A DNA stretch of 63,982 nt, filler included, from Ionaspis alba (taxonomy: Eukaryota), in the NCBI GenBank assembly GCA_964255285.1. It is 6 parts of 6 records of this genome, joined end to end, with 100 filler letters (N's around TTAATTAATTAA, not from the genome) between each part and the next. Parts side by side here need not be neighbours in the genome. Positions count along the whole stretch, not along the records: positions 1 to 10,767 come from CAXUUL010000587.1; 5 more parts are not named here. One strand, 5' to 3'. The first letter of the stretch is position 1. Each line of letters starts with the position of its first letter. Shown piece after piece: positions 1 to 63,982 of this stretch. The translations under genes and the position numbers were made by a program. The notes beneath the pieces are model-generated. The model made no database searches, had not been told where the DNA came from, and saw only the letters and a program-made list of their open reading frames with translations.

Positions 1-357
1 GAACCGTTGTCACACGCAGGAAGAATCGGTCATGTGACTTGGGTTGATCAATGGGAGGGCAGGAACGGCTTGGATGGCTTGGGAGGTTGCACGACGGGGA
101 AGCGGGTTGCGTAGAATATCACAGGGAAGAATGGGGAAAGATCCTTGGGGGGAAGAAAGTTTGATTTTGAGGATGGTTCTGCTTGGACTATGGCTACTTT
201 GAGGGAAGATTTACCGACGGGCAGCGACTGGAAGTGGCTTCGATGGTCGATGCCACGAAAGAATGACGGTGGGGTAACGGGCAATGCGGACATCGTGAGC
301 AAACGGTACACAAAAGCCGAAATATCAGACCAGCCCCAACACTCGGGCGTCAACGAC

Positions 358-2011
358 TCAGAACCCTAACTCGCCCAACCTAGGTGCTCCTCCTTCCCAG
401 TCCCACCGCTCATAGTACCTGAATACCAAATCGTAGCCTTCGAGATCGTGCACGATACGATCGACACGCCGATAACCCTTGATGCACTCCATTCGCGCAT
501 TTTTCTTAGCCGCAGCCTTCCTTTCCAAGAGCTTCATGTCCGCCAATGCATCTGTGTCATTCTCGTTATCGGCGTCAGTCGGCTTGGCCTCGAACAGGGT
601 GACGGAGAATCTTCCAGGCTTGAAGATATTGACCACCTGTTCCACGACTTCTGCGGTTTCTCGACCGGTCTGCGAACTTGGAACGTTGGTTTCGAAGGAT
701 GCGTAGCTGCAGTGGGGCTCTGGTGTGACGTGGACGGTGAAATAGTGGGTAGCCTTTGGGCCTTTGGGTGAAGGAATGACACCGTTGGCTGAGAAGCCAC
801 ATGGGGTGAAAAGGTAGGCGTCGATCCGAGCATCGGGGTACTTGCTGGCAGAGTATACGTCTGCAAGACCCGAACATTCGGAGACAACGGTGCCAAGAGC
901 ATGGCCCTCGGTAGTAAGTTCTTCAGGAAGGACATCTGCGTTGTCTGAAATGGACAACTCGTCTTCGTCCGACGAAGTATTGCCGAAGATGTCGATGGCG
1001 TCTTGGTTGCCATAGGAGCAGTGGCTAGCAGTCAAATCCTCGAAGTTCGACTCGCTAATTGTGCTCAAATGCTCCTCTGCATCCTTGCGCGCCCGACGAG
1101 CACGCTGAAAGTATCGACCCTCCGCGACCGCACTCGCGTTGTCGAGGTAGAATTGTTTGGCATTTTCCTCCTCCAGATCGGTCATCAAGATCTCTAGTGT
1201 TTCGTCCTCATCGTCCATTCCTGCTGCCGATGTCATGGTGTCTACCGCAGATTCGGGCAGACTTAGGACTCTTGTCTCTGTCTCGCTTCTCTCGGGTGTT
1301 GCAGGTGGCGTCAAAATGGTGTTGGGCTCTGTCAGGTAGAGATACCAATGCTCGCCGTTCATCTTGCCAATCATGTAGGCGCTACCGCCCAAGAACAGCT
1401 TGTCGAGTGATTTGACCTCATCTCTCCAGCTACGGTGAGGACCACGCTGACGGTCTGGAAAGAGGAAGTTCTTGCGGCTGTAGAAGACGCGATATGGAGT
1501 TGCAGCAGTGGGAATGCTGGTAACAGAATCACCTCCCGCATGAGGGAAGCCAGCTGCCAGAGCAGCAATCTCAAGGATTCTCGGTAAACCATACAGAAGC
1601 GTGGTCGTACCACATGTTTTGAGTATGAGTTTGTGTGGGAACACAAACATGCTCGACTCAGACAAGAGATAGGCATCAACGTGTTCGGACTCCACAATGG
1701 ATAAAACCTTGCAGTTGACAAGATCTAGCATCTCTTTCCATTGCTCGGATGGCACGGATTTGAGCCCATTTGGAGCAGTCCGAGCTGGAAGAGAGGCTGC
1801 CGAAGCACTGAACCATACCTCTAGAAGTTTTTCTGGTCCTAAAGATCCGTGAGAAAATTTCTACCGTTACGAATTATTGGAAACACCAACCTTCGAAGGC
1901 ATTGCTCGAATCAAGGTCCTGAGCGACATCACGATTGATGGTCAAGTGGGGTGTTCCACTAAACGAAGATGGTGATGCTGTATAATTCTTAGGTATCTCA
2001 ATATTGACCAT
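358..2011 (-). CDS. SPE2: S-adenosylmethionine decarboxylase proenzyme (exons 2011-1891, 1838-358)
   Basis: The spliced N-terminus reads MVNIEIP...NAFEG|PEKLLEVWF. Motifs: self-cleavage site YLLSESSMFV, LILKTCGTT, FTPCGFSANG, HVTPEPHCSYASFETN. Intron 1890-1839 is GTTGGT...TAG. Confidence 0.97.
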
Positions 2012-2166
2012 CTCCAAACAGGCTGTTCGTCCAAAGCCCACTCTTTCCAATCCTGTATTCAGGTGTTACAAGATACAATAACTCTTTGGAGCAGATATTC
2101 GATCGAGTAATGGAGCCCAATCTACAACCCAGACCAACAATGCGGTGTTCGTGTGGGATGCAAGGG

Positions 2167-2208
2167 CCCACAAATTGTGGGGGTAGCTGGAGGCTGGCTT
2201 ATGCCAGC
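2167..2208 (-). promoter_or_regulatory. Tandem hairpins in the SPE2 5' UTR (candidate SDC-type cis-regulatory RNA motif)
   Basis: On the mRNA strand, GCTGGC-ATAA-GCCAGC is followed 11 nt later by CCCAC-AATTT-GTGGG. Confidence 0.55.
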
Positions 2209-2434
2209 AGCAAGCGGTCTTCAGCGAGCTTGACTTTGGCAAACGTTAGGGAGGTCGGGCGGAGAGGAGAACGAAAAAGATCTTTTGCCAGGGAATGTTG
2301 CCTGATTTCTTTGCTACCTCGTGCTGAAGAGACCGATACTCTGTCAAAGTACCGGGTCTAGCAGACGAGGTTATCTGCTTGGATAGAAAGGTTTTTTGAT
2401 TTTGAATAGGTGTCGAAGATATTCGTGGCTAGTG

Positions 2435-2608
2435 TTATCTGGGCCTGGTGGTTGAGAGGCATATGTCAGTAAGGTTTCTTACAAATGCGCCAAGGTGTTT
2501 CAGCCCAGATCTTGACAACTTTGATCTGAACTGAAGCTCAAACTCAGAGAGACCAGATACGTACTTAGCAGGCTTTGATAAGAAGCGTAGCAAGTCCTTG
2601 CGGCTCAT
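2435..2608 (-). promoter_or_regulatory. Spliced uORF (MSRKDLLRFLSKPAKPR*) in the SPE2 5' leader
   Basis: ATG at 2608. Predicted intron 2564-2445 has donor GTACGT, branch site ACTGAC and acceptor CAG. Stop TAA at 2437-2435. It is the only exonic AUG I found between 2012 and ~2915. Confidence 0.65.
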
Positions 2609-4899
2609 GGGGTGCGGAGAGGAAGGAGATGGTTAATCCAGAGTGGCTTTGGAAAGCCTATCTGGTCGATGAGCCAAATTCGGAACTCTGTTCTGTGGTC
2701 GAAGAAGAGAATAGATTGCTTCTTTGAGCTGCTTGACGCGAAGATCGAGAGGAAATGGGAGAAAAGAATATCGAGAGATCGGACGAATGTGTGAGATTGA
2801 GGGATTTTCTTGAGCTTTCGCTTCTTCACCGATGCAGCCGATTAGGCTTACAATTGCCTTACGAGTAGACGAGATCTGAGTAGGCACGATAGATATTGCC
2901 TAGATAGTGCAGTGAAGCATATGCAGGATCGAGTCTGTGAATACGCAGAAATAGTGGTGGGGCAGGAGGCGCACGAGGTGATTTGCCATCTTGTGGGGGG
3001 GCGCCAAACTTTTTTGTTTTAGCCGCGGCTCTGACGCAGATCTCGAAGCCGTTAGGGCTGGGGCCGTTGTTGTGTTACAGATGACCTCCATCATCTCCCG
3101 ATAACTTTTAAAAGTGTTTACTATGGCTTAGTGGCACGGGATGACTATGGTGGAAAGCTGTAAGAAGCAAGCATATTATGTCTGCCTCTAAAACAGTCTG
3201 GTATACTACTTTACAAAGCACAACTTTGGTCTTCCTGCTGCAGCATGCTCACGAGGTCCGAGTCACCACTCGCTTTGAAGTTATTTATAGTTGAGATTCG
3301 TGTATCCATGAACGGGTGCTCGAGAGTGTGGGCAGAGTCTCTAGACCGCATTGACAGCGCTTCTTGCGGAGCTTTCGACCAACAATAATATATCTTGGAA
3401 ACCACGCCCAAACCTCCTCAGCCTTCATGCATCAGTAACTCCTTATTAGTCTCTGGGTTCAGACCGTGGGTTTCAGGACAGGTCCGACTCACATTTTGCA
3501 ACGAGGACAACTAAAGATGAACGTATTGTTGACTGGACCAGAGAATTAAAACCTCTATAGCGATGGACGCTTGAGCAGTGATCAAATCATAGAATCATGA
3601 TGACTGGAGAAACAGTAGTAAAATGTAGGATAGGGATCAGAAGACAGCCTTTATCATACGTGAACATCATTTCGTGCTTCGACAACCTGGTTCACATGGA
3701 GATTTAGCATGTGCGATGAGAAGTACGAAGTACATCAGAAGTACGGTGGCCAAGAGCGAGACTTGAGGCAGTTGCAAGCATTCTAGTGATATCCAGTGTA
3801 GCATCCTTGAGCCAATCAATCAAGAGCGAGCATGTGTAGGAATCCCATGGTCCGAAAAAGCCTGTTGTTTTTGTGGCAAAATCTGCAGCCGGCTATTTCG
3901 CCACACCCTCACTTTGCCAATCATGATATGCAGAGACAACTCATCGTCCATGATAGGCTGTATGCAGGCTTTGCGACCATGTTCCGCCCGAGTAAAGTCC
4001 CAGCTGATAGATTGCAGCGCACTTCTTCCGCCAACAAGGAATAAAGGTATGATAGACATGGGAATATGCAACTGCATAGCTTGCACGTAGATAGTTGCAC
4101 CTGGGCGCATATATCACGATAATGATTCTTCAGGCGTGGACTGCTACGACAGTTCCTAGGGTATACATTACACTGATTAAGGGGTCTGAGAGACGAAATC
4201 TCCAATAACATGGGTGTTGTGGCGGACCTCGTACAGTCCTACTGGCTAGACTTGTCACAAGCGTGGCTGTAGGACGGATGGTATTGCTGTCGCGGAAGGC
4301 GGGACGGGGGCGGGCACTGTCAGGGATACTGGGGAGGGGGTGTGAGCGACCAGGACTCAAGTAGTGTACATAGTAAGAGCAGCTGCACATAATATGAAAC
4401 GCACGGCGTGATTGGTGACTCACAGACAAGGAGGGGTCGTCTGGAGGTTGTTCGTTGGCCGAAGGGGCGCACTCATTAGCTGACCTGGACTGCATCTCTA
4501 GCATGCCCGTACTTAGCTATCCACTCTAGCACATCATAGGTGGGAGAGGGCCGCCCCAAGTACAAAGAACGTTGCGTGACCAGCGCAATCAATCAATCAA
4601 TCAATCCATTCGATATTTTCTTCCTACAATCGCTTCACCGACTCAAATTCTATCGCAGTCTCGCTGACGCCCTCGTGGGGCAGTTTGATTCTGGAATGTC
4701 TCGGTCTCTGTCGCTGCCATGCAGATAGCAATCCGAGCCCCATCTATTACTGCCAATCTCGTGGATGTCGCTTCCTCTCCCCATCGTCTGACTCCTCGAT
4801 TATCCCCACGGAAAGTTGTCGCAAGTGATGTGATGTCGGTGGAACGGCAGCATCACACTTCTACAGCATCGATACGAAAGAAGCCGTGGTAATTTGGAC

Positions 4900-7800
4900 A
4901 TGGTGGAGCCAAGCTACACTCTCCATGGACACACGAGGAGCATGTCCTGTATGTGACTTGGTTCATTGGGTGTATCAATTCTATGCTGTAGAGGCAAAAG
5001 AGCTTTGGGATGCCGTGGACGATTATTTGAGAGTCATGTGCTGACCTGAAAAGCTCTTGCATCCACCATAGTGCCGTTCTACTTCGAGTCCCAGGAAACA
5101 AACCCAACACTAACACGTGCATCTATTGAGGTCATGCCGCCGGATATCCCAGATGAGTTAAGAATACCACTCCCTCCTTCGGCTGCCTCCTCGGATCATG
5201 GCGAGGACGATAACCCCGTCGAACCAACAGACAATCCATCAGGTTGGAGAAACAACAGTGACGTTGAACATGGCGGAAAGTGGTTCCCAGGAATGGATTT
5301 GATCCAGGACACAGCCAGTGACAAGGATACGAAAATGGACACACATTCCTCTGGCCACACTTTGGCAGGGATAGGACCTGACGTTACTGACGACAATTCA
5401 AATCCGGAGCCAGTATCTCTTGGAGAGCTCACTGCCACGCTCCGTAGGGAGGAATTCGAGACAAGCCGCTTCCAAATGCTGGAGTTCCGTGTCAAGTCAC
5501 TTCTTCGTCAATCTGGTGTATATCGCCGGCTTCTTCCTTTACACTCTCATTTGTATCGTCTCATGGTTGATCGTTTCCTGCATGGCAACACCTCTGCTTT
5601 TGCATCCATGTATTCGCAAATGATCGGGTTGCAGGAGACGATTAATACTGCCAGATATGACAAGCCTGCATGGGATTATTCACTCAGCAAACATCTGTCT
5701 AAACCGGCCTCGTCGGAGACCATCAACTCATGGACCCAAACCTTGTCACCAGAATCTCTGGAAAGCCTTATTCGCTTGATACGCCACATCAGAACAGAGC
5801 CAGGATTTCTTGCTGAGCGCATAGGTAAACTCTCCTCATCTCAACTGTACGACCTAGCACAGCCNNNNNNNNNNNNNNNNNNNNNNNNNNNNNNNNNNNN
5901 NNNNNNNNNNNNNNNNNNNNNNNNNNNNNNNNNNNNNNNNNNNNNNNNNNNNNNNNNNNNNNNNTTGCTGAGCGCATAGGTAAACTCTCCTCATCTCAAC
6001 TGTACGACCTAGCACAGCCTTACAGGACCCCATATTCCACAGGTTCCATTATGTCGGCCACCACCTTGTACTCTAAATTCGATCTAAGGAGCCAGTGGAA
6101 CGGGAAACCCAAGAGCAAGGATAGCATCGACGTATTGACAACCATGCAGCATGATCCATTGTCCGTCTTGCTTCATGGTACTTTCGCTACATCCTCTGGT
6201 CCAGGATCGCAGGAGAGCCAACGACAACTTGACATATGGGCTACCGTTTGCGCGCAAGTTATCGCGTGTGGGAAGACAGGATCTGACGAATTTTGCACTG
6301 CCATTCTGAACTCCTTTGCCGCTTTGGAACCATGGACTCTTGAGCCACAGCTCGAACTACTTCTTCTGGATTCCTTACGTTCAGGGGCTTTCATACTTGA
6401 AGGGCCACAGCACCAGCCAGTAAACTTTACCCAACCAGCAGAACTGCACAATGCAAAGATCGCCGTAGCGACCTCTGAATTCTTCGCCAAGAACGTGGAA
6501 AGGATCCTCGAACTTATCACCCAAGGACCTCCTTACCTTGGTGTACCACAGCACTGCTTGAGTCTGATTCGAGCCATTCTAGGTAAGATTGCAGATCCAG
6601 GAAAGCGTGCCAAGGCCAAGAACTTCTTCGTGTCTCGTTGGTATTGCACAATCTTTCTTTCCGATGCTATCACTTATCCAGAAGTAAGCGCAATATCCGG
6701 TCCACGTGGGGACTTTGACTGACTCTCGAGGCAGACCCATGGCATGATGATGGATTGTTACATCAGTGATAGTGCTAGAAAGTCCGTACTTCAAGAACTT
6801 TCGAACCGCTTACAAAAACATTTCTTTGACTCCTTATCGCCATGGTAAGCTTGCTCCATGACCGTCGCAATTCAAAGAAGCAATCATGGGCTGATGATGG
6901 TAGGAAACAACCCGCGCCGGTTTCCGCTTCAGTCAAGTCAAGGATCCAGAAACTCTTGGATATGTTTGATCCTCTGGAGCCTGATACTCGTCAAGCCAGT
7001 TCCACCACTCTGGATCAAACAGGGAAAAACTTCTTGATGTTGAGCCCACAAGATGTTTTAGCGATTGCTAAGGCCTTATACCCTGATCACGCTCTAGAGG
7101 ACACCGTGGAATTTGCAGAGACCTCAATCCCATCCACTGCATCCTCTGTAACAGGCTCATCTACCATGACATCTGGGACCGATGAGGGCCGGACAAACAC
7201 ATCTTCCTCCTTGGCTGTCAGTATCAGCGGCACCTCCATGACTAGTGAAACCCTTTCCTGCAACTTGACGACCGGGACTGCAGAGAATTCTGGAATTGGT
7301 GCTCGGATCGTTGTAGACGACACTGCGAGTCTTCTACAGCGAGCGGAAAGGACGCAGACCAACTGTATTCCAGCGCCGACAAAAGTCTTGATCCACGAGC
7401 TGACCAAATTGGTTGACCGAGATACTCCGGATCCAAATTCGCTCGTCAATCGGGATGAGCCAGGTTTCTTCTACATTTATGAGAATGGTAATGGCCTTTC
7501 ACTAAGCCCGCTTTCTCCAAAAATCGATGTCCGGAACTCCGACACCTTAGGTGAAGACAATACAGATGGCAATAATCTGTTCGCACTAAATCTGGACGAT
7601 TTATCTTCTCTGTCTGAGTGTCTCACCCTGATTGCTCGCGACCCTGGAATGGACTATAGGATCGTGGCAACTTCCACTAGGACTGGTTTAGAGGACTGTT
7701 TCTACACAAATATATGTGCAGCTGAAGCTCGGTATGATTTTCAATCTGCCCACTTTTGGTGGCGAGGATTACAAGCTGTGCGCCGCACTACATCTCAGAG

Positions 7801-10129
7801 CCTGGAGTCAGTTGTTCAAAGCATGGTGGAAGCTTCCAAGCGCAAAACCGAGACTGAGATCCGACTCAGCAACCTTTACGAATCATGGCTCTTTGCATTG
7901 GGAAGCCGCCAGGTTGTCCACGACCAAGAACTCGAACGTCAAATTACTCGTGGCAAAGCACTTAGGGACAAGATGTGGTTTGCGTCTGAAGTCAGACATT
8001 CTTCTACCTACGAAGATGCCCTCAACGTTATTCGTGCCTTGAAAGCTATGTCGAAAACGACACAGTCCAAAGCCACGGGTGTGACAGCTTGGGCTCGACA
8101 ACGCCTGAGGAATTCGCTTGGCTCCGACCGAGCCCAAGCCCAGACTCTTGAAGCACTAGCGGCGCACAAAGACCACGGCGGACCCGGAAAGTTGAGCGAT
8201 AAACAAGTTGAGCTAACGTCGAGATGGCTCACTCGCCAGAGTATTGAGAATTTCTGCACTGGCGAAGAACGAATCCATCGCTTTGCTTTGGAGGTACAGA
8301 AATGCACAAATCGATTGGTTGGTGAGACTCTGCTTGATAGTCCGGTCCTATGGTCTAGCAAGTTGTACCAGCAGGAGAAGCAGGGACTGGGTCGTGATAA
8401 CGGTTCGGCCGGCTTACAAGGCATCTACGATCAAGATTTCGGCAGGAGAGACCCAATGAATCGTCCTCCTGGTCTCCATGACTCCGGATTCATGAATGGT
8501 TCTGGTTCTGGACCACAGTGGGCTCACGCTGGATTTCCCCACTCTATGAACGAGCCCAGAGGGCCACCGTATCCACCCCGGAATGGGACGAGCTTACACA
8601 TTGACTCACCAAGAGATTTACTGGTTACAACGTGGGCATCGCAAGACATGGACATAGCTACCACTCTTCCTCGAGGTTGGCGCGCACCACCAAGCCCTAT
8701 CTCGCCTACCAGTCCAATGTCGACGCGACGACTAAGCAACTCTACATCGTCCGCAAAAGGTCGATTTCTTGAGCGACTCAAAAGGACTGTGCGGAGTCTT
8801 CTCTTGAGTGATCTAGGATTCACTTTGTGGAACGACGGTAGCGAGACAGATCGATGGGTTTCGAATGCTTTGTTGGAGGACCAAATGAATATCACAACTA
8901 GACCTCGATCGATTTCTGTTGCACTTCAAAACACGGTCCAAAATCTAGAATTGAACGAGCACGAGAACAAGTCCAGTCCTACACTTCGACCGATATTTGG
9001 ACCCGCAGATATACCAGAAGCTGGCAGAAGCCGGGAGGTCGATAGTGAAAGTCATCCGCCTGTACCAGACAATAATCCGGGTCTTCAAGAAAGCCAACCC
9101 TCCTTCCATTACATCGAGGGGTACAAGAAACTTCTTAGTAAATTCACTCTATCGTGCGATCCGCACTCGAAGTTGAAAGCTCTCTATGATCTTACCCGAC
9201 TTGCTGCTACCTCTCAGATGTCTGAACCAGAGGTTAGAGACCATCGGAATGGCTCACCTCCCGAGAATCGTCAACAAGGAGCTAGTCCCCAAAAAAATTC
9301 AGGAATTCGAGGCGTTGGAGTGCCAAGAACAAGGCTGACACGATTGGAGGAGGTCATGGCCAATTGTGAAGAACGACGGCTGGTTAGCGTCAAATCTCAT
9401 AGTCTCAGCGGAAACCTATTGTTCAACGCTTCGTCGAGTATCAATTCACCACCAGAGGCCGATGCTGAGTCCAACATGCCTTCCGTTCTTCAAGAAATTC
9501 TGCGTGATCCTGCTCTTTGCCCACAAACTTTGTTCCGAGACCTTCAATATATTGCAACCTTCGTCCCTTCCTCAATCTTGGATCACACGCCCGAAGGCAC
9601 CGCTTTCTGGACATTCAGTCTTGCTGCAGTCTCTTTGAAGTCCGACATCTGCAAATCGCTGACTCATCGAGCCAACGAAATCGTGGCATATCACTATGAG
9701 AAGCCCGCAACCAGGAACCAAATTGAGCCTACAGCCGAGCCCTCCAATACGCACACATCAGATACTCTCCAGAATTTGAAAATCGACCATAACTCAGCAC
9801 TCCAAACCACCACCCTCGACGACGCCGCCCGCCTCTACATCATCTCCGCTCTCGAAGGCGATCCCACCGCCGCCCGCGAGCTCGCTCTCTTCTACCTCAT
9901 GCCTCCTGAGGGCTTGCCCAGAGTTACGCTACCGCTGTCTAGAGCTGGAGATGTGTTCCGACCACAAATGGTGGGCCGAGGAGGTGTGGCTGAGAGGCAG
10001 CAGGGCAATGGGCTTGATCCGCATACTTTTGCTTTGGCCTTTCATTGGATGGAATTTGCGGCGAATGCGGGCGATGTGGATGCGAAGACTTTTTTGAAGA
10101 ATAATGGTGATTTGGGGAGGGGCTGGTGA
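4900..10129 (+). CDS. Large fungal protein with putative VPS9-like domain and C-terminal Sel1-like helices (possibly RasGAP-like N-terminal region)
   Basis: Three ORFs join through introns 4949-5071, 6684-6734 and 6845-6903 once the 55-nt duplication at the 100-N gap is removed. DPHSKLKALYDL and LFRDLQYIATFVP suggest VPS9-like; AFHWMEFAANAGDVDA suggests Sel1-like. Domain calls are by eye. Confidence 0.75.
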
Positions 10130-10767
10130 GGTCGCGGGGAGCGGAGATTCTGCTGTGTTTTACTTGTTATGGGGGTTAGATCTACGGTGTTAGGTCGGTC
10201 TACGACGATCTAATATGGAGGGATATTTGTTTGGGAAATTGACTCCATTTCTTGTTGTCCTTATTAGGGAGAACATATGGGTCAGAGAGGTGCTAATGGG
10301 CACACTGGATATCTCATAGATTGGGGCGGCTTATTCTGCTGTTTCCAGCTTCAAATTCGAACTAGTCATTTGCACTATCCTATAATCAACGAGAAGTAGT
10401 ATGCTGGTCAAATCATTTCTTGTCCTCGGGATCAGGAGTTGTATGCAGAATCCTGAGATCAGATCGGCTGATCTATGCAAGCGCTCGATGCGCCTGAGGT
10501 AGTACTTGCTGCTGTGCCACATCAATTCGATGGATATATAGAGCGGGTGAAGGGAACCGTAAGTTAATGGTTGGTTCTAAAAGCGCTTGGAGCGGGTATT
10601 TTCCGGACCTATTCATCTTTAGCACGAACCATCGTGTGATCCAACCGTTCATGCTGACGGTAGACGGGTGCCCCCGACGTCATTTACAGCGAGCCAGTCC
10701 CAACCCTCAATGTATTGACCCACCACCCCACAGTTCCACGACATCAACCATTCAACCTCAAAACCAT

Positions 10768-10867
10768 NNNNNNNNNNNNNNNNNNNNNNNNNNNNNNNNN
10801 NNNNNNNNNNNTTAATTAATTAANNNNNNNNNNNNNNNNNNNNNNNNNNNNNNNNNNNNNNNNNNNN
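10768..10867. other. Artificial scaffold linker N44-TTAATTAATTAA-N44
   Basis: Six-frame stop linker, identical at five places in the window. Confidence 0.97.
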
Positions 10868-11901
10868 GAGGAGGAGCGGGGGGTGGAGCGGTCGGGAGAG
10901 GGGTTGATGCGCTTTGGTGGGAGGTGCTTGGGTGGTGAGGGTTGGGTTGCGGGTATTGGTCGAGATTTCAGTATTTGCGGCGCGATTGCAGGAGTCGGTT
11001 GGATGGTTGCGGTGGATACGGCCTGCGCTTTTTCTGTTTCGAGGGATTTCCTGGGTTTGGACTCGGGTTGCCGCGATGCGGTTGTGGGCTGATTCTCTTT
11101 GGAGGTGCTGGGTTGTCGCATGTGGGACTTCTCTGTCGCTGATTTGGCTTGTGATACGGGAGTTGGTCCATTATCTTTCTTCAAGGTGCTCGAGTTTTGT
11201 GCTGGCTGTTTCTTGGGCGAGTGTTCCACTCGCGCAGGTGGAATCGGCCATTTCTCTTTCAACAGACTCGAGGTTTGTGAGAGGGAATTCTTCCGTGGAG
11301 AACCGGGTTCTGTTAGCGGAAGTGGGCGGCTGTTCTTTGATATGCTTGACTTTCGCTTGGGTATAGCGATTGACGGTATGACAGTCGAGAACGATCTCAC
11401 GGAATCGAATGATCTCCTGGCGGGACTAACGGGTACAGGCGCAGGCAATGGAGGAGGTGGTTTGGGTGGACGTTCGGTCGGACTGAGGACCAAAACCTTG
11501 CGAGGTTTGGGAGTACTGGTAGCCCGTTCATCTTCATGGTATATCAAGCGAGGAGGTGACGGCGGCGATTTCGTTGGTTGCGGAGCATAGATCTGAGTGA
11601 CGATAGAGGATGCCAACGGAGAAGAAGTGGCAGATCGAAGTGATGCTGCGGGACTTGGATCTGGATTCGAGACGATTTGGGGATGGGTCAGGGAAGGTGG
11701 TGTGACATATGTTCTTTGGTGGTCAGACGCTGTGTAACTGTTGCGAGCGGGACGATGGGAATAAGAAACTGGTGGTGGAGAGGCGGATCGCACGAGGGTG
11801 GGCTTCGTTCCTGGAGCGGCATATCGATGTTGCGGTACGTCGAGGAGACCACGGTTTTCGTAATTGGCAAGGACGAAAGCGTGGGAATATTTGTTTGGCA
11901 T
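10868..11901 (-). CDS. Pro/Ser-rich hypothetical protein, 3' truncated at the scaffold end
   Basis: Open for ~345 codons from ATG 11901 into the linker. Low complexity, no recognisable domain. Confidence 0.6.
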
Positions 11902-12752
11902 GACTCTTGGATGGGGAGACGTCGGAGGGTGGAGAAGGAGGAGAGGAAGAGAGAGGAAAGAATGGGTGTTCCCGCTATGGTGGCTATGAAGGTGGTGACA
12001 TGGACGACAGCGACATGGACGACCTCATCGATGCGAGAGAGAGAAAAAAAAGATCGAGCGCATGGCTGTCCCTGTGATTAGTGGGGCTCTATGTGGAACT
12101 GGACGGCGTCGGTTGTGTCGAGTAGAGAGCAGGAAAGCGAAAAACCAAGGCCGTGCCTGGTAGACAGCCAATGAGGGCGTAATTGTCGGGGACCTGGAAA
12201 GGCTGGATGGCGTGGATGAATGGGTGAAAGCAGTATAGTGGGCTTTTCAGCTGATGGTTGCGATCCAGATCTTGCGCTTGACGTTTATCTGATCTCGTGT
12301 ATATATGTGTGTGTGAGTACTACAGCACTACGTATGTGACTAAGGACTTGCGTATGCATGAGTAGTCTATTGCTGCTCGAAGCGCAAGCGAATGGGGAGA
12401 AAAAGAGCCCGAGATAGACTTTCTTGGATTACACAGATCATGCAGTGGTCGGATCGAGTAGTAGTAGTTGTGCCATCGATCGGATGGTGGACAACAATGC
12501 ACTATATTGATGACAATCATCATTGTCCATTCTAGAGTACCTTTGATTGTTCAAACGTTACCTACCAAGAATGACATTGGCAGAAACACTGTTGCAATAA
12601 CGATTCCGACCATGGATATCGTTTCGGGGAATCATCGCTCAATCCCACGGAACCAAACCTCCGCGAAAACATGAGACATCCCCCAACCAAGGATCTGGTA
12701 ACTCGCCAATTTCGCATCACGACCCGAAACACAGGCTCATCACGGAAAATCA

Positions 12753-12896
12753 TTATCTTTCCCTTCACATGCGCTGCCATTCACTATCGAGTTTTCGTCC
12801 TCAACTGCTCGAGTCTGACGTCGCCAGAAGGTCTAAGGTACCTACTGAAGCAACCTACTGCTGACCAAGCCCTGGCGAACACGTAAACCACCTGTC
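12753..12896 (+). repeat. Left copy of a diverged inverted repeat (partner at ~18005-18115)
   Basis: Blocks TTATCTTTCCCTTCACATGCGCTGCCATTC and CTGCTGACCAAGCCCTGGCGAACACGTAAACCACCTGT match the reverse complement of 18005-18115. Confidence 0.75.
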
Positions 12897-13467
12897 GTGC
12901 TAATCCCTTCTCACACTAAAAATTCTATTCAAGCACCATTCTGGGCTTATGTGGCAGGAGTGTTCTGGATTGAGGTCGTGGTTGGCCTGGATTTGCGGGG
13001 AAGATGATTGCACGATTGGCTATTGCGTGAGGATCTTTTGTGGTGGCGGGTGGGCTGTGTTAAGGAACGAGGCGTGGACACCGTGGTGCGATCTACCGGT
13101 GGGTTGATTGATCGTTAATCAAGGATTAGAATGAAGCTGGGTTTAATGGTCGTTGTAGTGTATATTGTTATGTTTATTGGAATGACTTGGTGAAATGAGG
13201 TTCAGATCGCTAGATCGAGATATGTACACATATACACATATGAAGTACGGTACATACATGTAATCTAGCAGCCTAGTCGCCTTGCATTTGGCTGGATCTC
13301 TCGTTGTTCGCCACCGACAAGCTCTCCAAATTCAAGCACCAAGACGTAGTTACGGTCATCAAAGAAAATCTCTATATCTGATTCCACAACGCCCTAGTCT
13401 ATTGTACCATGCTGCCATGACGCCTTTCACCCACGCGCAACTACGAATCACGACGCTCAGCAAGCCT

Positions 13468-15441
13468 CTAACTCCGTGGCGGAAGTGAATCCGCTCTCGT
13501 CCTCGCCAACAACTCATTCTGCTCCGCTATTCTCGTCTTCTTTGCTGCCAAGCTCGGTCGTCCAGCGACGGCATTTTTCGCCTTACTTCCAGCGCCTCCT
13601 AGTTCGGCTTCTTCCGCACAAGACGCCTCGCTCGGTGTGCAAACGCTCTCGAGAGTCGGAAGGCCGGTCTGCAGCAGCCACACTCCCCAGCATTTTTTGT
13701 AGGGTTTCGTCTGCATCCAATCGGTCCATCGCTGCACAACCTCCCGAATGTGTTCGTCCTTGACGAGGAACCACTCTTTGTGAGATCTGTTACAGCCAAC
13801 GCATTTTTGTTCCTGCAGCCGGTAGTCTTTCAATTCTGTGTGGATGAGTTTCTCTAATCGGTAAATATGCTGAGATTGAATGGTCTCGCTCTCTTCTCTG
13901 AGATATAAGATCTCAGGATGGCGATGGCAGTCCCTGTGCCATTCCTGCATCCGTTTTTGAATGTCTTCGTTTTCGGTAACGCCTATTTTCCGTGCTCTGA
14001 AGTCGTCTGTTGTTCTGTACACGTATAGGTAACCAGGCTTTTCTTCCCTTGCTGTCAAAGGTTCCGCCGCACATCTAATAAGAGCTTCTTTTATGCTAAG
14101 CCCCAAGGTTACTTGCGGTTGCCACAGGATATTGATTTTGACCGATGGAATGTATTTCGGGGGTGAAGTCGATCTCTTCGAAGCTTGTTCATCGTCTGGC
14201 GAGTCCTGGTGTGAAAGCTGCTTCATCCTCTCCCTCTCCTCTTTAAGATGACGGCCGTTGAAAATTAGTTCCACCAATGCTTCGATCTCGGTGATGCAAT
14301 CCTGCAATAGAAGTGGCCTCCTGAGTTTCTCTAGGATTTCGCATGCCATCTCTCTGTAGGCTGGTCTCAACCGATGACCGCAGCGCTTGCGAGCCCCGTG
14401 AGCCACACATCTGTGTTTGGGTGCTTCGAACCGGGCGAGAATGTCGTCTCCAAAGAAATCTTTGAGTTTTTTAATACCGTCTACCAAAGAGTCTGATGAT
14501 GGAGGCTTCAGGGTTGAGAGAGCTAGGCAGTTGTTGAGCGAAGTATCTTGGTCGTCATCTGTCCCGTCTTCAATCTTGACATGGGTGGGTGAGCTCCACG
14601 GAATCAGCTCAAGCCCGGACCTCGAAACAACTGGAGATGTGATGGAAGGAATGTCATTTATGTTTACTTCCTCGTCTTCATCTTTGACATGGGTGGGTGA
14701 GCTCCATTGAATCAGCTCAAGCCCGGAGCTCGAAACAACTGGAGACTTGACGGAGCGATTGTCATTTGTGTTTGCTTCCTCGTCTTCAATCTTCGTCTGA
14801 ACAATTGCCTTGCACTCTTCGGCTTTGACTTTGTCTCGTTCTCCTGCTATAGCCGAATGGTTTTCACAGATCGAAGTATCGGCGAATTTGTCGCAACATC
14901 GAGACACGTCGTTAGTCGAGTTCTGTGATATCTGATGCCCCGGAAGTTTCGTGCTATGATTCAGGTGGAATCTCGGAAGTGACACCAGAGGCGGTCTTCT
15001 CGTTCGACGACCGGTAGGCGTTCCACTATAATCTCCAAGCCAATCTTTCGAGTCTGCGCGTACGCTTGGGGTTGTTGGCGGTGTGGATAGATCAAATGGG
15101 TTCTGAATATTCTGGGCCGGTGAATCGAAAACATCACTGCTGTCGTTACTCAGCTCGGAATACGGTGAGCCAGGAGATGTCAGATTGCACGATTCAAATT
15201 CCCCATCGTCGGCCTCGTAACTTGGAGACGTACGATCCTTGGCAATTTTGCTTTGGCTTTGATTTCGTCTCGGGGTTGTTTGAAGAGGTTGTCTCTGACT
15301 TCCCTTTGGAGAGAGAGAACGAGAACGATGACAGGTTCCATCCTCGCGAGCAGCTTCGGCAGTTTTATTTGCATGTTTGAAAGTATATGTAGAGGTAGTA
15401 AAATGACTTAACAATGATGACTGATCGCCGACGAAGGACAT
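13468..15441 (-). CDS. T5orf172/MUG113 (GIY-YIG superfamily) domain protein
   Basis: Intronless, ~657 aa from ATG 15441. C-terminal motifs PGYLYVY...KIGVT...KRMQEW..C...RLEKLIHTEL...CVGCNRSHKEWF. The N-terminal half looks disordered. Confidence 0.85.
   Translation of the reverse strand: MSFVGDQSSLLSHFTTSTYTFKHANKTAEAAREDGTCHRSRSLSPKGSQRQPLQTTPRRNQSQSKIAKDRTSPSYEADDGEFESCNLTSPGSPYSELSNDSSDVFDSPAQNIQNPFDLSTPPTTPSVRADSKDWLGDYSGTPTGRRTRRPPLVSLPRFHLNHSTKLPGHQISQNSTNDVSRCCDKFADTSICENHSAIAGERDKVKAEECKAIVQTKIEDEEANTNDNRSVKSPVVSSSGLELIQWSSPTHVKDEDEEVNINDIPSITSPVVSRSGLELIPWSSPTHVKIEDGTDDDQDTSLNNCLALSTLKPPSSDSLVDGIKKLKDFFGDDILARFEAPKHRCVAHGARKRCGHRLRPAYREMACEILEKLRRPLLLQDCITEIEALVELIFNGRHLKEERERMKQLSHQDSPDDEQASKRSTSPPKYIPSVKINILWQPQVTLGLSIKEALIRCAAEPLTAREEKPGYLYVYRTTDDFRARKIGVTENEDIQKRMQEWHRDCHRHPEILYLREESETIQSQHIYRLEKLIHTELKDYRLQEQKCVGCNRSHKEWFLVKDEHIREVVQRWTDWMQTKPYKKCWGVWLLQTGLPTLESVCTPSEASCAEEAELGGAGSKAKNAVAGRPSLAAKKTRIAEQNELLARTRADSLPPRS
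14567..14793 (-). repeat. Intragenic tandem duplication, 108-nt (36-aa) period
   Basis: SPVVSSSGLELIQWSSPTHVK and SPVVSRSGLELIPWSSPTHVK. ATGGGTGGGTGAGCTCCA occurs at 14581 and 14689. Confidence 0.9.
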
Positions 15442-16397
15442 AATGAAGTACACGCTGAACTTGATGCAATAGAGAAGATGCTATCGCCCAATAGCAAAAG
15501 CTTCATTGAGAATGAGCGGGAGTCGGTATCCAGCCATTTGTATCCCACGAAAACTAGCTGCGCCATATCTATGCATCGGAGGGGCTGTACACTGGCTTCT
15601 TTCGACGCAGCCAGCCTCAATGCAATGCGGCGATCGTCAGTCGAGCTTGGTTTTTAGGCCGCCATGGAGTCTATCTTGAGAATGCTGATACGTTGACAGT
15701 ATCTAGGTAGCATTAAAAAAAAACAATGTTCGTCGAGGACTGCGGACCGCTGCTGCGAGTACAACGATTCTGCGACCTAGATTTCGGGATGAGGATGCCA
15801 CACTGAAGCGAAGGAATCTGGAAAGTCTTTACTCCGACCAATCCGGTTGCCGCAATAGGCGCTGGGACCTCAGGGTTGCATGACGGATATGAGGAACTGT
15901 TCGCGGGCCAGCAGGTACCAAAGGCTGGCAGAGGTTGAGCGACTACTTCCGACATTGTGCGTAGATTTTCCTCGCGTTCACGTTAGAAAGAAAAACTCTC
16001 TCTTCGGTGCTCTTCTGGGGTGTCTCCCCATGAAGTACATAAAAGAATGTTTTTTGAGGGACGGAATCCAGAGGGTCCATTAGAAAATTTAGATATAGCA
16101 ATAGCTCATGCACCTAAGCAAGAGGGACTCTCTTTTGATTCTCCAGCTATTATAGCAGGAGCAATGCTGGCTGTAGTATCTCGTGTGCCAAATGTCACAC
16201 GGTGATGGTTTTCCAGGCTAGCTTGGTTTGGGATTTTCTACTTCGAATAAGCGAGGCCGCTATCCCCCTAAAGCTTTGTTTCTNNNNNNNNNNNNNNNNN
16301 NNNNNNNNNNNNNNNNNNNNNNNNNNNNNNNNNNNNNNNNNNNNNNNNNNNNNNNNNNNNNNNNNNNNNNNNNNNNNNNNNNNTTCAGCCTGGGACC

Positions 16398-17231
16398 ATG
16401 TCTGTGCGCGCTATGAGACTCTTTCTCTCCCTCTTATCACTTCTCAAGGAGCTTCCTACCCAATGCCTCGAAAAATTACGATCTCCAAGCAAAACACACA
16501 ACAATACGATATCAACGAATACGAGACAATTTCTTGCCGCTGGGAAATCAGGGGTCGTATATGGGATTGATCCTGCAAGAGTCCTGAAAGAGTTTCACGA
16601 TGGTGACGGGGGTGAAATTGAACGCCGGGTGTATCAGCGGCTTGGTTCACACCCTAATATTGCAAAGGTGTTGGATACGCTTATGGATGGCTCCATTATT
16701 CTCGAGCGAGGCACACCCCTTCGGACGATCTGTCGAGCTTCCTCCGCAAATGAGATACCAGTCATGACGAAAGTTCGCTGGCTAAGACACGCAGCTGAAG
16801 GCTATGAGCATCTACACGCTTGCAACATCATTCATAGCGACATTGGATGTAACAATCTGATTCTAACGGGGGAGGACCATATAAAGTTGATTGACTTTGA
16901 AGGCTGCAGTATTGATGGTGGACCGGCGGGTTCCTGCTATGAATGGTTCAGCTACTGCCCATCGATGCCTCGAGTGAGTCAACGTACAGATATTTTCGCA
17001 TTCGGCTGTGCAATCTACGAAGTTTTGACTGGGAGACCACCATACTATGAGCTCGAAACATCGGATGACCCATATAAGCAAGTTGAAGAGCTATACGCAA
17101 ACCAACACTTTCCTGATGTTACAAATCTTCCTCTTGGTCAACTAATACGGAGTTGCTGGTGTGGCGACATCAACTCTATGACCGAGGTTATTCAAGAACT
17201 AGAAGCGTTTCGCGCTAGGCCTCCTAGGTGA
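16398..17231 (+). CDS. Small intronless protein kinase-like protein (277 aa)
   Basis: Gly loop AAGKSGVVY, HPNI, catalytic loop IHSDIGCNN, DFEG, TDIFAFG, EVLTGRPPY. Confidence 0.88.
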   Translation: MSVRAMRLFLSLLSLLKELPTQCLEKLRSPSKTHNNTISTNTRQFLAAGKSGVVYGIDPARVLKEFHDGDGGEIERRVYQRLGSHPNIAKVLDTLMDGSIILERGTPLRTICRASSANEIPVMTKVRWLRHAAEGYEHLHACNIIHSDIGCNNLILTGEDHIKLIDFEGCSIDGGPAGSCYEWFSYCPSMPRVSQRTDIFAFGCAIYEVLTGRPPYYELETSDDPYKQVEELYANQHFPDVTNLPLGQLIRSCWCGDINSMTEVIQELEAFRARPPR

Positions 17232-17462
17232 AAGGTATTATCATGAGCTATGAGATGAAGAGTGGTCTTGTTCCATAGCTACCAAAAATGGTACGAGCTT
17301 TGAATGGTACTAGGTAGGACCTCTATCCTTCTCCCCTCATCCGAGTCTCCCTCTCCGCCCAAGTATTGTTCTCATTATTTGGCTGTGATTGTCTTTCAAG
17401 TTGTGCTTGACTGTCCGATTTACAAAACAGCCCTCCACTCAATCTTTCGAATGTATTGCCAT

Positions 17463-17768
17463 CTAGACAGTGATATCCACCTATAATTCATGAATATTTA
17501 GCCAGCGTATATGCCAATAGCGCATGGCTTGTCTCACCCATTTGACTTGGTAGACTTCTAGCGCTATCCCTGAATCACGGCATGCTGGGCACACTCCTAC
17601 TTTCCTTGAAGGGAGCTGATCTAGCGCTATGTCATGCGTTGGATTATCACAAGGAGAGTTTGGCTTTGGTGACTGCAGACATCTTTTACGTAGGCGTGTC
17701 TCTATCTTATGCTGTGGCTGCTTTGTGCACCCGCCCAGAACAGCACGCGTTATGCCATAGGTACACAT
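17463..17768 (-). CDS. Small Cys-rich putative Zn-binding protein (82 aa; exons 17768-17538, 17480-17463)
   Basis: Pattern MC...C...H...C...C...CPAC. Intron 17537-17481 is GTGAGA...CTAAA...TAG and gives the C-terminus KWVDITV*. Confidence 0.6.
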
Positions 17769-18004
17769 AGTAAAAGAGATACGCCTTATCGGTATTTATG
17801 AATTAGAATGATTACGAAGTTAAACTAAGGTAGTGATCTGACGATTTGATCTGAGGTAATGTTATTTGTTTCGTAAAAATAAGCCGCCCGCACCGCCCCT
17901 TCCACTAAGATCTCATATATAATAACAATAAGGCTGACTCGCTTAACAAGCGTGAAAATCATAGTTTTGGTGTAGTGGTTAATTAGCCGATAACTAGCCC
18001 ACAA

Positions 18005-18115
18005 ACAGGTGATTTACGTGGTCGCCAAACTTTGGCCAGCAGACAGATATATGTAGGCAGTAATAAAGTATGGGAATTCTATGGCGAATGGCAGCGCATG
18101 TGAGGGGAAGATAAA
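18005..18115 (-). repeat. Right copy of the diverged inverted repeat
   Basis: Minus strand reads TTATCTTCCCCTCACATGCGCTGCCATTC...CTGCTGGCCAAAGTTTGGCGACCACGTAAATCACCTGT. Confidence 0.75.
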
Positions 18116-19269
18116 AGGGAAGGCGGAATCGTGCTCGACCATCCGAGACCCACATATACCTAGGTCCAGTGAGTCTAAAATTTCGACAGAATAATAAATC
18201 TGAGGTGAGCTCGGGTATACAAGAGGATCGGGTTCTTCTCTGCAAGCCTGATGACTGGTGTATCTTGACTCAGCAGCCAAGACCCTACCGTCTCCACCAA
18301 AGCGGTTGGTTTTCAGACGCATTGCTGTAAGCAAATGATATCTTCGTATTACGAGTGTCGAAGTAAGCAAGGACGATCATGTGTTATATAACTGGTAGGT
18401 ATGACGCAGCAGATGGTCCCGTTCAGATCTCTGTGACGTAGCCCACTGCTTAGTCATGATAAGATGGCCACTTCGTCTTCTTCCACCATCCTAGACTTAG
18501 CCTTCTACATAGCCAATGCATTTCGTTGTCTTGGACCTGGCCTCGGTCATCCCCTGGCCACTTTCTGTCACTGTAACCTTCGGGTACATGCGGCAGAGCC
18601 TCAGGAAATGTCTGCGGACCTCCCACGGGGTTTGCAAAAAGGCGATACACTTCTATTGGGCGAGACCGCACCCAACTGTACCGTTTTTTNNNNNNNNNNN
18701 NNNNNNNNNNNNNNNNNNNNNNNNNNNNNNNNNNNNNNNNNNNNNNNNNNNNNNNNNNNNNNNNNNNNNNNNNNNNNNNNNNNNNNNNNCAAAAAGGCGA
18801 TACACTTCTATTGGGCGAGACCGCACCCAACTGTACCGTTTTTTTGCAAATCGCGTGCCTCCCAGACTTTTCACCCGCCTAGGACACTGGTTTCTACTAA
18901 TCGAGGTTCTCAGTCTGCTTGCTGACCTAGTGTTATACGAAGGAAGCGCTATTAGTCGAAGTCGCAATACGGAAATGACGGAGAGCCTCTGGCCACAAAG
19001 GCTTCCTTACACAACGTTCTTGCTCGCACGAGTTGTCAGCTTATAGATTCTCAGAACGCGTTGAGCTTAGTCGATGCTCCCGTTTTTGTCTGCGCAATCG
19101 GCTCCGCCATAATGACTGAGATATTCTCATTCCCTAACGGCTACCTTGGAGCTGAATATAATTTCCCGCTGGGTCCTACAAGCTGCTTGCTTTTTCAAAC
19201 TGATGTATCTCGAGTTTCTCATTACACATTTCCTGTGATAGGTGCTACACGCGTATTGCTTTTGCAACA

Positions 19270-20874
19270 ATGGCGCGCATCCTCTCGATGCTCATTGCGA
19301 TCTCCATACTCTCTGGTACAGTGCTCGCGCAGAATGTGGAAATCAAAACACCTGCCCAAGCACCGCCCGCGACCTCGGTACCCATCGACCGCTCGTACCT
19401 CGGCCTCATGGTCGAGACGACGTCGTGGGCCCGGTACGCCTCGACACCCTTCTCCGTTGACCTCATCCAGAATATCATCAACAAGACCGGTGGCGTCCCC
19501 ATGATCATCCGCGTTGGCGGCACTTCCGGTGACCAGGCCATCTACAACGCCAGCCAGAAAGAGGCCAACCACTGGCTCTACGACAAGCCCACCGACGGCC
19601 TCCTGGTGCCCATCTCGCTCGGCCAGGACTGGCTCGCGGGGTTCTCGAAGATCCCCGGCGCCCGGTACATATTGGAAGTGCCTTTGGCGAATAGTTCAGT
19701 AAAGGAGACGGTTGACTTTACGCGGGAAGTGCTCAAGGGAATCAAGCCAGAGAGCTTGGAGGCGATCGAAATAGGTAACGAGCCCAACCTCTATGACACC
19801 CAGACCTACCGCGGCCAAACAAAACGCCCCAAACCCTATACCGTGGCAGAGTACGTCGGGGAATTCTTGAAGTACTCAAACGCCATTTCCAGCAACGTTT
19901 CTCTGCCATCGAGAACCATCTTTCATGCCGGGACTCTTGCCGACGGATCAGCGTGGGACGCGTAAGTTTTTTGTTCCACTTTGCTGGAAGGCCACTTACC
20001 TGTCTAACCCAAATGCAACAGGCAAGATCTCTACGATAACGGCCTTGGTACGAGCGACAAGGTCAAGGCCTTCGGGCAGCACTACTACCAGACGAACATC
20101 CGCCTCAACAAGCCCACGCTGCGCGCCAATCTGCTCGACCACAACGGTGCAATTGTCCGCAAGACGGACCGCCAGGTGGCGCCCAACGTCAACTACCTGC
20201 GCCACCATATACCCGGTCCGCCGCTCATTCTCAGCGAGGCCGGCAGCGCGCTCGGCCAGGTCAGCCCCGAGGAACGCAAGCTCGACGCTGTGCTCGGCTC
20301 GGCGCTGTGGGAGGTCGACTGGCTCCTGCTCTCGATGACGCGGAATGTGAGCCGTGTCAACATGAACCAGTGTAACGGCTGCAACTTCGCGTCCTGGTGG
20401 CCGGGCAACGGCGGTACTGATGGCGCCGTGCACGCGCAGTACTACGGGCTCGCGTTTGTGGCGGACTGGCTCGGACTCCGCGGGCCATCCCACAGCGGCG
20501 TGCTACGGGTGGCCAGCCTGTGGGACGCGAAGTTTCCGAATGTCTCGCCGTACGCGGGTTATGTGGGCGGTGTGCTGGACCGTGTTGCGGTGGTCGATCT
20601 GAATGAATGGAACATGACGAGCACGAGTACTCGACCCTCGCGCACGGTCACGCTGGATGTGCCGCCTACCGTCAAAGGGGCGGAGTTGAGGCGTCTAAAG
20701 GGCAAGGGGACAGATGCGCTCGCGGCGGACATTACATACGCGGGCATGAAATACACGCCACAGACGCCAAAAGGTGAGCGTGTGGAGCCGGAGACGGAGA
20801 ACGTGGAGGTCAAGGATGGAAAAGCGGCATTTAAACTGCAGGTTTCAGAGGCGGTCTTAGTGACGCTGCACTAA
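19270..20874 (+). CDS. Secreted glycoside hydrolase family 79 (beta-glucuronidase-like); intron 19962-20021
   Basis: Signal peptide, IRVGGTS, acid/base EIGNEP, HYYQ, nucleophile LSEAG, ALWEVDWLL and a C-terminal beta domain with GMKY. Confidence 0.88.
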
Positions 20875-21633
20875 AATAGAGCTTGTAGTTCAGAGATCAC
20901 CGTGTACCGGTCACGTGCGAATCCGCTACGGAGTATTAAATGATAGCATATCTAGAGTTGACTGGAGACCGTACGCATCCGCTGTTACACCTTTATCATG
21001 CATTCTGCATTGACCGATGTAAGCGGGCACTCGGAGTGAAATGTATGAAAATTTACGGCTTCCTTCTACTTACACTAAACCCCAGACTGGTCACGAGGTA
21101 TATCTATTCTGCACCTCATCCTATATTCGGGGTGTATATAACATAATATATATAAGAAATACAGAGCGATGAGGAGTGTTGGCAGTCAGTCAATCCAAAG
21201 TCCATTTCTGTACATATACACACACCTAACATTGACTGCCCTGCCCCTGCTTTGCACGTCTTTCCCGTTTTCCCGAAAGAAAATAAAAAGGGTGTAGTCA
21301 TGGATCCCACCCATTTCGCTCCCTCTTGCGTCCCAATCGAGTAAACAATGCGCCCCAAAGTAGAGATCAGAAAAAGAAGAAGAAGAAGAAGAACGGCCGA
21401 TGAACCGCTCGACCCATCCAATCCATGCCATGACTTAAAATACCCACATAAAAACGCCACGCTGCTTGCGACGAAAAACAACAACAGCAATCCCAATTGT
21501 ATCCCCAATCCCAAATGCAGCCCAAAATAGAAAAAAAAAAGATAAAAGAGCAAGCTAATCCCGTCACCATCCCTATACCCACCACCCAATCCCCCCCCTT
21601 TCAATGAATCAACCAATCAACCACTACTCATCC

Positions 21634-21733
21634 NNNNNNNNNNNNNNNNNNNNNNNNNNNNNNNNNNNNNNNNNNNNTTAATTAATTAANNNNNNNNNNN
21701 NNNNNNNNNNNNNNNNNNNNNNNNNNNNNNNNN
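21634..21733. other. Artificial scaffold linker
   Basis: N44-TTAATTAATTAA-N44. Confidence 0.97.
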
Positions 21734-23778
21734 GTAACGATGTATGTATGGACCATGGAAAAGAAAGAGCAAAGTGGTCAATCGAATTAATTAAATCCAT
21801 CAATCGAGTCAACCAATCAGTCTCTTCGATCGTCCCATCATTCCCTCTTTACGATCATCGTCATAGTTGTCTTCAATATCTATCTGATCCCCAACATCTA
21901 ACTTATGCTAGTCCAAGCACAGTCCAGTTCGAGGTTAGGGATTATACAGATGCTGGCAAGGGCAAAAGCTATCCGAGACGCGACGACACAGTTGAAGAAT
22001 CAAAAGGGCCTCGGCCAAGCATGTCACGATCATTTGAGGATGAGAGGAAAAGCAGACCAAACTCCAAGACAGGCAGTAGTTAGTTAGGCAGTCACATGGC
22101 CCGAAATGATGCAAGTCGTCCTTCTAACTAATCCAAGTAGTGCGAATCATCGACGACTCGACGCAACGGACGAGTCAGCGTCGAGAAGATCGAAACCGAC
22201 CGGGGATGAGAAGGAATGCACGCTCTCTGTCCTGCAACATCCTGCACGATCCCGCCCGTCTGCTTGTCCTTGTCCACTCGACGCCCACTCGCTGTGGGTC
22301 ATGCTCGTGGCCTCGCCCGAGAGCAAAAGGGTGTGCGCAGCAGGAGGATGAATTCATGCAAGTTGCCGATGCATCCCTTGCTTCAACATGGAACATGGGA
22401 ATGATGGCACTTCTCTCTTCCCGGAGAGCGACCTCGAAGAAAGAGACCCTGCTCTTTTCTGACGTCTATGGCTTGGACTACTCTTTCGGGGTTTACTTGT
22501 GTTGCAGTACGAGTACTACTTCGACTTCGTGATCATATTGTCGCTTTAGCCGCCGGAGTATCCTTTGAATATTCACTACTGCTGCTACGACGACTACAAT
22601 GCTTCCTCCATTGGTGATTCGTCAGGTCTACCGAAGCCGGTAGGGGTATTTCAAATAGTGCCGTTCCTTCTCTCCCACATGCTTGACACGATTGATTACT
22701 CACGCTCCCATCTCCGAGAGGATCGGTGGTGGCGACACAAGCTACGTTGGGAAAAAGAAAGAGACAGAGACAGGAATGTGGCTTAGGAGGAGGAATGTAC
22801 TGAGAAACGCCTACTGGGGGGCGTAGCTCTACCATCTNNNNNNNNNNNNNNNNNNNNNNNNNNNNNNNNNNNNNNNNNNNNNNNNNNNNNNNNNNNNNNN
22901 NNNNNNNNNNNNNNNNNNNNNNNNNNNNNNNNNNNNNCTCGCACCTTGTGGTCGAAAGCTTTTCTAACCGAAGTCGCAATCCACAGTCGTATGTAAGTAA
23001 GTGAGTAAAGTGAGTAAGTAGTATCGAAGCCGCATCAAACTCAATCACCGTGAAACGGGTACGTCGATCGCACACGGAAAGGAGCGAGCCTATCGAGGAC
23101 AATTCTTCGCCTCAAAACTATCACGGAAGGATGTTGCGCGCAGGAAGGTGACATGGAAAGGCCTGCCTGTCAATTCGCACTTCGAGGTGGCATGGGATCC
23201 CCGGGCGATCATTGGTCCCCACAGCCCCCCTTCCGTTCTCGAATCCTCCCAATGTTTCTCTCGGTTCGTAGATCGTCCTTTAACGGCACGGGTGCACTAC
23301 GCGTAGAGGGCAATTAATGGGCAAGTCTGCCAGCGGCGGTGGCGGGGACACGAGATGAGTCGGAGGAATTGGAATCGTCGCGATAGGTAGGCGGCGTGGA
23401 CTACTAGAGTTCCGAGCTGTTTGAAGCACTAGTAGCCCGCTTGGACTTCTTCAACGTTCTCGTAGAGCAGGCGACTAGAAGACGATTTAACCAGCTAAGA
23501 GCATCTACATCACGAGACCTTCGAGTTAAGTCAAAGAATCAAGTTTTCGGCCCTTGCATTGATCAGTCTTGGAAAGATCCCAAGCATGTGAAAATCATCC
23601 ACCGATCTAGGAAGTAGATCAAAGAAAAGAAGAATGATAGTCCCCTTTCTCCTCAAAAATAGCACTTCTCATCGACGATTGGTTCCATCAAAGCCCAGCA
23701 AGCCCTAAGCACCAACCATGCCCGCGTCAGCTTCAAAGAGCAAAAAAGAAAATCGAAGAAGTCATCGAAGCGCCGTCT

Positions 23779-24937
23779 ATCCATCCATCCATCCATCCAT
23801 TCATCAATCCCATCCAAAGACCTTAGGACGGGCGACCCAAACTCTCGGGACCCGCACAGCCCACTCACCACCACCACCACCACCATCAGCAGCCCAAAAT
23901 CAAGCAAGTAAAATGAAGGCAAGAACGATCACCGACTCACCATCCACCTCGCGTGATCGACGCGCCTCCGCCCATCCATCCCGTGCCCATCTCATCACTG
24001 CACAACGCACGGCATGCACCACGCTCTCCTGAGGCGTCGAGGCAGGTTTCAGCAATGCAACATCCAGATGTACATACAGACCTCTCCCTACATCTATCCA
24101 CACATACATCAGCTGCAGTTTCACCATCTCACAGGCTCGGCCGCGAAATTGGGGGGCGTTTCAGCCTGCTCTTACGCTTGCTTTGCTGATGCTGATGCAG
24201 CCCGTTCTTTCTCGGACTAAAGCTGAGGATATACATGCCGGGTGTAGCGTTGGAGAGCACGTTGCCTTTGCGGCTTTGCTAAAGCTGTTGTATCCCGTAG
24301 ACCCTGGGAATATATGGCAAAGGGCACAGTGAGTTGCGAATACCGCCTTCCGAACCGGCAGCTACTCTATCCATCGTCTGACCATCCTGTCTCCTCGTCC
24401 TGCTCCCAATTCACTGACCCAACTCGTTCTCATTTCAAGTCAAGCAAGCAAATCAAGCAATCAACCCAAGCAGCCAATCAGCAGTCCAGAACGTGACAAC
24501 GTACACCCCTCCAGGGATTCTTTCCACCCCCCCAAAAACGCTGTGCAGATGACCCTTTGCGAAAGCCACACCCACACACTCCTTCCCACACAGACCAGTA
24601 TGGAAAGGGAAAGGGAGAACATGAGAGAGATGGGTCATGCACCGATCCGCGCAGCCGCTAGTGCATGTCGAAGGGTCGTCCCGCCCTTGTGTGGATGCGC
24701 AGAGAAGGATTGGCAGAGCATAGCCCTGGTGCCGCCGTCGTTGTCGATGGTGTCGGTGGCGAGGAGTAGGTGGTTCAGATAAGATGAGATGAGATGAGTG
24801 GCGAAGTAGTATCATCTAGCCTAGGCGCGAGGCGAAGGAAACAAGTGCAACGTCGATGAGGACGATGGCAAGATGGCGGGTCGTTCGGGGCTAGACCCAT
24901 ACCCAGGCCCATGCCGCCTAGCTAGCTAGCTAGCTAG
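23779..24937. repeat. Cluster of microsatellites: (ATCC)n ~23779, (CCA)n ~23866, (CTAG)5 24918-24937
   Basis: Read directly in a gene-free stretch. Confidence 0.8.
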
Positions 24938-25889
24938 AATGAGACATCCCTTAGGGCTAGCAGAAGAAGAAGTACAGCACGGATCTCAGGCTTCTACATC
25001 CCTCTGCTCTGCCCTGCCCTGCCCTGCCCAAGGCAAGGCAAGGCAAGACAGAAGGTACAGTAGGATCCCTCAACAGGCGAAACATCCTGTACGACATCTC
25101 TGCCCGCATTGCAGTACCGTCGTCACAGGTCCCATATCTCTCACACTCACACTCCTCCCCAGGGGTCAATCAATGTAGCCAGGACTTTGACGACCAGTCT
25201 CAACGTTACACTCCCCCCCCGTAGCCGACCACCCATCCCCATCTCGGGACACAGTCCGGCCCGAGCGCGCTGAGAGCTTCCCAAAGCGTCGTCCTCGTCC
25301 GCGTTGTTATGCATGATACAGCCAGGACTTTGGGTGACTCAGCTGCGGGGCTAGGTATCAGTCGGTATCAGTCAGCTATTTGGTTGGTTCTCAGATGGAC
25401 AGGGGATTGGGAATGAATGGATGTCTCAGATGGGGTCTGAGCCAATGAGAGAGGTGGTGGAAGCGATTGCGGGTGAGCTTGAGCTGAGGTAGCTGGATGG
25501 TTGTGAGTCTGGATGGTTTTTGCTTGGGTGGGAGAGGAGGAGATTGCTGTCAGGGGGGAATGAGGTTCATCAGGGATGGGAGGCAGCTGAGTGACGCGAG
25601 AGGAGAGATTATACAGGGCTTTTTGCAGTAGAGAAATGAGCTCTGAGATGGATGTCGACAAATCAGAGGCAAGCAAAATAGGAACGCTATAAAAAAACAA
25701 CTCAATGAGAAAGAAAGACATTTTCAAGGCAGTGAGATTCGTGTCACTTTGACGACGCGCTTCTTCCTTCGTAATCGAANNNNNNNNNNNNNNNNNNNNN
25801 NNNNNNNNNNNNNNNNNNNNNNNNNNNNNNNNNNNNNNNNNNNNNNNNNNNNNNNNNNNNNNNNNNNNNNNNNNNNNNNCCCCACTCTT

Positions 25890-27260
25890 CTAAAACTTCA
25901 ACATCTTCGGCTTCTCCCACGCAAAACTCTGATCCGTAAAATGACCATTCTTCGCCGTCCGACAATAAATCGGCCTACACAGATCCAACTCCTTGACAAT
26001 AACCCCGGGGCGGAGATCAAAATTCTTCCTAATAATATCCACCAGCTCGTCCGAGCTCTTCTGCGACGTCCCATACGATTCCACAAACATGGACAAAGGC
26101 TCCGCGACGCCGATCGCGTAGGAGAGTTGCACGAGGGCTCGACGCGCGAGTTTGGCGTGCACGAGGGATTTGGCGATCCAGCGCGCGAGGTATGCGGCCG
26201 AGCGGTCGACCTTGGAGTAGTCTTTGCCGGAGAAGGCGCCGCCGCCGTGCGCGCCCCAGCCGCCGTAGGTGTCGACGATTATTTTTCGGCCGGTGAGACC
26301 GGCGTCGCCTTGTGGCCCGCCGATGATGAAGAGGCCGGAGGGTTGGATCTGCCGGGGTTTGGTTAGCTAGGGTTTCAGGGGATAAAGGGAGGTTGGAAAT
26401 TTGAAAAACGGGAGGCAGACATGGTACACGGTCTTCTCGTCGAGGTATTTGGCCGGGATGACTTTCTTGACGATCTTCTCTTTGATTTCTTTCCGTAGCT
26501 CTTCCGTCGTGATGTCCTCGCTGTGCTGCGCGCTGACCACTACGGTGTCGACTCTTTTGGGGATGACGGCGCCGCCGTCGTGCTCGTATTCGATCGTCAC
26601 TTGCGTCTTGGTGTCTGGCCGGAGCCATGGGAGGCTGCCGTCGTTTCGAGCCTCTTTCATCGCTCTGTTGAGGGCGTGCGCGAATTGGATGGTCATGGGG
26701 AGGTATTCTGGTGTCTCGTCTGTCGCGTACCCGAACATGATGCCCTGGTCTCCGGCACCCAACTTCTCAATGGCCTCATCATAGTGGAGACCTTGGGCAA
26801 TGTCCGGTGATTGTTGTTCAATGGCTACTAGCACATTGCAGGTCTTGTAGTCGAAACCCTTGTCGGAGCTGTCGTATCCAATGTCTTTGATGGTATTTCG
26901 GATGATTTTCTGGTAATCTAAGACTGCTTTGGTTGTGATTTCTCCAAAGACCATTACCATTCCTGTAACTAGACTTTAGGGATAATGTTCTAGGATTCTG
27001 CTGTTCAACTAACCAGTCTTCGTAGCTGTCTCGCACGCAACCTTGAAACAAATGGTTCAGTCCATGTCTAATGCTTGAGAGCGATTATCATACCTTAGAC
27101 AGAGGGTCGACAGCCAAACACGCATCCAAGATAGCATCCGAGACCTGGTCTCTGTATACAAGTCATTAGCCCAAAGCCTCACCGTTGCAGCACATCAGAC
27201 CTACGCTATCTTATCCGGATGCCCTTCACCAACACTCTCAGAGGTGAAGAGAAATGGCAT
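25890..27260 (-). CDS. SAM2: S-adenosylmethionine synthetase (5 exons: 27260-27205, 27151-27094, 27041-27014, 26962-26421, 26348-25890)
   Basis: [74 protein letters not shown]1 and SAM2 cannot be told apart from sequence alone. Confidence 0.97.
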
Positions 27261-27605
27261 TTTGGCGGGTTGTTAGGAGGTGGTTGTGAAATGAAAAGAT
27301 TTATGAGGTTGAAGTTCTGACGATACCCGAAGTTCAAAAAAAAAGTTCTGAGACGTCAATCTGCCGGGATGGATAGCGTGATTGGAGCTAACCTTACCCG
27401 AAATCGGCGCCCCAAGACAGAGACTATCGGTGTCCCTGCGTGCGAGCTCTCCAATAGGAATTGGGCTCAACAAAGCCTAGTTCAGTCACAGTATCTGAGG
27501 TCATAACTTAATTTTTTGCGAAGCACAGAAGTAAAGTGGGAAAGTATAGATTACAGGTTAGAGCTACCTCCATCGTTTCTATTGCTATACTATGCTACAT
27601 AACTC

Positions 27606-29577
27606 TCAAACCTCATTACTTGGGTACTCCACCTTCTTCAACGGCACGAATTCCTCCTTGATACTCCGCAAACTCACGAATCTGCCCAGCAGATTCATAC
27701 TCCCCGCCTTATCATTCGTGCCGCTCGCCCTTGCACCACCAAACGGCTGCTGGCCCACCACTGCTCCTGTGCTCTTACAGTTGATGTAGAAATTACCTGC
27801 GGAATCTCTCAATGCGTCTTCAGCAAATCGAATAGCTTGGCGATCAGAAGCGAAGACAGCACCTGTGAGAGCATAGTCAGAGGACTCGTTCACAACTTTG
27901 CAAATGTCTCTAAAGGCATTGGGTGGAGAGTCGTCGTAGACGTAGATAGCGAGGATAGGGCCAAAGAGCTCGGTGGTCATCATGGAATGTCCGGGCGAGG
28001 AAGCGGTATAGATAGTCGGGTGGATGTAGAAACCCTCGCTATCGTCGTACGTCCCTCCAACCAAGAGCTCCAAATCTTTATCATTCTTAGCATTGTCAAT
28101 GGCCTTCTTAAGCTTTGCGAATGAAGCCTCATGGATCACAGGACCGATGAAGTTTTCAAACGCTTCCGGCGGCCCGACTTTCAATGCTTTGGTCTGCTCG
28201 ACAAGGCCCGCTTTGAAGGCAGGGTATATGGATTTGGGCACATAAGCCCTGGAAGTAGCGCTGCACTTTTGGCCTTGATATTCGAAGGCGCCACGAACGG
28301 TGTTGATGACTGCGTTCTCGACATCGGCGCTCTTGTGGATGAGATGGTAGTTCTTGCCTCCTGTTTCGCCTACTATCCTTGGGTATCCTTTGTATATGCC
28401 TTTGGCGACGCAAGCACCTATCTTACCATATAAGGAGCGGAAGACAGCGGTGCTGCCCGTATAATGGAGACTGGCAAATTGAGGATGTGCGAGGATGACG
28501 CTGGTGACTAATTCAGCATCTCCTGGAACGAACTGTATGACGTTAGGTGGAAGACCAGCTTCCAAGAGGATGTTGTAGAGAATGTAGTTTGACGCGATCG
28601 CGGAAGGCGAGGGCTTCCAGACGACAACGTTGCCCATCAGGGCTGGTGCGCAAGGGAGGTTGCCACCAATGGCGGTGAAGTTGAATGGAGAGATGGCGTA
28701 CACGAAACCTTCCAATGCTCGATATTCGACCCGGCTAGCCATGAGAAATCAGCATCATGCTCTGAATCGATGGGCAAAGCTATACTGACTTCCATACTCC
28801 TGGTGAGTTGTGTACCGGTTGCTGGGCATACGTATCCTGAGCATATTGAACGTTGAACCTGTGGACAAATTTGAGCTCAGACACGAGGACGATCAAGATG
28901 GCTTCGAGATATACCTCAAGAAATCACAAAGCTCTGCCGCTGAATCAATCTCTGCCTGCCATGCATTCTTCCCCTGCCCCAGCATCGTAGCAGCCATAAT
29001 ATCATATCGATATTTCCCGCTGATCAAGTCTGCCGCTTTGAGAAAGACAGCTGCTCTATCTGCGAAGGGCAAGGACTCCCAAGCAGGCTTTGCTGCCAGA
29101 GCAGCGTCAATGGCCTTGGATACATCTTCGTTACTAGCATTCGAGTAGTTGGCAATATTCTTGGAGTGCGATGCAGGAAACGCTTGTGAAAGAATGGATT
29201 GAGCTTTGATCTGGTATAGTCAGACCTGATCGTTTGACTCTTCGTATTTACGAACCTCTTTTCCTCCAACGACCACGGGTATCTCTAAAGGAGCCTTCTT
29301 CTTCAAATCCTTGAGTGCTTCCTCCAGCGCTATGCGATCTGGTGAACCTTTGGCATAATGTTTCTGGAAACCTTGGTCTCAGCATCTGTATTTTCCATAG
29401 TTTTCTAATAGTACTCACATTTGGCTCGTTCTCGACCTTCGGAACCTTGAAAGTTGCCATACTAGACATATAGGTATTTGGAATAATGGAAAGAGATGAA
29501 CGCTTCGATGTTGTTCGAGTTTTGCACAGACTTTGAAATTTTAAGGAAGAAGTCTGAAAGGTTCGTAGACTTTTCAT
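27606..29577 (-). CDS. PUT2: Mitochondrial delta-1-pyrroline-5-carboxylate dehydrogenase (5 exons)
   Basis: Basic Ser/Thr-rich presequence, KVENEP, MLGQGKNAWQAEID, ISPFNFTAIGGNL, GETGGKN, FEYQGQKCSA, QQPFGGARASGTNDKAGS. Confidence 0.96.
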
Positions 29578-29673
29578 TTGATATGAGGAAGTGTTTTAGA
29601 TAGGGACGGTCGATTCGACTGCAGATTTCTTGACTAGACTACTAAGTTGTTCCTGTCTAGAAAAACATCATAA

Positions 29674-29692
29674 TAGCGGGGTTTTAGCGGGG
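29674..29692 (+). promoter_or_regulatory. Paired SYGGRG (CreA/Mig1-type) sites in the PUT2/Apq12 divergent promoter
   Basis: TAGCGGGG direct repeat, with GCGGGG at 29676 and 29687. Confidence 0.35.
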
Positions 29693-29963
29693 AAGTTTCT
29701 CGGTTGGCGCCGGGTTTCGCGTGACTGCTCGGCGGCTAGTGTTACGGCTGGTGGAACAACGTCCTTTGGGCCACCCCGACATATCAACCAAGGCGGGACT
29801 GTAAAGCTATACTGTGGCATTGGACGAAGTATGTAATAACTGGAAGATGCTGTGGTTCTAGCAAGACCCAGAAGAGTAGTCCCCCATTAACTTTCGCGAT
29901 TTGTCACCTATTTGTACTCATCCGGAGCTCAGAGCTTCCCAGCTATACCTCATCCACTCTACG

Positions 29964-30549
29964 ATGGATGCATTTCAGGGTACAACATAACTGCCCAATC
30001 AACTTGTGATTAGAGTCTTTGGCTGACTTCCTCCCAGACTATCTTCCCGCCTTCTTCCACATCTACACAAACTACTACACTCCCTATGAGCGCTACTTGC
30101 GACCCTTCCAAAAGTACTTCTTCATCGCCGCCTCATACGGTTACCGCTATATCTTCCCGGTGGTATGGCCCATCTACCGTCTCACAAGCAGTCTCCTAGC
30201 TCGGGCTCTTTCCGACAAGCCCGACCTGGCGACTGTCGCCCTCCTCCTGTTTATCTTCTACATCTCTGTGAGGTTGTTAGATATTGTGAGGAGGCAGGTC
30301 ATGGCCTGGATATCGGTGATGCTGAAAATGGGTGTTTGGGCTGGTATGGCATTGCTGGGCTTTTACGTCTATCAGAGAGGCGTCGAGCAGAGTCTGGATG
30401 ATGTGGTATGGTTGGTAGGCTATTTTGCCGAGATGCAGAGTGAAGGTGAGAGAATCGGCAAGAAGAGGGGGAGAGAAAGGATGGCGGATGCTCGAAGAGC
30501 CGATACTCGCGGTCCCAGAGGAAGGACAAGAGGAGGTGGGTGGGGATAG
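29964..30549 (+). CDS. Apq12-like nuclear envelope membrane protein (intron 29980-30037)
   Basis: MDAFQD|YLPAF. Two transmembrane segments separated by an amphipathic stretch (PDLATVALLLFIFYISVRLLDIVRRQV...FYVYQRG) and a basic tail. Confidence 0.75.
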
Positions 30550-30887
30550 GGTGGGGATGTTTGAAAGGCAAGACGCGCCTGCCACTATGGAAGCCCTCAA
30601 ATGCGGTTGTAAAGCAATACAGAACAACAACAAGATAACTTTCCAGCCACTGGTTCTTTGGCGCTACGCATGGCAGTGTTGTCACCGAACGGAGCATTCA
30701 AAGCAACAGCCGATTATACTGAGACTTCCTATAGGTCCGAGAACTGGGTATCAAAACATCCCTATCTCGCCTCAACCATTGAACACCATCGCTATGCTTT
30801 TCCCACCACATCAAGTACGACATCTTTGAGGCCAATCAGTGATGGTCAACACCAGACAAGCCCGAAATTTGATCGCCAAAGGCATGA

Positions 30888-31897
30888 TCATGACATATCC
30901 GGATCCTCCCACGGGTTCTCAAGCTCGTCATTCGGCTCTCTGGGCTCTTGGGCTTCATGAAATTGGATGGCATCATCGATATAACTCAAGATAGCCCCAA
31001 TACTATCTTCATCTTGAACATCCAGCTGCAGAAACGATACCATACTCATTTCCGCAATAAGATCAGCAACTGCACGATTCAGCCTCTTGAAGCTTCCACC
31101 GGCCATGACCGATTTCGAGCCTGAGGGATCTGCTCCTCTCTCCTCTGCCGAAGCTACTGTCGCATCCGTGTCTGCCGGATCGTCGTCTAGAAGGGTCGTA
31201 TCGGGGTCAAGAAATCTCTTCAGCTCTTTCCTAGTAATCGTGCCTTTGACCAAATCCATCTTGCTCATGACATTAACGTGAGGGACTCCAAGCATGAGCA
31301 TCGCACTCATCGCTGATAATGTGCCTGCGAAGAACTTTGCCCTGTCTATCACAAATGTAGATTCTAATAAATATGTTGCGCAAAGGTTGACGTTCAAGGC
31401 GCCGGTACTGGTCAGGTGCTTCACTAGTGCTGGGACCACGGGAATATGAGTGTAGAGTTCTATTTGGCCGGGCATGTCGATTATGATGAGGTATTCTTCT
31501 GTCAGAGGGTCAATGGGTTCGGTAAGAAAATCGAGGTTCTCAAGTAGGAATCTGGGTGGTCATATTCTCAATACTGGTCCGCATAATCCCGAAGACCAGA
31601 CTCACTCAAAGCAATATATCAATCCCCCGTTTGGACCTAACCCGATCTCTTCCATGACATCTTCAAGGGATATCAGGTCTTTGATGTCTAGGTCTGGTTC
31701 ATACACAAATTCATCCGCAGCGGGATCAAGGTTGATATAGAAGCAGGAACGTTTGTTGTTCCGTAGATGCTGGATCAGGGAGGAACAAAATGTGGTCTAG
31801 TGAATTTGTTAGATGTGTTTTTGATAAAACGACTTGGGGATGCGCACACCTTGCCGGCGCCCGCCGGACCCATGACGAGAACTCCAAACTTGCTCAT
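30888..31897 (-). CDS. GPN3: GPN-loop GTPase 3 (introns 31849-31797, 31605-31552)
   Basis: MSKFGVLVMGPAGAGK|TT, INLDPAA, GLGPNGGLIYCFE, DMPGQIELYTH, SKMDL, IQFHEAQEP. Confidence 0.93.
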
Positions 31898-32119
31898 GAT
31901 GATCTTGGTCCGTCTATCTACTGACTAGATGCAATGATTGTATCGCGAGGAAAGACGTTGAGTTTGCAACATTCGGCGTTGTATTCAGGAGTTACTTCCA
32001 AAGCTTGAATTCCCTCGATTAGGATATTCTGCCAAAGCGGTGAGGCAATACAGAGGATCCTCGCTATCACGTTTGATTTTATATATATGCTAACATAAGT
32101 AATTGTTTAACAGTCACAT

Positions 32120-32200
32120 GCCCGGATGGCGCAGTGGTACCGCGTCTCACTCGTAAAAAGCGTAATGAGAAGATCGCCGGTTCAATTCCGGCTCTGGGCA
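32120..32200 (+). tRNA. tRNA-Thr(CGT) with a ~9-nt intron
   Basis: Acceptor stem GCCCGGA/TCTGGGC. Anticodon arm TCTCA-CT-CGT-A[AAAAGCGTA]A-TGAGA. T arm GCCGG-TTCAATT-CCGGC. A T-run terminator follows. Confidence 0.92.
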
Positions 32201-32472
32201 TAATTTTTGCCTTTTCCCATGTCGATTCTTCTGTTGCATTGCTTCCAAGTCTTGTCCGTTACAGTCGGAGCCGCTGTCTGGTGTGTAGGAATTACTTGGG
32301 AGCCCCTTTTTGGTGAAAAGTCCGGATGTCGGGTGAAGTCTTGGCGCTGGCTCTCCTTTTAGCTCGGCGCGATAATTTGTATGAGGAAGCCATGCGGAGC
32401 TCGAGGCAAGATCCAATTGGATCAGCCTCTGTCCAGCATGCATTCGTGGCTTGCGTTGAGGTTCTCCTTTGG

Positions 32473-32572
32473 NNNNNNNNNNNNNNNNNNNNNNNNNNNN
32501 NNNNNNNNNNNNNNNNTTAATTAATTAANNNNNNNNNNNNNNNNNNNNNNNNNNNNNNNNNNNNNNNNNNNN
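32473..32572. other. Artificial scaffold linker
   Basis: N44-TTAATTAATTAA-N44. Confidence 0.97.
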
Positions 32573-33203
32573 GAGGGGGAGGGGGCATAGTTGCATAGCG
32601 TGGTTTGGGATAGGCAAAATGGGTGAGGTTTTGGGAGTCTGGGGAGAGACGGATTTATATACCCTAGATTGAGCAATTTTACGAGTATGAATCATGTCAC
32701 CTGTAGCAGTGAGAGTTTTTGACAAGATTTTTGCACTATCTAAAGCGTGCTGGCTCCTATCGAGCAATTTCTTCTGGCTTTAGTACATCGTAAAAGGAAA
32801 ACATCGTGGTCAGGTGAGACTCGAGCTTGCAACACTCGATCGCTGGTGGGGTATCTCCGCTGAAAGTCACTCGCTATGCGGCAATCCTTCGAAATCAAAC
32901 CACCGACGGATACATCATGGAACACCTTACTGCTGAACACCGCTCGCTATGCCGCAAGGAGCCCGCACAAAGATCTTCCATGTACTCCAGATCATACCAA
33001 ACCGTTCTTCGGAGGAATGAAAAAAAAAAGCCATCGCTGGTTGCATCATGTCCACTCTATTAGAGACTAGATCTAGCAGTGGAGTAGCCTCCACAGCAAC
33101 CGACATAAAAGGTAGAGACTCAGTAAGTTGTCGCTCCACATCTGCTCTGCTGCAGGAGACAAGCCCTAGCGGCTGAGCAGGCATTGCAATAACCAACCAA
33201 CAT

Positions 33204-36200
33204 CTACTTGAGGTAGAAGTACGTATCGTTCTGAATCGCAATGGTCAATTTCTCTCTCAGAGTCTCAATACTCATGTACTCGGGCAGCAGAAGTCGACTA
33301 AAGCAGGTCGAACTGGTAGGAAGCAACTAGCGCAAAATTAGTAAAAGCACTCCCCGACTACTCCAAACCAGATCGACATACCTTCTTACTCTCTTCATCA
33401 TCACCGACCCCATTCTTCTGGATAACAAACTTCATACTTTTGATCCCCGCTGCAGGAATCCGCTCGGAGGCCGTCACAAATTTCAGGAGATGGCGGAGTT
33501 GCTCCTGCGAGAATTCCTTGACCACAGACCAGAAATCGCGAATGATCTCCTCATACCATTCGTAACCCTCATACTCGGCAATCGACTTCAATTCCTCGAC
33601 GTTGATATGGCGTTGACCCTCGACGAGAAGCGCTAACGACTTGGGCTGGAACATGCTGACTGCTCGCCTTTTGACGCATTTGAAGAACCCGGCTGCAAAG
33701 GCCTTGTATTGAGGTCCGACGATGAAGTTCGTGTCAAAATGAATGCGATCTTTGACGTATTGCTCGCGGTTGGCTTTGTTGACCATCACCACGTCGTCGG
33801 TCTTCATCCAGTCTTGATTGGTTGCGAAAGTGTGCTGGTCGGCTCCTGGGACTAGGTATGAGACAACCCGAGAGAGAGGGTCCCGGGCTGTTGCTGCGTC
33901 AGGCAATTCGGCTCGTGACAGAACGTTGTGATTTGCTCTTGTATGGGGGGGTATCATTTCATCGAGGGTCGTGCTTTCATAGATGGCTTCGGGTGGGAAC
34001 TCGAGAATAGTTCCTCCTGTCTCGGCAGTGAACGAATAAGGAATACAAAATACGTCCTCCATGTCGTCGCCATCGTAATCAAGTATGGCTTGCAGGCTCC
34101 GTGCTAGCTGCGGCCAATCCTCGGAAATAGCATCCAATCCGTCAACGTTCTCACGGAGGAGCTTCTTGTAGAAGAAGGAGGGAAGGTTGATGGGGAGAGT
34201 GATCCCTGTGTATACAGCGAGACCTGCTAGCATACCGATCATCTCGAATTTGTAGAGAGGTTCGTAGGACAGGGGGCGGAACCATGAAACCCGGCTATCA
34301 GGGTCAGTAGTGAAGAGACCTGGATTAAGGTTAGCCAAAGAGCTTGAAACTAGCTAAAAAGCCTACCATAGTCGGGATCTAGGGCCTTCTCGAAGGCCAG
34401 AGCGAAGAACTCTTGCTGAACACCCCCAAGATCGTCACCTTCCTCGCCTTGCTCCGCACCCAGGCGAATTTTCAGAGGTCGTCTCAGTTCCTCCTTTCTG
34501 GTTCTCCAAATCTTATCCAAAGCATCCTCTAGAGCACTCTCGCGTCTGATATTCATGACGAACACCCTCATCATCTCGTCATAAGTTCTTTGCATGAGGT
34601 CCATTTGTGCCAGACCAGCAATCGAGCTCACCCGGACGAAAAGATTGCCCCTCGCGAATGCGGCATCAGATGCAGCTCTGATCGACTCGAGGTTGATGGT
34701 CCGAAAATACTTGACGTAGTCGGAGTGGTCGAACAAGAGAGGGAACTGGAAGATGTGAATCCTGGTATGGTCGTAGGACGCGTCCATCCAGGTCATGCAC
34801 GCCTCCTTGACATTGAGGTGGTTGGCCACGTAAGGCATGATGAAGTCCCTCGACTGGAGACCTAGCTGATGTCGGTGGATATCTAACATATGTGTAAGCG
34901 CAGATATACGAGCATCATATATAATCCGAGAGGAACTAACGCAAAATTTTGAGAAATCCAAGAGCGCCGGCTACGGGTCCCCATTTGAGAAGCACGGGGG
35001 TTTGATCCCATTCAATTCGAACGACAGTCCGCACCCATTCGAGGATTATATGTGCAAGTGAGGGCGCACCTTCCTGCGAAGGAGACGACCCTCCGTCGAA
35101 ATATTGTGCTTCCCCATGCTGACCCAGGGCTTTGGCGAAATTAATGTCATCCCTGCTGGGACTATCTTGCGTGATCCAGTCGATGATGGTTGCTACGTAT
35201 GCTGCGGCATCTTGGCTGTGAAAATACCGGATTCGGGATGCGACGCTACAAGCCAGACTCTTGACCACGTCGTATGATCGGGGATCGTCATATACTTCGC
35301 GGAGTTCAAGCACGCTTGTAAACACTGATGGCCTGGGCTTTCCTCTTGGCTTGTATGGTACAGACAGACCAGCTTTGCGTAGATCGACAAACTCCTTCCA
35401 AGCAGGAACGAGGGCATCGGCAGGGACGATTGGAAGCCGGCTAGCGAGAGCAGCGAGAACGATACAGTGTATATGCGCAGCCTCACGAGGCCCAAGAGAG
35501 ACTGTATAGCCAGGATCGGGAGTGTGACCGAGAGCCGTATTGTAGGCATTGAAGTTGTCGTCGTCCTTGTAGGGGAGTGGCTTCAGATTGAGCAGTGGCT
35601 GGGTCCTTATTTTTCGACCTTCGGGAAAAGCAAAAGTATCAGACATGGCATCCTTCAGGCACCCTAGGATAGGCCAGACATCTTCTTTCTCGAGTGTGCT
35701 CAGCTGACGAAAGGATTCGATCATCTCGGAAGGCGGTAGACTTGTTGTTCGATAGATGACAGTAGGACGATCAGACGCGCTCACGTTACGGGGAAAGCTT
35801 GTAGAGTAACGACTTCGATCTCGAGGTTGAATACGCTCTTGCACAAAGGATCGTAAGAGAAGACGAGGAGTACTGAGAACGTGGAGTACGGATCTCAAGT
35901 CTTCAGGTCGAGTTGCTTCTGCCTCGCTGGTGGGGATGGTAGGCGTGTCATTCAGCGGAGAAAACGGGGTTGTTCGGCCAAGTAAGAGCAGAAAGCGCGC
36001 CTCTGCGCAAGCTCTCGTACTGCTGTTTCGTTTTGATTCGCTCAAGCCCCGAATGATGGCCGGAGAGAGATAGTCAAGGCGAGGTAGCGATTGAAGATAC
36101 TCATTCACTCTTTTCACGGCCTCAGACTCTCCACATCTGCCTGCGGTACTGTTCAAGACCGGCAACACGGACTTAGTGGTTTGCTCATCTCTTTCCATTC

Positions 36201-37014
36201 TTTTCATGACAATAGCGTCCGATTTCAGAGGATCTTTAAACGCGTCTGTATCGTAAAGACACTGAGAAAAGGACTTGTAGTCTTTGGATGGCGTTGAATC
36301 CTTGTCGCCTTCTTCAAAAGCGCCTGTGCTGAATCCTGGGTGTTGGCGGCTTTCCAGATCAATTTCACGTTTTTTGTCTTTGGATGGTGTTGTATCCTTA
36401 TCACCTTCAAAAACGCCTGTGCTGAGTCCTGGGTCTCGGCGGCTCTCCAGATCAATTTCACGTCTTTTGTCTCCTACGAATTTAAAACACTGAGACCGAA
36501 CACGGAATGACAGTTCGTCGAGTTGACTTTTCATCGCCGCTTGGCGCTGTGCTTCTGACTTCTCGCTTAATAATTTATAGAAGACCGGAGACCAAGAAGG
36601 ACTCTCATCAGGCATATAATGATCAAGGGGAGCAATGCTGTCATTGGGTTCATGTGGACAGAGTCTTCTCCATGGGCAGTCCTCGCTTGCCAAAAAAGTT
36701 GCCACTGCTCTAGCGCTCAGTATACGCAACCTCCGAAAGGGTCCTTTGGAGCATCTTTTGAGACAGCTGAGGCAAGTGGGCGTGCTGCATGCTGGGTTCC
36801 CGCAGCCATATCGAAGTTGTCGGTAAAACCTTGGAAATATGAGCCAAGATTTATTGGACGAATTTCATGCTAAACAGCTAGACGCTTACCGATCTTCTAA
36901 CGTCAGGAAAGCTAGCCGGCGCTGATATAGAATCTCAGGTATACTCCGAGGAGGGTTTCCATTCGGTCGGAAAGGATTGGGACCAAGCCCAAGAGCGCTC
37001 AGTCCACTCGCCAT
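33204..37014 (-). CDS. HECT E3 ubiquitin ligase with N-terminal AZUL-type Zn finger (E6AP/UBE3A-like), 5 exons
   Basis: QLRYGCGNPACSTPTC follows intron 36889-36830. GEEGDDLGGVQQEFF, LLKFVTASERIP and the catalytic LPTSSTCFSRLLLPEY in the last exon. Confidence 0.92.
36279..36471 (-). repeat. Intragenic ~93-nt tandem duplication in the HECT gene
   Basis: DKRREIDLESRRDPGLSTGVFEGDKDTTPSK followed by DKKREIDLESRQHPGFSTGAFEEGDKDSTPSK. Confidence 0.9.
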
Positions 37015-37543
37015 CTCTGCTCGGAGTTGTCCTTACGGCATATTTTGAGAACAGGGCAGCTTCTCGAGAAGTTCCAAGAGCACAAAAGCCTTTCGATGGT
37101 AAATCTATCGTTCCTTGATCAGTGAGGTATTGCTGAAAGAGCCTCAATATAAGGCTTGCAAGGGTATGTGTTGGAGTGTCGTTGACGATACGCTACGGAT
37201 CTGGAAAATCGTTTATACGAACGAATCAATGCTTTTCTGCACCACCCCTAGCCGTGAATGGGCTCGCTTGCCTATGCCTCATGAGGCTACGTCATTCCTT
37301 TACCACAAATCGACACAGATGAGTGAATAACGATTTGTGCTGTAGAAGCGTACCACTGAGAGACTCATCGATATTGGAGAGGTTGACTACATGTCCTATG
37401 CTTTACTAACAGAGTCTTGCTCGCTTACACAGTCTGGTCTACTATCCAGGAAGACTTCAGCCTGTCTCTTCACGGACAGTCACAATTCCACCTAGTTGAG
37501 CACTTCGAACATCCATTTTGACCGATACCTCTTCAAAAAAAAT

Positions 37544-39365
37544 ATGGCGGCAATCACTTCAAGCAGGCCGACGAGCAGCGCTGTTCAGTCACCAGCAGTC
37601 TCTGCCTCAAGCCACTCTCACCCTTTCACTGTGAGTGACAACCTCGGCCGGTTGGCTCCAAAGGGACATCAGTCTTACTGATCTATTTCTTCCAGTGCGT
37701 GACATGTGCAATAGCATTCAGGAGTAGCGAGCTACAGAGAACACATATGCGTAGTGACTGGCAGTAAGTTCTGGCTTCAAGTGTCACGATATACATTCCA
37801 ATCTGACTCCCTTCAGTCGGTATAATCTCAAACGACGAGTTGCTTCCCTGCCTCCATTGTCCTCGGAAATCTTTGCTGAAAAGGTCTTGAACGCGCAAGC
37901 CACGTCCTCTGCCGCAGCCGCCAAAGCCACCTTTGAGAAATCATGCAATGCTTGCCAGAAGACCTATTACAGCGAGAACGCTTACCAGAACCATGTAGGA
38001 AGTCAGAAACATCGAGCACGAGTCACAGCTATCGAAGGCGGAGAAGGCCATACAGGAGACGATGAGACAAATTCAGTCATGAGCTCTACGATCTCATTGG
38101 GAGAACCACTCGAATCTGGGTCTACAGACATCCACGATCCGGAGGTGGAGAAGGAGTTCTCGAGCGTAGTCAACAGCATGAAGGAAGCAAGTCTGAAGGG
38201 GAAAGAGCCAATTACACGTCGTCCTTCGAGACCACATCATTCTTCGAACACTAATGACGACCGTACACCACATCCAATATCTCCAGCAACCACAAAAAGC
38301 GGCCTCGTTATAGCCGAAAAGGCTCCTGCCAAGGACGAGCAAATATCCAAACGATGCTTGTTCTGCAACTACGACTCTCCAAATCTCAAGCTCAGTGTGA
38401 TGCACATGACCAAGTTCCACGGCATGTTCATTCCCGAGCAACCTTACCTGGTCGACTTGGAAGGCCTCATCGGCTACCTCCACGAGAAAGTGACCGAATA
38501 CCACGAATGCCTCTTTTGCCACAAAGTGAAGACCTCTTCCAGTGGAGTTCAAACACACATGCGAGACAAAGGCCACTGCATGATCGCCTTCGACTCGGAA
38601 GAAGACATGATCGAAGTCGGCCAATTCTATGACTTCCGCAGCACCTATTCCGACGATGAAGACGAATCATCAACTACAGATGATGACAAGGGAACCTCTA
38701 GCGGAGGCGTGAAGCTCGGTTCGAAGCGTACCGAAGCCAGTCAAACGACCACCAAAGACGCTAACGGCGATACCACAATGGGTGAAGGTGACGCCAACGA
38801 AGATGGGTGGGAAACCGACAGCTCAGCTTCGTCCCTTGACTCCGCCGAGTTGCACGCCGTGCCCATCGACCACGACCATGCCTACCAACGCCTAGCTTTA
38901 CACCGCCACCACTCGCACAACGATCCCCGCCCCCACCGCACGGTCGACGGCTTCCACTCACACGCCCACTGCCACCACCACGCAGCCTTCCACTCCGATC
39001 ACGAGCTCTTCCTCCCATCAGGTCGAACAGCAGGCCACCGCTCACTAGCACGCTACTACCGCCAGAACCTGCACAGTCATCCCTCTGCCCAGGAGCGCAT
39101 CGAGCGTCGCCTACTCGCTGACGGGGCTGCTGAGGATTCGGATGAAGAGGAAGACGAGGCCCAGGCGGGACGTGGCCGCCAGGTCGCCACGCGTGCGAAT
39201 GGTGGGATGGGAATGATTGGTGTGACGGATGCGAAGAAGCGCGAAATTTTGGGCGTGGAGAAGAGGGAGCAGAAGAGGGCTCAGCGCGCGCAGAAGCAGT
39301 ATCAATGGGGTGTGAATAAGAGGGCGAATGCGCAGAAGCATTTCCGTGATCCGTTGCTGCAGTGA
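37544..39365 (+). CDS. REI1: Pre-60S ribosome maturation C2H2 zinc-finger protein (Rei1/Reh1/ZNF622); introns 37631-37695, 37764-37816
   Basis: FT|CVTC...HMRSDWH|RYNLKRRVASLPP, CLFC...HGMFIPE, HMRDKGHC, LPSGRTAGHRSLARYYRQNL, HFRDPLLQ*. Confidence 0.95.
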
Positions 39366-39646
39366 TTGTTGCAGCTGGTATATATGTAGCGGTGTACCGC
39401 GAGAGTGATCTCTAGCTTAGGAAAGGTGGAGCATTCGGTGGTGCTTGGGTGTTGTGCTTTCCTCTGAGAAGGCGACGTTCCGATAGCTCACATAGGGAAT
39501 GCTTTTGCGGTCACGAACAGATATACCGGCAAGGAGTGCACCCGTCGTAGCTAGTGAATTTAGTTCTTCTTTTGAGTCATTCCTCTAAGGTGTCTCGTCC
39601 AGCAAAGCCAACGCTAAACGCCTTTCAATCATGCAATCCTATCCCT

Positions 39647-42431
39647 CTACCCCTTCTCCTTCACAATCCGATACGAGCCCCCCACAAACTCCAATTTCTC
39701 CTCCTCAACCTTCCTCCCCAAAAACTCCTTCAATTCCTCATTTGCAAACGGAAATCCACCGGGCACCGCAAACTTCAACATCATGACAATCCTTTGCAGC
39801 GGCATCGCTCCCTGATTCGTCAACATGCCCACGATGTATTGCCAGAACACATTCATCTTCTCGAGATTGACATCCTGCTCAGAGCGAACGGCTGATGTGG
39901 CAGACGCCGCTGACGCAGAAGCTGCCGAAGCAGAAGCAGCGACTGCAGCGAGATTGGCTTGGGCAGTGGTGGCTTTGTCCGCCGAGGTCGTCGGGAGGGT
40001 CTCCAGGACGGTGTAGGTGTCTGGCGCGGCCTGGCGAAGGACGAGCTTGCCAACCCAGAAGGTGAGGGCGTTTTGAACGAGCGAAGGGTCCATATCAAGC
40101 TCCTCCGCAAGCTCATCGAGCGTCTTGGTCACCGGGCCAGATTGAGGTTTATGACCGTCCTCTTGGAAAGCATAGATGACGCTCGCCTGCCACGTCTGGA
40201 CCTCCTCTTCGACCCTACGGTCCTCGAGATCTAGCTCGACAGTCACATGGCCAAGAGCAGGAAGCCAGGTGAGCTTGCGGGAGGGTTTGGCTTTTTCGAA
40301 GCCGGTAGAGTAGCGCTCTTGCAGTGCTTCGATTTCGGGAGGGACGGAGAAGGTTTCGACATTTAGAGAGGGCCAGAAGAGGCGGGAGAGGATCTTGGTA
40401 TGGATACTGGGCCCTGCAGGCTTGTCGGGATTGGAGTTTGAGAGTTCTTGTTCGCGTTGGATGAGGAAGTCTGTTCGGCGGGAGTCGAGGATGTCTTTTA
40501 ACATCACTTCGCAGGCTTGGAGGGGAGGTTCGCCGAAACGGAGTTTGAGCAGTTCGAGGACACGGATCTGTGGTTTTGGTGAGCTATTGCTGCCATTGGG
40601 AGAGCGAATGTAGCCTCTGACCTCCTTCTCGAAGTCAAAGTCTGCCTTTAGCAGACGCTCGCCCATAATGTTCTGGAATTCTTTGACGAAAATGTCTTTC
40701 GTCTCGAAGAGACTTATCAGTGTTCCTATCACGTCGGAGGTCTTCGATTTCTTGTATTCTGCGAGTCGTTAGCATTCTAAACATTCGATGGCAGACGTGG
40801 ATAATACCGGATCCCGCATCTACAGGATCAGGTAACCAGGACATGTCGTCCCAATCCAAATCGCCATCGTCGTCGTTCGAAGCCGCAAGATCCGTGATCT
40901 TGTTCAGCTCCTCAGCTAGCTCCACTAGAGCGTCGGTGGAGCCTGCATCGTCCGTAGCGTCCGCCAGTAGTCCAGAGACAATGATTTTGACAGTATCATC
41001 TCGGTCACGCAAATACCTCCGGATTGGTCTAGCGATGCGATCCAGCAGGACTCCTTTCGGGTCGAGTACAGCAAACGCTCGAATAATGTAAATGTACATC
41101 TGCAGTATCTCGGTTGTCGAGGCTCCAGGTTGGAGCATTCGATCTGAGACAACTTTTGAGAAAGAGCTGGTAAGATGTGTTCTTGAGGATGTCGTTGTAA
41201 TATAATGTTTGAGGTCTTCAATAGCGCCACGACTGTCATTTTCCCAGTCAACGATGACATCAAAAAGCTCTCTAAGTCGCAACTGTCCAAGGTAATGGAT
41301 AGCTGTCAACTGGTAACCGTTGATGATGGCCCGTGTGACAGGAAGTTCTGTCTTCACTTCAGAAGTTTGAGCTCTTGCAAGACAAGAAAGGACTTCCACA
41401 ATGAGGCGTGCAAAGTGCTCTTCTACCCAGTTCCGTAACTGTGCAGGCACCGTTGAGGGTGATAACCATTTACCGGCATATGTAGAGTTGACATGAGCCT
41501 TTAGTAGGCTAGTCACAACCTCTGCAAAAATCGTTGAGACTTGATCACCTCCAAGCCCGACTTCTCCTAGCGTCGTAGCAACACTTATGATCCTACTTCG
41601 TGCTTCCAGAATCTTTGTCTGGTGAACATCAACCATTGAATCCTCGTCGTTCTCAGAATCCACTTGTTCGAGTCCAAGGACTATAGAACCTTGCTCCTTT
41701 AGAAAAGTGCCAACTTGAGTAGCGAAACTGGTCTCGGACAATGACCTGGCCACTTCTGCATGGTACTGCTCTTCAAACACGAGGAGCTCAAAACGTCTCA
41801 TTCCTTCGAAATGCGGCGAGACATACTGGATTATAGGAAACATGTAAATTCTCTGAGTAACATTGAGTAGTCTCAGAAATTTCCACAGGATCTCCGATTC
41901 ATTCTCGTTTCTTAGTATCTATGGAGATATTAGTAGAAACTCTCCACTCGGCTCTAGTGTTCATACGTCAAGAAGCTGAGGCAACTGGAATTGAACGTAA
42001 TGTCTTAAGACTTCTCGAAGGTACCAGGTTAGGATATTGTCTTCTCTGTTCCTCTCCCGAAGACGTCGACCAAGAGAGCTCTCAGATACTAGGTATTCGA
42101 TGGAAGAAGCGACATGTTGAGGGCAATATTTGGAGCCATTGCTGATGGCTTCAGCAGCCTCATCATCACTCACACCTCTGATAGGTATCCGTTGGAGAGC
42201 TAAGAAGGCTGTGGCATTGTGCCACGCCCGCTCCCACTTGAGCTTTTCCGCAGCAGGATCTTCAGTCTCCTGAGGTGATCCAAATTCTGCGGAGCTTGTG
42301 AAGCCGCTGGATTGGAACGGAGCGGAACCAAGTTGAGGCGTAGCAGCTGGCGTGGGACCGGAAGCATCTTGTTTTGCAACAGGAAATACTGATTGGAAGA
42401 TATGTCTACGTGCTGTTGCGGTTGCAGCCAT
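39647..42431 (-). CDS. APC2: Anaphase-promoting complex subunit 2 (introns 41966-41919, 40807-40759, 40621-40568)
   Basis: LQPGASTTEIL, PIRRYLRDRDDTV, WLPDPVDAG, ELLKLRFGE..LQACEVMLKD, LSRLFWP, YIVGMLTNQGAMP. Confidence 0.95.
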
Positions 42432-43303
42432 ATCTGTTACGCAGGAAATAGTGGCCGAGCAAGAAGTTATCTCTTAATTTCAATGTCACGTCTTAAATTG
42501 TAGCCGTTCTCTGACGCTTTCCTCAATCCTTTTCTAGAGGTACATGGTTACAGGCTGGAATCTTGAAACTTGGACTACATCATTGTTAACTTCGCAGAGA
42601 GCTGATCATATTCAACAACTTCATCGAAGTTATCTCTGGCGAGCAGGTGGACTATCGGTCAACGACAAACGACTGTTATTGAAGTGCTTGGATTATCCTT
42701 GAGACTGAAGCCATAAGGTGACGCGTAATGTTTGTACTGTTTGTAGCACAAATGTTCCCAAGTTATATTTTCTATTCTCATGAGCTCAAATGTAGGCTTC
42801 TGCGAGGTCAGAGAAGCTATCCACTTTCTCTACCCGAGCGAGCCCATTGCTTTTCTAGCACATGGTGTATCCTAGGCTCCATTCTCATCTTCCACCTTCG
42901 ACCTCCAGGGTTTATGCCTAAACCACTGGATCTAGCAAAGCTTGGGGCAGAGTTGACTTCGCGTATTGCGGATCATCGCGATATAGTGGTGCAGCGAGCC
43001 AGAGCACTTACCTCTGCCGATCTACCTGAAGAGAGAAAGGCCGGACAGGAGGCTATATAAACCGTCCATGATGATCAAACATGACAGAGCAAGGAAGCGA
43101 TGGACTGATGGAGGGTAGCTTGCATCTTCCGACATCATCACCATCTAATTGAACTGATCTGGTAGGCGAGGATCACTTTTTGACCTCCACAACATACGAC
43201 ATCACTGCAATGTCGGAACAGCGCATCAGAGAAAATACTTAAGGACATCGCCAAACTGCCCCTTGTATGCCTCCCAAATCTAATCGTCCAAGCGCTCGCG
43301 TAT

Positions 43304-43403
43304 NNNNNNNNNNNNNNNNNNNNNNNNNNNNNNNNNNNNNNNNNNNNTTAATTAATTAANNNNNNNNNNNNNNNNNNNNNNNNNNNNNNNNNNNNNNNNN
43401 NNN
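43304..43403. other. Artificial scaffold linker
   Basis: N44-TTAATTAATTAA-N44. Confidence 0.97.
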
Positions 43404-43494
43404 GGGCCAAAAAACCATCCATATATCTCCATGATGTACCACCAACCATATCCGGTCATCTTTATCCCCCCACGCAAAGCAAAACTTAAATTGA

Positions 43495-45516
43495 CTAAAC
43501 CAAATCCCAAGCAGCAACAGCCTTGAACCCCATTGCGCACCTCCCCTTCTTCCTCAGATACTCTTCTTTCTTAATGCCTCTTCCACTCCTCCCGTCAATT
43601 GTATCAACGATATACAGACTGATCATTGCTCCTGGCCTCCCCAATATCCTCGGATCGACATCCACCCACCAAAAGAAGCCATCCGTTTCAAAAGGCACAT
43701 AGTCTCCTACATGCCCATCCGGGCCCATCTCCACAGTCAGGATATATGTGAACGGCTCCCCATGCCCCTGTACTAAAGGACTCCAATGCGGACAGACGCG
43801 CTCGAATTGGAATCTGACCAGCCCACTTGGATGTGCGGAAAGGGATACAGGAACACGACGATACTTCGGTAAGAAGCTCGACTCGCGTAGCCCTTCCATT
43901 GGAGCAATATCGCTGTACACCTGGGCCAGTTCCCCACCTTGATCACCACGAATCCAGTCCTCCCATCTCAGCACGCTACCATCCGGGCGAAAGAAGTACG
44001 TAGAGTCTGTTGGGAAATGGGTCTCGCCAAAGACATCATTATCGTTGGAGAATTGAGACGGTTTGAACGCCTTCACATACGGCTTGTCCTTCCCTTGAAC
44101 ATATCCCGCGCCCCAGCACGCGTCGAGCAATTTCCAGTCGCCGCCATCAATTCTGACCGCATTCCAAGCATGGTTACTTTCATAAGGCGGGATGGGCGAC
44201 CCTGGCGCCAACGACATTGAGACGCCGAAGCCCTTGCCGTAGCCACTGATGACAACGGATTCAAGTCCTGCGTGGGTTGCGAGGTTATGAAAGAGGGCGG
44301 CGTACCCTTCGCAGACGGCGAGGCCAGAGGACAGGGTGGAGGCGGGAGTGGAAGGTTTGATATTACCTCCGAAGAAGGCGACTGTGTTGTAGGCGACGTT
44401 ATGATGCAGCCAGGTAAATATTGCACGGGCTTTGTCGGTGGGAGAGGGAAAGGGGGTCGTGAGTTGGTTTGCTAGCTGTGGGATGGAGGAGACGTTTTGT
44501 CGGGGAAACTTGGTGGCGTGGGTATCTGGGGCTGTGAAGTCGCGGCATTTCAGGCAGGAGGTGATGGCTGTTTGGCGAGGGACGGAGGTTGATTGGGACG
44601 TCGAGGATATTTTCGGCTTCGTTGCCATTAATTTCGAGAGATCGGGACGGGAGGAAATAGGGATTGGAGGAGGCGTGGAGTTCGATTGACTTCCATCTGC
44701 AATGCCATTGGGTTGTGATTGGTTGTGGACGTCGTTAGGAAATGGAGAATGGAGGGATCGCGCTGGCATGGGTGGAGGCTCTCGAGGAGGTAGTTTCCGA
44801 GTCGATTCCGTTGATCGATCTCGAGCTGCAGGTCTCTGCGGTAGAGTAGGAGTTCGAGGTGGAGGAGTCTTGATCTCTGTCATTGTAATCGAGGGTGAGG
44901 ATTTTGTTCCCTTCAATGGTATCCTCGCCAACTCTTTGTCCTTCTCCTGCTTGGTTCTTTTCGGAGGTAGAGGAGGTAGAGTCGAAGGGTCGTAGACTGG
45001 GGCCTTCACTCTCGAACCATCAGCAGATGGGCCTCTTGACGCTGTCGTTCTGGCTGTACCAGTCGAAAGGGCTGACATGGTAGAAATACTTGAGACGACG
45101 GACGAGATAGATTCATTCGAGTCTCGTCTGCTCAATTGGTTCGAAGGTCTTCGAGGTGGAAGAGCTGGAGAAGGCTGTGACTGTATAGAAGCTTTCCTGG
45201 GAGGTAACCTCGGTGGAGGAGTAGGTCTTGCTGAAGGGCTCGTTGCTTGCCCAGTACGCGTGATAACGGGTGGTGGCAGAATGGCAGCCCGGCTTGGGCC
45301 ATCAGGCTCGTTTCCAATGCCATTGTTGCCCGAGTAGGACAGGTTGTTCTGCACAGGAACGTTTGCAGTCTTTCTTCTTTGATCAAATGCTGGTCTCTGA
45401 GGTGGCTCGGGTACGTTGTGGACAATCTCCCCAGCTCCTCTCCCAACTTGTCCGAGGTTCAACGCCGCTATTCGGGCTTGGACTGATTGCCGGGGCTGCT
45501 CTTCAACTTCCGCCAT
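43495..45516 (-). CDS. Transglutaminase-like (kyphoscoliosis peptidase/Cyk3-related) protein with Pro-rich N-terminus
   Basis: KARAIFTWLHHNVAY, triad motifs AVCEGYA / NHAWNAV / LLDACWGAG. Many PxxP motifs and no visible SH3 domain. Confidence 0.88.
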   Translation of the reverse strand: MAEVEEQPRQSVQARIAALNLGQVGRGAGEIVHNVPEPPQRPAFDQRRKTANVPVQNNLSYSGNNGIGNEPDGPSRAAILPPPVITRTGQATSPSARPTPPPRLPPRKASIQSQPSPALPPRRPSNQLSRRDSNESISSVVSSISTMSALSTGTARTTASRGPSADGSRVKAPVYDPSTLPPLPPKRTKQEKDKELARIPLKGTKSSPSITMTEIKTPPPRTPTLPQRPAARDRSTESTRKLPPREPPPMPARSLHSPFPNDVHNQSQPNGIADGSQSNSTPPPIPISSRPDLSKLMATKPKISSTSQSTSVPRQTAITSCLKCRDFTAPDTHATKFPRQNVSSIPQLANQLTTPFPSPTDKARAIFTWLHHNVAYNTVAFFGGNIKPSTPASTLSSGLAVCEGYAALFHNLATHAGLESVVISGYGKGFGVSMSLAPGSPIPPYESNHAWNAVRIDGGDWKLLDACWGAGYVQGKDKPYVKAFKPSQFSNDNDVFGETHFPTDSTYFFRPDGSVLRWEDWIRGDQGGELAQVYSDIAPMEGLRESSFLPKYRRVPVSLSAHPSGLVRFQFERVCPHWSPLVQGHGEPFTYILTVEMGPDGHVGDYVPFETDGFFWWVDVDPRILGRPGAMISLYIVDTIDGRSGRGIKKEEYLRKKGRCAMGFKAVAAWDLV

Positions 45517-46656
45517 GGTGACCGCGGAGGAGGAGCAAGGAGCAAGAACATCAGATGGAGGTCGATACGATGAGCTGGATCATGCCATTAATCATTGCGA
45601 AGCTTTTGAGCGTCAATGAGGCTGTGACGCGAGCTTTTGGCACAGCTCTGAATTTATGGCTGCGCCTCATGTCAATCCGCGAGAGGATTGGCGCGTACCT
45701 AACCCTATACCAGCACACAGATTCTTGTGCCACATAGAGCCCCTCTTCTAATGCCAAAAAGGCTAAGTCTACTCCATGTTTTGAAGAGAAGTGGTCTACT
45801 AATGAAGGGCCAATGGTCGGGGATGGCAATTATGGTCATGTCCTTTGATCAAGCATGTGAATGGACCCATGGCTGGTCATTTAAGCCAGTCAATACCCGC
45901 ACATAATGGATCGAGTTTCATACCGTGTTCCTTATGACGACCAGCAGTAGCTGATCTTAGGTGCCACGTCGAGGCTGCGCGGAGCCAGCATTTCGTTAAG
46001 GGATCATGATCAAGCGCGCAAGTTCCACGAGTGCGGACAAAAATGGGAAGCTACTTTGGGCAGGCGTAGACAATCAATAACCAATTGTTGCGCATCACAA
46101 ATGCTCCTCACGCTTGTCCTGGCAGAAAGCATGTCCATATAGCAAGTAAGATTTGCTTTTATACTACAACCACCAAGATCCCGACTCACGCGTTCCCCTA
46201 AGACTGAAGGTCCCTGCTACACTTGTCCTTCATCAACCGCAGCAAAAAGATAAAAATGCTCATAAGCCGCCCCGTCATCATTATTGCTAAAGATATCAGC
46301 GCTAGCCCCCATGAACCAAGCTCATAGTAACAAAGAAGATAAATAAGCAGAGCCCAGTCGACTTCCCCATTTTAACTGGAAAATCCCACTTTTTTTTGGA
46401 CAGAGGCAGAGCTCGTAGTAGAGCCAAGAATATACAGGGAAGCAGAAGGTTTATGCAAGGCAAGCAGATTGTCATTAGATTCAAAGGGGAAAATAGTCGT
46501 TAGTTGGCCGTGAGGAGACTGTACATTGGTAGAAAGGAGTATTGTTCGGGGTAGGACCCCTTAGGTGCTGGAGATTGAGTAGACGTAGAGCTCGGTAGAT
46601 GTGGTGTCGAAAATTGTTCAGAACATTTCATCGGTGGTCGCCGTTGAGATGACTGG

Positions 46657-49600
46657 CTAGTCTGATTGAATGATTGATTTCTCAGCTCTCTCCTTCATAT
46701 GGGCAGCCTGGGTTTCGAGAGATCGAGCCATAAGACGTGTTACTATGTAGCATTAGCATTCGGCAAGTATGGCGGGAAAGCGCAATGACATGCCAGGCCA
46801 AACAGCGGCTTTGTTGAGCATATAAGCCGTGACCATGAGAATCTTACTTCCGTACCCACACTCTTTATAAGTCTGCATATTATTCCCTGAAGTCAAAGCC
46901 GTAGTCGCGCCCATAACGCCGTTATCCATTGTCATCTTGACCTCAGCACTGTCAAGAATTTGATTGATCTTTTCCAGAAGCTGGGTATCTTCTGGTTCAA
47001 CATACATCATGGCCGGAATCTCATTGAGGTTGATCTCGTCCTTGCCCAGAATTCCGAGATCCCGCCCGACACGTTCTTGAAGAGTAGAAACCCATTCCGC
47101 AAGGACTTGAGCGCAGTCGAATGCACACAAGGCAGATTGCATTGGTAGCTCTCGAGAATTGAAATCAGCAAAAGTGACTCCCAATTTATCGGAAAGTGAC
47201 AGGGAATGTGCAGCGTGGAAAGCAGCTTTTCGAAGATGCCTCTCGCGTTTGGTCGTTTGTCCTGGAGAAGATGCTCTTTGCGACAAGTCTGGAGACTCTC
47301 CCTGTTCAAGCTTGACGAACGATGCCTCCACGGATGTTTGGCTTTGTTTGCTTGACGAGCCGGTTGACGAATCTCCATTGCTAGAAGTGGACGCAGGCGA
47401 GTGATCAGCGTGCTGGATAATCTCAGCGCCTCTCGCAAGCTCATCTGCCATGCCATCAAAATCTCGCTGCCAGAATGCTTCCTTCGATCGACCAAGGTTG
47501 ACGAAAAGCCTCACGTATGCAAGATCGAGAAGGGGTATGCTATCAGCTGATAACGGCCCGCATCCAAATGGGTTTGGTCGTTCCAAGCGATGGTGGGGAT
47601 TGCTTGCCCAGGCGGCTTGCCAGGCAGCCAAAGCGGGTTCGATATGGGCGTGCATGGACTCCGTTTCTTGACTTGTCCATTGCCTACCCAGATGCCTTTG
47701 ACGTGTTTCCCAGATGTAATTATGAAGAGCATTGATGAGAATCAGACAGCCAAACGTACTAGGCTGAATTTCACTCGCAGGAAGATCTGGTTCAAGGCCA
47801 AAGGGCTGAGCAAAGGCCTGGGACATGTGATGATGTTGGTATTGCTGGCGTTGACTAGCCGTGAGAAGGGAGCTCAGAGCAGTTGAGAATGGAGTGGCTT
47901 TCTGCTCCGCAATTGCGCTTCCACCAAGACCATACCATGCTTCCGGAGATTCTGCAGCCCAAAGATCTTCGTCGCAGGGAAGGTCAAGTCTGATTTCGGA
48001 ATTTGTCAGTGCTGGCGCATGATTGTAAGCCGAGACTAGCATGCTGGACAGAATGAACACAGCATAGAGAGTCCTTTTCCGCTCTTCGGCATTCTTCCAG
48101 TTGTGCCAAGCAGAATGATCATCAAGCCCCAGGTGCGGATACTGCGCCTGCCAACCGTCGTTACTCATGCGAGTGTCTTCGCCGTTGAGAGCATCGTTCG
48201 GTAACCGTGAAAATTCTGCAAGGCCAAATGGTGTAGATCCGTACGGGGCAGCAAGTTCGGCAGCGCGTGCCAAACTGACAAGGGCCGCGCAGTGCGTACT
48301 GGCAATATCGGCGGATGTCTTATCGCCACAATTGTGACCATATATGACGTTGAGAAGCATTGCTTGCACAAGCCATAGTGGCGTGTTCTGCGCACCAATC
48401 TCTCCTGTGGGGTTGGAGCCGTTGACGACCGCCGACACGTCGGCTTTCCGTCTTTCTTCTAAGTAAAGTTGAATCATTCTTTTCGCCATCTCAAAAAGCT
48501 CTTTGGAAGCAGCATTGTCGAATTCGTATAAGGCTCCAATCGCAGCCATGGAAAGTATAAGACAACCTCCTCCACCGACAATGCCTGGTTGCTGGAAACC
48601 TGGATGACCACTCATAGGACGAATGGTACTGCTAAATGCTGGTGAATCGAAAGACAGAGAGGGTATATGAAGAAATGGAAGGTGGGGATGAAAATATTGA
48701 ATGTAAGCCGCGACGTAACGCTGGAGATCATAGGTACTGGGCATGGACACACTGCTTCCACTGCGTGGCCTTGCAGAAAAGCCAGGTGATAAGGGTGAGC
48801 TGATGGTTGGCTGAGAATACTTTCGCTGATTATGGCTAAAAACTGACGGTTGCGAGAGGCTGAGAAGAAGTGCTTGACGTGTAGCTTCGGTGATAGAATC
48901 TGTAGAGACAGAAGTAACAGAGCTCTGTCGGTTACTACTACGTTCGGAAGCGGCTGATGTAGTCGGCGTATCCACAGTAGTCACCATGGGAGGATGAAAG
49001 TAAGGGTACGGTAGTCCATGCATAGGAGTCATTGGACTTTGCGAAGCAAGCAGAGGTGGAGATGAGAAGTATTGTTCAGCGGCCCCTAGTGGTTCCTGTA
49101 CTGTTTTCGCGGATAGCGGTCCTGGGAGAAGATCTGGGAATGTGGATCCGGACAGGTCCATCGGATACTCAGCCAACGGTGCCTGGGAGAGCATGGAATT
49201 TTGCCACATCGACGACGTTTGGCTTGGATTGTTTGATCCGTCTAGCATGACCTCGCTGATACCGCTCGGACTACCAGTGCTGATGGCAGATGGGGATGAT
49301 GCTGCGATGGCATGCTCGTTACCATTGGCGAAAGACATTTGGTGATCGAATCCGCTCATCCACTCGAAGTTTCCGTCCTCATCCATCAGCGCAGTACCTG
49401 AAGGCATTCCTGGGAACCCATGCGAAAATGGAGAGGTTGGTGTGTCAAAAGTTAGAGCATGCGGGGAGTCGGTAAAGTGAAGCTGTGCAGGGTTGATGGT
49501 CGTGCCAGGAGTAAACAGCATATTGTCCATTCCGTAATTGTGATCGAAGCTCGCATACGGAGGCGCCGTTCGAAGACTTCCAGTCAGATCAATATTCAAC

Positions 49601-50371
49601 CCTTGCGTCTCGAGCTTGGGAAGGCCAAGAGGATTCCCATGGTGTCCTGCCGCTGACGACATTCCCCTGAACTCGAATCCATTTGGTCCGCGCAGTGGGT
49701 TGTAATTGGTTTGTTGATTCTGCCCGATATTCATAGGACTTTGCCTTGCTGCGGAGTTCGCCGCAGCAATCATACCGAGGGTTGCATTATCTACATGACT
49801 GATGGTGTTGGCCCTTGGCCTCATGGATCCACCAGTATTGCCCGCGCTATTGTTCGCAACCGAGTTTTTGCGTACCCTACCGGATGCAGTAGCAGCGGAG
49901 CTACTTGTGCTCTCACGCCTTCCAGTTCGTGGACGGGATGATGGAGTGGTGGTCATGTGTAGTTTCTGCTGATGTCTCAGGAGCAGATCCCGCCGCGCAA
50001 AGCACCGTGTACACTCGGGACATTCAAAAGGCTTCTCCTTTGTGTGAGAGCGTTCGTGTCGTTTCAGATGCTCGAGTCGTGCAAACGAACGACCACAGGT
50101 TCCACAAACATGAGGTCTTGGTTTATCGGTTTTCGGAGGCGGGAAGTTTGTGGTTCCACTTGACACGCCACTGAGAGATTTGGCATGAGGACGGCCTGGC
50201 ATCGAAGCTTAGTCCTCATATCAAGTGTCAAAAATCTAACATTGGGATTGAGATGAGCGACCTACCAGTTGTTACGCTGGTGCTATGAGTTGTGCTTCCC
50301 TCAGTCGTGTTAGCACCACTTGTACCGGACGTCATTCCTGGGCTTTGTAATGTCATCGTATCTGAGAGCAT
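46657..50371 (-). CDS. amdX: C2H2 zinc-finger plus fungal TF-domain regulator, AmdX/Adr1-like (introns 50265-50196 and GC-AG 46793-46743)
   Basis: [71 protein letters not shown]. Confidence 0.88.
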
Positions 50372-53300
50372 GACGAATGCAGAGGAGGCGATGGTGCCTA
50401 GCTCTTGTTTTGTCTGCGAAATGTCCCTCAGCTATTGTCGAGTTGTTGTGTCGCTCTCGGTAGTGATTTTGTACAACAACAATTCCCAGGCACAACTGTG
50501 GTCCGCTTGATCGAAGACAATTCTAGAAAAACCACCGAGGTTTCCGAAACATGCAGGTAGGTATGTATCGGAACAATTCGGGGAAGGGAGACCGGGTCAA
50601 TTGAGAGTGAATTGGTTTGTCTTGGAAACGGGTGGAAGGAGATTAATGTAAAGCACAGGCTGTGGAGTATGTAGCTGTTGAAGAGGACGGAACATCAGCC
50701 TTTTGCGCAAGTATAGAAGGCACCTCCCAAGCTGTCGAGTCTGATGTCGCTACTTACCAAGCAACGCGCAGGTTGCCAGTCGCACCTGTGTTCACCCGCG
50801 CAACTGCAAGCAACCGACCAGAACTTCCAAACCGGATAGCAAGTGGTAAAGTCCAATTGAATGGAGACCACCAAAGCAATGGTAACGGAAACCAGCAACA
50901 AGGCTGAAAAATGCTCCTAGTCGCCAAAGTTCACTTTGCGGGAAGCCGACACAAAACAGTGAAGGCTTTCACGCTTTGGTGTAATAGAGCTCTGCAGAAA
51001 TGTCTCCAATGGTCGCCCGTAATGTAGAATATATGAGGTCGAAGCAGATGTAAATTCAGTGATTGGAAGACTCGAGTTTTTCCTGAGATCGCAGTACAAA
51101 ATCCGAGACCTTCAGGAAGGCGTTGGGGTCGTCAGAAGGCTATAGGGACAATTGCCGCTCTATCCACCTAGGACGGAAACAACAACAGGAAAAGAACGAA
51201 CAGCGTTGTGTAGAAGACTGAGGCTCGAGTAAGGAAATGAGTATAATCTGATATGTACAGTTGGGTATATCTTCTCGAGATCACAGGTTGGATGTTCAAA
51301 CTGCCATTGAGCTTTCCGTGGCGACGTCACAGAGGATGCGCAGCCTGATGGTTGGCCGCTGCCGTTCCCAAGGAACGAATTGACGAGGAAAGCGCAAGAT
51401 CGGCCAGCCGAGGACAAGTCAGGTGCCTCGACTCGGATTTGGTGGCTTGGGGATTAGCTCGGCAAGAAAGGTATGTGAGTGTATGTGTGTGGGAGGGTGT
51501 GTGTCAGTGGGGAGGGATATGTGTGGATGAGGGAGTATGCTCCAGCGCGCAACGACGAGGGCGATTGGTTCGAGGAAGAACTATCTCTACTTCAGCACTA
51601 CTGCTCTTCCTTCTCTAGGACTACTCTGCTTGTGTGTGTTTCGAGGGCTGTACCTAGCAGGTCCAAGCAGACCACGGCTGGTGCATAGAGACTTTCTGCT
51701 GTGGTCGTCCGCCGCTACGAGGACGATCCAGCCTGCCGTTTTGTTGTTGAAGTGGGCTTGAATGGTAGGGGGACAAGGGACAAAGGATTAGAGTCCATGA
51801 CTGAGGTCTGCTCTTGGGTGCAGACTGCAGGCTAGGATATCAGTGCACGCATGGATCATCCCGAGAACCCTGAAGCAACAGAGACGGCAGCAATCAACAC
51901 CATGCATAGCTCCATGGGACAATGTTAGCAAGAAGAGGCGGCGGGAGCATGGTTTCTAAAGCGGCATTGAATATCGCGATGGCTCGACTTGGCTTTCGTT
52001 GCCCGTTACTTACAGCATTGTCGGATCTTTGCCTTCTGGATAATGAAAATTGTACCTTGATCCACCGGAGACCCACCAGAAATGGAGAATGTTCATGCAG
52101 GACCCAGGAACTGTTGGCAGTTCCCAGGCTTCCAAAGTAACCATTTCCATCAGGTGGCGAGATGAGATAGGGTTAAATGTCCAAAGCCGGCTACTGACGG
52201 ATATGGCGGATTAGCACTCAGGTTTTCTCTCCTGAATCATGACCAGGCTGGGCAACATAATTCTCAGCAGCGGAAGGTTTTCCCACACAGATGAATGTAT
52301 CAAGCATTCGAGAGGCAACAATTCCGCTTCCTTTGGACCTCGTAAATTATGTTCGCATTCAATCAAGCGCGTGGGTGCCATGTGTGTCTCAGCCAACCGT
52401 TACCACGAATTTTGTGGAGATGACTTGACCCTTAGATTACCCCAGATTGACCTATTGACAGGAGAAGTTCCCCGGATTCAACAGCCGTAGCACAGGAGTG
52501 CTTTAGCCATCTGTCCATCATCAGATTCGGAAGTATTCAGCATTGCGCAGATTTGAACTTATCTAACTCGAAATTGAAGGACAGCCATTCGACCCGTGGT
52601 AACTTGATCCAGCGATGGGTCGGTCATCGCCGCTTTGATCACCCCGGATTTCCGGCAGGAAGAGGATTAGAGGCAAGAGACCTGAAAATGGCATGCAGCC
52701 GCTCCAGACTAGATTCAGAGTCGCTAGGAGACGAGTAGTCCTTTGGCCCAGCAGAATTCCACCATTCATAGCCCCTGACCGACCAACCGCTGGCAAGCAT
52801 TTCAACCACCCTTAGTCACCATCCACGTTCTTGCGCTCAATTTCTAGGATTGCGGTACCAACCACAGCCACCAATTCGTGCAAGCTTTCAAGCCCTCCAA
52901 CGTGTGGACGGGCCTCTTTCTGATCTGCTCTCTTTGTCATGCACGAAATTGTGGATCCCAGAGCGCTTGAATAAGAAACTGTACTCGAGAAAGAATAACG
53001 GTGGGAAATCGCCGATGGAAGCTCGACTAGATAACGAAAAGCTCTGACAATCTCGCTGTCCCAGACGCCTCAACTCATGGATCTGTTCAATAACACGGAA
53101 GATCCGAGAACACATTTGTGTCGTAAGCACGAGGCTCCACTCCGGCTCTCAGATACCACTCTCCAGGGAACACGAGTACGAATGGAAGTAGGTATAACAC
53201 TACGACGAGCTAAACCAAGACACCCTCACGGACACGCATGACCTGGACCCACGAGAAATCTCCTAGTCTACCACAAAGCGATACCCCAGCAGAAGCACCA

Positions 53301-54118
53301 GAGCACCAGTGGCATCCTAGACCTTTTTTCGCTGCGGCTCCTAGCAACCAAGGACCCAGTCGTGCCAGTTCCTGCGAGGCTTGTGGCTCCCAAACCATTC
53401 CGCTCGCGGCAAAACCACTTGACCATTAGCCCAAGGGCGAGCCATCCTTTCACACAGTTGGTCAGGACAGTTTTCCGGCCCGCGAGAGAAAAACGCAAAC
53501 TTTATCTACTATCGATTGCTTAGGGTCGAGCGATGCGATCAGCAAAGCGGCTGTTGTGAATGGCCGTTGTGGTAGCCACCACCATTACGGAGCACTTACC
53601 AAGGAGATCATAGGTCGATCTTGAGAATTCGATCTCTCGATACTTTGCATCAAGCAGATTTACTGTACCTCCAGTAGAGTACATAATGTATTATGCCTCT
53701 TTGTTTCCGCTTAGAGCACCGAGGAAGGCGAACCGATGGCTGGCTCGATAGCTGCAATACACCCGCTGCACTTCACACAAAGACGTCCTGCCCTTAGAAG
53801 CGCACCAAAAAGGTGTCTTCCCGCCGTCCAAGTCACGTTGGCAGATAGATGACGGGTGATGCATGGACGATGATGCGAGGGTTTCAAAGGCTGGTCGCTC
53901 GCAGGTGACAGTAGGAGGCGCCCGTAGCTTTTCTACCAATCAACCGCCGATGGCATCATCAGGCCTCGTCGTCAGCTTGCGGAATAAGAATGCTCCCTGA
54001 TGCTGGTGACGGAGTACATAGTACATAGTACACCCGAGCTGACGGAGTGGCAATTGTCAGGTGAGTCTGCTCTTTCAAGCCATGTGCAGTAATCGAGGTA
54101 AATCGTCCGTCTTACCTC

Positions 54119-54218
54119 NNNNNNNNNNNNNNNNNNNNNNNNNNNNNNNNNNNNNNNNNNNNTTAATTAATTAANNNNNNNNNNNNNNNNNNNNNNNNNN
54201 NNNNNNNNNNNNNNNNNN
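54119..54218. other. Artificial scaffold linker
   Basis: N44-TTAATTAATTAA-N44. Confidence 0.97.
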
Positions 54219-56861
54219 CGCAACAAACCCCAACGAGCTCTTCCCAATCGACCCCGTACTAACCCTCTTCTGCTCATTCGACGACCTAGGCGGCAAATCC
54301 AAAAGCTTCGCACTGCCCGCACTAATATGCCTCGCATGGCCCATCGAAGCCAAATCAACACTAGTCGCATGCCTCAACTCCGCACTATCAGCCGTATCCT
54401 TGCGAAACCTGGACGTCGACCCAACAGCAACAGGGGAATCATCCGCAGGGGACTCCGTCTGGGATTCCTCAGCCGCCAGGAAATCATCCAGCAAACCCTC
54501 TTTGGACTTCGCCGCCCGCTGGCTGCGCTGCACGATCGTCGGATGCCGGCCCACGACCCGGTTAAAAGTGACAGCTTCCTCTTCGGGCGAAGTCTCTTCT
54601 TCAGGGACCGGATGCGGGGATTCGTTGTCATCGCTATCTTCGACGAAGGTGCTTTGTTGGGGGTGCAGTTGCGTCGTCAAACCCCCGACCATGCGCGCCT
54701 TGCCAGGACTAGGGGTCCGACGTGCGAAATACGCGCCGTCCGATGGGCGCTGCTTGTCTTCCGGACTGGGGAGCTCATGTATTTGCTGGGATAGCGATCC
54801 GGCGCTTCCGCGCACCGGATTTGTGGTGTGTGAGGAGCGCTTGGCGGGGCGGCCTGATAACCAGGAGCCTTCTGAGTCGACGGAGGCGAGGGATTGGGAG
54901 AGCACGGCTGTGGAGGGAGGTTCGGGAGTGGGTGCTTGTTGAGGGGATTGAGCTCGGCTGAGAGCGAATTCGTCGCGGTAGGCGGGGTGGACGTCGGTGA
55001 GGGGAGCGTCGGCTGCTGCGCTTCCGGAGGCCATGGTTTCTATCTTTGAGGCGCGGTCGATGAAGGGGGAGACGGCTCTTGCTTCGGGAGATTGGACTCG
55101 AGTTGCTGGAGGCGAGATGGGGAGCTCGGGTAGATCTTCTCTGAATTTGGACTGAGTACGAGCGGGAGTGCCAGATCTGCGAGCGTTCCTCACGAACGCT
55201 GGTGGAGGTGTTTGGCGAGCGAAAGATTCTCTTGAAGTGTTGGAGAACTCAGAGGGAGTGACGCGTCCTATATCTCCAGAATCTCGCTTAGCTTTGGTAC
55301 CACTTCGTCTGAAGATGGACGTCCAGCTCCCTGCAGCGCGGGTACTAGGATCGGAATCCCTTCGTGTGTCCGGCTGGGGTGGTTCCTGCTTTTCCGGAGT
55401 ACTTCGGGAAGGCATGTCACTGAGTGTAGATAAGTGCGAGGGGCCTCGCGCATGTTTTTGGAATATGGGCGACGTGGGTGGAGACATGCTTGCTGTTGAT
55501 AATCTGACAGCCTTGGCGGTCTCGATTATAGGCTCATCTTTCTCTTCTGGTGTTGGTTCTTCAAGGTGGGATTCTGAAAGAGGATCTACAAAAGGATCCG
55601 ATATAGGAAGATGCTCTTTTGAAGGATCCTCAAGCCATGATTCGGGTGATCTTGCGTCTTCGCGATTGATTTCCTCCGCAGGGCTGCCGGCCTGCACGGC
55701 AGAGGGTGCATTTTGAGTGACGAGCCCTAGTCCAGTTCTTCCCCTTTCTTCACCATCTCCTCGAGCCGGTCGACCCGCCTGAGCTTCACGTTCTTGCTTC
55801 TCAGCTTTGCGCTTCAACTTGCGCTCCAGTTTGACTGCATCTGCTTCTTGTTTCTTCTCCTTCCGTCTTTGGTCTCTAGCCAAGAGCTCTCGTAGAGCTT
55901 GAGCGTCTAAGTCATCGGCCAAATCATTGATTCGTTCTCGTGAGTTGAAATTCTCCTCTGGAATAGATTGACCCTTGTCTTTTCTTGTCGATGTTCTTGA
56001 AGGACCAAGGCTACTTCCACGCACGGAGCCTCGTAGATTTCCGGAGTACTTGATCGTGGGTCGTGGTGAAAGTGCATCAAAAGCACTGATCTTGAAACTG
56101 TGCATCTCTGATGTACCCGATCTCGAAGAATGTATCGATTCGGGCAGAGGAAGGGAGATCTCTGACGTCGGTCGTTCGAACTTGCGATTCAATCCTCCAG
56201 GTATCTTCTTGCTCTCACGTGCAAGAAGTCCACTGGTGTGAGATTGTGGGCGTTTGGGTATGGGTATAGGAGAGCTCATAGCTCGGATCTCCCTTTCTCT
56301 TGCCAGCTCTTCCGCCTTTCTCTTGTTTGACTTATCTCGTGAAAGCTTGCTGTCGTTCACGCTGCGCTTGGATTTTAGAGTCGGAATGTTCGATGCAATG
56401 CTGAACTTTTCGGGCTGGATGCTCGACTGCGACATAGGGCTTTGGAAGTAGTATGAGGGGATATCATCACGGTTCGCGGGCAATTCGCTGAGTGGCTGCC
56501 TCGACGGACCTGGATATGAGGTGTATGGAAATTTCTCATTGAATTGTGTAGGACTGCCTGTCCTAGATTTCGGTAGTGGTGGAACAGGAGGAAGGGGCTC
56601 TGCATATTCGATGTCTTTGAGGGTAGCAGTCTTCGCTTTGGAGGAAACACCAGAGGAGGTGCGCCTTCTGTTTGGGTTGTCCTTGCTCTTCGGCTTGTGG
56701 AGCGTAGCTGAGGCGGCATTATTGGATTTGGTATCAGGCGCAATCTGACTGGAATCTTTTTTTGTCACATCCTGATCCTTGCCTTTGGAATTGTTGGCCA
56801 TGGATTTCTCGTTCAGCTTGTCGGTCTTCCTTTTCTTGCGGCCAAACGGCCACAGTGCCAT
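54219..56861 (-). CDS. Large disordered hypothetical protein with a central coiled coil, 3' truncated
   Basis: ~880 open codons from MALWPFGRKK running into the linker. Confidence 0.8.
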
Positions 56862-58716
56862 GTCGTCAGACCCGTTCCTGCGTCGCAAGATTTCTTCTTC
56901 TCCTCCGCTTTCCCTTCCCCGCCCACGATTCCAGCATGAGAAAGCCGTGCTGTGCGACGACGGCGCATGAATTTATGGAAGGCGTGATTAGAGTTGTGTC
57001 ACCAGGATAGTTTCGTAGAGTTCAAGCGGATTGCAAGGGACTTCCTTCATGCGCGTAGATTAACGGGGGGGGGCGATCTCAAGCGAAATTGCCTGGCTTT
57101 GCGACCGATGGTTTGTCGACGAAGGGCTCCGCTGCGGCTCTAAGTAGTGCGCGTGGAAAGCATCGAGTGGTACAAAACAAGATGCACCGAATCGAGAAGA
57201 TGAGGGCTTGAAGGATGTATGTATATGACTGCGGGACGATGATAGAGTCGGATGACCTGAAGTGACCGCTTTAGAGGGGAAAGGTTATGTTGTGCTACTA
57301 CTCCATTTTAGGGTCGAGGAAGAGGTGGGAGTTCGAGCTGAAAGAATGGAAGAGAGGGCTGGGGAGCGAATAGTGACGATGATTGAATGGACGATCGACA
57401 AGCCTGCCGTCATATGGCGGGCACCACTACCAGACTGCTACTCTCTATTCTCACTCTATCTTCCCTGCAGACAATTCTCCCTCGAGAGGGCCTGACCCGT
57501 CCAGCCAAGCAGCATCGAGTCTCAGTCATAACCCGGAGAGGCCTCCCTCGATCCAGTCACTCATGTCCACTACCCTGCCAGAAGGCTTTCTGCTAAGAAG
57601 AAAAGGAGAATGCCACGGGCTACGATGTCTGATAGGCTTCGGATCGCAGGCCGCTATCAAATCCATCATCTTTCCCCTTTTTACAATTGGTTCCTGCGTG
57701 TGTGGCAGGTTCGCCTACTCCTGTTTCGGCCACACCCTTCAAGATCCTGATCTGATAATGATAATCACTTGTGATGGGAAGAATTGTCGTGGTTACAGTA
57801 AATATTTCTCCATGTCTTGTGCATATTTGCCTTTCTAGTCTATTGAAGCGGTCCCATCGGAATGGTTACATCTTCGTATCAGCGGGACGAGCCTCGAGAT
57901 CCGCTGCTCATCTCATGTACACTTTCGGCACTCAAAGAGCCTATTCAATCTATAGAATGCACGTCAAGCCCGCATTTCTGCAACGCCCTGTGGTACCATG
58001 TTGCCCAAGAATAGTTCGACCAACCATAACCGGTTAATTACATGACAGATAACCGCTGGTCTCCTAAGGTGTTGAACGCTCTAATTAGTCTGCAAATTAG
58101 AGACCGATTCTAACCTTGATATTGGCTGGCAGTCAATTTCTGTAGGATTTAAGAAATTGGTGCCTACGGTCAATGGGGAGCAATTAGCTGAGCAGCCGAT
58201 TGATTAGCTGAACAGCTGGCCCGAACTCTCGGATTAGGGAGCCTGAGGCTTTGTTCGGCAAGGCTCCGGGGGACCGTAAAAGTCGAGAGTCAGCTATTTC
58301 CGCCCCTAAACATAGCGGAGATGAGTTCTCAGCAGCTAATCGCGAACGAAATCAATGTCAAGCTGCAGCCTCACCAATCAGAGCTCACAGCCTTCTTTCT
58401 GAGACTGGCGCACGATGATCTATCCTCTGGAGTGATGTCATGGCCTCACTTGAAGGCCAACAAAGAGTGGATGTGGCTGGAGACTATTGGCCTTGGCAAT
58501 CACGATGCCTCGGATCCAGCCATCGGTGGCGGAGGTCCAATGTTGCGAAAGCCACTAGTATCATATGATACTAGTGTCGGCTCATCAGATTATCCTACCC
58601 CGTTTGTTTACTTTGATCCACAATCTGATAGAGGTGTCGCATTATAGTACATCTCGCACCAACACCACCATAGTGCTTCATTTGTCCAAAGAACTTTCGA
58701 ACCTTCTAGTTTCAAC

Positions 58717-60404
58717 ATGGACTACAATGGGCGTGCGTCACAACAATTTCGCTCACAGAGTCAAACAGGTAGAGGTACAGGTCAAGGACAAAACCGTCCC
58801 AAACAAGACGACAGTGATGCTTTCATGCGTTTGGTACTCAGTTATCTTTTCTGCTCCTTTTTTCCATGCTGAGAATTTCACAGTCTGATCGCGAAATTGC
58901 CGGTTGCATCAGCGACATTGGTGTGCCGTTCTCACCAGAAGACTTGCTCAAACCTCAACCACAACAAATACAAAAGGTCTTCGAATGGTTCGCAGAGCTG
59001 CTCATGAACACGACACGAGAGACGGTGGAGCCAGCGATGCGTGCTGCAGCCGAGGATGTGTGTACACCGCAGTATATGGATATCATACCTAGCGATGCGA
59101 GGAACTTGATGGGTTTTTATTCGTCACTACGGAAGCTACTAGTAGAGGTGAGTTACACCGTCATTCGCGCTCAAAGCGCCGAAAAATTCCAAGACTGACA
59201 AGATGCTGCTATACAGTGTGGCATTAATGACTTCTCCTTCTCCGACCTCCTCAAACCTACACACGACCGCCTCGTCAAAATTTTCTCCTACATCATCAAC
59301 TTCGTCCGCTTCCGCGAATCTCAGACCGCAACAATCGACGAACACTTCAACAAGATCGAGAGTACCAAAGGTCGTATCGACAACCTCTACGTCGAGAACC
59401 AAGACCTCGAAGCCCGCCTCGCGGAAATGCGACGCGAGCGCAAATCCATGGAAGGCCAAGTGAAAGAAAAAACCAAGCGCAACGAAGAGCGCAAAGCCCG
59501 ACTCCTCGAGCTGAAAAAAGGCCAAGAAAAAGTCGCAGAGCGCTTAGCCAAAGTCAAAAGCGACAAAGAACGATTGACTTCGGCCTTGGAAGAGAGAACG
59601 GAGCGCTGCATAGTGCTGAAGCAAGAATCCGAGAAACTCCGACCCTACGCCCAGCAATCATCCTCAGCTCTCCAAACCCAACTGGCCGAACTCTCCGAAA
59701 ACCTCGTGCGCGACAAATCTCAAATCGACACCCTCGAAAAGCGCACCCGCGCTCTGCAGACCAGCGCTGACACCTTCGGCGTCGTCGCCAACGACGTCTC
59801 GTCCTGCATCAAAGTCCTCGAAGAAGTCTCGAACGAGCTGGCCAAAGAAGACGAAGAGAAACTCGATACCGCCAAGCGCCAGGACGCCTTAGCCGAGCGG
59901 ACCAACAACGTGCGTGAGGTGGTGAGGACCGAGGCGCTACTGCAGAGGCAGTTGAGTAGGTGGGTGGAGAGGACGGAGACGCTGCGGAAGGGCAGTGCGG
60001 AGAAGGCGGAGGCGGCGAAGAAGAGGATGGAGGAGTTGAGGGGGGTGCATCGGAGGTTGACGGAGGAGAGTGGGGAGAAGAGGAGGGAGATGGAGAGGAG
60101 GAAGGTGGGAATTGAGCAGATGGAGAAGAAGGTTAGTGGCTTTGTGTTTTTTCTTGGCTACGGGGTTGGTTTTGGAGTGGATGTTATGGGGAGCCATGTC
60201 ATGGCTTCTTGCTTGATTCTGATCTACCACACCTTTGATCGAAAGGTATTGAGAATCGGTTCTTGGTGTGAGCTGACTTTTTGGCTACAGATGACTGATT
60301 TGAAGGACAATATTGAAAACGAAATCCAATCCGCACATACGGAGTTCCTCAAGATGGACTCGCATATCAAGCTCTACATCACGGAGATGGAACAGGCCAT
60401 CTAG
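58717..60404 (+). CDS. NUF2: Kinetochore Ndc80-complex subunit Nuf2 (introns ~58834-58883, 59148-59216, 60132-60290)
   Basis: [15 protein letters not shown]...[37 protein letters not shown], then a long coiled coil ending [13 protein letters not shown]. Confidence 0.95.
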
Positions 60405-60936
60405 GATCCTTGATTCTTTGTCTTTGGTCATTTTGGATGAGCGTGCTATTCCGGATATGACGATCAGGTGTGGGTTTTGTTTACACAGGTGTGGTTGCCA
60501 CGGCTTTTGCGGACGATACCATTGGATAGTCGAAGTCTTTGTCTTTGATAACTTGATCATTGACAACAGTTTTGAAGGTCTTCGATTTCGATGATTCAAT
60601 GTTTCCCATATCCAGACAATGCATTGTTCAAAGTCCACTTTTGTTCTCAGACATGCATAATGCCACCCTTGTTGCAAGATCCTCAGTACTTACACAATGT
60701 CTTTGTCTATACAGTCTTGTTGTTCCTCAGCCGTCGCAGTTCAACTGATGATAACGGTCCTTGGATTCTGTACGCAGGGTGTATTGTTCAAATCCCGCCT
60801 TAATTAGCCTCCTCTCGAGTCCCCTTCCTCCATCACTCCCATCATCCCATCGACTATCTCCACAAAAACCAGACATACCAATTCCACCTCAGCAACTCGA
60901 ACCAACCACAAGACTTATTCCCCGCAAAGTCTCACC

Positions 60937-61667
60937 ATGTGCAACTCCACAATGATCGTTTCCGCAGATTGTGGACACACAGTCGTAGAGCATAGGGACA
61001 AATGCAAACGCTATCCCAAATGCGAGCACGTCACGACCAACGAGACCTTCGTCCCGCAAAAGTGTTCTGACTGCCGCGCACCAGGCGACATGCACAGGAA
61101 AGTGCCAGTTCCCGAGGACCGCTCGAGCCGCTACGGAAAGGGCTTGCCTCTACGAGGTCAGCACTTCGCTTACGACAAGGCCCAGGCCTACCAGGAGAGC
61201 CTGGATAGAGAGCGCGAGAAGGAGGAAAGGGAATTGCATCGATACGCGGCAGAGCAGGAGCGGCAAAGGGAGGAGAGAGAGCGGCGCCGGAGAAGGGAGG
61301 AGATGGAGAGGGCAATCTCTAGAGAGCGGCATCAGAGAAACGAGGAGGAGGAGGCGGCACATATTCTCCTCTCTTTGGGCCGCGAACGCGAGGAGATTCG
61401 TCACCGAGCAAGCTCGCCCTGCCGCCATGAGAGAGAGCCAGAGAACTATCCCTGGCTNNNNNNNNNNNNNNNNNNNNNNNNNNNNNNNNNNNNNNNNNNN
61501 NNNNNNNNNNNNNNNNNNNNNNNNNNNNNNNNNNNNNNNNNNNNNNNNNNNNNNNNNACCGAGCAAGCTCGCCCTGCCGCCATGAGAGAGAGCCAGAGAA
61601 CTATCCCTGGCTGCGTCGTCCCGAGTCGAAGGACAAGGGAGGCAGCAGCCGCCGGAGTCGCAGATAG
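60937..61667 (+). CDS. Hypothetical protein: N-terminal MC..CGH..C..C..CxxC domain plus E/R-rich helix
   Basis: ATG at 60937. After removing the 55-nt gap duplication the frame ends ...YPWLRRPESKDKGGSSRRSRR* at 61667. Confidence 0.65.
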
Positions 61668-62664
61668 GAGCGGTAGCGACGAGGACAGAGAGACGGTAGG
61701 ACTGGTAAGGGGACGGTAGATTGATACTGGGATGCCTTTCTGGAAGTTGGATGTAGACGCGTTTCGGGATATAGCGTTTTACGCTGTTCTTGGAATATAA
61801 CATACCTCGGTATATGGCGTCTGGCGTCTGGAGTTTCTGATTAGAATTCACTAATACACTCTTTCTGGGAAACCCATCTGTGCTTTGTAAAATGGACTTG
61901 TGAAATGCGGAGCATGTGACTCGTAGCAATAGGGACATCCGAGTACAGGCTTGCAATACGCTCATGCACTGAATATAGCGTAGACGGAAGAAAACTGGAA
62001 ATGCTGTCGCTCTCGAGGCGTTTTGTGACTGTTCCTACTCTTCGATCCAGGGGAAGTCATGCGAAAACCCTTGGTGGGACGGATCACGATCATCGCAAAG
62101 GGACGAAAGCAGCGGTCAACGTGGACCACATGAATTGTAAGCCATCGAAGGGATTAATAAGAATGAACAGTCACTCGCAACCAGACATGTGTGGCAGTGG
62201 ATGCTTGTAATAGGGAAAGAGATGGGAGCGTCTGAGGCTCTGAGGCATTATTGGAATGACTCATTGTCAGCTAAAACCCGCATTTCCGATCCACTCATAT
62301 TTGATATCACGTATGCACTAAATTCCTTGGAATACATTTCCTACAATCATCATTACCTGATGGAGAGATCCCTTTGACTTCCGTTTCTTTTCGTAGGGTT
62401 TATGGAAAGGGGCAGTTGCCTGTAGAGCAATCAGGGAATTCCATGTTGAGACGAGTTACGTTTTTTCTTATGAGACATCAAAAGCTTGATATGCTAAGTT
62501 GACAATGCCAATGTCTTTGTGAAGTCTCTCACTGATAGCAGTACTCATCGTGCTTGTAGTGGTAGTTGGATACACCTCTCAACTATGCTTCTAGCTATCA
62601 CCGACTGGTGCCGTGTCAAGCAGTTCTTGCCTCCCACAGCCTCTGACGCAAATCCCGCCCATTC

Positions 62665-63417
62665 CTACAATGGTTGAGCATTCTGTAGCTTCTCCATGAG
62701 CGGTGTAAAAGAACCATCGGGGTTCATCAGTTGAGCCGCCGGACTAACAAAGTCATCCGCCAGTTTCCTCATGCAGCCAAAGAAACCGTACTCGAAGATC
62801 CAGTCCGCGTGGTCCATGTAATTCGCAAGCTGAGCAGTGAATCCGAATACATCGTTCTTGTTCCTGCTGATAGAGGCGATTTCGGACACAATGATCTTCT
62901 GATGTGGAAACTTCTGGTGCATCGACTCCAAGAAGTGAATAGCCGCATTGCCGTCGGTGCTGTAGTAATGCAGACCCAGGAAGTCAGGTGGGTCTTTGGA
63001 GACAAGGCGCATGAATGCCTCGATCCATCCTTGACCCTTCTCGTCGTTCGAGCACGAAGGGCTGACAAGCTTCTTCCCTTTGTTTTTGCGCAAGGGAATC
63101 ATTTGCTTGTGCCAAATGTCTGCAGCATGTTCGGGCGAGATGCCTTGGCGTTCGGGTTCGTTGAAGAAGTGAATGATCGGCTGGTTCGAGTTCTGGATGT
63201 TGTCCCACTCCCCACCGGAGAGCTTGGCCTCGTCGTGAACCATAGGGCGGAAAGGAGCGCGACCTTTCAGTTCCGGAGGTGTCCATGTATTCCAGTTACT
63301 GACGGAAGAAACGTAACCGTGGAAGTTGATCTCGTCCATCGCCCAGGGTACTCCTTGGTGACCTGGACCATCGGTATTGGTCCAGTCCCAGAGAAGACAG
63401 CGTTTTTTGATGGCCAT
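62665..63417 (-). CDS. Glycoside hydrolase family 128 (Glyco_hydro_cc, beta-1,3-glucanase-like), no signal peptide
   Basis: KKRCLLW, SNWNTW, FFNEPE, LVSPS, LGLHYY, IVSEIA, FEYGFFG. Confidence 0.85.
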   Translation of the reverse strand: MAIKKRCLLWDWTNTDGPGHQGVPWAMDEINFHGYVSSVSNWNTWTPPELKGRAPFRPMVHDEAKLSGGEWDNIQNSNQPIIHFFNEPERQGISPEHAADIWHKQMIPLRKNKGKKLVSPSCSNDEKGQGWIEAFMRLVSKDPPDFLGLHYYSTDGNAAIHFLESMHQKFPHQKIIVSEIASISRNKNDVFGFTAQLANYMDHADWIFEYGFFGCMRKLADDFVSPAAQLMNPDGSFTPLMEKLQNAQPL

Positions 63418-63982
63418 GTCGGATGCTCGGATAAGAGGCTAAGAATAACTTTTGGTAACTATTGCTCTGTAGATATGTGTTCTTCGACGCCAAACAGCCG
63501 CTGTGATGCGGGGAAATTGGACTTCTTGTATGTTTTGAGAGGTGCATCCGCGTGATTAGATAGCCAGGCTTAGAGGTAGACCACGTCATCTAGTGGCTGA
63601 AGCACCGAGCTAGACGCTGATAGTTCATCGCCACTACTGACGTTCACTGAGGCGGTGGACTGGAGAATAAGCTGAAGTCAGCTGTTGGGGGCCTTTTGCA
63701 AATCATCATATGACCGTCTATTTTGTGCTTATACAGAGGCAAGCGCTGCAGCATGTCAAAAAGAAAATCCTCCATACAAGGCTAGACAGCGTTTCTGGGG
63801 GATGGTCAGAAATACAATCCTTCTACGCTGATTATGAAGCTGACAGCCAAGCCCGACGAAAGCGCTGCTAAGTAGATCGGGCTTTGTAAGGATGCCTTGC
63901 TATGCACGCATGCTGAGACACGAGTGATATAAAACCGGGCGTAAAGTCAGAGGGAACAATTCATCATTCCAGAGACGATTTG

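Follow-up and report, generated by a model that had tools for sequence, protein, structure and literature searches.

A conserved, intron-split upstream reading frame in the AdoMetDC (SPE2) leader of Ionaspis alba, with a possible part in spermidine feedback

An intron-split reading frame ahead of SPE2

Judged from its sequence, the short intron-split upstream open reading frame (uORF) ahead of SPE2, the AdoMetDC gene, of Ionaspis alba is real and strongly conserved. It is also an element already known and carries little weight as a discovery, since the family of uORFs, with this very peptide, was printed in 2010 and splicing of the leader in 2017. What is added here is that the intron occupies one conserved position and keeps the uORF out of six-frame scans, that the weak start context is conserved, that some lineages lost the uORF and that a predicted multi-hairpin spacer is larger than the single published motif.

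The window (the whole stretch of DNA analysed, 63,982 nucleotides from assembly GCA_964255285.1, filler included) carries the uORF on the minus strand, in the part taken from CAXUUL010000587.1 (Table 1). After removal of a 120-nt intron the frame runs from AUG 2608 to a TAA ending at 2435 and specifies a 17-residue peptide in which proline is penultimate (Pro16-Arg17-stop). Both the intron and the spliced peptide had been proposed in an earlier, sequence-only reading of this DNA and were reproduced exactly, in coordinates and in sequence. The intron contains a branch-like ACTGAC at 2470-2465 and an AUG at 2462; the latter and 2608 were the only AUGs found within 900 nt upstream of the SPE2 start at 2011, the next one being at 2920. 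The description of 2608 as the single exonic AUG was therefore correct for those 900 nt, and it holds for the leader if transcription begins 3' of 2920. The accompanying remark that a six-frame ORF track cannot show the uORF was true of the spliced peptide but not of the unspliced frame, which is open (57 aa, same stop) and is listed in six frames. A second AG occurs six bases past the acceptor (2443-2439, minus strand), and its use would terminate the uORF at Lys15. Further upstream on the same strand lie a TATAAA (3289) and, from 3351 to 2920, eight AUGs; transcription from near 3289 would put more uORFs into the SPE2 leader.

Table 1. Features of the SPE2 locus in the window
Feature	Position	Strand	Description
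SPE2/AdoMetDC coding exon 2	358..1838	-	ORF and Pfam match
SPE2 coding intron	1839..1890	-	52 nt; removal restores FEG-PEK junction, unbroken in intron-less relatives
SPE2/AdoMetDC coding exon 1	1891..2011	-	strong start context: G at -3, G at +4
Hairpin H4	2122..2163	-	predicted; 11-bp stem in most relatives, here mismatched at two positions and extended at the outer end; z -2.4
Hairpin H3	2167..2181	-	predicted; small; 87% of cells paired (42-row alignment)
Hairpin H2	2193..2208	-	predicted; near-invariant 6-bp stem, variable loop
C-rich block	2245..2262	-	conserved; no consensus pairing found
H1 segment	2317..2379	-	conserved; hairpin H1 (2358-2331) and possible H-type pseudoknot; predicted
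Possible pseudoknot stems	2379-2374 with 2365-2360; 2370-2366 with 2321-2317	-	predicted
uORF exon 2	2435..2444	-	10 nt; last base of Lys15, Pro16, Arg17, TAA
uORF intron	2445..2564	-	120 nt; phase 2, inside codon 15; GTACGT donor, CAG acceptor
uORF exon 1	2565..2608	-	44 nt; codons 1-14 and two bases of Lys15; C at -3 (weak AUG context)

The SPE2 product was 533 aa long, starting from the codon at 2011 and not from 1731, where a 457-aa ORF begins, and its second exon matched Pfam SAM_decarbox (PF01536) with an E value of 1.4e-103. On the plus strand, ORFs of 281, 223 and 1095 aa at 5134-10129, the first with a run of N within it, probably belong to one multi-exon divergent neighbour, three scanned pieces of which gave no Pfam match.

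AdoMetDC uORFs of Pezizomycotina were reported by Ivanov, Atkins and Michael in 2010 (PMC2811004), and the spliced peptide of the window was identical to 5 of the 25 species rows in Supplementary Figure 1A of that report (two Coccidioides, Ajellomyces, Uncinocarpus and Trichophyton). The gene and the 17-codon length were likewise the same, the distance from uORF to main ORF was 405 and 441 nt in the published sequences and 423 nt, from stop to AUG, in the window, and the published account of these uORFs revealed no difference of substance. That account presents mRNA sequences and, where it describes these uORFs, mentions neither the intron position nor the weak start context. The sequence-only reading, in proposing a real uORF with a proline-containing end in the AdoMetDC leader, accordingly agreed with the published peptide and with the conservation described below, although it presented the uORF as if it had no prior description.

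Conservation and splicing among relatives

Metagenome contigs were scanned for AdoMetDC relatives, of which 187 were found and the best 80 retained. Among these best 80 of 187, the uORF was present at 62 loci, in addition to that of the window itself. The 18 misses comprised 11 loci with too short an upstream region (one of which, L032, still shows uORF exon 2), one partial case (L058) and six loci without the uORF despite enough upstream sequence (L022, L024, L025, L075, L076 and L080). Because these six lack it and L058 has no in-frame AUG, the uORF is dispensable in some lineages. At L058, approximately 850 nt before the second coding exon, the frame is preserved over its 3' two-thirds together with the intron, a state that suggests decay, initiation at a non-AUG codon or a fault in the assembly.

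Removal of duplicates from the best 80 of 187 relatives left 49 non-redundant leaders. The intron was placed after the second base of codon 15 in 46 of these, with lengths of 48-265 nt and a branch-like motif in 45 of the 46. An acceptor followed by Pro-Arg-stop was found in all 46 leaders that have a donor there, as opposed to 24 of 9200 shuffled sequences and, on the opposite strand, 1 of 519 windows, codons 16-18 being invariant by construction because the acceptor search pattern demanded them. Distances from the uORF stop to the main AUG ranged from 339 to 531 nt across the 49 leaders. Position -3 of the upstream AUG (uAUG) was a pyrimidine in 49/49 (U in 48, C in the window), and that of the main AUG was a purine in 49/49.

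The leader alignment and peptide-level comparison that had been suggested with the sequence-only reading bore out conservation of the peptide. Thus, pN/pS for 44 distinct 17-codon sequences (L074 excluded) was 0.195 when codons 2-17 were taken and 0.073 when the comparison was confined to codons 5-17, these values being uncorrected pairwise proportions from related, non-independent sequences selected for likeness to the peptide of the window. Pairwise identity among the same sequences was 0.81, 0.90 and 0.50 at first, second and third codon positions, respectively, so that third positions varied most. Conservation of residues 5-13 extended well beyond the terminal proline; the Arg17 codon ended in A in 42 of the 44 sequences and Lys12 was AAG in all of them. 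That a chance ORF should have been joined by chance splice signals has virtually no probability and was ruled out by identity with the published peptide together with the conservation counts in the 49 leaders. On these sequence measures (published identity, conserved intron position and codon-type variation), the spliced uORF and its intron signals are beyond what chance would give.

Uninterrupted forms of the uORF were also encountered. On a 48-kb contig, the uORF at L074:2293-2349 is intron-less and 18 residues long, reflecting intron loss and one added residue. In the short contigs L030 and L069 the uORF is unbroken and the AdoMetDC coding-region intron is absent, which is consistent with spliced mRNA, and the uORF is likewise uninterrupted in published RNA sequences (PMC2811004). 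Contigs from run X1 contain the uORF intron and show no joints, and they have no bearing on expression. Two alleles were present in X1 over 2477-2609 at similar depth (88 and 73), and its source is for this reason either heterozygous or a mix of strains. The second allele has one synonymous change in exon 1 (2579, Leu10) and five substitutions plus a 7-nt insertion in the intron.

Retention of the intron had been put forward as a second layer of control, a suggestion that was not upheld by these sequences, in which the retained product was not conserved, the length and frame of the intron were free and one allele carried the 7-nt insertion. Thus, of the 46 leaders, 35 had a retained frame that closed directly behind Lys15, at a stop supplied by the common GTRAG donor, 3 (one of them the window) had one that ran on to the usual stop and 8 had one that ended elsewhere, while intron lengths modulo 3 were distributed 17/13/16 across the 46. 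As a functional product the 57-aa retained frame of the window was rejected, only residues 1-15 being common to relatives, and the insertion in the second X1 allele shifts this frame. In many species retention could ease repression by removing the Pro-Arg end, though not in the organism of the window, where the 57-aa product still ends in Pro-Arg. Regulated retention that turns the uORF on and off would draw on those 35 leaders, but it is very improbable in view of the donor origin of the Lys15 stop, the Pro-Arg end kept in the window, the unconstrained intron, the loss of the intron in L074 and the efficient splicing reported for the N. crassa precursor.

The N. crassa report is that of Li and Breaker (2017, PMC5640933), in which the SDC leader was fused to luciferase and leader splicing was shown by RT-PCR; the literature searched yielded this paper alone for the term SDC motif and for the N. 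crassa locus tag. Besides describing the precursor as efficiently spliced, it reports two splice forms with one shared acceptor and two 5' splice sites. Sp-I retains two uORFs and Sp-II lacks them but retains the 3' half of uORF 2, and use of the upstream 5' splice site excises the start of the uORF, giving one of the major forms. We infer that their uORF 2 is the uORF of the window. In each case there is a leader intron with one 3' splice site, a uORF that spans it and, as predicted for the window, a conserved hairpin in the leader whose stem has 11 bp; in contrast with the two uORFs and two 5' splice sites of N. crassa, the window has one uORF, with donor-like sites upstream of it at 2862 and 2851 as candidates for a second donor. 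Skipping of the uORF from either site in the manner of N. crassa is possible on this sequence. As a conserved feature, an upstream alternative donor was not indicated, donor-like hexamers occurring at scattered positions in 29/49 leaders compared with 36/49 control stretches taken after the stop.

Translational control and the polyamine question

By analogy with known systems, we consider it rather probable that the conserved AdoMetDC uORF of Pezizomycotina serves as a spermidine-feedback repressor of SPE2 through stalling at Pro-Arg-stop. On this proposal the uORF of the window would be a sequence-dependent, leaky translational repressor whose intron is normally spliced out. Part of the scanning ribosomes would pass the weak uAUG and start at the strong SPE2 AUG, 477 nt on in the spliced mRNA, while the remainder would translate the 17-mer. 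High spermidine would slow termination at Pro-Arg-stop, by analogy through competition of polyamines with eIF5A, and the paused ribosome would bar scanning and so lower AdoMetDC, with negative feedback on spermidine synthesis as the outcome. Leaky scanning and slow termination are proposed because the anatomy combines a weak uAUG with a penultimate proline. Directly observed in the sequences were the frame, the conservation of its intron, selection acting on the peptide and the contexts of the two start codons, weak for the uAUG and strong for the main AUG; from the analogies below we infer, for the organism of the window, translation of the uORF, repression, stalling and dependence on polyamines and eIF5A.

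Polyamine sensing by the uORF of the window may reasonably be supposed from two sets of relatives in function. The first consists of the Pro-Ser-stop uORFs of HOL1 and AZIN1, on which high polyamines inhibit eIF5A-dependent termination (secondary statement, PMC10855120; PMC8892498). As described there, these share the penultimate proline with the uORF of the window, and the start of the AZIN1 uORF is weak, as is the uAUG; the window differs in having an AUG start and Pro-Arg-stop where HOL1 and AZIN1 have Pro-Ser-stop with eIF5A-dependent termination. The uORF is to that extent outside the Pro-Ser-stop subgroup formed by the plant, HOL1 and AZIN1 uORFs. The second set consists of the AdoMetDC uORFs of mammals and plants, which, where tested, respond to polyamines (PMC2811004). 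According to the same source, such AdoMetDC uORFs arose separately at least three times, and a penultimate proline was noted in AdoMetDC uORFs other than those of vertebrates and sea squirts. Like mammalian MAGDIS and the plant uORFs, that of the window is a peptide-conserved uORF on an AdoMetDC mRNA, and the plant small uORF has a penultimate proline as well; it differs from them in its unrelated peptide, in the absence of a tiny uORF partner and in being apparently not cap-proximal.

Alternatively, the uORF could be a constant, sequence-dependent brake, with regulation exerted through its inclusion (by choice of 5' splice site or start site) or through downstream hairpins and not through polyamine action on a stalled ribosome. 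We regard this as unlikely, although it would fit the production by N. crassa of forms with uORFs (Sp-I) and without them (Sp-II), the raised output of SDC hairpin mutants (PMC5640933), the donor-like sites at 2862 and 2851 and the retention of hairpins in lineages that have no uORF. Against it, such upstream donor-like hexamers were scattered and not enriched, and the conserved weak start and penultimate proline match the polyamine-responsive pattern.

The nascent peptide might instead sense another signal (SAM, decarboxylated SAM or putrescine) or act mainly through nonsense-mediated decay, and this reading is decidedly improbable. Conservation of residues 5-13 past the terminal proline resembles that of arrest peptides that sense small molecules, the arg-2 uORF being an example, but the mammalian and plant AdoMetDC uORFs that have been tested respond to polyamines. 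Decay is conceivable because the uORF ends upstream of a coding-region intron (1890-1839), and exon-junction-dependent mRNA decay operates in filamentous fungi, yet relatives L064, L072 and L074 have no intron in the AdoMetDC coding region. For spermidine feedback, which remains the preferred reading, the literature searched, beyond the reach of which most subscription papers lay, contained no experiment on the polyamine response of this uORF. That search likewise gave no test of polyamine-dependent stalling on a Pro-Arg-stop uORF, which makes the uORF a good experimental target; Li and Breaker themselves name uORF-mediated control among the open questions (PMC5640933).

Predicted structure in the spacer ahead of SPE2

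Between positions 2444 and 2009, the 436 nt that follow the uORF intron folded better than shuffles (z -2.66, 1/100), showed distinct blocks of conservation and were predicted to contain four hairpins and a possible pseudoknot (Table 1). Patterns were counted in 55 leaders, namely the 49 above and six of those in which the uORF is missing or incomplete; the seventh such leader, L025, nearly duplicates L022 and was excluded. H1 was found in 40 of the 55, the C-rich block in 50 (compared with 10 of 440 control windows), H2 in 53 by a looser pattern, H4 in 38 and the first pseudoknot stem in 24; the strict pattern for H2 matched 44 of the 49 uORF-containing leaders. The pattern for the second pseudoknot stem matched 273 of 440 control windows and was rejected as insufficiently specific.

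Pairing was examined in two alignments, the structures having been derived from the same sequences as were scored; relatedness inflates such counts. In a 42-row alignment, largely selected for having H2, 91% of H4 cells were paired and 7 of its 11 pairs showed two-sided changes, and 98% of H2 cells were paired with a two-sided change at one pair only. In a 36-row alignment, selected for H1, the H1 stem was paired in 94% and the surrounding possible pseudoknot in 76-80%; two-sided changes in the latter may owe something to misaligned rows in which the element is absent, two cases being clean by eye (L011 and L014). An Rfam scan of window positions 1500-3500 gave no real match, the one hit being at chance level (E 3.7).

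The published SDC motif is a hairpin with an 11-bp stem that represses by itself, mutations in it raise reporter output, and it showed no spermidine or spermine binding by in-line probing (PMC5640933). One of H1-H4 is probably this motif. By its 11-bp stem with covariation H4 is a candidate, and H1 is similar in size. The published description is of one hairpin, as opposed to the four hairpins and possible pseudoknot predicted in the spacer of the window.

Elements of the spacer persisted where the uORF did not. Thus, among five uORF-less leaders (L022, L024, L075, L076 and L080), H1 and H2 were present in all and the C-rich block in four. Survival of H1, H2 and mostly of the C-rich block after uORF loss would be explained if the 423-nt spacer were one large structured regulatory RNA that senses a metabolite or binds a factor, with the peptide or instead of it. 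Such an RNA seems to us improbable; if real, it would be a leader RNA, distinct from the TPP riboswitch, through which filamentous fungi respond to a metabolite. A spermidine-binding RNA has been reported in the 5' UTR of S. pombe spe2 (Sun et al., 2020, PMC6961545). The two leaders are structured and belong to the same gene, but that of S. pombe is from a different lineage and was likened to the window from its description alone; earlier claims of polyamine riboswitches have been called unconvincing (PMC10853860).

Departures from the common arrangement of the spacer were of two kinds. The leaders of L022, L024 and L025 were much shorter and lacked H3 and H4. H1 was absent from L006, L007, L009, L015, L033, L036 and L050, and in the five leaders of this set that were folded it had apparently been deleted cleanly, the outer stem closing a short hairpin. 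This clean deletion with retention of the outer stem suggests that the leader RNA, as modelled, is modular.
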